64,000 nucleotides of DNA, taken from contig CAVQUB010000015.1 of the NCBI GenBank assembly GCA_963716725.1, forward strand, positions 1-64,000, given 5' to 3'. How positions within the stretch are numbered: the first letter of the stretch is position 1; each line of letters starts with the position of its first letter. The translations under genes were made by a program, and so were the position numbers. This DNA comes from an uncultured delta proteobacterium (GTDB lineage Bacteria; Myxococcota_A; Polyangia; Polyangiales; Polyangiaceae). The notes beneath the pieces are model-generated. The model did not search any database and was not told where the DNA came from. It saw nothing but the letters and a program-made list of their open reading frames with translations. This document shows positions 1-64,000 of the stretch, in pieces.

Positions 1-22
1 AGAGCTGACGGATATGGGGAGT
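1..22 (+). repeat. Left terminal inverted repeat of RIT element (cut by window edge)
   Basis: 22/22 reverse-complement match to 4062-4083. Confidence 0.9.
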
Positions 23-176
23 TGCTGCCTCCCGGCTGCGTGTTCTCCTGTGGGATCGGCGAAATTCGCTCCCCATATTCATGAGCCCGCTGGCGTCGAA
101 TGACCTCGAGGTTTTCGCCCCCGGACGCCTGTATGGCCACGAGCGCCGGTTCATGGCGTTCGGAAGGAGAGCGAGC

Positions 177-737
177 ATGAGCATGAGCAAGTTGAATGAA
201 TCGGACCTCGGGGCGATGCGCCTGCCCGAGCTACAGCAGAGGTACGTCGAGGTTGTCGGCGAGCCGACGCGGTGCCCGAGCAAGGCGTGGCTGGTGCGTA
301 AGATCCTGGAAGCCGCGATGACGGGCGCGGCGTCGACGTCAGCGAAGCCGACCGCGTCGCTCAAGACAGCGTCAGTCGATGAGCTCCAGGCGCGGCACCT
401 CGAACTGATCGGGAGGCCCACGAGCTCTCGTCATGTCGGCTACTTGCGATGGCGCCTGCGCCAAGCCGAGCGCGGACTGATCCGCGTCGGTGCCGAGCCG
501 CGCGCTGCCCATGGCGCCGACGATGTCCTCGTGCTTCCGTTGCGCATGCCCGCGCCGGTCGTGGAGCGACTCGATGAGGCTCGGCGACGGCTTGGCCTGA
601 GAAGCCGCGCCGAGCTCTTTCGCCGCGCGCTGCACCGCTACCTCGTCGACTTCGACGAGGCCGACGTCGCCGCCTTCCTACGCCGTGGCGACGGTGGCGA
701 TGCCGACGCGCCGCCGGTCAGCGAGGCCAGGAGCTGA
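177..737 (+). CDS. DUF2924-like tandem helical repeats plus C-terminal ribbon-helix-helix (CopG-like) DNA-binding protein; RIT passenger
   Basis: SD ggaagga before ATG 177. Two repeats (LPELQQRYVEVVGEPT / VDELQARHLELIGRPT). RHH-like tail LPLRMPAPVVERLDEARRRLGLRSRAELFRRAL. Confidence 0.75.
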   Translation: MSMSKLNESDLGAMRLPELQQRYVEVVGEPTRCPSKAWLVRKILEAAMTGAASTSAKPTASLKTASVDELQARHLELIGRPTSSRHVGYLRWRLRQAERGLIRVGAEPRAAHGADDVLVLPLRMPAPVVERLDEARRRLGLRSRAELFRRALHRYLVDFDEADVAAFLRRGDGGDADAPPVSEARS

Positions 738-1700
738 TCGGGCGGGCTGAACGCCCCCTTGCGCAGCGAGGGCAGCTTCACGGCGTCGAGCGCCGCAAGC
801 TTCTCGGTCGGATCGGCCTGCAGGTACATCTCCGTGGTCTGCTGGCTCGCGTGCCCGAGCCAGAGAGCCACCTTGCGGATGTCGCCCGTCGCCTGGAGGA
901 TGCTCATCGCGCAGGTGTGCCGCATCACGTGCGGCGAGACTCGGCGCTTCGCGATGGACGGACACGCCGTCGTCGCTGCCTCCACGTGCTTTTCCAAGAT
1001 GTGCGCGCAGCCCCACCGCGAGATGCAACCACCACGCGCGTTGAGGAACACCTCGGGTACGAGGGCATCGCCACGCACGGCGAGCCAGGCACGGACGGCG
1101 TCGGCGACCTCCTTCCAGAGGACGAGACCACGCTGCCTACGACCCTTGCCTCGGACTCGCAGCTCCAGGTACGCGCCGTCGAACGAGAGATCGTCGAGGC
1201 GCAGGCCGACGATCTCCGAGACGCGCAGGCCGCCAGCGAAGCCCATGAGCAAGAGCGCGCGGTCGCGGATGCCCAAGCGCGTCGTCGGATCGGGCGCATC
1301 GAGCAGGGCCTTCGCCTCCGCGGCGTCGACGTGGCGCACGAGCATGACGTCGGTGCGCTGCATCGGGATGGCGAGCACGCGGCGCACCTGCTCGACGCCG
1401 ACGGAACACGGTACTCGACGAAGCGCATGAACGACTTGAGCGCGACGAGTCGTCGCGTTGCGGGTCCTGCGCGCTGTTGCCGCGCTCAGCCTGCAGGTGC
1501 GCGAGGAACTCGAGCCAGAGCGGCGCGTCGAGCTGCTCGAGCGTCAGTGCCGAGGGCGCTACGCCGAGCCGCTTCGTCGTGAAGGCGAAGAGCAGCTTGA
1601 ACGTGTACGCGTAGGCGTCGACGGTGTGCCGGCTGGCCTGGCGCTCCTGCGGCAGCCGCTCGCGGAGGTAGGCGGTGAGGTGCGGGGCGAGTGGCGTCAT
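638..1700 (-). CDS. Tyrosine recombinase RitC (stitched across frameshifts near 1390-1470)
   Basis: Start MTPLAPHLTAYLRERL with SD ggagg. Catalytic motifs GLRVSE, HVMRHT, LGH, TEMY. Confidence 0.85.
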
Positions 1701-2612
1701 GGCCGACCTCCCGTCAGCGAAGGCCGGCCGGACCCGGTCCGCGATGTCGCGCATCAGGCGGGGCGTCGCCTGCAGGTACCAGTAGGTGTCGGCGACGTGC
1801 GTGTGTCCGAGGTAGGTCGAGAGCGCGAGCATGTGCTGGGCGACGCGGTCGCGGCCGTCGGGACACGCCTCGAGAGCGCGCACGGCGAAGGTGTGCCGGA
1901 TGTCGTGGATGCGTGGCTGCGACTGGTCCGGAGGCTTCTCGAGACCGGCGAGCTCGCGCATCTGGACGAACATCTTGCGCGCGCTGTTGTGGGCGAGGCG
2001 CTGCCCGCGAGAGCCGAGGAACAGGCTGGATGGTGGCGTGCCGATGGTGCGACGGCGCTGCTGGTAGCGGTCGAGTCCCTCTCGCGCAGTCTCATGCAAT
2101 GGGACCAGGCGCGTCTTCTGGAACTTCGTCTTGCGGATGAGCAGCCCCTCCGGCGTCACGTCATCCAGGTCGAGCGCCATCGCCTCCGAGACACGCAGCC
2201 CCGTCGCAAACAGCAGCGCGAAGAAGGTCTGTGCCGTGAGCACCCGCATCGATGAAGGTGGCCCAAGCGCGCTCGCGGCGTCGATGAGCCGCCGCGCCTC
2301 GTCGGGGCTGTAGATGTGCGGCACGATCTGACGGGGCACGCGCGGGAAGACGTGGCTGCTCGGCACCTCGTGACGCGGATCCTCAGCGCGTACATGGCGG
2401 GCGAAGAGCACGAGTCTCTGCAAACGATGATGGCGCACACCCGCGGTGCCCCCTTCGGCGGCCCACTCGACCGCCGTCGCTGCGAGCACATGTGTCTGAC
2501 CTCGCTCTTTCGCGAAGGCGGCGAAGTCGTAGAGCATCCGCTCCGGCGCCGCCAACTCGAAGCCGAGCGCGCGACGGGTCCTCAGGTAGTCGGTGACGAG
2601 CTGCTTCAGCAT
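1697..2612 (-). CDS. Tyrosine recombinase RitB (3' end approximate; as read it runs in frame into RitC)
   Basis: Start [18 protein letters not shown] overlaps the RitA 3' end. Motifs GLRVSE, KTKFQKTRLVP, HDIRHTFAV, LGH, TYWY. Confidence 0.88.
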
Positions 2613-3928
2613 GACGGAACCTCCACGAGCCAACGCTGCGCGATCGCCCCGACGTCCGCGATCGGCATCGGGGGCGCCTTCATCGCCCGGGCATTTGCGT
2701 CGCTCGTCATCCACGGCTGCGCGACCTGCCCGAGCAAGCGCTGGTCGACGCGGGCATAGACGGTCGTTGTCTCGACCGAGCGATGCCGGAGAATGGCCGC
2801 TATGCCCTCGAGCGAAGCCCCTTCGCGCAGCATCGCGGTCGCCGCCGAGTGCCGAAGAAGATGGGCGCCAAAGGATGGCGCGTCGACGCCGGCGCGGTGA
2901 ATCGCTCGCCCGACCAGCTGAGCGATCGACGAGTTGTTGGTGATGCTGCGCCATGGCGCGCGTGCAGTCAGGAACACGTGCTCGTGGTCGATGCGTGGGC
3001 GGCCCCGCTCCAGATAAGCGAGGATGGCGTCGCCGACATCCTGGGGGATCGGCAGCCAAGTCTCGCGCCGACCCTTGCCGACGAGACGGAGTCGGGCGCG
3101 CTTCCAGTCGAGATCGGTGGGGCGCAGCGCGAGGACGTCACCCGCACGGAGGCCCAGTCGCGCAAGCAGAAGCATGATGGCTCGATCGCGAAGCCCGGTC
3201 GCAGACGAGGCGTCGCAGCTCGCAAGCAGCTTCTCGACGTCGTCGGGCGGAAGGTGTTTCGGCAGCGCCGTCTGCGACCAGCGAGCGGGCCGGGGGATGC
3301 CATCGGCGAGGTCCGCGCTGCACAGGCCGCGCACCGCGAGCTGCCGGAGAAACATTCGCGTCGCGGTAACGACCTGCTCGCCCTTGCTGGCGCCGTGGCC
3401 CTCCGAGAGCGCGAGCACTGCTCGCCGGAGCGCCGCGACCGAGTACGCGCTTGGCTCTCGGCCGACGTGCTCGAGCAGCTTCCGCACGACGCGCGAGTAC
3501 GCCTTCACCGTCCACTCGCTCACACCGCACTGCTGCCGCATCCACGTGATGAAGTCCTCGAGCAGTGGCTCATCGACGGCAGTTGTGGTCGCGCGAGGAA
3601 CAGCGCCGACGGCCTGCAGGTAGCGACGGAACACGCGAGCTCGTGCCAGGGCGCGATCGTGCTCGCCAACGCGCTGTCCTTCGCAGTCGCACACCGGAAC
3701 GTGAGCCACGAACGAGGCAATGACGTCGTCGTCGAGCGCGGCAAGAGGGACCCCGCTCGCCGCCAGCCAGCGCCCGAGGTGAACGGCGTGGCGCAGGCAC
3801 GAACCTCCGGTCTGAAAGCTATAGCCCTGTGCGGCCAACCACGCCGCGAACCCATCCATATGCGGGCCCGCGGGACTCGCGCGGAACCCGTCCAGCACGA
3901 ACCGTCTCTCGAAGTATTTCTCCAGCAT
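2606..3928 (-). CDS. Tyrosine recombinase RitA
   Basis: 440 aa intact ORF with LGLRAGD, HLLRHS, LRH and TTVYARV motifs; SD aaggag upstream. Confidence 0.92.
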
Positions 3929-4061
3929 GTCGTCTCCTTGGTGATCGACCGGGATCAGCCCGGCCGCCGGAGACGACGCCGCGAATATGTGGAGTTGTCG
4001 AGGCTCGCTGCGGCCACAACGCGCGGAGCTTTCTGAACTCTCAAGCGGTGGCGAGCCCGCG

Positions 4062-4083
4062 ACTCCCCATATCCGTCAGCTCT
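4062..4083 (-). repeat. Right terminal inverted repeat of RIT element
   Basis: actccccatatccgtcagctct is the reverse complement of 1-22. Confidence 0.9.
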
Positions 4084-4110
4084 ACATACCGGCGATTATG
4101 GAGAGCACCC

Positions 4111-4397
4111 CATAATCGGCGCTACCTCATCTGGAAGATCCGCGAGGCCGAGAAGGGCCGCATCCCGGTCGGCCCGCGCAAGACGCGCGAGCGCAACGGC
4201 GAGCCGCGTCGACGTGAAGATCCTCCCGCTGCGGCTCGAGGCCGAGGTCGTCGAGCGCATGGACGAGGCGTGGCGCACGCGCGGCATCAAGAACCGCATG
4301 GAGTTCTTCCGCCGCGCGCTCGGCCACTACCTCACGCACCTCGGCGCCGAGGACGCCGCCGCGCTCTTCACGAACGCGGGCGCCGCCGAGCGCGTGA
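4111..4397 (+). pseudogene. 3' half of a DUF2924-like/RHH gene interrupted by the RIT element (end approximate)
   Basis: No start codon. Begins at the element boundary with [21 protein letters not shown], then (frameshift ~4207) [20 protein letters not shown]...FRRAL. Colinear with the C-terminal half of 177-737. Confidence 0.8.
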
Positions 4398-4461
4398 AGG
4401 GCGCGGAGATCCAAGGGGCGTCGGCGGTCGGCAAGCGCGACCTGCCGCGACGCCCCAAGTC

Positions 4462-4602
4462 CGCGGAAGGTCGCGCCTATTCCAAGTGCCTGAAAATACA
4501 TCGGAAACAGCCGTGTTCGGCCTTGCTAGGGGCGCGAACGGAAGCCTGTATGTCCTCACGCGACGGGCACTGGGCCCCGCGCGAAACGCGAGGACGACGA
4601 CG
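4462..4602 (+). promoter_or_regulatory. Conserved upstream element, copy 1 (promoter-like core plus leader hairpin over SD)
   Basis: Direct repeat of 6748-6885; core 4519-4555 matches 6805-6841 at 36/37. Confidence 0.75.
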
Positions 4603-5523
<921 letters not shown>

Positions 5524-5624
5524 GGACGGGCGCGGGGCCGGCCAGCGACGCCGGCCCTGGACTCGCCCGCGAACGGAGGCGATGGATGACTACGGCGGGT
5601 CTCGGCCCGCGGCGAGATGAGAAG

Positions 5625-6075
5625 ATGGGACAGGTGCTCTACTTCGCGTACGGCTCGAACCTCGACGACGAGCAGATGCGCTCGCGGTGCGCGAGCGCGC
5701 AGCCCGTGGCGCGCGCGGTGCTGCCCAACTACGCGCTCGCCTTCGGCGGCTTCAGCCACCGCTGGGACGGGGCGGTCGCGAGCGTCGTGCGGGCCACGCG
5801 GCGCCCGCGTCGAGGGGCTCCTCTACCGCCTCGACGACGCGGACCTCCGCGCGCTCGATCGCTTCGAGGGCCATCCGTTCGCCTACGAGCGCGTCGTGAA
5901 GGTGGTGCTCGACGAGCACGGGCGCCGCCGCCGCGCGACGACGTACCTGCAGCCCGAGGACGGCTTCGAGCCCTGGGCGCCGCAGCCCGGCTACTTCCGC
6001 GTGCTGTGGCGCGCGTACGCCCGCCTGGGCTTCGACGTCGCGCCCCTGGCGACCGCAGCGGGGGTGGAGCCATGA
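5625..6075 (+). CDS. Gamma-glutamylcyclotransferase family protein 1 (frameshift ~5795)
   Basis: YFAYGSNL ... LDRFEG motifs. Confidence 0.85.
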
Positions 6076-6472
6076 ACGCGCCCAAGGGCCAGCGTGGCGC
6101 GCCCACGCGCGTCTTCGTCTACGGGACGCTCCTCGCGGGCGAGCCGAACCACCGGCTCCTCGCGGGCGCCCGGCTCGTCGCGGAGGCGAGGACCAAGCCC
6201 GCGTTCGAGCTGCGCGACCTCGGCGCGTTCCCCGGGCTCGTGCGCGGTGGCGAGCACGCGGTCGCCGGCGAGGTGTATGAGGTCGACGAGGCCGACGCTC
6301 GCCGCGCTCGACCGGCTCGAAGGGCACCCGCGCTTCTACCGGCGCACGCGCATCGCCCTCGAGGACGGCGCCGCCGTCGAGACCTACCTCCTCGCGCCCG
6401 AGCAGGTCGAAGGTCGTCCCGTCATCGACTCGGGCAGCTGGCGAGCGCGCCGGAAGGAGATCGACAGCATGA
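6072..6472 (+). CDS. Gamma-glutamylcyclotransferase (AIG2-like) family protein 2 (frameshift ~6293; 3' end approximate)
   Basis: VFVYGTL, GEVYEV and LDRLEG motifs; ATGA overlap with previous gene. Confidence 0.85.
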
Positions 6473-6711
6473 AGATCGTGATGAGAGACGGGCGCGTGTT
6501 CCAAGGCACCGCCCTGCAGATCGTGAAGGCGATGCAGGACATCGCGTTCGGCGTCGAGGACTTCACGGTGCCGAAGTACATCGAGTGGGTCGTCGCCAAC
6601 GCGCGCAAGTTCGAGGAGGTCGAGCTCGACGTGAAGGGCGAGACCGACGAGGAGCTGGCCGCGTCGCTCGTCGCCGAGATGCTCCGCACCGGGCTCACGC
6701 GGCGGATGTAG
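6469..6711 (+). CDS. Hypothetical protein (80 aa)
   Basis: SD aaggaga before ATG 6469; typical codon usage. Confidence 0.7.
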
Positions 6712-6747
6712 GCCGATCGGCCTCCGTCGGCTTCGCGGCCCGAAGGG

Positions 6748-6885
6748 CGCGGAACCTCGCGACTATTCCAACCGCTCGAAAAGACATCGGAAACCGACGT
6801 TCTTGGCCTTGCTAGGGGCGCGAACCGAAGCCTGTATGTCCCTCGCAACGGGCGACGAGCCGCCCTGCAGAACGCGAGGACGACG
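6748..6885 (+). promoter_or_regulatory. Conserved upstream element, copy 2
   Basis: Direct repeat of 4462-4602, also ending gaggacgacgATG. Confidence 0.75.
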
Positions 6886-7188
6886 ATGCGGACCACGAGC
6901 CAGAACACGCAGACGACGAAGACGGTGAGCCAGGGCGAGAGCCGCTACGGGACGGCCGAGCCGCAGATCGAGATCCGGCTCCCGAAGGGCACGAGCCACC
7001 GCCTGGTGAACGCCGCGCTCCACAAGCTCGCCGCCGACGTCGAGCTGGCCACGCCCGAGCGCGAGCGCTGGATCGTCCAGACCGAGAGCTTCTACGACGC
7101 CCGCGGCCGCGTGTACCTCGAGCTGGCCGACGCGACGCCGGCCGAGGCCGAGCGGGGGATGGCGATGCTCAAGAAGCTGGTGGGCTGA
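6886..7188 (+). CDS. Hypothetical protein (100 aa)
   Basis: Intact ORF directly behind the repeated leader and SD. Confidence 0.75.
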   Translation: MRTTSQNTQTTKTVSQGESRYGTAEPQIEIRLPKGTSHRLVNAALHKLAADVELATPERERWIVQTESFYDARGRVYLELADATPAEAERGMAMLKKLVG

Positions 7189-7208
7189 GCCCGAGGAGCG
7201 GGGGCGCA

Positions 7209-7238
7209 AATAGCCGCTTTGAAGGGGAAGTGGCTATT
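7209..7238. other. AT-richer dyad (11-bp arms, 8-bp spacer): recombination site or bidirectional terminator
   Basis: aatagccgctt-tgaagggg-aagtggctatt between convergent genes. Confidence 0.45.
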
Positions 7239-8383
7239 CGCCAGCCAGGCGCCGCCAGGACCGCACCAGCGTCTCGCTCGGCGCGCGAAACATCGTCCTC
7301 CGTCGTGCCGCGCCCGAGCGTGAGGCGCACCGAGCCGAGCGCGTCCTCGGGCGCGACGCCCATCGCGAGGATCACCGCCGACGCGCTCTCGTGGCCCTCG
7401 TGGCACGCCGAGCCCGGTCGAGGCGGCGACCTCCGGCGCGCCGGCCAGCACGGCGTCGCCGGTGGCGCGCGGGAAGCGGACGTTGAGCGTGTTCGGCAGG
7501 CGCAGCTCGCGGTGGCCGTTGAGCGCCAGCCCGGGCACGGCGGCGGCGAGACGCTCCCAGAGCGCGTCGCGGAGCGCGCGCATGCGCGAGGCCGCCGCCT
7601 CGAGGTCGCGCCCCACCGCCTCGCACGCGGCGCCGAGCCCGACGATGGAGGCGACGTTCTCGGTGCCCGGCCGCAGGCCGCGCTCGTGGCCCGCGCCGAG
7701 CGCGAACGGCACGAGCGGCGTGCCGCGCCTCACGTAGAGCGCGCCGACGCCCTTGGGCGCGTAGAGCTTGTGGCCGGCGACGGACAGCAGGTCGACGTCG
7801 AGCTCGCGCACGTCGCACCGGCACCTTGCCGAGCGACTGCGCGGCGTCGGTGTGAATGAGCGCGCCCACCGCGCGCGCCAGCGCGGCGAGCTCGGCGACG
7901 GGCTGGAGCACGCCGGTCTCGTTGTTCGAGTGCATCACGGTGACCAGCGCGGTGTCGCCGTCGATCGCGCTCGCGCGCCTCGTCGACGCGGGCCCGCCCG
8001 TCGGCGTCGACGCCGAGGCGGGTGACGCTCCGCGCCGTGCCGCTCGAGCCACGCGCACGGGCGCGCGGTCGCCGGGTGCTCGATGACGGTCGTGACGATG
8101 TGGCTGCGCCCTTCGCGCGCCTCGGCCGACGCCGCGGATGGCGAGGTTGTTCGCCTCGGTGCCGCCCGACGTGAAGACGACCTCGTCGGCGTCGCAGCCG
8201 AGCAGCGCGCGCGACCTGGTCGCGCGCCCGCGCGACGGCGCTCGCGCGCGCGCGTGCCGTAGACGTGGCCGCTCGACGGGTTGCCGAAGTGCTCGCGCAG
8301 GTACGGCAGCATCGCGTCGACCACCTCGGGCAGGAGCGGCGTCGTCGCGTTGTGGTCGAGGTAGATGGGGTCGCCGGGGTCAT
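7235..8383 (-). CDS. Cysteine desulfurase (NifS/IscS family), multiply frameshifted; 3' end approximate
   Basis: IYLDHNATTP, FGNPSS, MHSNNETG, HTDAAQ, AGHKLYAPKG, RPGTEN and reconstructed STGSACH. Confidence 0.88.
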
Positions 8384-9084
8384 GATGGAGGCTCGCGCTT
8401 GTCCGCTGCGAGCGCGAGGAACGCCGCGCCCGGGGCATGGAGACGGGTGAGGAACGGCTCGACGGGAGCCACGATCCGGGCGGCAAGGCCGCTCGGCGGA
8501 AAGAAGACGGAGCCGCGCAGGTCGGCCACGTGAAGGCCCGCGCTCCGAGCGAGCCGCTCGAGTTCGCCGCGTGACCGGAACTGTGCTCGTCGCCACGTGC
8601 TCGCACCGAGCCAACCTCGGACGCGGCGCTCCGCAGCCCACACGCTGAAGCGGCCAAGCTCACCGAGGACGACGCGACCGCCCGGGACGAGCACACGAGC
8701 CATCTCGCGAACGGCAAGCCGGGCATCCGGCACGAAGCAGAGCACGGTCACTGCGACGACCACGTCGAAGGAGGCATCGTCGAACGGCAACTGCTCGGCG
8801 CGCCCCTGTCGGAGGGTCACGTCGACTCCGCGCGAGGCAGCACGCGCACGGGCTGCGTCGAGTATCTTCTGCTCGAGGTCGAGCGCCGTGACGATGGCAC
8901 CGCGCACGGCAGCCTCGATGGCGTAGGTGCCATCTCCGGTGCCGACGTCGAGCACGCGCTTGCCACGAAGCGAGCCGAGGAGCTCGAAGACGACGTTCGT
9001 CTCCACGCGCTCGGTGATGCTTGCCGAGCGGTCGTCGCTCGCCAGCGAGCGTAGGTCTGTGCGGCGACCACCGGCTCCGGTCAC
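8380..9084 (-). CDS. Class I SAM-dependent methyltransferase (frameshifts near N-terminus)
   Basis: VLDVGTGDG, LPFDDASFD and RVLVPGG motifs. Confidence 0.85.
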   Translation of the reverse strand: MTGAGGRRTDLRSLASDDRSASITERVETNVVFELLGSLRGKRVLDVGTGDGTYAIEAAVRGAIVTALDLEQKILDAARARAASRGVDVTLRQGRAEQLPFDDASFDVVVAVTVLCFVPDARLAVREMARVLVPGGRVVLGELGRFSVWAAERRVRGWLGASTWRRAQFRSRGELERLARSAGLHVADLRGSVFFPPSGLAARIVAPVEPFLTRLHAPGAAFLALAADKREPPS

Positions 9085-10046
9085 GACGCCCACTCCTGCA
9101 TCCACGGCTTCGCGCGGTAGCGATCCCACGCGTCCGGCAGCACCGTGACGACCGGCCCGTCGAGACCGCCGCGCGCGGCGAGCCGCAGCGCCGCGACCAC
9201 GTTCGTGCCCGCCGAGCCGCCGACGAGCAGGCCCTCCTCGCGCACGAGCCGCTTCACCATCGCGAAGCTCTCCTCGTCGCTGACGCGCTCGGCGCCGTCG
9301 AGCACGTCGCGGTGCAGGTTCTCGGGCGCCTCGCTGCCGCCGATGCCCTCGACGGCGTAGGAGCCGTCGGCGCCGAGCGTGCCCGGTCTCGACCCAATCC
9401 GCGAGCCCCGAGCCCACCGGATCGGCGAGCACGACGCGAACGCCGGGAAGCGCCGCCTTCAGCCGCCGCCCGACGCCGGTGATGGTTCCGCCGGTGCCGG
9501 CGCCGGCGACGAACGCGCCGACGCGGCCGTCGGTCTGCTCGAGGATCTCCGCACCCGTCGTCTCCTCGTGGACGCGGACGTTCGCGGGGTTCCTGAACTG
9601 GTCGGTGAGGAACCAGCCGTGCTCCTCGGCCATCCGCTGCGCGACGTTGCGGAAGTTGTCGGGGCTCGACGGCGGCGCGTTCGGCGTGATGACGACCTCG
9701 CGCGCCGAGCGACGGCGAGCGCGACGCGCTTGTCGACGGACATCTTCTCCGGCATCACGCAGACGAGCCCGTAGCCGCGCGCCGCCGCGACGAGCGCGAG
9801 CCCGACGCCGGTGTTGCCGGCGGTCGCCTCGATCAGCGTCATGCCCGGGCGGAGCACGCTCGCGTTCCTCGGCGTCGTCGACGATGGCGAGCGGCGATGC
9901 GGTCCTTGATCGACCCGCCGGGGTTCAGGTGCTCGCACTTCACGAGCACCGGCACCGGCAAGCCCGCGCGCGATGCGCTCGAGCGGCACCAGCGGCGTGC
10001 GCCCGATGTGCTGCAGGATGCCTTGACGATCGCGCTTCACGCTCAC
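9081..10046 (-). CDS. PLP-dependent cysteine synthase / cystathionine beta-synthase family, frameshifted
   Basis: [29 protein letters not shown] and [11 protein letters not shown]. Confidence 0.88.
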
Positions 10047-10048
10047 CC

Positions 10049-11214
10049 CTACAGCTTGGTGTACAGCCACGACTTCTCGAAGAGCACCTTGCCGAGGTGC
10101 CAGCGCCAGCTCGGCGCGCGCACGGTCACGAGCGGGCTTCGGCTCGGCGTAGAAGTCGCCGCCGCCGAAGCCGGCCTTGCCGCCGCCGATCTCGATGAAG
10201 CACTCGCCGTGGCCGTCGAAGCGCTCGCCGCCGGCCGCGCCCGGCGATCGACCGAGCGCGATGTTCTTGGCGACGACCTCGGCCTGGCCGTGCGCGAACA
10301 CGCCGGCCTTCGGCAGCGGCTTGCCGAGCTTCGAGCGGGATCGAGACGACGTCGCCGATCGCGTAGACGCCCGGGAAGCGCGTCTCGAGCGTGTGGCGGT
10401 CGACGGAGATCCAGCCGCTCTCGCCCGCGAGCGCGCTCTCGCGCACCACGCGCGGCGCGCGGTGGGGCGGGACGTACGCGAGCAGGTCGAAGTCCGCGCT
10501 GCGCACCGTTCGCGAACTCGAGCCGGCGCGCCGTCGCGTCGACCGACGTCACCTGGTGCTCGGGGTGATAGGGGATGCCCTTGGCCTGCGAGCAGCTGCT
10601 TCACCGCGCCCGACATCTCGGGACCCGCGACGCCCATCGGGCCGGGCTCGGCGGCGTAGACGTCGACCGTGACCGCGTCGCGAAGACCGCGCTTGCGAAG
10701 GTACGCATCGATGAGCAGCGCGGCCTCGTAGGGCGCCGCCGGGCACTTGTAGGCGGGCGCCGCGGTCAGCACGACGATGCGCCCGCTTTCGCGTGGACTC
10801 GAGCGCCGCGCGCAGCGCTCGGCGCCGGCCAGCGTGTAGAAGTTGTGCCCCGCGTCCTGCGAGGCCGGGCACCGTCTCGGGAGCCAGCTCGGCTCCGAGC
10901 GTGACGACGAGGTAGTCGGCCTCGAGCGTCTCGCCGGCCACCGTGACCCGACGCGCCTCGGGATCGATCTTCTCGACCTCGCCGAGGCGGACCTCGATGC
11001 CCTTGCGCTCGAGGCGCTTGAGCGGCCGCTTGATGCTGTCCGCCTCGCGCAGACCGACCATCAGCCACAGGAGCGAGGGCGCGAACAGGTGCTCGCGCTC
11101 TCGGTCGACGAGCACGACGCGATGCTGGCGCGGCAGACGCTTCCGCAGCTCGCGGGCGGCCACGACGCCGCCGACGCCGCCGCCGAGGATGACGATCGTC
11201 TTGGGCGCGCTCAT
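10049..11214 (-). CDS. Sulfide:quinone oxidoreductase-like FAD-dependent oxidoreductase, frameshifted
   Basis: [29 protein letters not shown] and CFIE. Confidence 0.8.
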
Positions 11215-11573
11215 CAGAACACCAGCGTCTTGTCGGCCCACTGGGTCCAGTCGGTGAGCTCCTCGAGCGTGCTTCGCTTGGTGCCCTCGGCGAGCTCGGC
11301 GTCGGCGATGCCGCGGGCGTCCATGCACGTCCCGCAGACGCCGACCTCGACGCCGTGGCGCGCGGGCCCCTTCAGCATCACCTCGAGGTTGTAGTAGCCC
11401 TGCGGGACCTTCTGGTTGGCCTTCGCGCAGCTGCCGCGTCGCCGATGAGGAAGACCTTCACCTCCTCGCCCTCGCGCTTCGACGAGGGAGCCGGCGAGCC
11501 GCAGCGCGTTGTAGCTGCGCTCGGTGCCGTAGGGTGGGTCGTTCAGGATGAAGAGCGTCTTTGCCATGGTCAT
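11214..11573 (-). CDS. DsrE/YchN-family sulfur relay protein
   Basis: NDPPYGTERSYNALRLA, CGTCMDARG and WADKTLVF. Confidence 0.88.
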   Translation of the reverse strand: MTMAKTLFILNDPPYGTERSYNALRLAGSLVEARGRGGEGLPHRRRGSCAKANQKVPQGYYNLEVMLKGPARHGVEVGVCGTCMDARGIADAELAEGTKRSTLEELTDWTQWADKTLVF

Positions 11574-11691
11574 GTTCCTTGTGCGGCCAGTTGCATACAG
11601 GCTTGCGTCCCCCGCAGAGGGACCGAGCCGACGAGAACCCGCTCGCGCGGAAACTGCTCAGGCGCATGCCCCAGGCGCGCACCCTTGAAGC

Positions 11692-12380
11692 TCACGAACG
11701 CGCGCCTTCGCGCTCGGCCTCGACGCGCCAGCCGCGGGCACGCCAGTCGACGACGCCTTGCTCCATGACGGTGGGCCGCGAAGCCCTTCTTGCGCAGCAG
11801 CTCGACGGCCTCGACGGCCATCACGCAGTAGGGGCCGCGGCAGTAGGCGACGACCTCGCGGTCCTTCGGCAGCTCCTTGAGCCGGGCCTTCAGCTCGCCG
11901 AGCGGAATCGAGAGCGCGCCGGGGATGTGCCCCGCGCGGTACTCCTCGGGCGGCCGCACATCGAGGACGGTCACCTCGCCGTTCCTCACGCGGCGCAGCA
12001 GCTCGTCGCTCTCGACGGCCTCCATCGCTCCGCGCTCCTCGAAGTACTCGCGCGCGACCTGCTCGACCTCGGCGAGGCGCGACTCGGCGAGCCCGCGCAG
12101 CGCGAAGAAGAAGCGTGCAGACCTCGTCGTCGGCCAGGCGGTACTCGACGTAGAGCCCCTTCTTCTCGGCCTCGACGAGCCGCGCAGCGCGGAGCACCTG
12201 CAGGTGCTGCGAAGCGTTCGCGACGGAGATGCCGGCCTGCTCGGCGAGCGCTTCGACGGTCCGAGGGCCCTGGCAGAGGAGGTCGAGCAACTCGAGCCGC
12301 TTGGGAGCCGAGATGGCTTTCCCGAGCCGAGCGAACTGCTCGTAGATGCTGTCCTTGAACCGCCGAGGGGGCATCGTCAT
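11692..12380 (-). CDS. ArsR/SmtB regulator fused to a rhodanese domain, frameshifted
   Basis: N-terminal RLELLDLLCQG...SQHLQVLR HTH; C-terminal LDVRPPEEY..GHIPGA and YCRGPYC. Confidence 0.88.
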
Positions 12381-12387
12381 GCGCTCA

Positions 12388-12416
12388 AGTATTCAACCGG
12401 ACGCTTGAATAGTCAA
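12388..12416 (-). promoter_or_regulatory. sigma70-like promoter with overlapping operator dyad
   Basis: Minus strand TTGACT-N17-AATACT, 7 nt before ATG 12380; dyad tattcaa-N8-ttgaata at 12390-12411. Confidence 0.7.
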
Positions 12417-12803
12417 GACGGACTTCCGTTCGGGCAATCTCGGCCTCGCGCCGCCCGGGCGCCACGGGCGCGTCGTGCCGGCCGACTGGCGCTTCCGGTC
12501 CGGGCCAGCCGCGGCCGACGCACCTGAGGGCCACGTTGGCGCCGACGTGGCGCTCGTCGGGGTGGCCTGTGCTCGCGCCGCTGAGCGCGGCGAGCGTCGC
12601 GAGTCGCGGGTGCCGCCCCATGCGCGACTGGACGGCGCGAACGCAGAGAGCCGTCCCGGGCGGGCGCGCTCAAGCACCAGGAATCTCGGCCTTTCGCTCT
12701 CTGCTGGACGGTGCGATTCTCGGCCGCGTGTCCCGCAGAACGCCCCAAAGAGAGGTTCGCAAGCCGCTCCCTATGCGGAGCACAAGTCCACGGTAGTGGA
12801 AGC

Positions 12804-12838
12804 AAACGCGAGCCCTCAAAAGCTCGCGTTTTTCTTTT
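12804..12838 (+). terminator. Intrinsic terminator-like hairpin
   Basis: aaacgcgagc-N8-gctcgcgttt followed by ttctttt. Confidence 0.6.
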
Positions 12839-12856
12839 GCCATTCGGGCGCGCGCC

Positions 12857-13545
12857 TCATGCGATTGCCGCGAGCATCGCGACGTCCCTTCTCCCACCGG
12901 GCTTCTTCGGCGTGATCAGGAGCCGCTCGCCATGCACGTCGACGTGGTCGATGAGGTGGAGCGCGTGGGTCCGGCCGATGTCGTGGCCGCGCAGGATGAA
13001 GTTCCGCCACGCCGTGATGACCTCAGCGGTCGGCGGCCACCGGTGGCGGTGCGCGAGCATTCCCGCTCGCTCGGGCGAGCACACCACGTCGGCGATCGCC
13101 GTGAGCACGGCGCCGTCCAGGTCTTCGACGCGCACGCGGAAGCCCGGGCACGCCTTCTTCCCCGCACGCAGCGTCTTGCGGCAGTTGTAGCAGCAGTACG
13201 AGTAGGTCGCGCCGTCGAGCGACTTCCCCGAGGTCTCGAGCTGGTAGCTCGACCCGCAGAGCCCGCAGCGTGCAAGGCCGGTGAGGACGCGCGGCTTGGT
13301 CGATGCGCGCCCCGGCAACTCGGTCGGGCGCCGCTGCTCGCAGAGCTCTTCCACGAGCGCGTGGGTCTTCGCGCCGATGATCGGCTCGACGGGCAACGTG
13401 ATCCACTTGTCCGGTGACTGGAGCTTTCCGCGATGATGCACGCCCCAATGCACGACTCCACCTGCCGCCGATTGCTGGAGCGTCTGGATCACGGCGCCCT
13501 TGTCCCAGAGGCTCCCCTTTCGCGTGCGAAAGCCGCGCGCAATCG
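12857..13545 (-). pseudogene. Large serine recombinase fragment (recombinase domain end plus zinc ribbon; no catalytic N-terminus)
   Basis: RGFRTRKGSLW, VEPII, LTGLARCGLCG and YNC...KKACPG; no resolvase domain upstream. Confidence 0.75.
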
Positions 13546-13630
13546 ACAGCCTCCGCGACCATCTGAAGGGGCGAGACCGTCTCGCCGCCATCGCCCTGGA
13601 GCGCGCAGGGCTCGTGCCGCGCGTCGTCCC

Positions 13631-13759
13631 CTACGCCTTCGAGACGTGCGCGGGCGACAGCTGGAGCAACTCCTGGAACGGCCGCTTCGTCGCTCGCGCG
13701 TGATTCTGGAGACGCGCCTGCACCGAGGTCGCGAGGTTCGTAACGTTCTTGACCGTCAC
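13631..13759 (-). pseudogene. AbiEii-like toxin N-terminal fragment (type IV TA)
   Basis: Manual translation VTVKNVTNLATSVQARLQNHARATKRPFQELLQ; GTGA overlap with the upstream fragment. Confidence 0.7.
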
Positions 13760-13983
13760 TGCGTGGCCTCCAGGTAAGGTCGCATCGCGCGCTCGACGTG
13801 GCGCATGCGGGCGTACTTCAGCAGGACGTCGAGCTTCCTGCGGCCGCGTTCACGCCAGAGCCGCAGCGCCTCCAGAGCGACGTCCATACCGAGTTGGTTC
13901 CGGTAGCGGAAGCAATCGACGAGGGTCTTCTCGGGGTCGTAGATGCGGACGGGAACGCCATCGAGCTCGTGCGTCTCTATGCC
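13756..13983 (-). pseudogene. AbiEi-like antitoxin C-terminal fragment (type IV TA)
   Basis: Manual translation GIETHELDGVPVRIYDPEKTLVDCFRYRNQLGMDVALEALR...MRPYLEATQ*. Confidence 0.78.
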
Positions 13984-14348
13984 CGCGTGAAGAACGCCCG
14001 CTGGAGGAAGCGCAAGCCAGCGAGGGCCTGGTCGACGCGCGCCTCCGAGAGCGCGCCGATCCGCTCGCCGAGGCAGGTCTTCTCGACGGAAGAGACCTGG
14101 GACACGACGACGACGCTTTGCTTCGGCAGGCCTCCCTCGGCGGGCTCGAGGAGCAGGTTCCCGGGCTCGGTCGCCTTCGCCAGATTCGTCGTCAAGGCGC
14201 AGACGACGACCGTCGAGATTCGTGAGTGGTTGAAGACATCATCCTGCACGACGACGTGGGGGTGCGAGTAGCTCGGCGCCGGTCCGCGTGAGTCATCCGG
14301 TGCGATCCAGAAGATGTCACCGCGGTTGATGGTGGGAGCGTCGCTCAT
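13977..14348 (-). CDS. PemK/MazF-family endoribonuclease toxin
   Basis: INRGDIFW, HPHVVVQDDVFN, VVVCALTTN and KQSVVVVSQ. Confidence 0.88.
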   Translation of the reverse strand: MSDAPTINRGDIFWIAPDDSRGPAPSYSHPHVVVQDDVFNHSRISTVVVCALTTNLAKATEPGNLLLEPAEGGLPKQSVVVVSQVSSVEKTCLGERIGALSEARVDQALAGLRFLQRAFFTRA

Positions 14349-14352
14349 GGGT

Positions 14353-14547
14353 TCAACTCGCCTCCGCCGCCAGCGCAGCAATCACGTCTGCCTGCGACGA
14401 CAGCACGCCAGCCTCGTCGTGACGCCCAAGGCTCACGTACTCAGCCGCCGCATCTCGTCGCTCGCAGATCTCTCGCTCGACGATGGAGCTGACTGCGTCG
14501 GGATTCAAGACCAACCGTACGACCTCTCCTGCGCCCAGGCCGGCCAC
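14353..14547 (-). pseudogene. Probable C-terminal fragment of a short YqeY-like helical protein
   Basis: GLGAGEV...ER.DAAAEY..LG..DEA..L pattern; no convincing N-terminus or SD. Confidence 0.4.
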
Positions 14548-14748
14548 GCCTCCCGCGAATATCCGCCGACTTCTTCGCTACCCACCCGGTCTTCACGCAC
14601 GAGGAGCACCTCGCGGCGCGTGGGCATGGTCGCAACCGAAGGCAAGGTGCGCAGCAAGGCGCTCAACGTGAACAAGCGCCTCGGCGGCGCCGCCGTCGAC
14701 GACCAAGAACCGCCCGCCTAGGATCGGGCTCGCGAGCCCGGGCCCGTC

Positions 14749-15729
14749 TCAGTCAGCGCCCCGGGGTTTAGCGGCGCGCTTTCGAGAGGCGCGGCGGCGC
14801 GTCGACGTCGGCCGCGGAGACTCGCTGGCGTCGCTCGGCTCGGCCATCGCGATGCGGCGTGCTGTCTCTGCGGCCGCGCGCACGAGGGGCGCGAGCACAT
14901 CGGCCGGACTCGCATCACCCTCCCAAGTGGTCGGCGCACCAAGCTGCCGTAGCACGGCGCCGTGGGTGAGGGGATCGTCGAAGCTGAAGTGCAGGGCCGG
15001 CAGTGGCTCGCGCGGCTTGTCGTAGTCGCCCGCCCTCAGCTTGCCGAGCATCACGGTCGGAACTTCGATGCTCACGTCTTGCGGAGTCCGCTTGGACTTA
15101 CCGCCCTTCTTCGCTGTCGCCCCGCTGACGCCGCCCCGTGCAGCGCGGAGCGCGTCGATCACTTGATCCTTGGTTCTTCCTCGTAGCTCGAAGAGCAGGA
15201 AAGGATCGCCATCTAGCGCCTCGCCGAGCACGTAGTGCGTGGCCGCGACGTGCTTGCAGGGGTCGCCCCAGTCCGGACACGAGCAGCTCGTCTCGAGGTC
15301 GGATCGCTGCTTGGGGAACAGGCTCGCGCCCGCCTCGACGAAGACCTCGTCGATCGCCTGCGGCATCTGACCGGCCAGAAGCTCGGCCGAGAACTGCGCC
15401 TTCTTCGCCAATCCGTCGATGGCCTTCTTCCAAGCAGGCCCGCTGAGCTCGGTGAGCGCGATGGTGATCTTGTACGGCGTGGCTCGCGAGCCCGTGACCT
15501 TGGCAGTGACCTTGCCACCCTTGACAACGAGGTCGTGCGTTCGTCCGGCGCGCGCGTAGGTTCGACCCCGGGCGAGTCGCGCCGAGTCCCCTCGCAGCAC
15601 GTTCTCGAGCGCCTCGATCCAGCGCTGGCCCCACCATGTGGTGCCCGCCTTCTTCATCCGGATGCCGCGCTCGGGCGGCGGCTTCTTGGGCGCAGGCTCG
15701 TGCCAGCCGAAGCGGTTCCAGCGACTCAT
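14749..15729 (-). CDS. SWIM zinc-finger protein
   Basis: CSCPDWGDPCKH, WWGQRWIEALE and RLARGRTYAR. Confidence 0.92.
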   Translation of the reverse strand: MSRWNRFGWHEPAPKKPPPERGIRMKKAGTTWWGQRWIEALENVLRGDSARLARGRTYARAGRTHDLVVKGGKVTAKVTGSRATPYKITIALTELSGPAWKKAIDGLAKKAQFSAELLAGQMPQAIDEVFVEAGASLFPKQRSDLETSCSCPDWGDPCKHVAATHYVLGEALDGDPFLLFELRGRTKDQVIDALRAARGGVSGATAKKGGKSKRTPQDVSIEVPTVMLGKLRAGDYDKPREPLPALHFSFDDPLTHGAVLRQLGAPTTWEGDASPADVLAPLVRAAAETARRIAMAEPSDASESPRPTSTRRRASRKRAAKPRGAD

Positions 15730-18700
15730 GGGCGCACCTCGCTGCGGACGCGCGCTGAGCGTGCCTTCGTTCGCGGTTTCGGCGGTGCGGACGAACCAGA
15801 CTCTTCGTCATCACCGTCGGCCACCGCTCCCTCGGAGAGCGAGAAGAGGTCGCGAAGCTCAGCGGCCGCCGAGCTCGGTGATCCACTGCTCGCCGGCGCC
15901 GACGACCTTCGACGCGAGGTCACGCTTCTGCTCGAGCAGCCGATCGATCTTTTCCTCGACGGTGCCGGCGCAGACCAGCTTGTGGACCTGCACAGCGCGT
16001 TTCTGGCCGATGCGATAGGCGCGGTCGGTGGCCTGGTCTTCGACCGCGGGGTTCCACCAGCGGTCGTAGTGGAAGACGTGGCTCGCCGCAGTGAGGTTGA
16101 GGCCGGTGCCGCCCGCCTTCACGGAGAGCACGAAGATGCGCGGGCCGTGCGGCTCTTCCTGAAAGCGCCGCACCATCTCGTCGCGCGCCTTCTTCGGCGT
16201 GCCGCCGTGGAGGAACACGACCTGGCAGCCGAGACGCTCGCTGAAGTGCTGGACGAGCTTGTCGCCCATCTCGCGGAACTGCGTGAAGACCAGCGCCTTG
16301 TCACCGGCAGCCATGGCTTCTTCGAGCATCTCGGTCGTGCGCGCGAGCTTGCCCGAACGCTTCGAGAGCGGACCGCTCTCGCCGAGGTACTGCGCCGGGT
16401 GGTTACAGATCTGCTTGGTGAACGTCAGCAGCGCGAGGACCTGCCCCCGCCGCGCGATGCCGTCCGAGGCCTCGATGCGCCGCAGCTCCTCGTCGACGAC
16501 GGCCTTGTAGAGCGTGGCCTGCTCGCGCGTCAGGGTGCAGACCACCTTCATCTCGTTCTTCGGCGGCAGCTCCTGAATCACGGTCGGGTCGCTCTTGAGG
16601 CGCCGCAGGATGAACGGGCCCACGATCCGGCGCAGGCGCGCGGCCGCGTCGTCGTTTCCGTAGCGCTCGATCGGCAGGGCGAAGTCCCGCCGGAAGGCCT
16701 CGAGCGTTCCGAGCAAGCCAGGGTTCGCGAACTCGAGGATCGACCACAGCTCCGCGAGGCGGTTCTCGACGGGCGTGCCGGTGAGCGCGAAGCGGTGGCT
16801 CGCGCGCAGAGCCCGCGCGGCTCGTGCCGTTGCCGACGCGGCGTTCTTGATGTTCTGCGCTTCGTCGAGCGCGGCGACGGACCAGTCGATGCTCGACAGG
16901 AGTTCGGCGTCGCGGCGCAAGAGGCCGTAGGTCGTCAGGACCAGCGTCCCGGGCTTCGTCGGGACGTCGCTCGCCGATCTCGCCCGCGACGTGCCGTAGT
17001 GACGCACGACCTCGAGTGACGGCGCAAAGCGCTCGATTTCGCGCTCCCAGTTTCCAACCACCGAGGTCGGTGCGATGAGCAACGCCGGTCGCCCATCGCG
17101 GCGGGCTTCCTCTTTGCGGCGCAGGAGAAACGCAAGGAGCTGCATCGTCTTGCCGAGGCCCATATCGTCAGCGAGGCACGCGCCGAGACCGAGCGACGCC
17201 ATGGTGACGAGCCAGTTGAACCCGCGTTTTTGATACGGGCGTAGCGTCGCCTGCAACGAACCCGGTGCGCCGAGCTCCTTGGCGCCACCGTTGCGCAGAC
17301 CTTCCACCAGCTCGGCCACGACGCCCGACGCAGTGACCGCGACCGACAGCCCGCCCTGTTGCGTCTCACCAGCGAGCACGGCTTGGATCGCTTCACGCGC
17401 TGTCAGCTTCGACGTGCCACCGGCGAGGCACTTCTGGATGTCGCCGAGTTCACGCGGGTCGATCGCGACCCACGCACCGCGAAACTGAACGAGGGGCGCC
17501 TTCTGCTTGGCCAGCGCAGCGAGCTCCCGCGCGGTCAGCGGCTCGTCACCGATGACGGCTTCCCAGTCCACGGCAAGCACTTCGTCGAGCGCGAGCCCTG
17601 CGGCACTGGCCACGACGCCGGCCACCTTCTTTCTGCTGCCTCCCACGCGCATGCGCAGTCGAAGGCGGCGTTGGCCAGCGGCCGTGAGCTCACCGGGAAC
17701 GATGACGCCGAAGCCCGCGTCCGCGAGCAGAGCAGCTCCGTCACCGAGGAAGGTCCACGCCGTGGCTGGGTCGAGATCCACCGACTCGGGGCGCGCCTCC
17801 TCGAGTGATCTCGCAAGCGGCGGAAAGAGCCGGGAGGCACGTCCGAGCGCCTCGAGCAGAGACTCCTGCGGATCACGGAAGGCGCGCCCGAGCTTTTCGA
17901 GGCTACGCCCCTTGGTCTTCCACACGTCCGAGGCGGAAACGAGCAGGCTGGGATCGTCGGGTGACTGGAGCAGGAAGCGCAGCACGAAGGGCTCGCCATC
18001 GTTCACCGGCAGCTCGAGGCGAAAACATGCGCGGAGCCGGTCACGTGCGCCGAGGGCCGGCTCGCTCCAGCGCGCGAGCTCGTCGGCGACGGAGCGCTCC
18101 GCGAAGCCGTCGGTCTCGAAGCTCCGCTGGGCTCCGCCAAGGGCCGTGCGCCAGCGCTCGGACCAGGAGTCCGGCTTCCGTCGCGGCGCCTTCGCTCGCT
18201 CAGCGTGCAGCGATGGTCCCCCGCGGGCGGTGCGCACCAGCGCATCGACGACGGCGTCGAGGTAGGCCCGCAAGAGCGCATCGGGCGCCCACACCGCGCC
18301 GGAGCGATCGCCGGCCGCCGGCACGGCGTGAGCTGCAGGGGGCATGCTCCTGGCGAGTGACGCGACCTTCGCTGCATCATCGCTCCCGACGAGCGCCGCG
18401 GCCCAGCGGGCCTCGAGCCGTTCCCCGCGTCGCGCGATGGTCGGCACCACCCGCTCGCGTGCCACGAGGTCCATCGCGAGCTTGCTCGCCAAGACCCACG
18501 TCGCCACCGAGCCCGGCAGGCTCTGGATGGCGGCGGCCGGGACGACTGCGAGCGTTGCCATGGTGTCGAACAGGGGGAGCTCGAGGCCCGCTGTCTCGCG
18601 GAGTCCCTCGGGCGCAAGCAGCGTCGTGGACGAGGCCTCACCGCTCTGGCCGAGGCCCGGTAGCTCGGGCGGCGGGTGTTCTGAACCCCAGAGGAACAAG

Positions 18701-18732
18701 GACTCGATGTCTGGCAGGTACACGAGCGGCAT
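15726..18732 (-). CDS. SNF2-family helicase/ATPase (frameshift ~15865)
   Basis: LRPYQ, LADDMGLGKT, LDEAQNIKN, TGTPVEN and DRWWNPAVEDQATDRAYRIGQ; the C-terminal LRDLFSL frame ends at 15726 overlapping the SWIM start. Confidence 0.92.
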
Positions 18733-18924
18733 CGGCCGCGCATACATGCCACACGCCCCCATTCCGGAGGAGCCGAAGTCGTTGGCGGGCTGGGGTTTGG
18801 TCGCCGCAGGCGCTTGCCGTCAGGTCGACGAAAGCCCCGGCGACGATCTTGGCGAAGCTCGCTGCCGTTCGAGGACTGCCGCCTCCGGCCCTTCACTGCC
18901 CGACGGTTGCGAACGTTTGAACGA

Positions 18925-18964
18925 TTGACGGAGTGGTTTCGGTGTTCTATCGTATTACGACGAT
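18925..18964 (+). promoter_or_regulatory. ars promoter and likely ArsR operator
   Basis: TTGACG-N17-TATCGT; dyad atcgt-N6-acgat at 18949-18964. Confidence 0.65.
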
Positions 18965-19310
18965 GAGAGGCGTTGCCCCCGCCAGCGAGCCCTGCTGTCC
19001 GCCCGCCAACGAGCAGGCGGACCTGCGGTCGATCGAGGGCGAAGAGGCCGACGAGGAGCTTGCGATCCTCTCCAAGGCTCTCGGGCATCCGGCGCGCGTC
19101 AAGATCGTCCGCATCCTCCTGCGCAAGGATGCCTGCATCTGTGGCGACATCGTGGATGAGCTGCCGCTCGCCCAGTCGACCGTCTCGCAGCACCTCAAGG
19201 TGCTCAAGGACGCCGGCCTCATTCGGGGCGAGGTCGACGGCCCGCGCGTTTGCTACTGCATCGAGCCTCGGGGGCTTCGGCGCCTGAGGGCCCTGGTCGG
19301 GGGGCTGTGA
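18963..19310 (+). CDS. arsR: ArsR-family arsenic-responsive repressor
   Basis: [28 protein letters not shown] and an N-terminal CC; heads the ars operon. Confidence 0.9.
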
Positions 19311-19365
19311 TGGCCTTCGCACGCCCAGAACATCGTTCATCGCCGATAATCGAAAGGACCGCCCC

Positions 19366-19757
19366 ATGCCCGTGACCATCCGCGTCTTCGACCCTGCCAT
19401 GTGCTGCTCCACCGGCGTCTGCGGCCCGAGCGTCGATCCCGACCTGGCGCGCTTCGCCGCCGACGTCGACTGGCTCCAGAAGCAAGGCGTGGCCGTGGAG
19501 CGCTTCAACCTCTCGGCCGCAGCCCGCGGCGTTCGCAGAGACGCCTGCGGTCAAGGAGGCGCTCGCTCGTGGAACCGAGGTGCTCCCGCTCGTGCTCGTG
19601 GACGGGCGCATTGCCGTGGAGGGGACCTACCCGTCGCGCGAGACCTTGGCGGCGCTCGCCGGCGTGGTCGTCAAGAAGCTCGAGACGGCGCCTGCGGCGT
19701 CGACCGGTTGCTGTGGTCCCGAGCACGGGAGCGAAGTCGAAGAGCGGCTGTTGCTGA
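19366..19757 (+). CDS. arsD: Arsenite metallochaperone ArsD (frameshift ~19517)
   Basis: FDPAMCCSTGVCGP; C-terminal GCC. Confidence 0.9.
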
Positions 19758-19768
19758 AGGAGCGCGCC

Positions 19769-21557
19769 ATGGACTTCCTCGAACGCGCGCCGCGAAATCT
19801 CTTCTTCACCGGCAAGGGCGGCGTCGGCAAGACCAGCGTCGCCTGCGCCACCGCCATCGCGCTCGCGGAGCGGGGTCGAAGCGTACTGCTCGTCAGCACC
19901 GATCCGGCATCGAACCTCGACGAGGTGCTCGAGACGTCCCTCGGCGGCGAGCCTCGGCCGATCGCCGGTGTGCAGGGACTCTCTGCGCTCAACATCGATC
20001 CCGAGGCCGCGGCCCACGCCTACCGCGAGCGGATGGTCGGGCCGTACCGCGGCGTGCTGCCAGAGGCGGCGGTTCGCAGCATCGAGGAGCAGCTCTCCGG
20101 AGCCTGCACCGTGGAGATCGCCGCGTTCGACGAGTTCTCGAAGCTGCTCGGTGGCGAGCGCGCCACGGCGAACTTCGACCACGTCGTCTTCGACACCGCG
20201 CCGACGGGGCACACGCTGCGGCTTCTGGAGCTGCCTGCAGCGTGGACGGGGTTCCTCGAATCCAATGTCGGCGGCACGTCGTGCCTCGGTCCGCTGGCGG
20301 GTCTCAAGGCCCAGCAAGCGCTCTACGACAGCTCGCGCAAGGCGCTCATCGACGGGAGCCGCACAGCGCTCGTGCTGGTGTCGCGCGCCGACCGCTCGGC
20401 GCTGAACGAGGCGGAGCGAACGCGCAGCGAGCTCTCGGCTCTGGGCGTCGAGCGCCAGGAGCTGGTGATCAACGGGATCTTCCGCGCCCAAGACCTGACG
20501 GACCCGGTGGCGCTCGCGATGGAGCGCCGAGGCAAGGACGCCCTCGATGCGATGCCCCGCAGGCCTCCGCGCCCTCGCCCGGACCGAGCTGCCGCTGCTT
20601 GCCTTCGGTCTGGTCGGGCTGGCCGCGTTGCGAAAGCTGTTCGCGGCGCCCGAACCAAGCCCGGCCGGCGCCCCTGTGGTCCTTGCGGTCCCTGCGGTGC
20701 CGGCGCCGGCGATCGCACCTCTCGCCCAGCTCCTGCCGGCGCTCGAGGCCGGAGGCCACGGCGTCATCATGACGATGGGCAAGGGCGGTGTCGGGAAGAC
20801 GACCGTGGCGGTCAACGTCGCCGTGGAGCTCGCCCGACGTGGACACGAGGTTCACCTGACCACAACTGACCCCGCTGCACACGTCGAAGAAGCCCTTGGT
20901 GGTGCGGTCGACGGCATCCGGGTGAGCCGCATCGATCCGGTTGCCGAGACGCGCGCGTATTCCGAAGAGATCATGCGCACGGCGGGTGCCGACCTCGACG
21001 CGGCCGGGCGGGCGCTGCTCGAGGAAGACCTCCGCAGCCCGTGCACGGAGGAGATCGCCGTGTTCCGTGCCTTCGCCCGCATCGTCGATGATGGCGAGCG
21101 CGGCTTCGTCGTGATCGATACGGCGCCGACCGGACACACGCTGCTCCTGCTCGACGCGGCCGAGTCGTACCACCGGGAGGTGCTTCGCACCTCGGGCTCG
21201 GCACCCGAGGAAGTGCGGCGGCTGCTGCCTCGTTTGCGAGACCCCGCGTTCACGAAGGTCCTGCTGGTCACGCTTCCGGAGGCCACGCCGGTGCACGAGG
21301 CCGCGGCGCTCCAGCGCGACCTCCTGCGCGCGGAGATCCGCCCCTTCGCCTGGGTCATCAACCAGAGCCTCGTGCCGCTCGCCGTCACGGATCCGGTGCT
21401 GAGCCGACGTCGTGCAAACGAGGCGCGCTACCACGCCGAGGTTTCGGAGCTCTCCTCGCGCGTCGCCGTGGTGCCGTGGGCGCCTCCGCGCGCCGCGCAG
21501 ATGAGGCTCGACTTCTTCGCGGAGGCCGAACGTGCCCGCGCCGAGGCGGCACCATGA
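19769..21557 (+). CDS. arsA: Arsenical pump-driving ATPase ArsA (frameshift ~20557)
   Basis: Two GKGGVGKT and two DTAPTGHT motifs; SGACT and SCLGP. Confidence 0.93.
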
Positions 21558-21760
21558 CCGCTCCGTCGCTGCCGATGACCTGCGCGGTGAGCGCGGAGAC
21601 CCGAGTGGGCGGGCAGGCTGTCGCGCAGGCCCGAATGAGCACGATCCCTTTCGACGGGTCAGCTCGGGCAGGCGACGCACTTCCGGGTCCGGCCGACCTG
21701 CGCCGCGCCGCGCTCTCCGCGTGCGTCCTCATCTCGCCGCAGGGGACTCCGCTGTCATGA
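21554..21760 (+). CDS. Small ORF (68 aa) translationally coupled to arsA and acr3
   Basis: ATGA overlaps at both ends; no family recognised. Confidence 0.35.
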
Positions 21761-22844
21761 CGAACGCGCACGCCGGACTGCTCGGCAAACTCTCCTTTTT
21801 CGATCGCTACCTGACGCTGTGGATCTTCGCCGCGATGGGTCTGGGCATCGCGCTGGGCTTCTTGGCGCCGAGCTTCACGACCGCGCTGAACAGCATGAGC
21901 GTCGGGACGACGTCGATCCCGATCGCGATCGGACTCGTGCTGATGATGTACCCGCCGCTGGCGAAGGTCCGCTACGAGGAGCTGGGCAAGGTCTTTCGCA
22001 ACAAGCGCGTGCTCACGCTCTCGCTGGTGCAGAACTGGATCATCGGCCCGATCCTGATGTTCGGCCTCGCGGTCGTGTTCCTGCGCGACAAGCCCGAGTA
22101 CATGCTCGGCCTCATCCTCATCGGCCTCGCGCGCTGCATCGCGATGGTCATCGTCTGGAACGACCTCGCGAAGGGCGACACCGAGTACTGCGCGGGCCTC
22201 GTCGCGTTCAACTCGATCTTCCAGGTGCTCTTCTTCTCGGTCTACGCCTACTTCTTCGCGACGCTTGCTGCCGACGTGGCTCGGCCTCGAGGGCGCCATC
22301 GTGAACATCACGATCGGCGAGATCGCCAAGAGCGTCGCCATCTACCTGGGAGTGCCGTTCGCGGCGGGCTTCGTCACGCGCCGCGTCCTCGTCGCAGCCG
22401 AAGGGCCGCGACTGGTACGAGAAGGTCTTCGTCCCGCGCATCAGCCCGATCACGCTCGTCTCGCTGCTGTTCACCATCGTGGTGATGTTCTCGCTCAAGG
22501 GCGAGGCGATCGTGCAGCTGCCGCTCGACGTGCTGCGTATCGCCGCCCCTCTGCTGATCTACTTCGTGGTGATGTTCGCGGTCTCGTTCTTCATGAGCAA
22601 GCGCGTCGGCGCCAACTACAAGCAGTCCGCGACGCTGTCGTTCACGGCGGCGTCCAACAACTTCGAGCTCGCCATCGCCGTGGCCATCGCGAGCTTCGGC
22701 ATCCACAGCGGCGCGGCCTTCGCCGCCGTGATCGGCCCGCTCGTCGAGGTGCCGGCGCTGATCGGCCTGGTGAACGTCTCGCTCTGGGCGCAGAAGCGCT
22801 TCTTTCCGAGCACGCCGATCGAGGCCTCCGCATCGAAAGCCTGA
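21757..22844 (+). CDS. acr3: ACR3-family arsenite efflux transporter (frameshifts ~22265-22400)
   Basis: [37 protein letters not shown] and GPLVEVP. Confidence 0.92.
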
Positions 22845-22848
22845 GGTC

Positions 22849-23280
22849 ATGAGCGACGAAGCCAAGAGCATCCTGTTCCTCTGCGTCGCGAACTCCGCCC
22901 GCAGCCAGATGGCCGAGGGGCTCGGTCGCATGATCTTCGGCGACCGCGTGCGCGTGCAGAGCGCGGGGAGCGAGCCGTCGAAGGTGAGCCCCTTCGCCGT
23001 CGAGGTCATGCGCGAGCTTGGAGTCGATCTCAGTGCGCATCACTCGAAATCGGTGCAGACGATCGACCCCGCCACGGTCGGGACGGTCATCACTCTGTGC
23101 GCCGAGGAGGTGTGCCCGGTGTTCCTCGGCAAGGCGCGGCGTCTGCATTGGCCGATTCCAGACCCGGCGAGCCAGGACCCCTCGATCTCGCGCGCGCAGA
23201 TGCTCACGCGCTTCCGCACAGCGCGAGACACCATCCGCGGCATGCTCGACCGCTTCGCGAGCGAGGGCGGCGCGAACTGA
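22849..23280 (+). CDS. arsC: Arsenate reductase (LMW-PTP fold)
   Basis: [15 protein letters not shown] and HWPIPDP. Confidence 0.9.
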
Positions 23281-23332
23281 CTTGCGTTCTTTTTCGCGAG
23301 GTCACCGTCTTGATCAGTAGGAGGTTACGAAG

Positions 23333-24163
23333 ATGAATGAGCAGAAGAAGGACGACGTACGCGCAGCAGTGCGCGAACAGTATGGCAACGTGGCGCGCAC
23401 GTCGGGTGCCCAGGGCTGCGCCCCTGGATGCTGCGGGCCCGGCGCAAACGCGAGCCTGGCGCTTGGCTACGCGCCCGAGGACCTCGCCGCAGTGCCCGAG
23501 GGCGCGAATATGGGGCTCGGCTGCGGCAACCCGCAGGCCATCGCCGCGCTCGCGGTCGGAGAGACGGTCCTCGACCTCGGCGCTGGGGGCGGTTTCGACT
23601 GCTTCCTCGCCGCGAAGCAGGTGGGTGCGACGGGGCGAGTGATCGGCGTCGACATGACCGCAGACATGATCTCGAAAGCGCGCGCGAACGCGCTGAAGCT
23701 CGAGGCGAAGAACGTCGAGTTCCGGCTCGGCGAGATCGAGCATCTGCCGGTCGCCGACAACAGCGTCGACGTCATCCTCTCCAACTGCGTGATCAACTTG
23801 AGCCCCGACAAAGGCGCGGTCTTTCAGGACGCGTTTCGCGTGCTGAAGCCCGGTGGACGCCTTGCCATCTCGGACGTGGTGGCCACAAAACCGCTTCCAG
23901 AAACCCTGGCCAATGACATCGCCGCGCTCACTGGCTGCGTCGCCGGAGCGGCGAGCGTCGAGACTCTCCTCGCGCTGCTCCGAGTCACGGGCTTCGAGAA
24001 CATTCGCGTCAACGTGAACGAAGAGAGTCGCGCCTTCATCCGTGACTGGATGCCTGGATCGGGTGTGGAGGATTACGTTGCATCGGCCACCATCGAGGCG
24101 GTGAAGGCCGACGCCAAGTCGTGCTGCGGACCTTCGTGCTGCGCGCCGGAGACCTCGGCGTGA
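23333..24163 (+). CDS. arsM: Arsenite S-adenosylmethionine methyltransferase
   Basis: [28 protein letters not shown] and Cys-rich termini. Confidence 0.92.
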
Positions 24164-24222
24164 TAGAGGTCGGTGAAGAAGAAGCACGGCAAAGAGCCAC
24201 GAGGCAGGGCGAGGAGCATGAC

Positions 24223-25686
24223 ATGAGCAATGAGAAGAAGCTGACCACCACCGCTGGCGCGCCAGTCGCCGACAACCAGAACGTGATGACCGCGGGACCC
24301 CGCGGGCCCCAACTGCTGCAGGACATCTGGTTCCTGGAGAAGCTGGCGCACTTCGATCGGGAGGTGATCCCCGAGCGCCGCATGCACGCCAAGGGCTCGG
24401 GAGCCTACGGCTCCTTCACCGTCACCCACGACATCACCAAGTATACCAAGGCCAAGATTTTCTCGGCGGTTGGCAAGAAAACCGAACTGTTCGCACGCTT
24501 CTCCACCGTGGCCGGCGAGCGCGGTGCGGCCGATGCCGAGCGCGACATCCGCGGCTTCGCGATGAAGTTCTTCACCGAGGAAGGCAACTGGGATCTCGTC
24601 GGCAACAACACGCCGGTCTTCTTCCTTCGCGACCCGCTCAAGTTCCCGGACCTCAACCACGCGGTCAAGCGCGACCCCAAGACCAACCTGCGCAGCGCCC
24701 GCAACAACTGGGACTTCTGGACCAACCTGCCGGAGTCGTTGCACCAGGTCACCATCACCATGAGCGATCGGGGCATCCCGCGGTCGTACCGTCACATGAA
24801 CGGCTACGGTAGCCATGCCTACAGCTTGATCAACGCGAAGGGCGAGCGGTTCTGGGTCAAGTTTCACCTCAAGACCCAGCAGGGCATCGAGAACCTCACC
24901 GACCAGGAAGCCGAGGCGACCATCGGCAGGTGCCGCGAGAGCCACCAGCGTGATCTGCTCGACAGCATCGAGAGGGGCGACTTGCCGAAGTGGAGCCTGA
25001 AGATCCAGGTGGTCGCCGAGGCTGACGCCGCCAAATTCCCCTTCAACCCCTTCGACTTGACCAAGGTCTGGCCCCACACGGACTACCCGCTCATCGACGT
25101 GGGCGTCATGGAGCTCAACAGGAACCCCGAGAACTACTTCGCGGAGGTCGAACAGGCGGCCTTCAACCCGGCCAACATCGTCCCCGGCATCGGCTTTTCG
25201 CCAGACAAGATGCTGCAAGGTCGGCTGTTCTCCTACGGCGACGCGCAGCGCTACCGTCTGGGCGTCAACCACCAACTCATTCCGGTGAACCGCGCCCGCT
25301 GTCCGGTGCACGCGTTCCATCGCGACGGTCAGATGCGGGTGGACGACAACTACGGTGGCACGCTCGGCTACGAGCCCAACAGCTACGGTGAGTGGCAGGA
25401 GCAGCCCGAGCAGCGCGAGCCCCCGCTCGAGCTTCAGGGGGCGGCCGATCACTTTAGCCACCGCCAAGACGATGACGACTACTACTCCCAGCCCCGCGCG
25501 CTGTTTCGACTCATGAGCGTGGCCCAGCAGAAAGCGCTGTTCGAAAACACCGCTCGGGCGATGGGCGATGCACCCAAGGAGATCAAGCTCCGGCACATCG
25601 GCAACTGTCTGAAGGCAGATCCCGCCTATGGCGAAGGAGTGGCCAGCGCCCTGGGCATCCCGATGAGCGAGATCCCGAAGCCGTAG
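24223..25686 (+). CDS. katA: Monofunctional heme catalase
   Basis: [28 protein letters not shown] and [14 protein letters not shown]. Confidence 0.95.
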
Positions 25687-25780
25687 CCGCAGGCAGCGCG
25701 TCGTTGGTGGGGTGACGTGGTGCCTGAGGGTCGGCGCCCCGATGGCCTGGCAGGCTCCGGCGCCTCGAGCCTTCGCGACC

Positions 25781-25963
25781 TCACCGGTCGGCACCCGGTG
25801 CGCCGCCCTCGTTCTCCCAGCGCGCGAGCTCGGGCGCGAGCGAGGTGGGCGAGGTGGCGGCTGTCTCGAGGCTTGGCGCCGACGGCGGTCGATCCGGAAT
25901 ATGGGGCTCCGTGCGGGTCGGACCGGAGCCGTCGAGCCGACGGCGTTCGGTGAGCGAGAGCAT
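25781..25963 (-). CDS. Small protein (60 aa) with C-terminal RWENEGG motif
   Basis: Strong SD aaaggagg before ATG 25963; directly downstream of the sigma54 activator. Confidence 0.6.
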   Translation of the reverse strand: MLSLTERRRLDGSGPTRTEPHIPDRPPSAPSLETAATSPTSLAPELARWENEGGAPGADR

Positions 25964-25986
25964 CACGACCTCCTTTCGCGGGGAGT

Positions 25987-27003
25987 TCAAGCAGGAGTCG
26001 TGCCATCAGGTCCACCGTAGCTGCGCAGTTTGCGCCAAAGGGTGTTGCGCGCGATGCCGAGGACGCGCGCAGCCTCTGACTGAGAGCCGCCGCAAGCGTC
26101 GAGCACCAGGAGCAGGTGATCGCGCTCCACCTCGGCGAGCGACCGCAAGGTGGATGGGGTGGGAGGGGGCGTGCGTGTACCGCTCCCAGGCACGCGCGCC
26201 AGCTCGTCAGGTAGTTCCTCCTCGCGGATCTCCGGTCCGAGCGCGAGGGCCGCGCCATGCTTCACCGCGTTCTGCAGCTCTCGCACATTGCCCGGCCACG
26301 AATAGCCGACGAGCCGGGCCTTGGCGCTCGCGCTGAAGGCTTGCGCCTGGGTTTGCTCATCCTCGAGCAGATGGTGGGCGAGGGGAAGAATGTCCTCCAG
26401 CCGCTCGCGCAATGGTGGCACCTCCAGCGACAGCACCTTGAGGCGGTAGAAGAGGTCCTCGCGGAACTCGCCCTGACGGACTCGCTCAGCCAAGTTGCGG
26501 TGGGTCGCACACAACACGCGAACATCGACCGCAAAGGATTCGTTCTCGCCAACGCGCCGGAGCTCGCCGTCCTGCAACGCCCGCAGGAGCTTGGCCTGGA
26601 GCGGCAACGACATCTCACCGATCTCGTCGAGGAACAGACTGCCCTTGTCCGCTGCCTCGAAGAGTCCGCGGCGCGCGGCGCCAGCGCCCGTGAAGGCTCC
26701 CTTGCCATGGCCGAACAGCTCGGACTCCAGGAGTTCGGCGGGCAACGCGGCGACGTTGACGGCGACGAAGGGCTGACTCGCGCGCGAAGAGTTCGCGTGC
26801 AGGATGCGGGCGACGATCTCTTTGCCACTGCCCGTCTCGCCCAACACGACGACCGGCGCGTCGCTGGTGGCGAAGCGCGCCGCGCGCTTGAGAACAGCCT
26901 GCATCGCGGCGCTCCGGGCCACGACGTGTGCTGAGCCCTTCAACAGAGGTCCGCGGGGAACCAGGCCACAGACGCTGCAAAGGGCTCCGCTTGAACGTTC
27001 CAC
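25987..27003 (-). CDS. sigma54-dependent enhancer-binding protein (AAA+ and Fis HTH) with short CxxC N-terminus
   Basis: [29 protein letters not shown] and [15 protein letters not shown]. Confidence 0.92.
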
Positions 27004-27024
27004 TTGTTACGTTGTGGAACGTTC
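26993..27024. promoter_or_regulatory. Perfect 11-bp dyad, candidate enhancer/autoregulatory site
   Basis: gaacgttccac-N10-gtggaacgttc overlapping the activator start codon. Confidence 0.6.
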
Positions 27025-27092
27025 GATGGAACAAATCAAGGGTCGGGCTCGTTTTCCTGGTTGAATTTGGCCACTTCAACGCTAGTCAGGTG

Positions 27093-27108
27093 CGGCGCGT
27101 TTCTTGCT
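27093..27108 (+). promoter_or_regulatory. sigma54 (-24/-12) promoter of ric
   Basis: cGGcgcgtttcttGCt (GG-N10-GC); a second GG-N10-GC at 27068-27083. Confidence 0.6.
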
Positions 27109-27136
27109 GGGCGGTCGGCCAAGGAGATCCCCCCGA

Positions 27137-27811
27137 ATGTTGAATTCTCTACAAACCGTCGCGAGTGTGGTCCTCGACCACTCCGAGTGCGCTCAAGTCT
27201 TCCAGCAGCATCGCATCGACTTCTGCTGCCGTGGCGAGCTGAGCATCGAAGCCGCGGCAAAGGAAAAGGGCGTGGACGTCGGGGCGCTCATCGGCGAGCT
27301 GTCCCGGGTCATCGAGCAGCGACAGGGAGCCCACCCCGCCGACCTGCGTGAGCTGTCGACGCCGCAGCTGGTCGCGCACATCGTCTCCAAGCACCACGAG
27401 TACCTGCGCCGGATGCTGCCCTTCGCGAGGGGCATGGCGGCGAAGGTGAGTCGCGTGCACGGGGATCACAACCCCAAGCTCCGTGATCTCCTGGCCGCCG
27501 TCGAGGAGCTCGCTGACTCGCTGGGGCCGCACCTCGACGAGGAGGAGCAGACGCTCTTTCCGGCGCTCGTGGCCACACAGCCCGATGCGGCGGCGGTCAC
27601 GAAGCTCCTGCAATCCATGCACGAAGAGCACCTCGCGGTGGCGCAGCTCCTCGAGAGGATCCGCGCGGCGAGCGACGACTTCACGCTGCCGGACTGGGCG
27701 TGCAACAGCTACCGGACGCTATTTTCCGAGTTGGAGCAGCTCGAGGGCGACGTGTTCACCCACGTCCACCTAGAGAACCACGTGCTCAGGCCGCGCTTCG
27801 CGACCCAATAG
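27137..27811 (+). CDS. ric: Iron-sulfur cluster repair di-iron protein (Ric/YtfE/ScdA)
   Basis: IDFCCRG, HHEYLR, EEEQTLFP, EEH and HVHLEN; SD aaggag. Confidence 0.92.
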   Translation: MLNSLQTVASVVLDHSECAQVFQQHRIDFCCRGELSIEAAAKEKGVDVGALIGELSRVIEQRQGAHPADLRELSTPQLVAHIVSKHHEYLRRMLPFARGMAAKVSRVHGDHNPKLRDLLAAVEELADSLGPHLDEEEQTLFPALVATQPDAAAVTKLLQSMHEEHLAVAQLLERIRAASDDFTLPDWACNSYRTLFSELEQLEGDVFTHVHLENHVLRPRFATQ

Positions 27812-27840
27812 CTGATTGGTGCGATCGCGGGTCGCTTGAC

Positions 27841-27886
27841 GACCAGAGCGGAGCCGACGCGTGAGTCGCGCCGGCCCGCTCGGTCG
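27841..27886. terminator. Long imperfect GC hairpin between convergent genes
   Basis: gaccagagcggagccgacgcg / cgcgccggcccgctcggtc. Confidence 0.4.
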
Positions 27887-27893
27887 ATGCTTC

Positions 27894-28307
<414 letters not shown>

Positions 28308-28615
28308 TTGCTCTGTCTTCTCTCGTTTGCGGCTCGGGAGACGCCGGGGCGTCCATTCGACCCTCCCGCGCCGCCGCTGCTCGGGGGGGTGGCGGCGCCA
28401 GCCGCCGCCCAGTTTCGTGACCGTGCCCCGATGAAACCGACCTTCCGCGTTCCCAAGAAAACGAGAGAGCAGTGAGCCGAGTGCCAGAGACGTTCGCGAC
28501 GGGCGGGGTCTAACACGCGGAAGATTGGCCCGCAATTAGCCATTTTGCCCCAACCGGCGGGGTGGGGGTCGGAGGCGTCGGGAACGTGGTAACTAGCGGA
28601 AATGAGGGCCTCGGG

Positions 28616-28942
28616 ATGACCCCCAAGAACACCCTGGGCGGAGCCGTGGTCGTCGTCGCTAGCGCCATCGCCGTCACCGCCTGCGCGGGCGGGACCGTGA
28701 CTCCGACCCTGGTCAGTGCGGCTCAGAAGCGCTGGCCGGAAGCGTCACAGGAGTCATTGGAGCGCGGGCGCTCGCTCTACGTCTCGAAGTGCCAGGACTG
28801 TCACGCCCTGCCGGCACCGAAGGGGCACTCCGCCGAGGAGTGGCCCAAGTACATGGAGAAGATGGGCAAGCTCGCATCGTTGGACGCCGCTGGTGCCGAG
28901 CTGGTGCTGCGCTACGTCATCGCGGCGCGAGACGCGGAGTGA
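28616..28942 (+). CDS. Monoheme c-type cytochrome lipoprotein
   Basis: Lipobox-like VTAC, CQDCH and distal Met (MEKM). Confidence 0.8.
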   Translation: MTPKNTLGGAVVVVASAIAVTACAGGTVTPTLVSAAQKRWPEASQESLERGRSLYVSKCQDCHALPAPKGHSAEEWPKYMEKMGKLASLDAAGAELVLRYVIAARDAE

Positions 28943-29537
28943 CGCTCGCGATCCGCAGCCGGCGGCTCTTGCGCTGCGAACGCTGTGGACTCGCCCAGCA
29001 GCTCTGCCTGTGCGCCGAGCTTCCCCGCATCGCGACGACGACGAGCGTCATGATCTTGATGCATCGCAACGAGGTCGGCCGGACCAGCAACACGGGGCGA
29101 CTCGCGCTGGCAGTGCTCGAGCGCGGGCGGGTCTCGATCCGTGGCGCGCCGGGCGTGGTGCCCGAGCCGATACCCACGGGGCGCCGCGTGGTGCTGTTTC
29201 CTCTGGCAGACGCCCGCGAGCTGGAGGCCCCCGATGCTGACGGGCCGCTCACTTTGGTGGTGCCCGATGGGAGCTGGTCGCAAGCCAAGCGTATGCTCGC
29301 GCGGGAGCCCTGGGCTCGCGCCGCGGAAGTGGTGCGCCTGCCCGCCTCGTCGAGGGCCAGTCGCTACGATTTGCGAAGGCAGAACCGCCCCGGAGCCATG
29401 TGCACCTTCGAAGCGGTGGCGCGTGCGTTGGGGGTGCTCGAGGGTCCGGAGGTCGAGCTCGAGATGCTGCGGGTGCTCGACGCGTTTCTGGTGCGCGTGC
29501 GCCACATGCGGGCTCTGGGCGGGCAGCTGCGCGGCGG

Positions 29538-29541
<4 letters not shown>
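28939..29541 (+). CDS. DTW-domain tRNA-uridine aminocarboxypropyltransferase (TapT-like)
   Basis: CERC..LCLC, SNTG, VPDGSWSQA and TFEA. Confidence 0.85.
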
Positions 29542-31451
<1,910 letters not shown>

Positions 31452-31554
31452 CCTGAGCCGAGGCTACCAGAACTGGGAGCGTGATCGGCCGAATTGCCGC
31501 GGGCCGCGCGCGCCGCTCGACGCGCTGGGTGCGAGCGACTAGTTGATCGACTTC

Positions 31555-33200
<1,646 letters not shown>

Positions 33201-33204
<4 letters not shown>

Positions 33205-34925
33205 CCGATCCGCTCGTGGCGCTCGCGCCCGTATTGCGAAGCGCCATCGAAAGGGCTTTCGGTGCTGAGCTCGCGGACACCGATCCGGTGCTGCGCTCGT
33301 CCCAACACGCTGACTTTCAGGCGAACCTGGCGCTGCCCCTGGGCAAGCGGCTGGGCCGGCCACCGCGGGAAGTGGCGGCGGCGCTGGTCGCCGAGATCCC
33401 AACCAGCGATCTAGTGACCAAGACCGAAATCGCAGGGCCAGGGTTCATCAACCTCCACGTCGGCAGCGCCTGGCTGTCGCGGGCCCTCGCCGACGTCGGG
33501 CGAGGCAGCCTGGGTCTGGAGGCGACGACGAGCGTCGAGAACGTCGCCATCGACTACTCGTCGCCCAACGTCGCCAAGGAGATGCACGTCGGTCACCTGC
33601 GCTCGACCATCATCGGCGACGCCCTGGCTCGAGTGCTCGAGGCCCAAGGGCACCGCGTGGTGCGGCAAAATCACCTGGGGGATTGGGGCACGCCCTTCGG
33701 TATGCTGATCGAGCACCTGGTGGATGGCGGCGCCGAGAGCGCCGAGCACTCGGTGCGGGACTTGAATGCGTTCTACCAGGCGGCGCGCAAGAAGTTCGAC
33801 GACGATCCGAGCTTCGCCGATCGCGCGCGTCGACGGGTCGTGCTCTTGCAGGGCGGCGACGCTGACACGCTGTCGCTGTGGAAGAAGCTGGTCGAAGCCT
33901 CGAAGTCGTACTTCGCCAACGTGTACGCGCTGCTCGGGATCAGCCTCGGCGACGCCGACGTCGCGGGCGAGAGCCTGTACAACCCGATGCTCGCCGGGGT
34001 GGTGAAGGACCTTCGCGCCAAGGGCCTCGCGGTGGACAGCGACGGCGCCGTCTGTGTGTTTCCGCCGGGGTTCTCCGGTCGAGACGGCGAGCCGCTGCCG
34101 CTCATCATCCAGAAGCAAGACGGCGGCTATGGCTACGCGACCACCGATCTGGCGGCGGTGCGCTACCGCGTGGAGAAGCTGGGCGCTTCGCGCATCGTCT
34201 ACGTGGTTGGATCGCCGCAGGCCCAGCACCTCGCCATGGTCTTCGAGGCTGCGAAGCTCGCGGGATGGCTCCCGCCAGCGACTCGAGCCGAGCACGTGGC
34301 CTTCGGATCGGTGCTCGGAGCCGACAAGAAGATGCTCAAGACGCGCGCCGGGCAGACCACCCGGCTCATCGATCTGCTCGACGAAGCCGTCAGCCGCGCG
34401 CGCGCCATCGTCGCGGAGAAGAACCCGGGCCTCGAAGCGAGCGAGCAGGAGGCCATTGCTCGCGCCGTCGGTATCGGCGCCGTGAAATATGCGGATCTCT
34501 CCAGCGACCGCATCAAAGATTACGTCTTCGACTGGGATCGCATGCTGGCCTTCGAGGGCAACACGGCGCCCTACTTGCAGTACGCCCACGCGCGCATTCG
34601 CTCGATCTTTCGCAAGGGTGAGGCCGCGGTGCCGGCTCCCGACTCCATTGTCGTGGTCGCGCCTGCCGAGCGCGCGCTGGCGCTCCGACTGCTCGCCTTC
34701 CCCAGCGTGGTGGCCGACGTCGCGGCGACCCTGCACCCGCACAAGCTGTGCGGCTACCTGTTCGAGCTCGCGTCGGCCTTCAGCACGTTTTACGAGAGCT
34801 GTCCGGTGTTGAAAGCCAACACGCCGGCCGAGCGGGACTCGCGGCTGGCGCTCTCGGATCTCACCGCCCGCGTCATCGAGCGCGGCCTCGGCCTGCTGGG
34901 CATCGAAGCGCCCGCCCGCATGTGA
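33201..34925 (+). CDS. argS: Arginine--tRNA ligase
   Basis: [31 protein letters not shown] and [14 protein letters not shown], ending RM. Confidence 0.96.
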
Positions 34926-34937
34926 GCGCGCTGGGGC

Positions 34938-35357
34938 TCACGCGGCGATGGGCGGGCGATCCAGGTTGGCCACCCGCTTCGGTGGCGGCTCGCGCAGCAC
35001 GTAGAGCGCCACGTAGAGCGGCAAGGCGAAGGGGCCGGCGAACAAGAAGCCTGCGAGCCACACGGCGACCGCCCACCCCGGCAAGCGCGGGTCGCGGGTG
35101 GCGTGAACGGCGAGCAGCACCGTCAGGGCCAGCTCGAGCAAGGCAATGCTGACGACGACCACGCCAAACGCGATCCAGTGCTCGGCGCCGAAGGGACCGT
35201 CGAGCAGGCCACCGACCGGATCCGGTGGGGCGCGCAGCCCCCGAGTCCGGAGGTCATGGCTGATCAGCTCGTAGCTGACGTAGCACCCGAGCACGACCGC
35301 AGCGACGATGGGTGTCACAGCGGCGCAGCCGAGGCCGAGTTTGGTGGGGGTCTTCAC
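34938..35357 (-). CDS. Hypothetical membrane protein
   Basis: Three hydrophobic segments; fills the gap between genes. Confidence 0.65.
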   Translation of the reverse strand: MKTPTKLGLGCAAVTPIVAAVVLGCYVSYELISHDLRTRGLRAPPDPVGGLLDGPFGAEHWIAFGVVVVSIALLELALTVLLAVHATRDPRLPGWAVAVWLAGFLFAGPFALPLYVALYVLREPPPKRVANLDRPPIAA

Positions 35358-35450
35358 GCGAGCGGGGACATGCTAAGGCGAAACGCCCGCGCAACAACTG
35401 CGGATCGTCCCCCGTTGTCGGGGCCCAGATCACGAGTTAGCGTTTCTCGC

Positions 35451-37583
35451 ATGGACGCCCTTTGGCAGCGGGTGCTCGATCGACAACCCAGCGCTGTGGT
35501 CGGGGCCATGGCGGAGGAGCCGGCGCACGACCCACCGCTGGTAGTGATCCGCGTGGACTGCAAGGCGCACGCCGCCCCCCTGGGGGCGCTCTCCGAGCTG
35601 CGGGAGCGCGCCTGCCAAATCGCCGAGCCCTCATCGACGGCGCTGCTGGATCAGGCGGCGCAACGCGTCTGGACCGGGCTCCGGCGGCGGTTGTTGGGCG
35701 ACATGCCCGACCGAGATCCCGGCGCCGCGGTCGTCGAGGCTCTCAACCACCTGTGCGCGGAGGACACCCGCCCCATCGCCGTGGTGCTCGAGCGCGCCGA
35801 GGACCTCGATGCGGCGTCGGCTCTCGCGTTGGGCCATGTGCTCGAACGCCCCGGGTGGCTCCAGATCCCCGTCGTGCTGCACTTTCACGGCCCCGTCGCC
35901 GACGGGCAGGGTCAGCGCTTGCTCGATCTTCTCCGGCGGCACTACGGCGACGACTCCATCCTGGTGGGGGACGCGGCGGAGCTGGGGGCCAGCGTCCCAC
36001 CCCAGCGCGTCGAGCTGCCGGCCGACGTGAGACGCGTGATCCGTGCTGCGGCGGTGATCGGCCCGAGCTTCGAGGTCCCGCTGGTCGCGGCCCTGCTCGC
36101 AGAGCCCGAGTTCGACGTGCTCTACGCGTTGCAGATCGCCAAGGACCTCGGCGTTCCGCTGAGCGACGCGGGCGGCGGTCAGATGCAGCTCTCCGAGGCC
36201 TTCACCGAGGCCGAGCGCCGAGCGCTCTTGCCGTCGCTGTCGAGCGCCTGGCACAAGCGTCTCGCGCGGCTGCTCGCCGAGCGCGTGCGCTCGCGGCGCA
36301 GTGAGGCGTCGCCTCCATCGGCGAACCGATCGGCGGAGACTCGGTCGGAGGTTCCACCGCCACAGACCACTCCGCCTCCGCCCATGCCCCGCCCTTCGGC
36401 GCCACCGCCTTCGATGTCGGCCCAGCGCGCGCGCCCGGGACGCGCAGCGCGCCACGCCGAGGCGGCTGGCGACGTGGATCTGGCGGCGGAACAGTACGTC
36501 GCAGCCTCGCACCGCGCGGCCGAGGAAGGCGCGCACCAGCACGCGGTGGATCTGTCAAACCGGGCGCTGGAGTTGCTCGGCCGGACGGCGGTCACCTCCA
36601 AGCGGCGACTGCTCCGCGTGATGGCGCTCCTGGCGCAGGCTCGCGTGAAGTGGCGAGCGCAAGTCGAGGGCGAAGCGAGCGGGCTTTCCGATGCCCTCGA
36701 GCTCCTGGGAGAGTGCGGCGCGCGCCTCCTGCCCACCGATCCGGTGGAGTTGCGGGCGGAGGTCGCGGCGCTCTCCGCCGCGGTGCACTACGACATCGGC
36801 GACGCCGCCTCCCTCGACAAGGCGCTCGCGGAGCTGGGCGAGGCCAGCCACGCCTTGCTCGAGGCGGGCAAGCCCCTGGATGCCGCGCGCTTGCTCAACG
36901 ACGAAGCCGCCGTCTGGGTTCGCGCGGGCGATCCAGTGCGTGCTCATCACTTGTTGAAGAAGTCGCGGGAGATCTTCGCCGAGCGCGCGGAGGCCGATCC
37001 GGCCGCGCGCTTCGAGCTGGCCGAGACGGAACATCTGCTCGGGAGACTCGTGCTGCACGCGCCGCCCCGGCCAGGCCACGAGCGAGACGCCCTAGAGGTG
37101 GGCATCGAGCATGCGTCCCGCGCGGTGCCGGTGTTCCAAGCGCTCGACAAGCCGACGGAGTTGGGTCGGGTCTGGGAGACCCTGGGGCGCCTCGAGATGG
37201 CGGTGGGTCGCCCGCGCGAGGCCATCGATCACCTGGCCGCAGCCGCCGAGTTGCAGCAGCGCATCTTGGACGTGATCGGCTTGGCGCGCACCAGCGCGGC
37301 CCTCGCCGACATCGCCCGCGACGGCGGGGACTACGAACGCGCCATCGTGTTGCTCGGCGGATCCATCGAGCTGAACCTCGACAAAGGCTCGCCCCTCGGC
37401 CTGGCCTTCAATCGTCGCACGCTCGGGACGCTGCTCCGGCAGCTCTCGAGTTCCGAGCGTCGCGATCTGCACGACGAACTGTCGCGAGTGGCCCAGCGGC
37501 TCGAAGTAGCCGAGGGCGCCATTGGCCGTATCGATCTGCCCGAAGAGGCGCTCGGCATGCGCCACAGCCAGCGGCCCAAGTAG
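35451..37583 (+). CDS. TPR-like helical repeat protein with degenerate STAND/ATPase-associated N-terminal region
   Basis: AAVIGPSF motif, Pro-rich linker, ARHAEAAGD and helical repeats; no Walker A seen. Confidence 0.65.
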   Translation: MDALWQRVLDRQPSAVVGAMAEEPAHDPPLVVIRVDCKAHAAPLGALSELRERACQIAEPSSTALLDQAAQRVWTGLRRRLLGDMPDRDPGAAVVEALNHLCAEDTRPIAVVLERAEDLDAASALALGHVLERPGWLQIPVVLHFHGPVADGQGQRLLDLLRRHYGDDSILVGDAAELGASVPPQRVELPADVRRVIRAAAVIGPSFEVPLVAALLAEPEFDVLYALQIAKDLGVPLSDAGGGQMQLSEAFTEAERRALLPSLSSAWHKRLARLLAERVRSRRSEASPPSANRSAETRSEVPPPQTTPPPPMPRPSAPPPSMSAQRARPGRAARHAEAAGDVDLAAEQYVAASHRAAEEGAHQHAVDLSNRALELLGRTAVTSKRRLLRVMALLAQARVKWRAQVEGEASGLSDALELLGECGARLLPTDPVELRAEVAALSAAVHYDIGDAASLDKALAELGEASHALLEAGKPLDAARLLNDEAAVWVRAGDPVRAHHLLKKSREIFAERAEADPAARFELAETEHLLGRLVLHAPPRPGHERDALEVGIEHASRAVPVFQALDKPTELGRVWETLGRLEMAVGRPREAIDHLAAAAELQQRILDVIGLARTSAALADIARDGGDYERAIVLLGGSIELNLDKGSPLGLAFNRRTLGTLLRQLSSSERRDLHDELSRVAQRLEVAEGAIGRIDLPEEALGMRHSQRPK

Positions 37584-37593
37584 TCGCGCTGGC

Positions 37594-38283
37594 ATGATCC
37601 CAATCCTGTATCGAGACGACTCGCTCCTAGTCGTGAACAAACCTGCGGGCCTGTTGACGCACCGCAGCCACCTCGCGCCGGACACGGACGTGGCGATGAT
37701 GCGCGCGCGAGACACCATCGGCGCCCACGTGTGGCCGCTGCATCGCCTCGACCGCGGTACCAGCGGTGCGCTCGCCTTCGGCCTCGACGAGGACGCCGCA
37801 CGGGAATGGCAACGGCAGATCGAGGCGGCCACGATCCACAAGGTCTACGTCGCGCTGGTGCGCGGCGTGGCCCCGGAGGCCATCGTGGTAGATCACCCCG
37901 TGCCACGCAGCGAAGGTGGCGAGCGGGTCCCGGCGCTCACGGCGTTCAAGCGCCTGTGGGCGGGCGAGCACGTCTCGCTCATGGAGGCGCGGCCGACCAC
38001 CGGCAGGTTTCACCAGATCCGGCGCCACCTCTCGCACCTCCGGCACCCCATCGCCTGCGACTCGAACTACGGGACGGGCTGGTTCAACCGGAAGATCCGC
38101 GCGACGACCCCCCTCGCTCGACTGGGTCTTCACGCGCTTTGTCTCAGCTTTTCTCGGCCGGAAGGCGTCCGCGCGGTCCGGGCGCCGCTGGCCGACGACC
38201 TCGCCGGCGCGCTGCGGATGCTCGGCGTGCCGGACGAGCTGGTGAGCGAGCTCGAGGCGGGTGGGTGTAGCATCGGCGCATGA
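37594..38283 (+). CDS. Pseudouridine synthase (RluA/TruC family)
   Basis: VNKPAGLLTH, HRLDRGTSG and TGRFHQIRRH. Confidence 0.9.
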   Translation: MIPILYRDDSLLVVNKPAGLLTHRSHLAPDTDVAMMRARDTIGAHVWPLHRLDRGTSGALAFGLDEDAAREWQRQIEAATIHKVYVALVRGVAPEAIVVDHPVPRSEGGERVPALTAFKRLWAGEHVSLMEARPTTGRFHQIRRHLSHLRHPIACDSNYGTGWFNRKIRATTPLARLGLHALCLSFSRPEGVRAVRAPLADDLAGALRMLGVPDELVSELEAGGCSIGA

Positions 38284-39677
38284 GCGCGACTCGTTGGGCG
38301 GGACTCGGGCTGGCGGTCGCAATCGGACTCGCAACGTCGTCGTGCGGCGATGACGGTGACGGTGGCGGATCGTCCTCGACGGGAGGCACGGGCGCCGGGG
38401 GTGCCGGTGGGTCGGGCGGCAACGTGACGACCGGCGGCGCTGCGGGAGCCGGCGGTACGTCGACCGGAGGCGGCGGAGCGGGTGGCGCCAGCGGAGCGGG
38501 CGGTGCCGGCGGCAGCGGCGGAGGCGTGAGTTGTCTCGCGGGAGCGTTCCTGGCGGGCATCGGCAAGTCGAAGGTGTTGGTCGGCGCTGCGATGGAGGAC
38601 GACATCGCCAAGGCGGCGCCCTTCGATCTGCGCTACCAATACCTCGCCGGGGGCATCGCCGACGGTGCGGGGCCGTGCTCCAAGTGCGACACCGGTTGCA
38701 CGGTCGGCGGGACGAGTTGCGCAAACAGCGGCCCCGGTTGCGGGTGGTGGGGGTGTTGGCAGTACGACCAGGATCCGCCGGGCGCCTTCGTGCGCGGCTT
38801 TGTGGGCAAGGTGAAGGCGGACAAGCAGATCCCGATGATCACCTATTACGTGCTGCTTCAGGCCAGCGGAGTCGCCGAGGGCGCTGCCGAGGTGACCAAG
38901 GCGAACGACGCCAGCTTCATGGCGCGTTACTACGCGGACTTTCGCTTCGTGACGCAGCAGGTGGGGACCGACGTCGCGCTGCTGCACATCGAGCCCGACT
39001 TCTGGGGCTACGCCCAGCAGATCAACGACGACGCTACCAAGATCCCGGCGGCGGTCGCCAGCGCGAATCCGACCGACTGTGCCGCGTTGCCCGACACCAT
39101 CGCGGGCATGGGTCAGTGCATGATCGCGATGAGCAAGAAGTACGCGCCGAACGCCAAGGTCAGCCTGCATGCGTCGGGCTGGGCGACGAAATTCGACGTG
39201 CTCTTGAACAAGGACTCGGGCTTCGACGTGGCCGGGCACGCGGCCAAGCTCGGCAAGTTCATTGCGGCGGCGGGGCCCAACGCGGACTTCGTTACGGTCG
39301 ACGCCTCCGACCGCGACGCCGCCTGGTATGAGTCGCAGGGCCAAAACCGCTGGTGGGACGCGACCAACGCGACGCTGCCCAACTTCCACCAAGCCTTCGT
39401 ATGGGCCAAGGCGCTGGCTGAGAGCGCGAAGAAGCCCGTGCTCTGGTGGCAGCTGCCGGTCGGCAACATGAGCCTCACCAACAAGACCGATCAGTGGAAG
39501 GACAACCGCGTCGACTACTTGATGACCCACATGAACGAGGTCGCCGCGGCGCACGGTCTCGGGGTCGCGTTCGGATCGGGCATGGGCGGGCAGACCACCC
39601 CGAGCACCGACGGCGGAAACCTGGTGAGCAAAGTGAAGGCCCACGCCAGCGGCGGGGGGCAGGCCGCGTGCCCCTGA
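38280..39677 (+). CDS. Lipoprotein with Gly-rich linker and glycoside-hydrolase-like barrel domain
   Basis: Lipobox TSSC, RYQYLAGG, LHIEPDFWG and WWQLPVGN. Confidence 0.65.
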   Translation: MSATRWAGLGLAVAIGLATSSCGDDGDGGGSSSTGGTGAGGAGGSGGNVTTGGAAGAGGTSTGGGGAGGASGAGGAGGSGGGVSCLAGAFLAGIGKSKVLVGAAMEDDIAKAAPFDLRYQYLAGGIADGAGPCSKCDTGCTVGGTSCANSGPGCGWWGCWQYDQDPPGAFVRGFVGKVKADKQIPMITYYVLLQASGVAEGAAEVTKANDASFMARYYADFRFVTQQVGTDVALLHIEPDFWGYAQQINDDATKIPAAVASANPTDCAALPDTIAGMGQCMIAMSKKYAPNAKVSLHASGWATKFDVLLNKDSGFDVAGHAAKLGKFIAAAGPNADFVTVDASDRDAAWYESQGQNRWWDATNATLPNFHQAFVWAKALAESAKKPVLWWQLPVGNMSLTNKTDQWKDNRVDYLMTHMNEVAAAHGLGVAFGSGMGGQTTPSTDGGNLVSKVKAHASGGGQAACP

Positions 39678-39681
39678 GGGC

Positions 39682-40506
39682 TCAGGGGCAGTCCCACTTC
39701 GGCCCACTGTTATAGCGGCAGCGACAGTACGAGTTGCCGTAGACGCACACCGAACTGTACGCCGCGCACTGCGAGTCGTCGGCGGGCTTCGGCGTGGGGC
39801 AAGCGGCGCAATACCACTTGTCGTCGTAGTCCCTGCAACCGCAGACGGTGCTGGCGTACTTGCACACCAGGTTGCCGTTGTTGCACGCCACGCCGTTGCC
39901 TGGGGGCGATCCGGGACAGGTGCCGCACTTCCACGAGCCCCCCCAGCAGGAGCACTGGTTCGAACCGTATTTGCATCCCGTCACCGGCGTCGTGCAGCTG
40001 CCCGAGGGCTGGGCCACGGGGCACGCACTCACGCCCGTGCCGCCGCTGCCGCCGCTGGTGGTCCCGCCGCTGCCGCCGCTGGTGGTCCCGCCGCTGCCGC
40101 CGCTGGTGGTCCCGCCGCTGCCGCCGCTGGTGGTCCCGCCGCTGCCGCCGCTGGTGGTCCCGCCGCTGCCGCCGCTGGTGGTCCCGCCGCTGCCGCCGCT
40201 GGTGGTCCCGCCCGCACCTGCTGCCCCGCCGCTGCCGCCGCTGGTGGTCCCGCCCGCACCTGCTGCCCCGCCGCCGGTGGCCCCGCTGCTGCCGCCGGCG
40301 TCAGCTCCCGCGCTGCCGCCCGTTCCCGAGGTCCCGCCACTCCCCGACGCTCCGCCGGAGGCCCAGGCGCTGCCCGAGCCGGACGTGCCACCGCTCGTCG
40401 CTCCTCCGGAGCCGCCCGTCGCCGCGGAGCTGAGCTCGCCTTCGCCCGTCAGCCCGCAGGCGAAGGCGCCGATGAGTGCGAGTCCAGTGAGCCATACGCC
40501 TCGCAT
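39682..40506 (-). CDS. Gly-rich lipoprotein with three Cys-rich repeats
   Basis: Lipobox AFAC; GGTTSGGS repeats; CP...C...CxY...CxC...WxC three times. Confidence 0.75.
   Translation of the reverse strand: MRGVWLTGLALIGAFACGLTGEGELSSAATGGSGGATSGGTSGSGSAWASGGASGSGGTSGTGGSAGADAGGSSGATGGGAAGAGGTTSGGSGGAAGAGGTTSGGSGGTTSGGSGGTTSGGSGGTTSGGSGGTTSGGSGGTTSGGSGGTTSGGSGGTGVSACPVAQPSGSCTTPVTGCKYGSNQCSCWGGSWKCGTCPGSPPGNGVACNNGNLVCKYASTVCGCRDYDDKWYCAACPTPKPADDSQCAAYSSVCVYGNSYCRCRYNSGPKWDCP
40045..40212. repeat. 24-bp tandem repeat x7 (coding GGTTSGGS)
   Basis: gctgccgccgctggtggtcccgcc repeated. Confidence 0.9.
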
Positions 40507-40526
40507 GACTTCCCAGCTTACACCAT

Positions 40527-41375
40527 CTAGTCCGTCGGCGCGTCAGCGCAGCAGCGGAATCCGGTCTCGGGTCCATGGTACCAGGCGTCGTGTTTCGTTT
40601 GCGCGGCGCGGCAGTGGTTCCGGCTCGGCTGCCAGTACGCGCCCTTCATCGCTGGCTCGGTGGGGCCTAGCCCGCGTGGATCGCGCGCGACCATCTCTTC
40701 GACGTTGCCCGCCATGTCGCGCACTCCGAAGGGGCTCACGCAGCGCGGGTGTGAGCCCGGCGGGACGCGGTGGTCGATCAGCTTGCCCTCCGGCGTCACC
40801 AGATCGCGTCGATCCGCGTTGCAGGCGCTGGCATCGCGACTGAGGCCATAGGGGTAGGGGAGCATCTCAGGGCCCTCGCAGGCGAAATTCCACTCGCTCT
40901 CGCGGCACACCCGCTTGCCCTCCGCGGCGCATTGCTTCTCGGCCATGCGCAGGCTCACGTGGTTGTCCGGCAGCGTCTCGCCCTGCTTCACGTGCTCGTC
41001 GCGGTCGATGCAGAAGCGCATTGGCCGCCGCTGGGATGACAGGCACTTCGAAGGCGCATATTCGGCGCAGCGGAAGCCGCTGAAGCGGCCCTTCTTCCCG
41101 TCCAGATCACGCACACACCTCTGCTCGACCTTGGGGCAGTAGTCGCCCACGGCGAGCACCATGCCGGTCGGGCAGGTCGCGGCCGGCGCGGTCGCGGGCG
41201 CTTCGGCCAACTGGGTCATCAGGCCGGGAGCCGGGGTCGTGGGCGTGGGATCCGCAGGAGGCTCGGCGGGGGCCGGCGCGGTCGAGCGAACACCGAGCCC
41301 GACGTTCGCCAGGGCGAGCGCGAGGAGAGACACGACGGCGGACCAGGGCGCCAGGGTCCGAAGCAGACTGAGCAT
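40527..41375 (-). CDS. Formylglycine-generating enzyme (SUMF1/FGE-sulfatase) domain protein, secreted
   Basis: CPTGMV, FCID, EWNFACEG, DMAGNVEE and GFRCC. Confidence 0.85.
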   Translation of the reverse strand: MLSLLRTLAPWSAVVSLLALALANVGLGVRSTAPAPAEPPADPTPTTPAPGLMTQLAEAPATAPAATCPTGMVLAVGDYCPKVEQRCVRDLDGKKGRFSGFRCAEYAPSKCLSSQRRPMRFCIDRDEHVKQGETLPDNHVSLRMAEKQCAAEGKRVCRESEWNFACEGPEMLPYPYGLSRDASACNADRRDLVTPEGKLIDHRVPPGSHPRCVSPFGVRDMAGNVEEMVARDPRGLGPTEPAMKGAYWQPSRNHCRAAQTKHDAWYHGPETGFRCCADAPTD

Positions 41376-41585
41376 CGAGCTCGGTTCCCTTTCAAACGGC
41401 GTTCCAGGCCAGGGTAACACGACAAATGCCCGAAACCACTCGGTCGGCGATTTCTGCGTGCGCCAACCTGGCAGCAGGGGGTGCGGTCCGCTGCCCTCAG
41501 GTCGCGGGGTGCGGCCCACATTGCTCGGACAAACTGGGTCCGACCCGGGCGGCCTGGGATGGCGGGGCCGTGATATGCCGCCTCG

Positions 41586-42854
41586 GTGACGCCGATCAAG
41601 ATCGTCCACGCCGCCGATCTGCACCTCGACAGTCCGCTCAGCGGTCTCGAGCGGTACGAAGGCGCGCCGGTGCATCGGATCCGTGGCGCGACGCGGGCGG
41701 CCCTGGTCAACCTGGTGGAGCTCGCGCTCGATGAAGCGGCTTCGCTCGTGCTGCTGGCGGGCGACCTCTTCGACGACGACTGGAAGGACTACTCGACGGC
41801 GCTGTTCTTCCGGGCGCAGATGCGGCGCCTCGCGGACGCGCAAGTGAACGTGGTGTGGCTGCGCGGCAACCACGACGCCGCGAGTCAGCTCCAGAAGCAC
41901 CTCGACTTGCCCAAGACCGTGGTCGAACTCCCGTACAAGCAGGCCGACAGCAAGATCTTCGAGCAGCTCGGGGTCGTGGTCCACGGTCAGGGTTTCGCCA
42001 CCCGTTCCGTCGTCGACAACCTCGCGCTGTCCTATCCGGAGCCGCTTTCGGGCATGCTCAACATCGGCCTCTTGCACACCAGCGTCACCGGTCGCGAAGG
42101 GCACGCGCCCTATGCTCCCTGCGTGCTGTCGGACTTGGTGAACAAGGGCTACGACTATTGGGCGCTCGGTCACGTGCACCAGCGAGAGGTGCTCTGCGAG
42201 GACCCCTGGGTGGTGTTCCCCGGCAACATGCAGGGGCGCCACGTGCGCGAGCCTGGGGCCAAGGGGGCGACGCTGATCGAAGTTGTGGACGGCCGCATCA
42301 CCTCCGTCGAGCACCGCGCGCTCGACGTGGTGCGCTTCGGGATTTGCCGCGTCGACGCCAGCGCCGCGCGCAGCATGGACCAGGTGTTGGGCTCGGTGCG
42401 TGACGCGCTCAGGGCCGAGGTCTCGGCTGCGGAAGGTAGACTCGTGGCGTCGCGAATCGTGATCGAGGGCGCGACGGAATCCCACGGGGAGCTGGCGCGG
42501 GATCCAGAGCGCTTCGTCGCCGAGATCCGCGCTTCGGCCAGCGAGATCGGCGGCGACGATCTGTGGATCGAAAAGATCTGCCTGCTCACCCGGGACGTGA
42601 TCGATCTCGGCCACGTTCGCCTGCGCGATGACGCGATCGGACAGGTCTTCCGGGGGCTCTCCAGCCTGCGCGAGAGTGACGCGGGGAGGGTCGAGCTGGC
42701 GGCTGAACTGGCGACGCTCGGGAGCAAGCTGCCGCCGCCGCTCAGGAGCGGGCCTCTGGCGCTGGGCTGGGAAGCGTCGGCGGGCCTCGATGCGCTGCTC
42801 GACGACGTCGAACAGCTGTTGCTCTCCCGCCTGGCTCACGCGGGTGAGCCGTGA
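41586..42854 (+). CDS. Mre11/SbcD-like DNA repair exonuclease (YhaO-like)
   Basis: HAADLHLD, AGDLFD, GNHD, HT and ALGHVH. Confidence 0.92.
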   Translation: MTPIKIVHAADLHLDSPLSGLERYEGAPVHRIRGATRAALVNLVELALDEAASLVLLAGDLFDDDWKDYSTALFFRAQMRRLADAQVNVVWLRGNHDAASQLQKHLDLPKTVVELPYKQADSKIFEQLGVVVHGQGFATRSVVDNLALSYPEPLSGMLNIGLLHTSVTGREGHAPYAPCVLSDLVNKGYDYWALGHVHQREVLCEDPWVVFPGNMQGRHVREPGAKGATLIEVVDGRITSVEHRALDVVRFGICRVDASAARSMDQVLGSVRDALRAEVSAAEGRLVASRIVIEGATESHGELARDPERFVAEIRASASEIGGDDLWIEKICLLTRDVIDLGHVRLRDDAIGQVFRGLSSLRESDAGRVELAAELATLGSKLPPPLRSGPLALGWEASAGLDALLDDVEQLLLSRLAHAGEP

Positions 42855-45800
42855 GGTTGCTCGAGCTCGGGCTCCTGCGTTTTGGCGGATTCACCGACCA
42901 CACGCTGGATCTCTCGGCGCCCGGGCTCCACCTCGTGTTCGGCAGAAACGAGGCGGGCAAGAGCACCGCGCTTCGCGGCATCACCTCGCTCCTGTACGGC
43001 TTCCCGCACGGGCGCGCCGACGCCTACCTGCACGACGAGGTCTTGCTCTCGGGTCGCGTGCGAGCCGAGGACGGCGCCGAGCTGTCGTTTCAGCGGCGGA
43101 AGGGCCGCAAGAACACCTTGCTCTCATCCAGCGGCGAGCCCATCGACGAGACCGGCTTGTCGCGCTTGCTCGGCGGTGTGAGCCGGAGCGTCTTCGAGAC
43201 GACCTTCGGTCTCGACCACGAGCGCTTGCGTCGGGGCGGCCAAGATCTCGCGCTGGGGGGCGGCGAAGTGGGGCAGAGCCTGTTCGATGCGGGCATCGGC
43301 GGCGGTAGCGTCAAACGGGTGCTCGATGAGTTGGCCGCGGAGGCCGAGCGGCTGTTCACTCCGCGCTCGCGCACCCGTGGGATCAACGAGGCCCTGCGCG
43401 AGTACGCGGACCAGGTGAAGGTCGTGCGCGCCGAGTCCACGCGTCCGGAGGCCTGGGCTCAACAGAAGCAGGCCCTCGAGTTGGCGAGTGTCGAGCTCGG
43501 CGAGATCAACGTGCGTCGAGCAGACCACAAGCGGCAGCTCGCGGCAGCGCAAGAGCTGGTGAAGGTGCTGCCGCTGCTAGCGCGACGTGAGGCAGCCCAG
43601 CGCGAGCTCGCGGACGTCGCGACCGCGCGGCTGCTCCCGGACGACGCCGAGTCGCGCCGCACCGCGGTCGAGCGCGAACTCGATTCGACGGAGCACGACC
43701 TTCGGGAGGTCGACAGGCAGATCGCGGGGTTCGATGGGGAGCTGATCGAGGCTGTCGTGTCCGACCAGCTGCTCTCGCTCGACGAAGCGGGGGCCGACGC
43801 GCTGCAGGCACGCCTCGGGAAGTATCGAGGCGACCGCGCCGACTTGGGAAAGCGCAGGGGGGAGCTGATCGCCTCGGAGGCTTCCGTCCGCCGACGCCTC
43901 CAGTCCCTCGGGCGCGGCTCGGACGCAGAGGCGCGATCGCTCGTCCCCCAGCGCGCAGAGGTGGCTCGCGTCAAGGCCCTCGCGCGCGAGCGGGCCCGAC
44001 TCGAGGCCGAGCTCGAAGCAGGGAACGAACGCGTGGCCGAAGCGGGCCTCGCGGTGGCCGAGCAGGAGGCGGCGGCGGTCGCGGCTCCCTCCGAGCTGTC
44101 CGATCTGGGCGGTAAGCCCGGGCTTCTCGAGCAGGATCTGCCGGGCATCGCGACCGTCGACGAGTTTTCCCGTTGCTTCGTGCGCCTGGAGCGGGAGCGT
44201 GACAAGTGGGCCGAGCGAAAGGCCGCGATCGAGAGCGACGCGGCTCAGGCGCGCGCCGAACTCTCGGAGCTCCAGCTGGCCGGCGAGGTTCCCACCGAAG
44301 CCGAGCTGCGCAGCGTGCGTGCGGAACGCGAGATCGCTCTCGCGTCGCTGAGGCAGGCCGTCCACGCGGGCGACGCTGGCGTCGCGGACGAGTTTGCGAA
44401 GCTCGAGCGACTGCAGCGCGCGGCGGACGAGGTAGCGGACAGGTTGCGGCGCGAGGCCGAGCGAGTGGCGCGCTTCGCCGCCAGCGAGGCCAAGCGCATC
44501 AAGGCAGCGGAGGGCATGGAGTCGCTCGGCGAAAAGCACGCGGCTCTCGACGCCGAGCGAGCCGCGGCCGAAGCGCAGTGGCGGGCGCTCTGGGCCGGAG
44601 TCGAAATCCCAGATCCGTTCGCCCGCCGAGATGCGCGGCCTGGTCGATGGCTGGCTCAAGGCTCGCGAGCGCCGTCGCGAGAGCCTGGTCTTGCTGGCTC
44701 GCTCGCGCGCAAAGCACGCGGCGGCGGTCGATGCTCGGACCGAACAAGAGCGCGCGCTCGACGCTTGGCGGGCGCGCTGGGCGGAAGCGGTCTCGTGTTT
44801 GGGCCTCGGCGGCGACGCGGTGCCCGAAGAGGCAGATGAGATGCAGACCGCGCTCGGAGAGCTGGCCTCCGAGCTCGACGTCTGCGAGGGACTTCGTCAC
44901 CGCGTCCGCGGAATGGACCAAGACTGCGAGAGCTTCGAGCGCGACGTCGTCGATCTGACCCGGCGGCACCTGCCGGAAGCCGGGGTCTCTGCTGGCGAGG
45001 GAGTCGAAGCCGTCGCCACGATGCTGATCCAGCGCAGCCGGGCGAACCGCGCGGCTCTGAACAAGCGCGAAGACCTCGAGGCGCGCCGTGCTGCTGCGGT
45101 GGATCGTGCGAGTGAGCTTCGAGCGAGGAGCGAGATCCTCGAAGGCGAAGTCGCGGGGCTGATGCGCGCAGCGGGGGTCTCGGAGCGCGCCGAGTTGCCC
45201 GCCGCGGAGGCTGCGTCGACCAAACGTCGCCGAGCGGAGGCCGATCTGAAGCAGATCGATGCAGAGCTGCGCGAGGCCTGCGGCACGGCGAGCGTCGAGG
45301 CGGTGCGTGATCGAGCGCGGGACGTGAGCCTACCCGATGCGCGCGCGCTCGTCGCGGAGCTCGAAGACGCGCTCCACGAGATCGATGGCGCGCGGGACGG
45401 CGTGCGTGACCGTGTGCAGGCGCTCAGCTCGGCCTCGAGCGGTACGACGACCGGCAGAGCGCCGCCGATGCGCAGGTCGAAGTCGAAGCGCTCTTGGCTC
45501 GGATCCGCAGCGATGCCGAACGCTGGGCGCGGGTTCGGGTAGCGTGGCGCGTACTGCACGGGGAGGTCGAACGTTATCGGGCGACCCACCAGGCTCCGCT
45601 CCTCGAGCGCACGAATCAGCTTTTCCCGCGCCTGACCGAGGGCCGGTATCGACAACTCGCCGTGGATCACGACGCCGAGCCCCCGGTGCTCGAGGCGGTC
45701 ACGGCCGACGGCGCCCGTGTTCCCATCGCGCTCCTCAGCGAGGGCACTCGGGATCAGCTCTATTTGGCCCTGCGCCTCGCGAGCCTGGAGCACTACTCCA

Positions 45801-46042
45801 CCGCCAGCGAGCCGCTGCCGCTGTGCCTGGACGACGTGCTGATCAACTTCGACGATCCGCGCTCGCGGGCTGCACTGGGCGTGCTCTCGGAGGTGACCTC
45901 GCGCGTCCAGGTGCTGCTCTTCACCCACCACGAGCATGTGGTCGCGGCGGCCAGGGACGTGCTTTCTGCGGGCAGCGTGACGGTGCACGAGCTTGGGCGC
46001 CGGGAGCCCGTGCCGGAACCGACCCGGGCGCAGCCAGCCTGA
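42851..46042 (+). CDS. SMC/Rad50-like coiled-coil ATPase (YhaN-like), frameshifts ~44620 and ~45430
   Basis: GRNEAGKST, long coiled coil, LSEGTRDQLYLALRLA, LDDVLINFDD and FTHH. Confidence 0.9.
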
Positions 46043-46154
46043 GATCCGCCCTGTCAGGTGCCGGCAGAGTGCGTCGCCGGCAAGTGCGTCGTGCCCAGCG
46101 CCAGCGCCTGCCCAGCCAACTGACCGGTTGGCGCTGCGCCTTGCAGTGCGCCGG

Positions 46155-46472
46155 CTACGGCACACCGCTCTGGTAGAGCTTGCGCACGTGCTCGACGGCG
46201 GTGTTGAAGCGCAAGCGAAACTGTTGAGTGAAGGCGCCGGCCTCGTAGAGCTTGTGGGACGACTGCCAATCGGCTTCGTCGACCGCGATCTCGGAGTGGT
46301 GCGGCAGCGCGCCAAGCTCGGGCCGCACGAAGCGCGAGGGCAGCTGGCTCAGGGACTCGGCCAGCTTGGAAGTGACGCTCCCCATCCGGTCCCGCGATCC
46401 CTGGGCGTAGCGACCCGAGAGCACGCGCCCGTTCCAGGTCTCGATGGCCGCCGCCGCGGCCTGAACCTTCAC
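46155..46472 (-). CDS. Hypothetical protein
   Basis: GTGA overlap with the upstream pentapeptide gene; no motif recognised. Confidence 0.4.
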   Translation of the reverse strand: MKVQAAAAAIETWNGRVLSGRYAQGSRDRMGSVTSKLAESLSQLPSRFVRPELGALPHHSEIAVDEADWQSSHKLYEAGAFTQQFRLRFNTAVEHVRKLYQSGVP

Positions 46473-47245
46473 TCCATGCGCTGGGTGCCCGAGCCGGCCG
46501 CGGCGCGCGCGGCGTCGATCAACTCATCGATCTTGAAGCCGTTGATCTCGAGACCGGTCACCTCGGCGGACCGGATGGACACCTTCGAGAGGTTGACGTT
46601 GGCGAGCTTCGCGCCGGAGAGGTTGGCGTTGTCGATAGTGCATCCCGACAGGTCGACGTCCATCAACCTGCAACCGGTGAGATTGGCGTCGGTGAGCGTG
46701 GCGCCCGAAGCGTCCACGTCTTCGAAGATGGCTCGCGCAAAGGAGACGTCGGCGAGGGTCGCCTCGGAGCAATCGCAGTTCTTCAGCGTCGCGGAAGCGA
46801 GCTTGGCGTCCGAGAGCGTTGCGCGGGAGAGATCCACGTTGCTCAGCCGAGCGTCGGAGAGGTTGGCGTCGTCGAGCCCGAGCCGCCTGCCGTCGAGGTC
46901 CTCGATTGTGGCGTCCGCGAGCTTGGCGTCGGTCAAGCGCAGGTCGGTGGCGTCGATGTCCCGCACTTCGGCGTGGGAGAGGTTTGCGTCGGAGAGGCTC
47001 AGCGACGACAGATCCACGTTCGCGAGGCGACTTGCTTTGATGTCGATGTCGTCGGCATCGAGGCCGATCAGGGTGGTGTTCTTCAGGCGCAAGCGCGAGA
47101 GTGAGCCGCCTTCGAAGCGCGCGCCGTCGAGCTTGCAGTCTTTGAATCGCGCCTGCGTGAGGTTGGCGTCTTCAAAGCGCGCGCCTTCGAGATCGCTGGC
47201 GTCGAAGCGCGGCGCGCCGGGCGGAACGGTGGACTCAGCTGCCAT
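46469..47245 (-). CDS. Pentapeptide-repeat protein
   Basis: Continuous A(D/N)LXX repeats. Confidence 0.92.
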   Translation of the reverse strand: MAAESTVPPGAPRFDASDLEGARFEDANLTQARFKDCKLDGARFEGGSLSRLRLKNTTLIGLDADDIDIKASRLANVDLSSLSLSDANLSHAEVRDIDATDLRLTDAKLADATIEDLDGRRLGLDDANLSDARLSNVDLSRATLSDAKLASATLKNCDCSEATLADVSFARAIFEDVDASGATLTDANLTGCRLMDVDLSGCTIDNANLSGAKLANVNLSKVSIRSAEVTGLEINGFKIDELIDAARAAAGSGTQRME

Positions 47246-47363
47246 GCGTCACCGGTCCGAGCTTTTCACGACAGGGCGCCTGGCGTCCAATCTCGCCGCA
47301 GCCGCCGCGCTTTCGTCGTGCGGACGGGCGACGGGGTTGCGACACGGGATGACGTCAGGTGTT

Positions 47364-48620
47364 TCAGTCGAAGCGACGTCGGAGGCAGGCCGCGGCGGCG
47401 AGCGCTGCGAGGGACCAATGCCCGCCGCGCTCGAGCGGTCGTCCGGCCCCTCGGCACGCGCAGCCGCCCTCGACGTCGTCGCCCCCCGTCGCCGCACGCG
47501 TTGCGCCTGCGCCGCCGGACGAGGGATTGCCGCCTCCGCCCACCGAGGGCGCGCCGCCGCCGCCGGTCGGGCTGGACGCGCCCGCCCCGGCGTTGCCCGT
47601 CCCGGCGGTTCCGGCGCTGCCGCCGCCTCCGCTCGCGGGCTCGGCGACCACGAGGTCGATCTGCAAGGTCGCGCCAAACGCGCCCTTGCCGGCGCGGTCC
47701 ATCCGAAAATCACCCGCGTAGGTGCCGGGCGTCGTGGGAGCGACGAAGGCCACGGCCCAGGTCTTCTGGGCCTTGGGCGCGACGCTCTCGCTGGCGCCGA
47801 GGGCTGCCGGGAATGCGCCGCCGAGGCTGTCTCCGTTCACGTGCGCGAGGGAGTAGCCACCGGCCGTGCTCCAGGTGGTGTTGCCGGTGTTCTCGATCAC
47901 CCAGGTCTTCTGGAAGCTCGCGCCGGGTGCGACGCTGATGCTGCCGGTCGGCGCCTCGCTGCTCTGCGTGTCGTCATCGACTTCGACCGGGGCCGGGTTC
48001 TCGCACTTGTCATCCGGCAGGCCCTTGTAGGTGCCTTGGCTGAGCCAGAAGCTCGTGGGGCCTCCGCACGGACCGGAGAAGGGATCGTCCGAAGTGCCGC
48101 TCGCGTAGCGGACCTCGAAGTGCAAGTGCGGCCCGGTCGAGTTGCCGCTCGAGCCGACCTTGCCCAGGTGCTGCCCGCACTTCACGGTCGCATTGAGGGA
48201 CACCGTGAGGGAGCCCTTCATCATGTGGCCGTAGGTGGTGGTCTTGCCGTCCGCGTGCTCGAGCCGAACGTAGTTGCCGAAGCCGCTGCCGCAACCGCAG
48301 GTTCCCGTCGAGCACTTGTCGTCGCAGCCGTCGTTGACGAACACGACCTTGCCGTCCGCCGCCGCCACGATCCAGCGACTCCCGGCGTCCATCACCGGCC
48401 AGCTCCCGATCCCGAAATCGCTGCCTTTGTGGCCGCCGTAGGTGGTGGTGCCGCAGTTCCAGTCTTTGAGCCCGGCGCCGCTGTCGAGATCGCGGTAGGC
48501 CGACGGGTAGGGCTGGGTGCCGGAGCTCGGGAGCTCGATGGGGAAGCGATACTTCTGCGCGTGCGCGGCGCTGCTGATGAGCAGCGCGCCTGCGGCGACG
48601 ATGATTGCGAGGGCCTTCAC
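47364..48620 (-). CDS. M23 metallopeptidase with Ig-like (NBR1-like) domain and MYXO-CTERM-like tail
   Basis: HKGSD, GNSTGPHLHFEVR, FQKTWVIENTG..TW and GGCAC...LAAAACLRRR. Confidence 0.88.
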   Translation of the reverse strand: MKALAIIVAAGALLISSAAHAQKYRFPIELPSSGTQPYPSAYRDLDSGAGLKDWNCGTTTYGGHKGSDFGIGSWPVMDAGSRWIVAAADGKVVFVNDGCDDKCSTGTCGCGSGFGNYVRLEHADGKTTTYGHMMKGSLTVSLNATVKCGQHLGKVGSSGNSTGPHLHFEVRYASGTSDDPFSGPCGGPTSFWLSQGTYKGLPDDKCENPAPVEVDDDTQSSEAPTGSISVAPGASFQKTWVIENTGNTTWSTAGGYSLAHVNGDSLGGAFPAALGASESVAPKAQKTWAVAFVAPTTPGTYAGDFRMDRAGKGAFGATLQIDLVVAEPASGGGGSAGTAGTGNAGAGASSPTGGGGAPSVGGGGNPSSGGAGATRAATGGDDVEGGCACRGAGRPLERGGHWSLAALAAAACLRRRFD

Positions 48621-49162
48621 GGCTCGGCCTCGACTTCGGCCTTGCCCGTGCTGAAGTCGACGCTCCAGCGCCGGCCGCTGCCGTCGTCGTAGGAGAGTGC
48701 CGAGGCGCTGATGCGCACGTCGCGCGCCGGCGGCGGGACGAAACCCGACCAGGGCTTGCCCGCGACGAGGCCGCGGTTCGTGATCTGAACCACGAGACCC
48801 GAGCTTGGCTCGACGATCCACAGCGACGCTACGGTGGTGCGACCCGAGACGAACGCCACGCGGCCGTCGGGCAGGGCCACGGGCATTTCATCGGGACCCT
48901 GGGCCGGTGCGAGGGGCGTGGCCGCGCCGGAGGCTTCCACCAACCAGAGATCGCTCTCGCCCGGCTCGTCGGTGGCCCGGGCCTCGACGCGGCGCCCTCC
49001 CGAGAGCAGGGCCGGGGGTCCGATCACGCCGGCGCCGAGCAGATCGCTCTCGGCTCGCAGCACGATGGGCGCGGCGCGTTGGTCCAGCACCTGGGGCGGG
49101 CCGTCGTCCGAGCTGCACGCGAAGGCGAGGCTCAAAAGCAACAGCCAGCTCACGCGACGCAT
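48617..49162 (-). CDS. Lipoprotein with TolB/WD40-like repeat
   Basis: Lipobox AFAC and LPDGRVAFVSGR. Confidence 0.65.
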   Translation of the reverse strand: MRRVSWLLLLSLAFACSSDDGPPQVLDQRAAPIVLRAESDLLGAGVIGPPALLSGGRRVEARATDEPGESDLWLVEASGAATPLAPAQGPDEMPVALPDGRVAFVSGRTTVASLWIVEPSSGLVVQITNRGLVAGKPWSGFVPPPARDVRISASALSYDDGSGRRWSVDFSTGKAEVEAEP

Positions 49163-49227
49163 TGCTGGCAGCATAGCGCGCCTGCGCCGCCCGGTCACTC
49201 GGTGCTGCTATGCTGCCGCGCCCATCG

Positions 49228-50829
49228 TGACGCTCCCGGAAGAAATCAGCATCGAGCTCGGCCTGGACGACGCCGACGACGCGGAGGCGCTGCGCGTTGT
49301 CGTCGCGCGTGCGCTCGGCGTTGGCCTCGGGTCATTGCCCGAGCTCGTGGTGCGCAAGCGCTCGCTCGACGCGCGCAAAGGGCGAGTGCGATTCCACGTG
49401 CTGGTGGGCATTGGGGCCCCGCCCGAGAGCCCTCTCGGCGAGCCCTCACCGCGAGAGGTCGCGCTGCCCGCGCGCGTCGTCATCGTCGGCGACGGTCCCG
49501 CGGGCATGTTTGCGGCCTATGCGCTCGCGCGCCGCGGGATCGCCTCGGTGCGTGCTCGACCGAGGCAAGCCCGTGCAGCCTCGGCGTCGCGACCTCAAGG
49601 TGCTCAATCAACAGGGCCTGGTCGACTCGGACAGCAACTACTGCTTCGGCGAGGGCGGCGCCGGCACCTACAGCGACGGCAAGCTCTACACGCGCTCGCA
49701 CAAGCGCGGCAACGTGCGGGACGTGATCGAGGTCTTGGCGCTGCACGGCGCGCCGAGCTGCGATCCTGGTCGACGCTCGACCCGCACATCGGCTCGAATC
49801 TGCTTGCCGCAAGTGGTCACGGCGATCCGCGAGCATCTGGAGAGCGTGGGCGTCGAGTTCCGCTTCGGCGCTCGGGTCACCGAGCTCGTGGTCGACGCCG
49901 GGGGGCCGTCGCCAGATCGCCGGCGTGCGCCTGGCGGACGGCAGCGAGATCGGCGCGAGCGTGGTCGTGCTGGCCACGGGTCACTCGGCGCGCGACGTCT
50001 TCGACATGCTGGTGCGCGCGGGGGTGTCCGCTCGAGCCCAAGCCCTTCGCGCTCGGGCGTGCGCATCGAGCACCCGCAGCCGCTCATGAACCGGATCCAG
50101 TACGGGAGTGCGGCGGGACACCCCAAGCTGCCCGCCGCGGCCTATCGCTTGGTTGCCGAGGTCGAGGCGCGCGGCGTGTTCTCGTTCTGCATGTGCCCGG
50201 GCGGCTGGGTCGTGCCGGCGAGCACCGAGGTGGACGGTCTGGTGGTCAACGGCATGAGCCTGTCGCGTCGCGACTCGCCCTTCGCGAACTCGGGCCTGGT
50301 GGTCGCCGTCGAGCTCGAGGACTTGGCTGGAGCCGGGCTCACGGGACCGCTCGCCGGAGTCGAGTTGCAGCGGCGCGTCGAACGCGAAGCGCTGAGCGCC
50401 GGCGGCGGGGCGCTGGTCGCGCCCGGGACGCGCGCCACTGATTTCGTTGCCGGAAGAGCCTCGAGCACCCTGCCCAAGTCGAGCTACGTGCCCGGGCTCG
50501 CCGCCGGCGACGTCGCATCGGTGCTCGACATTGCGGGGATCCCCATCGCCGATCGCCTACGTAGGGCCCTCCGGGAGTTCGACCGGCGGATGCGCGGCTA
50601 CCTGAGCGAAGAGGCGGTGCTGATCGGCGTCGAGTCGCGCACCAGCTGCCCGGTGCGAGTACCGCGTCACCCGGAGACCCTCGAGTCCATGGACCTCGGC
50701 GGACTCTATCCGGCCGGGGAGGGCGCCGGCTTCGCCGGCGGCATCGTCAGCGCCGCGGTCGATGGGCTGCGCATCGGGGAGCAGATCGCCCGGCGCTTCG
50801 AGCTCAGTTCGCCGCGCGCGTCAGGGTGA
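49228..50829 (+). CDS. NAD(P)/FAD-dependent oxidoreductase (uncharacterised family), frameshifted
   Basis: GDGPAG, FGEGGAGTYSDGKL, FCMCPGG and GEGAGFAGGIVSAA. Confidence 0.88.
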
Positions 50830-51988
50830 GCAGGGTGATCTCGGCGGGCGCGCCGAGCCGCATGGGCGGGCCCCAGTACCCGGTGCCGTTGCTGACGTAG
50901 ACCAGCGCGCGGCCGAAGCGGTGCAGCCCGCTGACGACCGGCTGTTGCAGGCGCACGAAGATGCTCCAGGGGAAGATTTGGCCCCCGTGAGTGTGGCCCG
51001 AGAGCTGCAGCCCGACGCCCAGGCGATCAGCTTCGAAGATCTGTCGCGGCTGGTGGGCCAGGAGCAAGAGTTCTCGACTCGGGTCGCGGCCCTCCAGGGC
51101 GCGAGCGAGATCAGCGCCGTGCCCGCGGCCGAATCGATGTGCCGAGTAGTCGTCGACGCCGGCCAGGTCGAAGCTCTCGTCTCCCAGGCCGATCGGGACG
51201 CGTTCGTTGCGCAGCACGCGGATGCCCAGCCGCCCGAGCTCGGCACACCAGTCTTCTGCGCCGGCGTAGTACTCGTGGTTGCCGGTCACGAAGTACACGC
51301 CGTACTTGGCGCGCAGCTGCGCCAGTGGTGCCACGTGCTGCCGAAGCTGATCGACCGAGCCGTCGACCAAGTCCCCGGTGATGGCGATGACGTCCGGCTC
51401 GAGCGCGTTGGTCTCCCGCACGACGCGCTCGATGAACCCGCGCTGGATGGTGGCGCCCACGTGCAGGTCGGTCAGCTGCGCGACGGTGGTGCCGCTCATG
51501 GCTTCCGGCAGCCGGCCGAGCGGCGTCGTCACCCGCTTGACGACCAGCTCGGTGAGACCCGAACGAGCGGCGACGGTGCTGGCGCCGCCGGCGATCAGGG
51601 CCACGCCGACCCCCAACATCCGACTCACGGTCAAGCGGCGCTCGGGATCTTCGGGGGCGCTGTCCACCAAGAAGCGACCGACCAACCCCAGACCGAGGCG
51701 GCTCACATCCACCACGGCGAGCAGCATCACGATGATGAACAAGAGGCCCATCCAGCCGAAGGTCGTGAGCAGCACCGGCCGCATGTTCTCGAAGCGATGG
51801 CTGCGCGCGAGGGTGAACGTGACGGGGATGGTCAAGAAGAGGGCGAGAACGACGGCGCTCAATGCGCGGTGCCAGATCATCGGCAGCGCCAGATCGCGCA
51901 CCAGCCGCGCCCAGACGTAGTAGTGCAGGCTGCCGGCCAGAGTCAGGACAACGGCGAAGAACAAGAAGAAGGACAGGGCTCGCGGCAC
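50804..51988 (-). CDS. Membrane-anchored metallophosphoesterase
   Basis: DLH, GDLVD, GNHE, HQP and GHTHGGQ; N-terminal TM helices. Confidence 0.9.
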   Translation of the reverse strand: MPRALSFFLFFAVVLTLAGSLHYYVWARLVRDLALPMIWHRALSAVVLALFLTIPVTFTLARSHRFENMRPVLLTTFGWMGLLFIIVMLLAVVDVSRLGLGLVGRFLVDSAPEDPERRLTVSRMLGVGVALIAGGASTVAARSGLTELVVKRVTTPLGRLPEAMSGTTVAQLTDLHVGATIQRGFIERVVRETNALEPDVIAITGDLVDGSVDQLRQHVAPLAQLRAKYGVYFVTGNHEYYAGAEDWCAELGRLGIRVLRNERVPIGLGDESFDLAGVDDYSAHRFGRGHGADLARALEGRDPSRELLLLAHQPRQIFEADRLGVGLQLSGHTHGGQIFPWSIFVRLQQPVVSGLHRFGRALVYVSNGTGYWGPPMRLGAPAEITLLTLTRAAN

Positions 51989-52194
51989 TCGGAGTGTTCT
52001 TAGGCACGAAGCACGAGCCTGGCCAGCCCTGACCCGCGAATGACCGACCGATCGCGGCGGGTCATACTGGGGAATGCGCCCCCTGGCCTGCGCCATCACA
52101 GCCCCGACGCTGGTCGCGGCGCTCGGCTGCGGTCCCGCCGAGCGCTCCGCGGTTCGGGAGCCGCCACGCCGCCTCGGGCCCCGTAGCGGAGTTC

Positions 52195-53490
52195 TCACGC
52201 GGTCATGATCAGCGGGCTCTGCTTTCGGCGCGTCAGGGTCCACGTCGGTGGTGCGCCGGGCGTCGCAGTGTCCGCCAACCACAGCCGATACGAGCCGTCC
52301 TCGGCGATGAGTCGCACCTGCTCCGTCTTCACGCCGTCTTTCATCGTTGATCCGGGCTGCCTGAGTTCTGCCGACTCCAAGTGCGCGAGACGAGCCTGCT
52401 CCAGCGGAGCGCCGCTGGCTCGAACGTCCCACAGCGAGTGCTTCCAGCGCTTGCCGCTGTGGTCCACGTGGCCCATCAGCTCCAGGCTGCGGTGGTTGGT
52501 TCCGAAGAAAGACAGTACACGCCGCGTGGTCCCTGACGCACCGAGGAGCAGTTGAGCGCTCACCTTCATCGGCGTACCGCCGACGGTGACGTCGCTCTCG
52601 AGCGTGAGGCAGTCGATGGGCTCGACGTTCGGGAGCTTCCGCGTCGAGGCGAGCAGCACGCCGAGCAACGCCAGGACCCACAGCGCCGGAGGCAGCACCC
52701 AGAGCACCGGGACCGTCACCTGCAGCACCATCCCGAACACGGGCACGAAGAGCAAGAGCCCGACCGGGAGCATGGCGCCGAACATCGCCGCCTTCTCGGC
52801 GATGGCGACCCGCCCGGCGAGTGAGCGGCCGAAGCCCTGGCTCGTACGGCGCAGCGCTCGATCGAGGTCGAGCTCGCGCTTCTGGTAGTGCTCACCCACG
52901 ACCAAGTTGTCGGTGCTGCAGTAGTTGCAGCGCCTGAGCGAGGTGCCGTCCGGAAGCGCGGCGGCGCAGGCCCGGCAGCGCGGCGGCGCTCCAGCCTGGG
53001 CGGGCGCGAGCGGCAACGCCGCGAGACCCATCGACCGCAGCCAGTACAGCGAGAGGGCGAAGAAGAAGATGGAGAGTGGCAGCCCGGAAGCGACTGAGAG
53101 CAGCATCCACCAGTTGGCTGCGAGGTCGTTGTTCCCGGCTTCGCCAGCGAAGAACTCCAAGAACGGAACGTCGTGATCGAGGCCGAGGCCGAGCGCGGGT
53201 CCGCCGAAGAGCACCCACATGGTGATCCAGATCACCAGCGACGTGCCTTGAACGCTGGTGACCGCATCGACCCACTTGCCCGTGAGGTGGCGCTGCTGCG
53301 CGCTGCGTTCGTCGAGGCGCGCGCGTAGCGTCGCCAGCCGCGCGCCGAGCTCCGGCGTCAGCGGCTCGGTCGAGTTGCAGTACCGGCAGGTGGGCAAGGG
53401 GCCGGCGAGGGTGAGGGGAACTTCGCCCCCGCAGCTGCGGCAGTTTCCGACCAAGGACTGGCTGGCGTGTTGGGCGCTCATCTGGGTCAC
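52195..53490 (-). CDS. Membrane protein with two zinc ribbons
   Basis: CRSC/CRYC and CRAC/CNYC pairs; four hydrophobic segments. Confidence 0.7.
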   Translation of the reverse strand: MTQMSAQHASQSLVGNCRSCGGEVPLTLAGPLPTCRYCNSTEPLTPELGARLATLRARLDERSAQQRHLTGKWVDAVTSVQGTSLVIWITMWVLFGGPALGLGLDHDVPFLEFFAGEAGNNDLAANWWMLLSVASGLPLSIFFFALSLYWLRSMGLAALPLAPAQAGAPPRCRACAAALPDGTSLRRCNYCSTDNLVVGEHYQKRELDLDRALRRTSQGFGRSLAGRVAIAEKAAMFGAMLPVGLLLFVPVFGMVLQVTVPVLWVLPPALWVLALLGVLLASTRKLPNVEPIDCLTLESDVTVGGTPMKVSAQLLLGASGTTRRVLSFFGTNHRSLELMGHVDHSGKRWKHSLWDVRASGAPLEQARLAHLESAELRQPGSTMKDGVKTEQVRLIAEDGSYRLWLADTATPGAPPTWTLTRRKQSPLIMTA

Positions 53491-53571
53491 GGATGGGACC
53501 GAGCATCTTGCCAGATCTCGATGGGTTCGAGCGGTGACATCCGTCAGTGCGGGCGCGGCGAGGCCGCCGCG

Positions 53572-53865
53572 TCACCACCGCTCGGCGCTGCCCGCCGGCA
53601 GGAAGGGCCGATCCCGCTGCGAGTGGCGGGCGGTGCCCACTGAAAAACTGAAGCGCTCCGGCGAGAGATCGATCACCGCCATGGGCCTCTGTTCTCGCCC
53701 CACCACGATCACGTCCTTCAGCACGTGCACGCGGGAGCCGCGCTCTTGGGCCGTGCGAGCGTGATCGAGCTTGGCAGCACGGCGCCGGGGAGTGGCCGGC
53801 GGCGCTGCCGAAGCCACGCCAATACCCAGGGCAAAAGCCAAAAGAAACCATCGAATGTTCATCAT
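53572..53865 (-). CDS. Small secreted hypothetical protein
   Basis: SD aagggag; signal-peptide-like N-terminus. Confidence 0.6.
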   Translation of the reverse strand: MMNIRWFLLAFALGIGVASAAPPATPRRRAAKLDHARTAQERGSRVHVLKDVIVVGREQRPMAVIDLSPERFSFSVGTARHSQRDRPFLPAGSAERW

Positions 53866-53909
53866 CGACTCCCTTCGAAGATTGATGCACGCGACCCCGG
53901 GATCGGATC

Positions 53910-54548
53910 TCACTTTCGAGGGGAGCGCAGCTTCTCTTGCAGGTCTCGGGCTTCGCCCCTGCTGTCTCCGCTCGGGAACCGAAGCAGGTGCTCATCGAGC
54001 ATGCGCAGGGCGCGCGCGCGATCGTTCCTCGCTTCGGCCCGAATGCGCCGCATCGACTCCGCCTCCATCAGCGTGGCTGCGGTCCCGATCCGAACGTCGC
54101 CCAAACTCCGACTCGGTGCCGGCGGTCGCACCACGCCCTCGACAGTCACCTCCGGCGCGGTCGTCGCCGGGGCGGCGGAGGCGCGGGGTCGCGCCGAGAC
54201 CCCTGCGGGCGCGGCCACCGCGGCCACCGATTGCCCCGATGGGGGCTGGTGCTTCGGCGCCGTGAGCTCGGTGCCTACCCAGGTCGCGGCGGTTCCGAGC
54301 ACGACACCCGCGCCGATCCACTTGACGAAGAGCAGCGTGAGACCCGAGCTGAGTTTGCCGCCCGCGCCTCCCGCGCCCGCCACACCCGCTCCGACCGACG
54401 CAGCGGACGCGGCGAGCGCGAGCTCGAGCACCCGCGCCCGGGCTCTCTCGCGGGCCTCCGGGGTCGGCTGTTCGTCGGAGCCCGATAGGAGCAACTCCCG
54501 CTCGAAGCCCGACCCGAATCTATCGACTAGGCGCTTGGGATCAACCAC
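53910..54548 (-). CDS. Putative anti-sigma factor
   Basis: Overlaps the ECF sigma 3' end; single TM, Pro/Ala linker and helical tail (RFPSG...E). Confidence 0.65.
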   Translation of the reverse strand: MVDPKRLVDRFGSGFERELLLSGSDEQPTPEARERARARVLELALAASAASVGAGVAGAGGAGGKLSSGLTLLFVKWIGAGVVLGTAATWVGTELTAPKHQPPSGQSVAAVAAPAGVSARPRASAAPATTAPEVTVEGVVRPPAPSRSLGDVRIGTAATLMEAESMRRIRAEARNDRARALRMLDEHLLRFPSGDSRGEARDLQEKLRSPRK

Positions 54549-55141
54549 GCGAACCTCGCTTTCTCGCGGCGACCGCCCGCACGAATCGGGCTCGCGCCCG
54601 GCGCAATCGCGAGGCGGTGGTGCCTCGGGGGATGTCTAGAAGCTCTGCAATCTCGGTCAACGTCATGCCTTCGATTCTCGAAGAGCACGAACACACTCCG
54701 CTCGTCTTGGTCCAGATCGCCGAGCGCGTCGTCGAGCAGCGCGAGGCGTTGCCGCTGGTCGAGGGCCTGCTCGGGCGAGGTCGATGCGCTGAGCCGCGAT
54801 TCGTCGAGGGGCACGTGGCGCGCCGAACTGCTCGCCTGACGCCGGTGGTGCGACTTGGCGACGCGCAGGGCGGTGCCGTAGAGGTAGCTCTGCTCGGACC
54901 CAGCCTCGATCTCGTGAATGCGCCGCGCAGCCACCATGAAGACCTCTTGGGCGGCGTCGTCCGCGGCATCCGCCGAGACTCCCAGGCGCCGTAGCAAGCG
55001 CCAAATTGGGTCGAACCCGTCGCGCATCATGCGTGACAGGCGCTCCACTTCGGCGGGGGCAGCGGACTTGGCCATGGGCGCGTCGTTCTCGAGGGTGCCC
55101 GAGGAGACGGCTCCTGTCCTGGTCAATGCGACGGCGGTCAT
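54541..55141 (-). CDS. ECF RNA polymerase sigma factor (frameshift ~54677; start uncertain)
   Basis: DAADDAAQEVF and EIAELLDIPRGTTASRLRRAR. Confidence 0.88.
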
Positions 55142-55254
55142 GGCCTGTATCGCGTTGATGCTCCGAGGCCAGCGGCCGGATCACGAAATCGTCACCGACC
55201 GGGCCGGCGCCGGCCGCCCAACCCCCGCGCCGAGCGCCGTGTTACGGTCCGGGC

Positions 55255-57982
<2,728 letters not shown>

Positions 57983-58122
57983 GGCTCAGCGCGCGCGCGT
58001 GGGCGACCTGGGCGCTCGGCAATTCGGTCTGCACCAGCTCGGAGTAGTGATCGGCGTCCAGCAGGAGCTTGACGCTCGCCTGCCGCGTTTCACCGGTCGT
58101 GCGAGTCAGCGGTCGCTTGGCC

Positions 58123-59088
58123 ATGATCGGCGGTACAGGGTGGCATGATGCTTGGGCCGGCGCTCGAACCGATCTAGGCTCGCGCGCCTTGCTTCGCGTC
58201 CACGCTGCGCTCGTGTTGGTGCAGATCCTGTTCGGTCTGTGGCCCGTGGCCGGAAGCGCGGTGATGCAGCACATGAGCCCGGCGGCGCTGATCGGCTTCC
58301 GCCTGATGCTCGGCGCCCCGCTCTTGGCCCTGGCCGCCGGCCTGCCCTGGCAGCGCCCGCCCGCGGCCGGGGATCTCGCGCGGCTGGCGCTGCTCGGCGC
58401 CCTCGGCATCAGCGCAAATCAGCTCTTGTTCGCCGAGGGGCTGTACCGCGCCGGACCCATCAACGCCTCGCTCTCGATCCTGCTGATGCCCGCCCTCACC
58501 CTGTTGATCACCGCGGCGCTGGGCATCGAGCGGCCACGCGCCGGTCGGCTCGTCGGCGTCGCGCTCTCCTTCGCCGGAGCGGCGCTGCTGCTTCGGATCG
58601 ATCGCTTCGATCTCGGCGACCGTACCACGGTCGGCAACCTGATGTTGCTCGGGAACATCAGCGCGTACTCGATCTACATCGTCGCCGCGCGGCCGATGCT
58701 GGCCCGGCTCGGCTCGCTGCGGACCATGGCGTGGGTGTTCGTCTTTGGTGCCCTCGAGGCGGCGCCGCTGACGGTCCTCGACATGACGCGCGTGCGCTGG
58801 CTGGAGCTGCCGGCCGGTACGCATGCGTCTCTGGTGTTCATTCTGCTCGGCGCCACCATCGCCACCTATCTGCTCAACGCCTACGCCCTGCGGCGGGTCG
58901 AGAGCAGCACGGTCGCGGTCTACGTCTACGTGCAGCCGGTCATCGCGGTGATTGCGGCCTGGGTTTGGCTCCATCAGGCGCCAACGGCCCGGACGCTGGT
59001 GGCCGGTCTGGTGATCGTCGCGGGGGTCGCGCTGTCGAGCGATTTGGCCTCCGCGCTGCGCAAGAGTAGCGCTTCAGGCGAGGCGTAG
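58123..59088 (+). CDS. DMT/EamA-family transporter (start uncertain)
   Basis: Two EamA-like hydrophobic halves; YVQPV motif. Confidence 0.88.
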   Translation: MIGGTGWHDAWAGARTDLGSRALLRVHAALVLVQILFGLWPVAGSAVMQHMSPAALIGFRLMLGAPLLALAAGLPWQRPPAAGDLARLALLGALGISANQLLFAEGLYRAGPINASLSILLMPALTLLITAALGIERPRAGRLVGVALSFAGAALLLRIDRFDLGDRTTVGNLMLLGNISAYSIYIVAARPMLARLGSLRTMAWVFVFGALEAAPLTVLDMTRVRWLELPAGTHASLVFILLGATIATYLLNAYALRRVESSTVAVYVYVQPVIAVIAAWVWLHQAPTARTLVAGLVIVAGVALSSDLASALRKSSASGEA

Positions 59089-59108
59089 AGTCTGACATTA
59101 TCCGCCCC

Positions 59109-60428
<1,320 letters not shown>

Positions 60429-60442
60429 AGAGGGAGCGCCGG

Positions 60443-61150
60443 ATGGCCAAAGCATTCGAGACCTGGACGGTGTTGCCTCACGGCGACTGGAACGAGCACG
60501 CGGAGAACCTTCGCTCGGTCACCGGCGCGATCCCCGGCATGCCGCTCGAGCGGCGCATGACCGTGGTGAAGCGCGGCGATGGACGCTTGGTCGTCCACAA
60601 CCCGGTGGCGCTGGACGACGCGGGCATGGCGGCGCTCGAGGCCTGGGGAACGCCGGCGCTGCTGGTGGTGCCCAACGGCTACCACCGACTCGACGCGGCC
60701 AACTTCCGCCGACGGTATCCGGACGCTCGCGTGGTGTGCCCGCGGGGCGCGAAGAAGAAAGTGGAAGCCGTCGTTCCGGTGGACCTCGACTACGCGGTCG
60801 TGCCCGCGGACGACGCGGTGAGCTTTGAGCACCTCGACGGGGTGGGCGAGGCGGAGGGAGTGCTGACGGTGCGCTCCGCGGACGGCGTGACCCTGATCTT
60901 CAACGACGTGCTGTTCAACGTGGACAAGCTGCCCGGGTTCACCGGCTTCGTGATGGGGCTGATGGGGTCCACCGGCGGCCCGAAGGTCACCTTGGTCGGC
61001 CGCCTCCTCGTGGTGAAGAGCAAGGCGGCCCTGCGCGCCCACCTCGAACGCTTGGCCACCCCCGATCTCCGGCGCCTGATCCCCGGCCACGGGGCCGTGA
61101 TCGAGGCCGGGGCCCCCGAGGTCCTGCGCGGAGTGGCCGGCACCCTGTAG
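60443..61150 (+). CDS. DUF4336-like metallo-beta-lactamase-fold protein
   Basis: RMTVVK, PNGYH and IPGHG. Confidence 0.7.
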   Translation: MAKAFETWTVLPHGDWNEHAENLRSVTGAIPGMPLERRMTVVKRGDGRLVVHNPVALDDAGMAALEAWGTPALLVVPNGYHRLDAANFRRRYPDARVVCPRGAKKKVEAVVPVDLDYAVVPADDAVSFEHLDGVGEAEGVLTVRSADGVTLIFNDVLFNVDKLPGFTGFVMGLMGSTGGPKVTLVGRLLVVKSKAALRAHLERLATPDLRRLIPGHGAVIEAGAPEVLRGVAGTL

Positions 61151-61218
61151 ATTTGGGGTTGCCGCAGCCGTGTGGTCAGTGGTAGTTATATATCCTACCT
61201 GAACGGGAGGCTCCAACC

Positions 61219-62907
61219 ATGTCGCTCCGCCGCCTTGCTTCGTTTGCCGCCGTGGTCCCTGCGTTGCTGTTGGCGTGCTCGTCGAGTGACGGAGGGTCGC
61301 CGGGCGGGGGAGAGGCGACCAACCCGTTCCTGGACGATCAGACGCCGTCGGGCAAGGCCGACACCGCGTACATGAACCCAGACGGCATCGAGGTCGAGGT
61401 CGACATCGAGGCCGACGTCGAGGCCCCCACCTATCGCCTGCTCGAGTCGCCGGCGTTCGTCGCGCAGTTTGCGACCACCTACCTGCGCGAGCGCAAGGAG
61501 TTCTACCTCGAGTCCCTCGCCGAGGACACGACCTCGAAGAACCGCGTCGAGTGGTTGGTGGACGGGAACTGGATCACCGCCGGCGAAGCGGCGAGCGCCG
61601 ACAAGACCAAGCTCAAGCGCTTCCGCATCAAGGGCGTGAACGCAGTGCTGCTCCACGAGGCGCGTCAGGGCGTGAGCCAGGGCACCGTGTTCGAGGCTGA
61701 GGTCCCAATCAAGCCCTTCTCGGTCATGAGCGAAGCCGGAGACAAATGCGCGACTTACGACTCGCACATGCCCCTCAGCCAGTCGGTGTACTGGTACCTC
61801 TGGAACCCGGAGAAGTCGGGCTGCGCGCTGCCCACCCAGCAGCTGAAGTTGACCGTGTCCAAGATGTTCGCGGAGTCTCACAAGACCTATCCCGAGTTCG
61901 ACCAACTCACCGCCGACGGCAAGGTCACCGCCGTGGTGCTGTTCGGACAGATCGGCGACGGCCCCATCGACGATTCGGAGACCGGCGTCCGTAACATGAA
62001 GACCATGGGCAACTGGCTGAAGCAGGGCGGCTACAGCGAGATCACTCCGGCGCCAGTGGGCCGGCGTTTCTCCAAGCGCCTCGGCCAGGTCGACTTCGAG
62101 ATCGACCTGTATTCGCCCACCGACTTCGCCGGGCTCTCGGATCACGCCAACTTCCCCAACTTCCAGAAGGCGCTCAGCGAGCACGAGATCATCGTCTACG
62201 ACGGACACAGCATGCTCGGTGCCAGCGATTTCTGGTCGAAGCCGACGTACCCGGACTTCTACCAGATCTACATTTACGGCGGCTGCCTCGGCTACGAGTA
62301 CTACGTGCGCCCGATCCTCGAGGGCAAGAAGGGCTGGGACAAGCTCGATCTGGTCTCGAGCGTGATCGAGGTCAGCGCCGACGCGAACGAGATCGCCGGA
62401 CCGGTGTTTGCCAAGATCGCCTGGGGGCTCGAGCACAACAACAACGTGACGTGGCGCGATCTCTTGCTCGCGGTGCGCAACCGCGTGGGTGACTCGACCT
62501 TCGGAGCGAGCGGCGTCCGCGACAACTGCTACTCCCCGCAGGGTTCGCTCTGCAGCGGCACGGGCGGCACGGGCGGTGCCGGTGGCAGCGGCGGTACGGG
62601 CGGCGCCGGTGGCAGCGGCGGTTCGGCCGGCGGCGGCGGTTCGGCCGGCGGCGGCGGTTCGGCCGGCGGCGGCGGTTCGGCCGGCGGCGGCGGTTCGGCT
62701 GGCGGCGGCGGTTCGGCCGGCGGCGGCGGTTCGGCCGGCGGCGGCGGTTCGGCCGGCGGCGGCGGCGCGCCTTCGAGCACCGGTTCGTGCCAGGGGCACT
62801 GCGGCCAGGCGACCCCGGCTCCAAACAGCACTCCGGCCTGCTACTGCGACTCGTCCTGCGCCGGCTTCGGCGACTGCTGCGGCGACTACCAAGCGAAGTG
62901 CGGCTGA
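61219..62907 (+). CDS. Lipoprotein with GKAD motif, Gly linker and C-terminal somatomedin-B-like domain
   Basis: SD gggagg, lipobox LLAC, GKAD and SCQGHCG...CYCDSSCAGFGDCCGDY. Confidence 0.82.
   Translation: MSLRRLASFAAVVPALLLACSSSDGGSPGGGEATNPFLDDQTPSGKADTAYMNPDGIEVEVDIEADVEAPTYRLLESPAFVAQFATTYLRERKEFYLESLAEDTTSKNRVEWLVDGNWITAGEAASADKTKLKRFRIKGVNAVLLHEARQGVSQGTVFEAEVPIKPFSVMSEAGDKCATYDSHMPLSQSVYWYLWNPEKSGCALPTQQLKLTVSKMFAESHKTYPEFDQLTADGKVTAVVLFGQIGDGPIDDSETGVRNMKTMGNWLKQGGYSEITPAPVGRRFSKRLGQVDFEIDLYSPTDFAGLSDHANFPNFQKALSEHEIIVYDGHSMLGASDFWSKPTYPDFYQIYIYGGCLGYEYYVRPILEGKKGWDKLDLVSSVIEVSADANEIAGPVFAKIAWGLEHNNNVTWRDLLLAVRNRVGDSTFGASGVRDNCYSPQGSLCSGTGGTGGAGGSGGTGGAGGSGGSAGGGGSAGGGGSAGGGGSAGGGGSAGGGGSAGGGGSAGGGGSAGGGGAPSSTGSCQGHCGQATPAPNSTPACYCDSSCAGFGDCCGDYQAKCG
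62623..62766 (+). repeat. 18-bp tandem repeat x8 (coding SAGGGG)
   Basis: tcggccggcggcggcggt repeated. Confidence 0.9.
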
Positions 62908-62970
62908 GCGGCGCCTGAAGAGTGGAAGAACGGCCCCAACTGTTTCGGAGTGAGGCCCGACCCCACGGGG

Positions 62971-63466
62971 ATGGCCCAGGAAGGGCGAAAGCTCGGAAGA
63001 TTTGGGGATGGGACGGACGAGGTGATCGGTGCGCTGATCGAGGTGCATCGGCATCTCGGTCCAGGGCTGATGGAATCCGCATACGAGGCCTGTCTGTCTG
63101 CCGAGCTGTCCGAACGACGGCTCAAGTTCGAGCGGCAGCGACCGCTACCAATCCGCTACAAAGGCGTGCACCTTGACTGCGCCTATCGCCTCGACCTGGT
63201 CGCTTCCAGATCATATCCTCCTGGAGCTCGAGGCGGTCGAGCGGCTGCTCCCGATTCACGAAGCGCAGGTCATCACCTATCTGCGCCTTTCGCAGTTGCG
63301 TGTCGGCCTGCTCGTCAACTTCAACGTGACCGCGCTCAGAAATGGCCTGCGGAGGCTCACGCCTGACCACCCCAAATCCTTCCGGTCTTCCGCCCTTCCT
63401 GTGAGAGCCCCAATGAGCGCGGGTCTCAGGGGCGAATCCACTCGAACTTCAGCCGCGCGGCACTAG
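62971..63466 (+). CDS. GxxExxY protein (PD-(D/E)XK nuclease-like), frameshift ~63203
   Basis: LGPGLMESAYEACL, YRLDLV, LELEAV, AQVITYL and GLLVNF. Confidence 0.88.
62977..63401. repeat. Imperfect inverted repeats (62977-63007 and 63370-63401) bracketing the GxxExxY domain
   Basis: caggaagggcgaaagctcggaagatttgggg versus reverse complement caggaagggcggaagaccggaaggatttgggg; 28/32 aligned positions. Confidence 0.8.
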
Positions 63467-63631
63467 GCGAGCCACACGGCGGCATGAGCGAGAACACTGG
63501 CTGCAATCGTGGCGATGAGCTGGCGGCGCTGGGCCTGCGCTGACCCCGCTCAGCGCGCGCGCCGGTAACCGTCGCGTTCCTCCCAGACGAGCTCCGTGCC
63601 GGGACAGCGGAGCCCCCTGGCGCGAGCTTCG

Positions 63632-63660
63632 CTGACTTGCTATCAGTGAAGCTGTGTCAG
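63632..63660 (+). promoter_or_regulatory. Candidate TetR operator dyads
   Basis: ctga-N7-tcag and tga-N7-tca immediately before the start codon. Confidence 0.4.
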
Positions 63661-64000
63661 TGAAGGTGCAGGGACCAAGGGCCCAAAAGAAGGCGGAAAC
63701 CAGGGAAGCACTCAAGGCTGCGGCCCGGCACTGCTTTGCCGAGGCGGGCTACGCGGCGACCCAGATCGGGGACATCACCCGGCAAGCCCGGGTCGCGCAC
63801 GGCACCTTCTACGTGCACTTCCAGACCAAGGAGCAGCTCACCGACGAGCTTCTGGTCGAGCACAACCGGGCCCTGGTCGAGCGCCTCGACGCGACCTGGC
63901 ACAAACACGCTTCCGAGCCTCCGCTCGATTCTGGCGCAGGCCGTGGCCGAGGCCTGTCTCGATCACTGGTCGCGCGAGCGCGAACTGCTCGCGGCGTTTG
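63660..64000 (+). CDS. TetR/AcrR-family regulator (runs off the window end)
   Basis: Manual translation KKAETREALKAAARHCFAEAGYAATQIGDITRQARVAHGTFYVHFQTKEQL. Confidence 0.88.
   Translation, partial: MKVQGPRAQKKAETREALKAAARHCFAEAGYAATQIGDITRQARVAHGTFYVHFQTKEQLTDELLVEHNRALVERLDATWHKHASEPPLDSGAGRGRGLSRSLVARARTARGV

Follow-up and report, generated by a model that had tools for sequence, protein, structure and literature searches.

The window, i.e., the whole stretch of 64,000 nucleotides that was analysed (G000:C15:1-64000), opens with the start of its contig, which cuts the left end of a RIT (recombinase in trio) element occupying positions 1-4122 (Table 1). A search of the whole G000 assembly found this element in a single copy. 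It encodes the recombinases RitA, RitB and RitC and a fourth gene, hereafter the passenger, whose 3' end overlaps that of ritC by 100 nt. Translations of all three recombinases display the catalytic HxxR...Y signature (RitA HLLRHS...VYARV, RitB HDIRHT...WYLQA, RitC HVMRHT...MYLQA). ritA and ritB overlap, with the ritA stop at 2606-2608 and the ritB start at 2612, and the ritB/ritC junction, blurred by an extra base in the window, is clean in G300, the closest full relative. Beyond the right end lie the 3' part of a prophage gene, here called X, and further prophage genes, with synteny to both G300 and G210 stopping near position 7190. No Rfam match was found in window positions 1-12000.

Table 1. 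Features of the RIT element and of its right flank (window coordinates).
Feature	Positions	Strand	Details
Left terminal inverted repeat, cut by contig start	1..42		42 nt, 81% complementary to 4042-4083
Inverted recombinase-type half-site pair, left end (GATATGGGGAG ... CTCCCCATAT)	4..86		arms 4-21 / 69-86, 83%
Passenger gene	177..737	+	186 aa; two helix-loop-helix modules, C-terminal ribbon-helix-helix domain; diverged homologue of X
ritC (tyrosine recombinase)	638..1700	-	Phage_integrase 97.4 bits; frame breaks near 1396, 1452, 1469
ritB (tyrosine recombinase)	1704..2612	-	Phage_integrase 81.3 bits; extra base near 1716, frame continues into ritC
ritA (tyrosine recombinase, 440 aa)	2606..3928	-	Phage_integrase 98.4 bits; intact; G300 copy 97% identical
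Right terminal inverted repeat	4042..4088		ends in terminus GCTCTACATA (4079-4088)
Spacer between terminus and palindrome, CCGGCGA	4089..4095		varies among copies; often inverted copy of target 6-mer
20-bp palindrome TTATGG-AGAGCACC-CCATAA	4096..4115		resembles two abutted RIT termini
Spacer / target overlap TCGGCGC	4116..4122		matches CCGCCGC of uninterrupted X
3' part of prophage gene X, start-less, RHH regulator-like	4123..4397	+	85% DNA identity to uninterrupted G210 X from 4117 on
Prophage module 3' of X: amidoligase, two GGACT-like genes, small ORF	4603..7190	+	synteny

In the available portions of Van Houdt 2012 (PMC3414803) and Nielsen 2017 (PMC5737581), RITs are described as elements of ~3.5 kb with three genes only, namely ritA-ritB-ritC with short overlaps, bounded by terminal inverted repeats with an end palindrome, and found in genes of other mobile elements such as the transposase gene of a Tn6049-like transposon and the radC gene of an ICE. 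As far as those portions go, the present element and the clade of relatives considered below share with the described RITs the gene order on one strand, the short overlaps, the inverted repeats (42 nt in the window, within the expected ~30-50 bp), the end palindrome and the choice of a mobile-element gene as target; they differ in the length of the unit (~4.17 kb) and in a conserved fourth gene homologous to that target. The recombinase trio itself is typical of RITs, and it is the fourth gene that sets the element apart as a variant. RIT elements have reportedly also been treated by Van Houdt et al. 2009 and Ricker et al. 2013.

X encodes two helix-loop-helix modules and a ribbon-helix-helix (RHH) domain and heads an operon of a prophage whose genes include those for a tail, an endolysin and a serine integrase, in keeping with the original prediction of a target that is DUF2924-like/RHH and part of a larger mobile element. 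The fragment in the window matches Pfam RHH_1 at 21.6 bits (cutoff 20.5), and the full X of G210 scores 25.0 bits against DUF2924, below the cutoff of 31.2; a second prophage gene, Y, is a DUF2924 gene (155.6 bits, above that cutoff) next to the serine integrase. Both the start-less gene half just outside the right end, with its frame open from 4111, and the complete gene within the left end on the plus strand were found as claimed. So was their colinear but diverged homology: a tblastn search of the whole assembly with the passenger matched only this stretch of the window (53% over 53 aa and 59% over 17 aa, joint E 1.7e-11). The right junction had been placed at 4111; the homologue does lie outside the right end, but the true position is ~4122/4123, with the target's TACCTC beyond it, and the first two residues of the open frame (HN) are encoded by the palindrome, not by X. 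The gene half is likewise genuine, albeit with frame changes near 4208 and 4386 relative to G300. The alternative that the X and Y flank genes start within the element was rejected: in G300 the open frame has no in-frame ATG, GTG or TTG upstream of HNRRYL.

In G000 and G300 no full-length family member other than the passenger was found, and the element does, as predicted, bring a full-length but diverged homologue of the gene it interrupts. The passenger scores 38.2 bits against Pfam RHH_1 (CopG-type; cutoff 20.5) and 18.2 bits against DUF2924, below the gathering cutoff of 31.2. In both the passenger and X the DUF2924 match is confined to the N-terminal ~50 model positions; they share a motif with that family and by Pfam's rule are not members of it. 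The passenger is 36% identical to the full-length X of G210, rising to ~53% over the RHH half, and diverges strongly outside the RHH domain; this low identity would weigh against assuming equal DNA specificity. Its predicted structure (mean pLDDT 73) has a strand at residues 116-125 followed by two helices; a fold search with the whole model gave no significant match, the RHH entries among its results being weak (E above 1). PHROGs contained no family for it. The original prediction envisaged a promoter of its own, for which a sigma-70 scan returned no sites. A search recovered 116 homologues of the passenger. In the trees, the passengers form one clade nested among X genes (support 100/99; 200/200 bootstrap trees), which bears out the earlier argument against a local duplication. 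Over 66 pairs the median dN/dS of the passenger is 0.27, beside 0.24, 0.25 and 0.15 for ritA, ritB and ritC, respectively; judged from these ratios, purifying selection acts on it as on the recombinases.

The loci of relatives were retrieved from genome contigs with an alignment query, a single-passenger query having given none. The passenger is present at every locus whose rit genes belong to this clade (RitA sharing 52% identity or more with that of the window), and the unit runs in the order terminus, passenger, ritC, ritB, ritA, terminus, 6-nt spacer and 20-bp palindrome. They come mostly from myxobacterial genomes and bins; one locus (L100) is from a bin labelled Gemmatimonadaceae, a label taken as given. 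RitA at least 69% identical to the window's occurs in 6 of 383 genomes of the family, the next best match being 47%. No passenger lies next to ritC in any of ten distant RIT loci; RITs without it insert elsewhere, one of them splitting an IS91-family transposase gene, and have the same type of palindrome in 6 of 10 loci.

The original prediction proposed checking whether relatives keep both the passenger and the insertion codon, and they do: all 32 informative junctions of passenger-bearing RITs fall at one codon of X-like genes, in one instance Y. This count set aside ends with less than ~90 nt of flank and no match, and ends stopping in the terminus. Twenty of these junctions combine the palindrome with an outward-reading 3' part (19 of X, one of Y), and the other 12 combine its absence with an inward-reading 5' part of X, in each case with no exceptions. 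Simple insertions with both target halves on one contig were found at eight loci (L096, L097, L103, L112, L114, L115, L118 and L119), while a ninth is divided between two contigs of G649 (L094, L134). On the tree of X, the RIT-adjacent targets are mixed with uninterrupted X genes and need at least five label changes (best estimate 8), pointing to many independent insertions; their spread over at least five to eight separate branches and several genomes implies past movement of the clade. RITs are widespread, but by the available part of PMC10214605 (Table 1 therein) no laboratory has reproduced their movement, and how they choose targets is classed as untested. We consider it very probable that the clade represents RIT transposons that insert at one position of X and carry a full-length passenger of the X family. 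We are similarly confident, taking the parts of the statement jointly, that the passenger was acquired once and has been kept in every copy. The association of the passenger with target choice goes back to this one acquisition and counts as a single evolutionary event.

The inverted repeat proposed for 1-42 and 4042-4083 is present, though shortened by the contig start: the left end lacks the outermost TATGT of the terminus as well as the spacer, and the repeat of G300 extends ~44 nt further out. The half-site pair inside the left end has the same layout at the right end and in relatives and comprises putative recombinase binding sites. The insertion point in X is the 6-bp segment preceding TACCT, in the codons ..RR|YL.. 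(X site ..GACGACCGCCGCTACCTCATCTGGAAGATCC..), and the spacer at 4089-4095 is a probable strand-exchange or 'coupling' segment. We propose that strands would be exchanged within the 6-bp spacers, which would resemble core sites of the dif or lox type in this respect, rather than at the palindrome centre, and that the palindrome would move with the element, always landing on the 3' side of the target; it is present at 20/20 junctions on that side and at 0/12 on the 5' side. A crossover at the palindrome centre is unlikely because this asymmetric centre is found in both orientations relative to the target, that of the window being flipped relative to G300. The presence of both core orientations fits in-place inversion as well as insertion either way. 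A role for the palindrome as a target or footprint in X is not supported, as it is absent at the site in the 20 uninterrupted X genes whose site DNA was listed. None was found in loci without a RIT, and in the 383 family genomes every X-linked palindrome is beside one; G641 has one stand-alone palindrome, which lies outside any X gene.

Where the window departs from the original prediction is in the expectation of a simple insertion, with the 5' half of the target upstream. That form is seen in the relatives noted above, but the copy in the window does not appear to share it. The 5' half of X is nowhere in the G000 assembly (84% complete), whose other contigs hold no 5' X, no Y and no second RIT end. 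For a simple insertion at this site, the absence of that half from the assembly and the flank seen in G300 amount to the refuting outcome that the original prediction had named. G300, which is 93.4% identical to window positions 1-7190, has on the left flank of its RIT the 3' part of Y reading outward, a small ORF and a serine recombinase, and not the 5' half of X. In G210, X and Y are uninterrupted and divergent, and the ~8.3 kb that separates them holds tail-like, amidase and DUF6900 genes; G649 (L094) has a simple insertion into X within the same prophage. We suggest that one RIT unit would have entered X and another Y, and that recombination between the two would have removed 5' X, ~8 kb of late genes and 5' Y to leave 3'Y|RIT|3'X. 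Given the 3' Y flank of G300 and the intact X and Y of G210, loss by recombination between insertions is the probable fate of these segments, and we regard two insertions followed by recombination as the likely history of the window copy, with its left flank inferred from G300 only. The same arrangement could conceivably have arisen in one step, by recombination between a RIT end and a second target site, in place of two insertions and a deletion. That an unassembled piece instead places 5' X directly upstream of position 1 would agree with the nine simple insertions among relatives and with the unassembled state of the left flank in G000. It is nonetheless improbable, since the closest full relative, with the same downstream genes over 7.2 kb, has 3' Y in this place and no 5' X is found anywhere in the assembly.

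The same end of the contig raises the issue of assembly quality. The contig begins within a repeat, and single-base indels are frequent in this region, 14 of 16 being extra bases in the first 7 kb of the window relative to G300; those in ritC are absent from the contigs of four out of four other sequencing runs. No sequencing run contained more than 0.20 of the sequence words, and the contigs of the four runs carry no information on the left flank; one X3 record extends beyond position 1. The broken ritC and ritB frames could mean that the window copy is dead or that there are assembly faults near the contig end. These features could also be taken to mean that the appearance of passenger and target is due to misassembly or chance resemblance, a notion to which we assign a negligible probability and which is already refuted by recurrence: over 25 independent contigs, genomic and metagenomic, show the four-gene unit and its junction, as do contigs of the four other runs. 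The original prediction, which had treated misassembly as a danger to itself, holds in this respect.

What then does the passenger do? We propose that it would supply an X-type DNA-binding activity in trans, so that X could be disrupted without disabling the carrier prophage; tentatively, this is the most likely function. At the homologous site, the DNA of the passenger (..GTCGCG TAYYTGCGATGGCGG..) departs from the target consensus (..CCGCCGC TACCTCATCTGGAAGATCC..). More tentatively still, the RIT lineage may have domesticated a copy of its own target, such that the passenger would replace the destroyed X while being recoded at the site and hence immune to being hit. A rather doubtful alternative is that the passenger works for the element and to the carrier's cost, acting like an X-type repressor or a dominant-negative partner that rewires or silences the prophage, or that it controls ritABC; this would suit an RHH protein that is a paralogue of an operon-heading prophage gene and has diverged strongly from X outside the RHH domain, and none of the tests run separates it from the replacement of X. 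Less likely again is a role as a recombination accessory, i.e., a directionality, architectural or target-selection factor like TnpC of Tn554, Srap of strand-biased circularizing elements (SEs) or GinD of GInts, which would bind DNA near X and bring the Rit recombinases there, the homology to X then reflecting shared recognition and not replacement. The passenger is of a DNA-binding type by Pfam and its presence accompanies X targeting, and other tyrosine-recombinase transposons require a small fourth protein, according to the available part of PMC10214605. Yet passenger-less RITs share the end architecture, and one of them makes a clean insertion that splits a single gene without such a protein; hence codon-level site choice seems to be a property of the recombinases. 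Furthermore, the insertion point lies within the coding region and not at a promoter, where RHH proteins, such as RHH repressors, usually bind. Replacement of X by the passenger, combined with the anatomy of the RIT clade and the rearrangement of the window copy, is the best explanation as a whole, to which we give a probability of roughly 0.55.

Comparison with other systems helps define what would be distinctive here. Tn554, SEs and GInts are likewise site-specific, use several tyrosine recombinases with a small extra protein and carry ~6 bp of flank from site to site; in contrast, as far as the available part of PMC10214605 goes, that protein is unrelated to the target gene, and inverted-repeat ends and a one-sided palindrome are lacking. 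The clade studied here also invites comparison with elements that spare the function of the gene they enter. Temperate phages and islands integrate within genes such as icd and tRNA genes and make up for the gene end they displace, sparing function by a replacement brought along, much as proposed here. However, they replace only that end, in cis and within attP, whereas the present clade leaves both target halves broken, and what would act in trans is an entire, diverged paralogue that has a start of its own. Inteins, group I introns and homing endonucleases, too, are selfish elements aimed at conserved coding motifs, often in phage genes, and they spare the host gene as our proposal would have it; they do so by splicing, and no splicing signal is seen here. 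A RIT with a target-homologous cargo gene finds no mention in the RIT literature searched, which was covered in part. To our knowledge, with that literature included, a strategy of 'bring your own spare part' has been described for no transposon.

Against this backdrop, the clade offers a target defined down to one codon within a prophage gene, for which natural empty sites, simple insertions and rearranged sites are available together, and a testable model for the position of DNA exchange and the role of the end palindrome. It is also a rare case of a transposon in which selection maintains a relative of the very gene that is broken. RITs may further remodel prophages, as the inferred loss of ~8 kb of late genes here suggests. 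If the passenger does substitute for the target, one mobile element would here parasitise another in a new way, without killing it, and the transposon could ride temperate phages without crippling them.

The recombinase-in-trio (RIT) element at the start of this contig (C15, whose first 64 kb make up the window; source assembly G000, 35 contigs, 84% complete) is single-copy in the assembly and carries, besides ritA, ritB and ritC, a fourth gene, here termed the passenger. All three Rit translations possess the HxxR...Y signature. The inverted repeat of the element measures 42 nt (1-42 and 4042-4083) and ends at position 1 because the contig begins there; in the sister genome G300 (same family, other genus; 93.4% identical to window positions 1-7190), it extends further outward and includes a palindrome. 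A start-less frame, with a frame change near 4208, adjoins the right end and represents the 3' part of X, a prophage ribbon-helix-helix (RHH) gene. Homology of the window to uninterrupted X starts at 4117, and comparison with intact X reveals that the palindrome supplies the codons for the "HN" of the fragment.

Features of the RIT unit and its right junction in the window
Feature	Position	Strand	Remarks
RIT element	1-4122		
Passenger	177-737	+	186 aa; between RIT left end and ritC 3' end
ritC	638-1700	-	Pfam Phage_integrase match
ritB	about 1704-2612	-	Pfam Phage_integrase match
ritA	2606-3928	-	Pfam Phage_integrase match
RIT right terminus	4079-4088		GCTCTACATA
Spacer, terminus to palindrome	4089-4095		
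20-bp palindrome	4096-4115		TTATGGAGAGCACCCCATAA
Spacer, palindrome to target	4116-4122		TCGGCGC
Target X	from 4123		TACCTC...

The passenger contains an RHH domain (Pfam RHH_1, 38.2 bits) and weakly matches the N-terminal part of DUF2924, below the Pfam threshold. Its AlphaFold model (mean pLDDT 73) displays two helix-loop-helix modules followed by a strand and two helices; a fold search with the whole model returned no significant match, and weak local rows (all E > 1) pointed to the Rho N-terminal motif, SAP-like domains and RHH antitoxins. Its sole match in the whole assembly is the X fragment (53% over 53 aa and 59% over 17 aa; E 1.7e-11); hence, the start-less homologue outside the right end, on which the original prediction rested, is real. 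As described in the accessible text of four papers (PMC3414803, PMC5737581, PMC10214605, PMC8138268), RITs comprise a trio of recombinase genes, inverted repeats of roughly 34 bp and palindromes at the ends, and the reported insertion sites are a transposase gene and the radC of an ICE; their movement was never reproduced and their target specificity is given as untested. Papers that mention DUF2924 do so, to the extent of their accessible text, in other contexts, and extra RIT genes might be mentioned in Ricker et al. 2013.

A protein collection yielded 116 passenger homologues, many on contigs of ~4.0-4.4 kb, the size of the RIT unit. Scanning with an alignment of 40 passengers recovered 11 genome loci, from Polyangiaceae, Sorangium, Myxococcus, other myxobacterial bins and one bin labelled Gemmatimonadaceae, and 19 metagenome loci. 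The passenger occupies the same place at every locus with rit genes of this clade. Its median pairwise dN/dS of 0.27 is near those of ritA (0.24) and ritB (0.25), and no passenger gene was seen to contain a RIT. Within the family, RitA at least 69% identical to ours occurs in 6 of 383 genomes, with the next best at 47%. Among ten loci of distant RITs none had a passenger beside ritC, and six had a similar one-sided palindrome. One passenger-less RIT (L176, G652:C360; 1915-3144, 6532-7188), with a RitA 43% identical, cleanly splits an IS91-family transposase gene, so that the RIT separates its Zn_Tnp_IS91 part from its Y2_Tnp part. RIT-type 20-bp palindromes, one of them flanked by 7-nt inverted copies, were also observed at L133 (G641:C387:17614) and at two sites 41 kb apart in L124 (G408:C19), with no rit gene at 40% identity or above within 1.5 kb (weaker matches being filtered out); they could represent miniature elements or ends left without an element.

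The scripted reading of all ends gave 32 informative junctions, a count in which some elements appear twice, as near-duplicates from two samples (L115/L116, L118/L119), and which excludes ends stopping in the terminus or having a flank below about 90 nt and no hit. In 20 of these, the palindrome is followed by an outward-reading 3' part (19 of X and one of Y, a DUF2924 gene that is a second target), and the remaining 12 show an inward-reading 5' part of X and no palindrome; there was no exception among the 32. Eight contigs hold a complete simple insertion (5' X, RIT, palindrome, 3' X), whereas G300 and L100 have the RIT flanked by two 3' parts. The RIT core lies in both orientations relative to X, but the palindrome is invariably at the 3' junction. 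The 6 nt adjoining the termini and the palindrome are variable, yet the same 6-mer (with at most one mismatch) is found at both target junctions in six of the eight simple insertions; together with the termini they form 11-6-11 arrangements, which we liken to dif and lox core sites. Relative to the target, the asymmetric palindrome center likewise points either way, and it is flipped between our copy (4096-4115) and G300 (L031, 7570-7589 and 11690-11709). These features taken together would place strand exchange in the spacers rather than in the palindrome center. In the RITs between two 3' parts (L031; L100, 4142 and 8289), the two palindromes are identical and on the same strand, i.e., direct and not inverted. 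No rit genes were found within about 8 kb of uninterrupted X-like genes at 20 loci.

The simple insertion originally predicted for this copy, with the 5' half of X upstream, is not supported: that half is absent from the entire assembly. In G300, the left flank of the RIT is instead the 3' part of Y, reading outward, beyond which lie a small ORF and a large serine recombinase; no in-frame start precedes the junction in either X or Y there. The genome G210 retains both genes uninterrupted and divergent, about 8.3 kb apart: its X protein is 93.5% identical to the G300 fragment, its X DNA 85% identical to window 4117-6900, and its Y and recombinase DNA 78% identical to the G300 left flank. Between them lie genes for a tail-like protein, an amidase or endolysin and a DUF6900 protein; therefore, the carrier, which has a serine integrase, is a prophage or the remnant of one, bearing out the proposal that the target belongs to a larger mobile element. 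In G649, the same prophage has a simple RIT insertion in X, with 5' X abutting the passenger end (L094, G649:C169) and the matching 3' X with its palindrome on a second contig (L134). The Y of L094 is also 5'-truncated (about 900-990); the break is 45 nt past the RIT site and has no RIT beside it, and relative to G210 about 2 kb is missing. Given the left 3' Y of G300, the intact genes of G210 and the simple insertion of G649, the state in our genome and G300 is best read as two insertions: one RIT unit would have entered X and a second Y, followed by loss of the DNA between the copies. Alternatively, a RIT end might have recombined in one step with the site in Y. The left flank of our own copy is probably as in G300. 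A contig with a second X copy in G300 stops exactly at the junction, hinting at a second, unassembled RIT.

Across the first 7.2 kb, the window differs from G300 by 446 mismatches and 19 indels, of which 16 are single-base, 14 of these with the extra base in the window. The indels interrupt ritC at three points, abolish the stop of ritB and disrupt X, an amidoligase gene and others; the ritC and ritB indels are absent from contigs of all four other metagenome runs, and long ORFs are intact further into the window. The insertion bias and contig-end position suggest consensus errors, though real decay of this copy may be the explanation.

Several other observations pertain to this region and assembly. 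A conserved leader of roughly 150 nt precedes the amidoligase gene and a small ORF (window 4440-4610, 6726-6896; L031 12036-12200, 14310-14475; three copies in L062), with an invariant core (..GCCTTGCT..GCCTGTA.GTCC..) and GAGGACGACGA at its end, close to the start codon. This leader matches nothing in Rfam and possibly represents a phage promoter or leader present in several copies. The minus strand holds fragments of a second serine recombinase (12860-13630, of which just the zinc-ribbon part is present) and of a PLP-dependent enzyme (9084-9458); the first roughly 14 kb looks like a patchwork of broken mobile-element genes. Left of the G300 serine recombinase (L031 2-4211), a P-loop protein of 1232 aa, together with a methyltransferase-like gene, may resemble a BREX-type defense module. 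In our assembly, GGGGTTTT repeats close contig C20, and C14 and C22 start AT-rich, unlike the remaining genome, which looked GC-rich wherever inspected; the bin may include foreign DNA at these ends, a ciliate-type telomere for example.

In a maximum-likelihood tree of about 100 C-terminal residues (59 distinct rows but only 102 columns, midpoint-rooted; four broken rows dropped and the window X trimmed to its in-frame part), all 21 distinct passengers form one clade (support 100/99; 200/200 bootstrap trees) nested among X genes. As the original prediction had argued, this indicates that the passenger is not a local duplicate; it was acquired once. RIT-adjoining X genes are scattered and mixed with uninterrupted ones (8 label changes, of which well-supported branches force at least 5), and the clade has since inserted into many different X genes.

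A role of the passenger as an accessory in recombination or targeting is unlikely: site-specific insertion by passenger-less RITs proceeds without such a protein, arguing against a core recombination role. Action as a regulator or hijacker is somewhat less unlikely. We favor, at a probability of about 0.35, the passenger as a substitute for X. The low identity to X outside the RHH domain and the single origin of the passenger-target link count against this. In its favor, the passenger is under selection, has the full length of the family and is the only intact member found in our genome and G300; it keeps the LPLR strand and RHH helices, and its DNA is recoded where it corresponds to the insertion point, being consistently unlike the target consensus. 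The passenger might thus stand in for the very prophage gene that the RIT interrupts.
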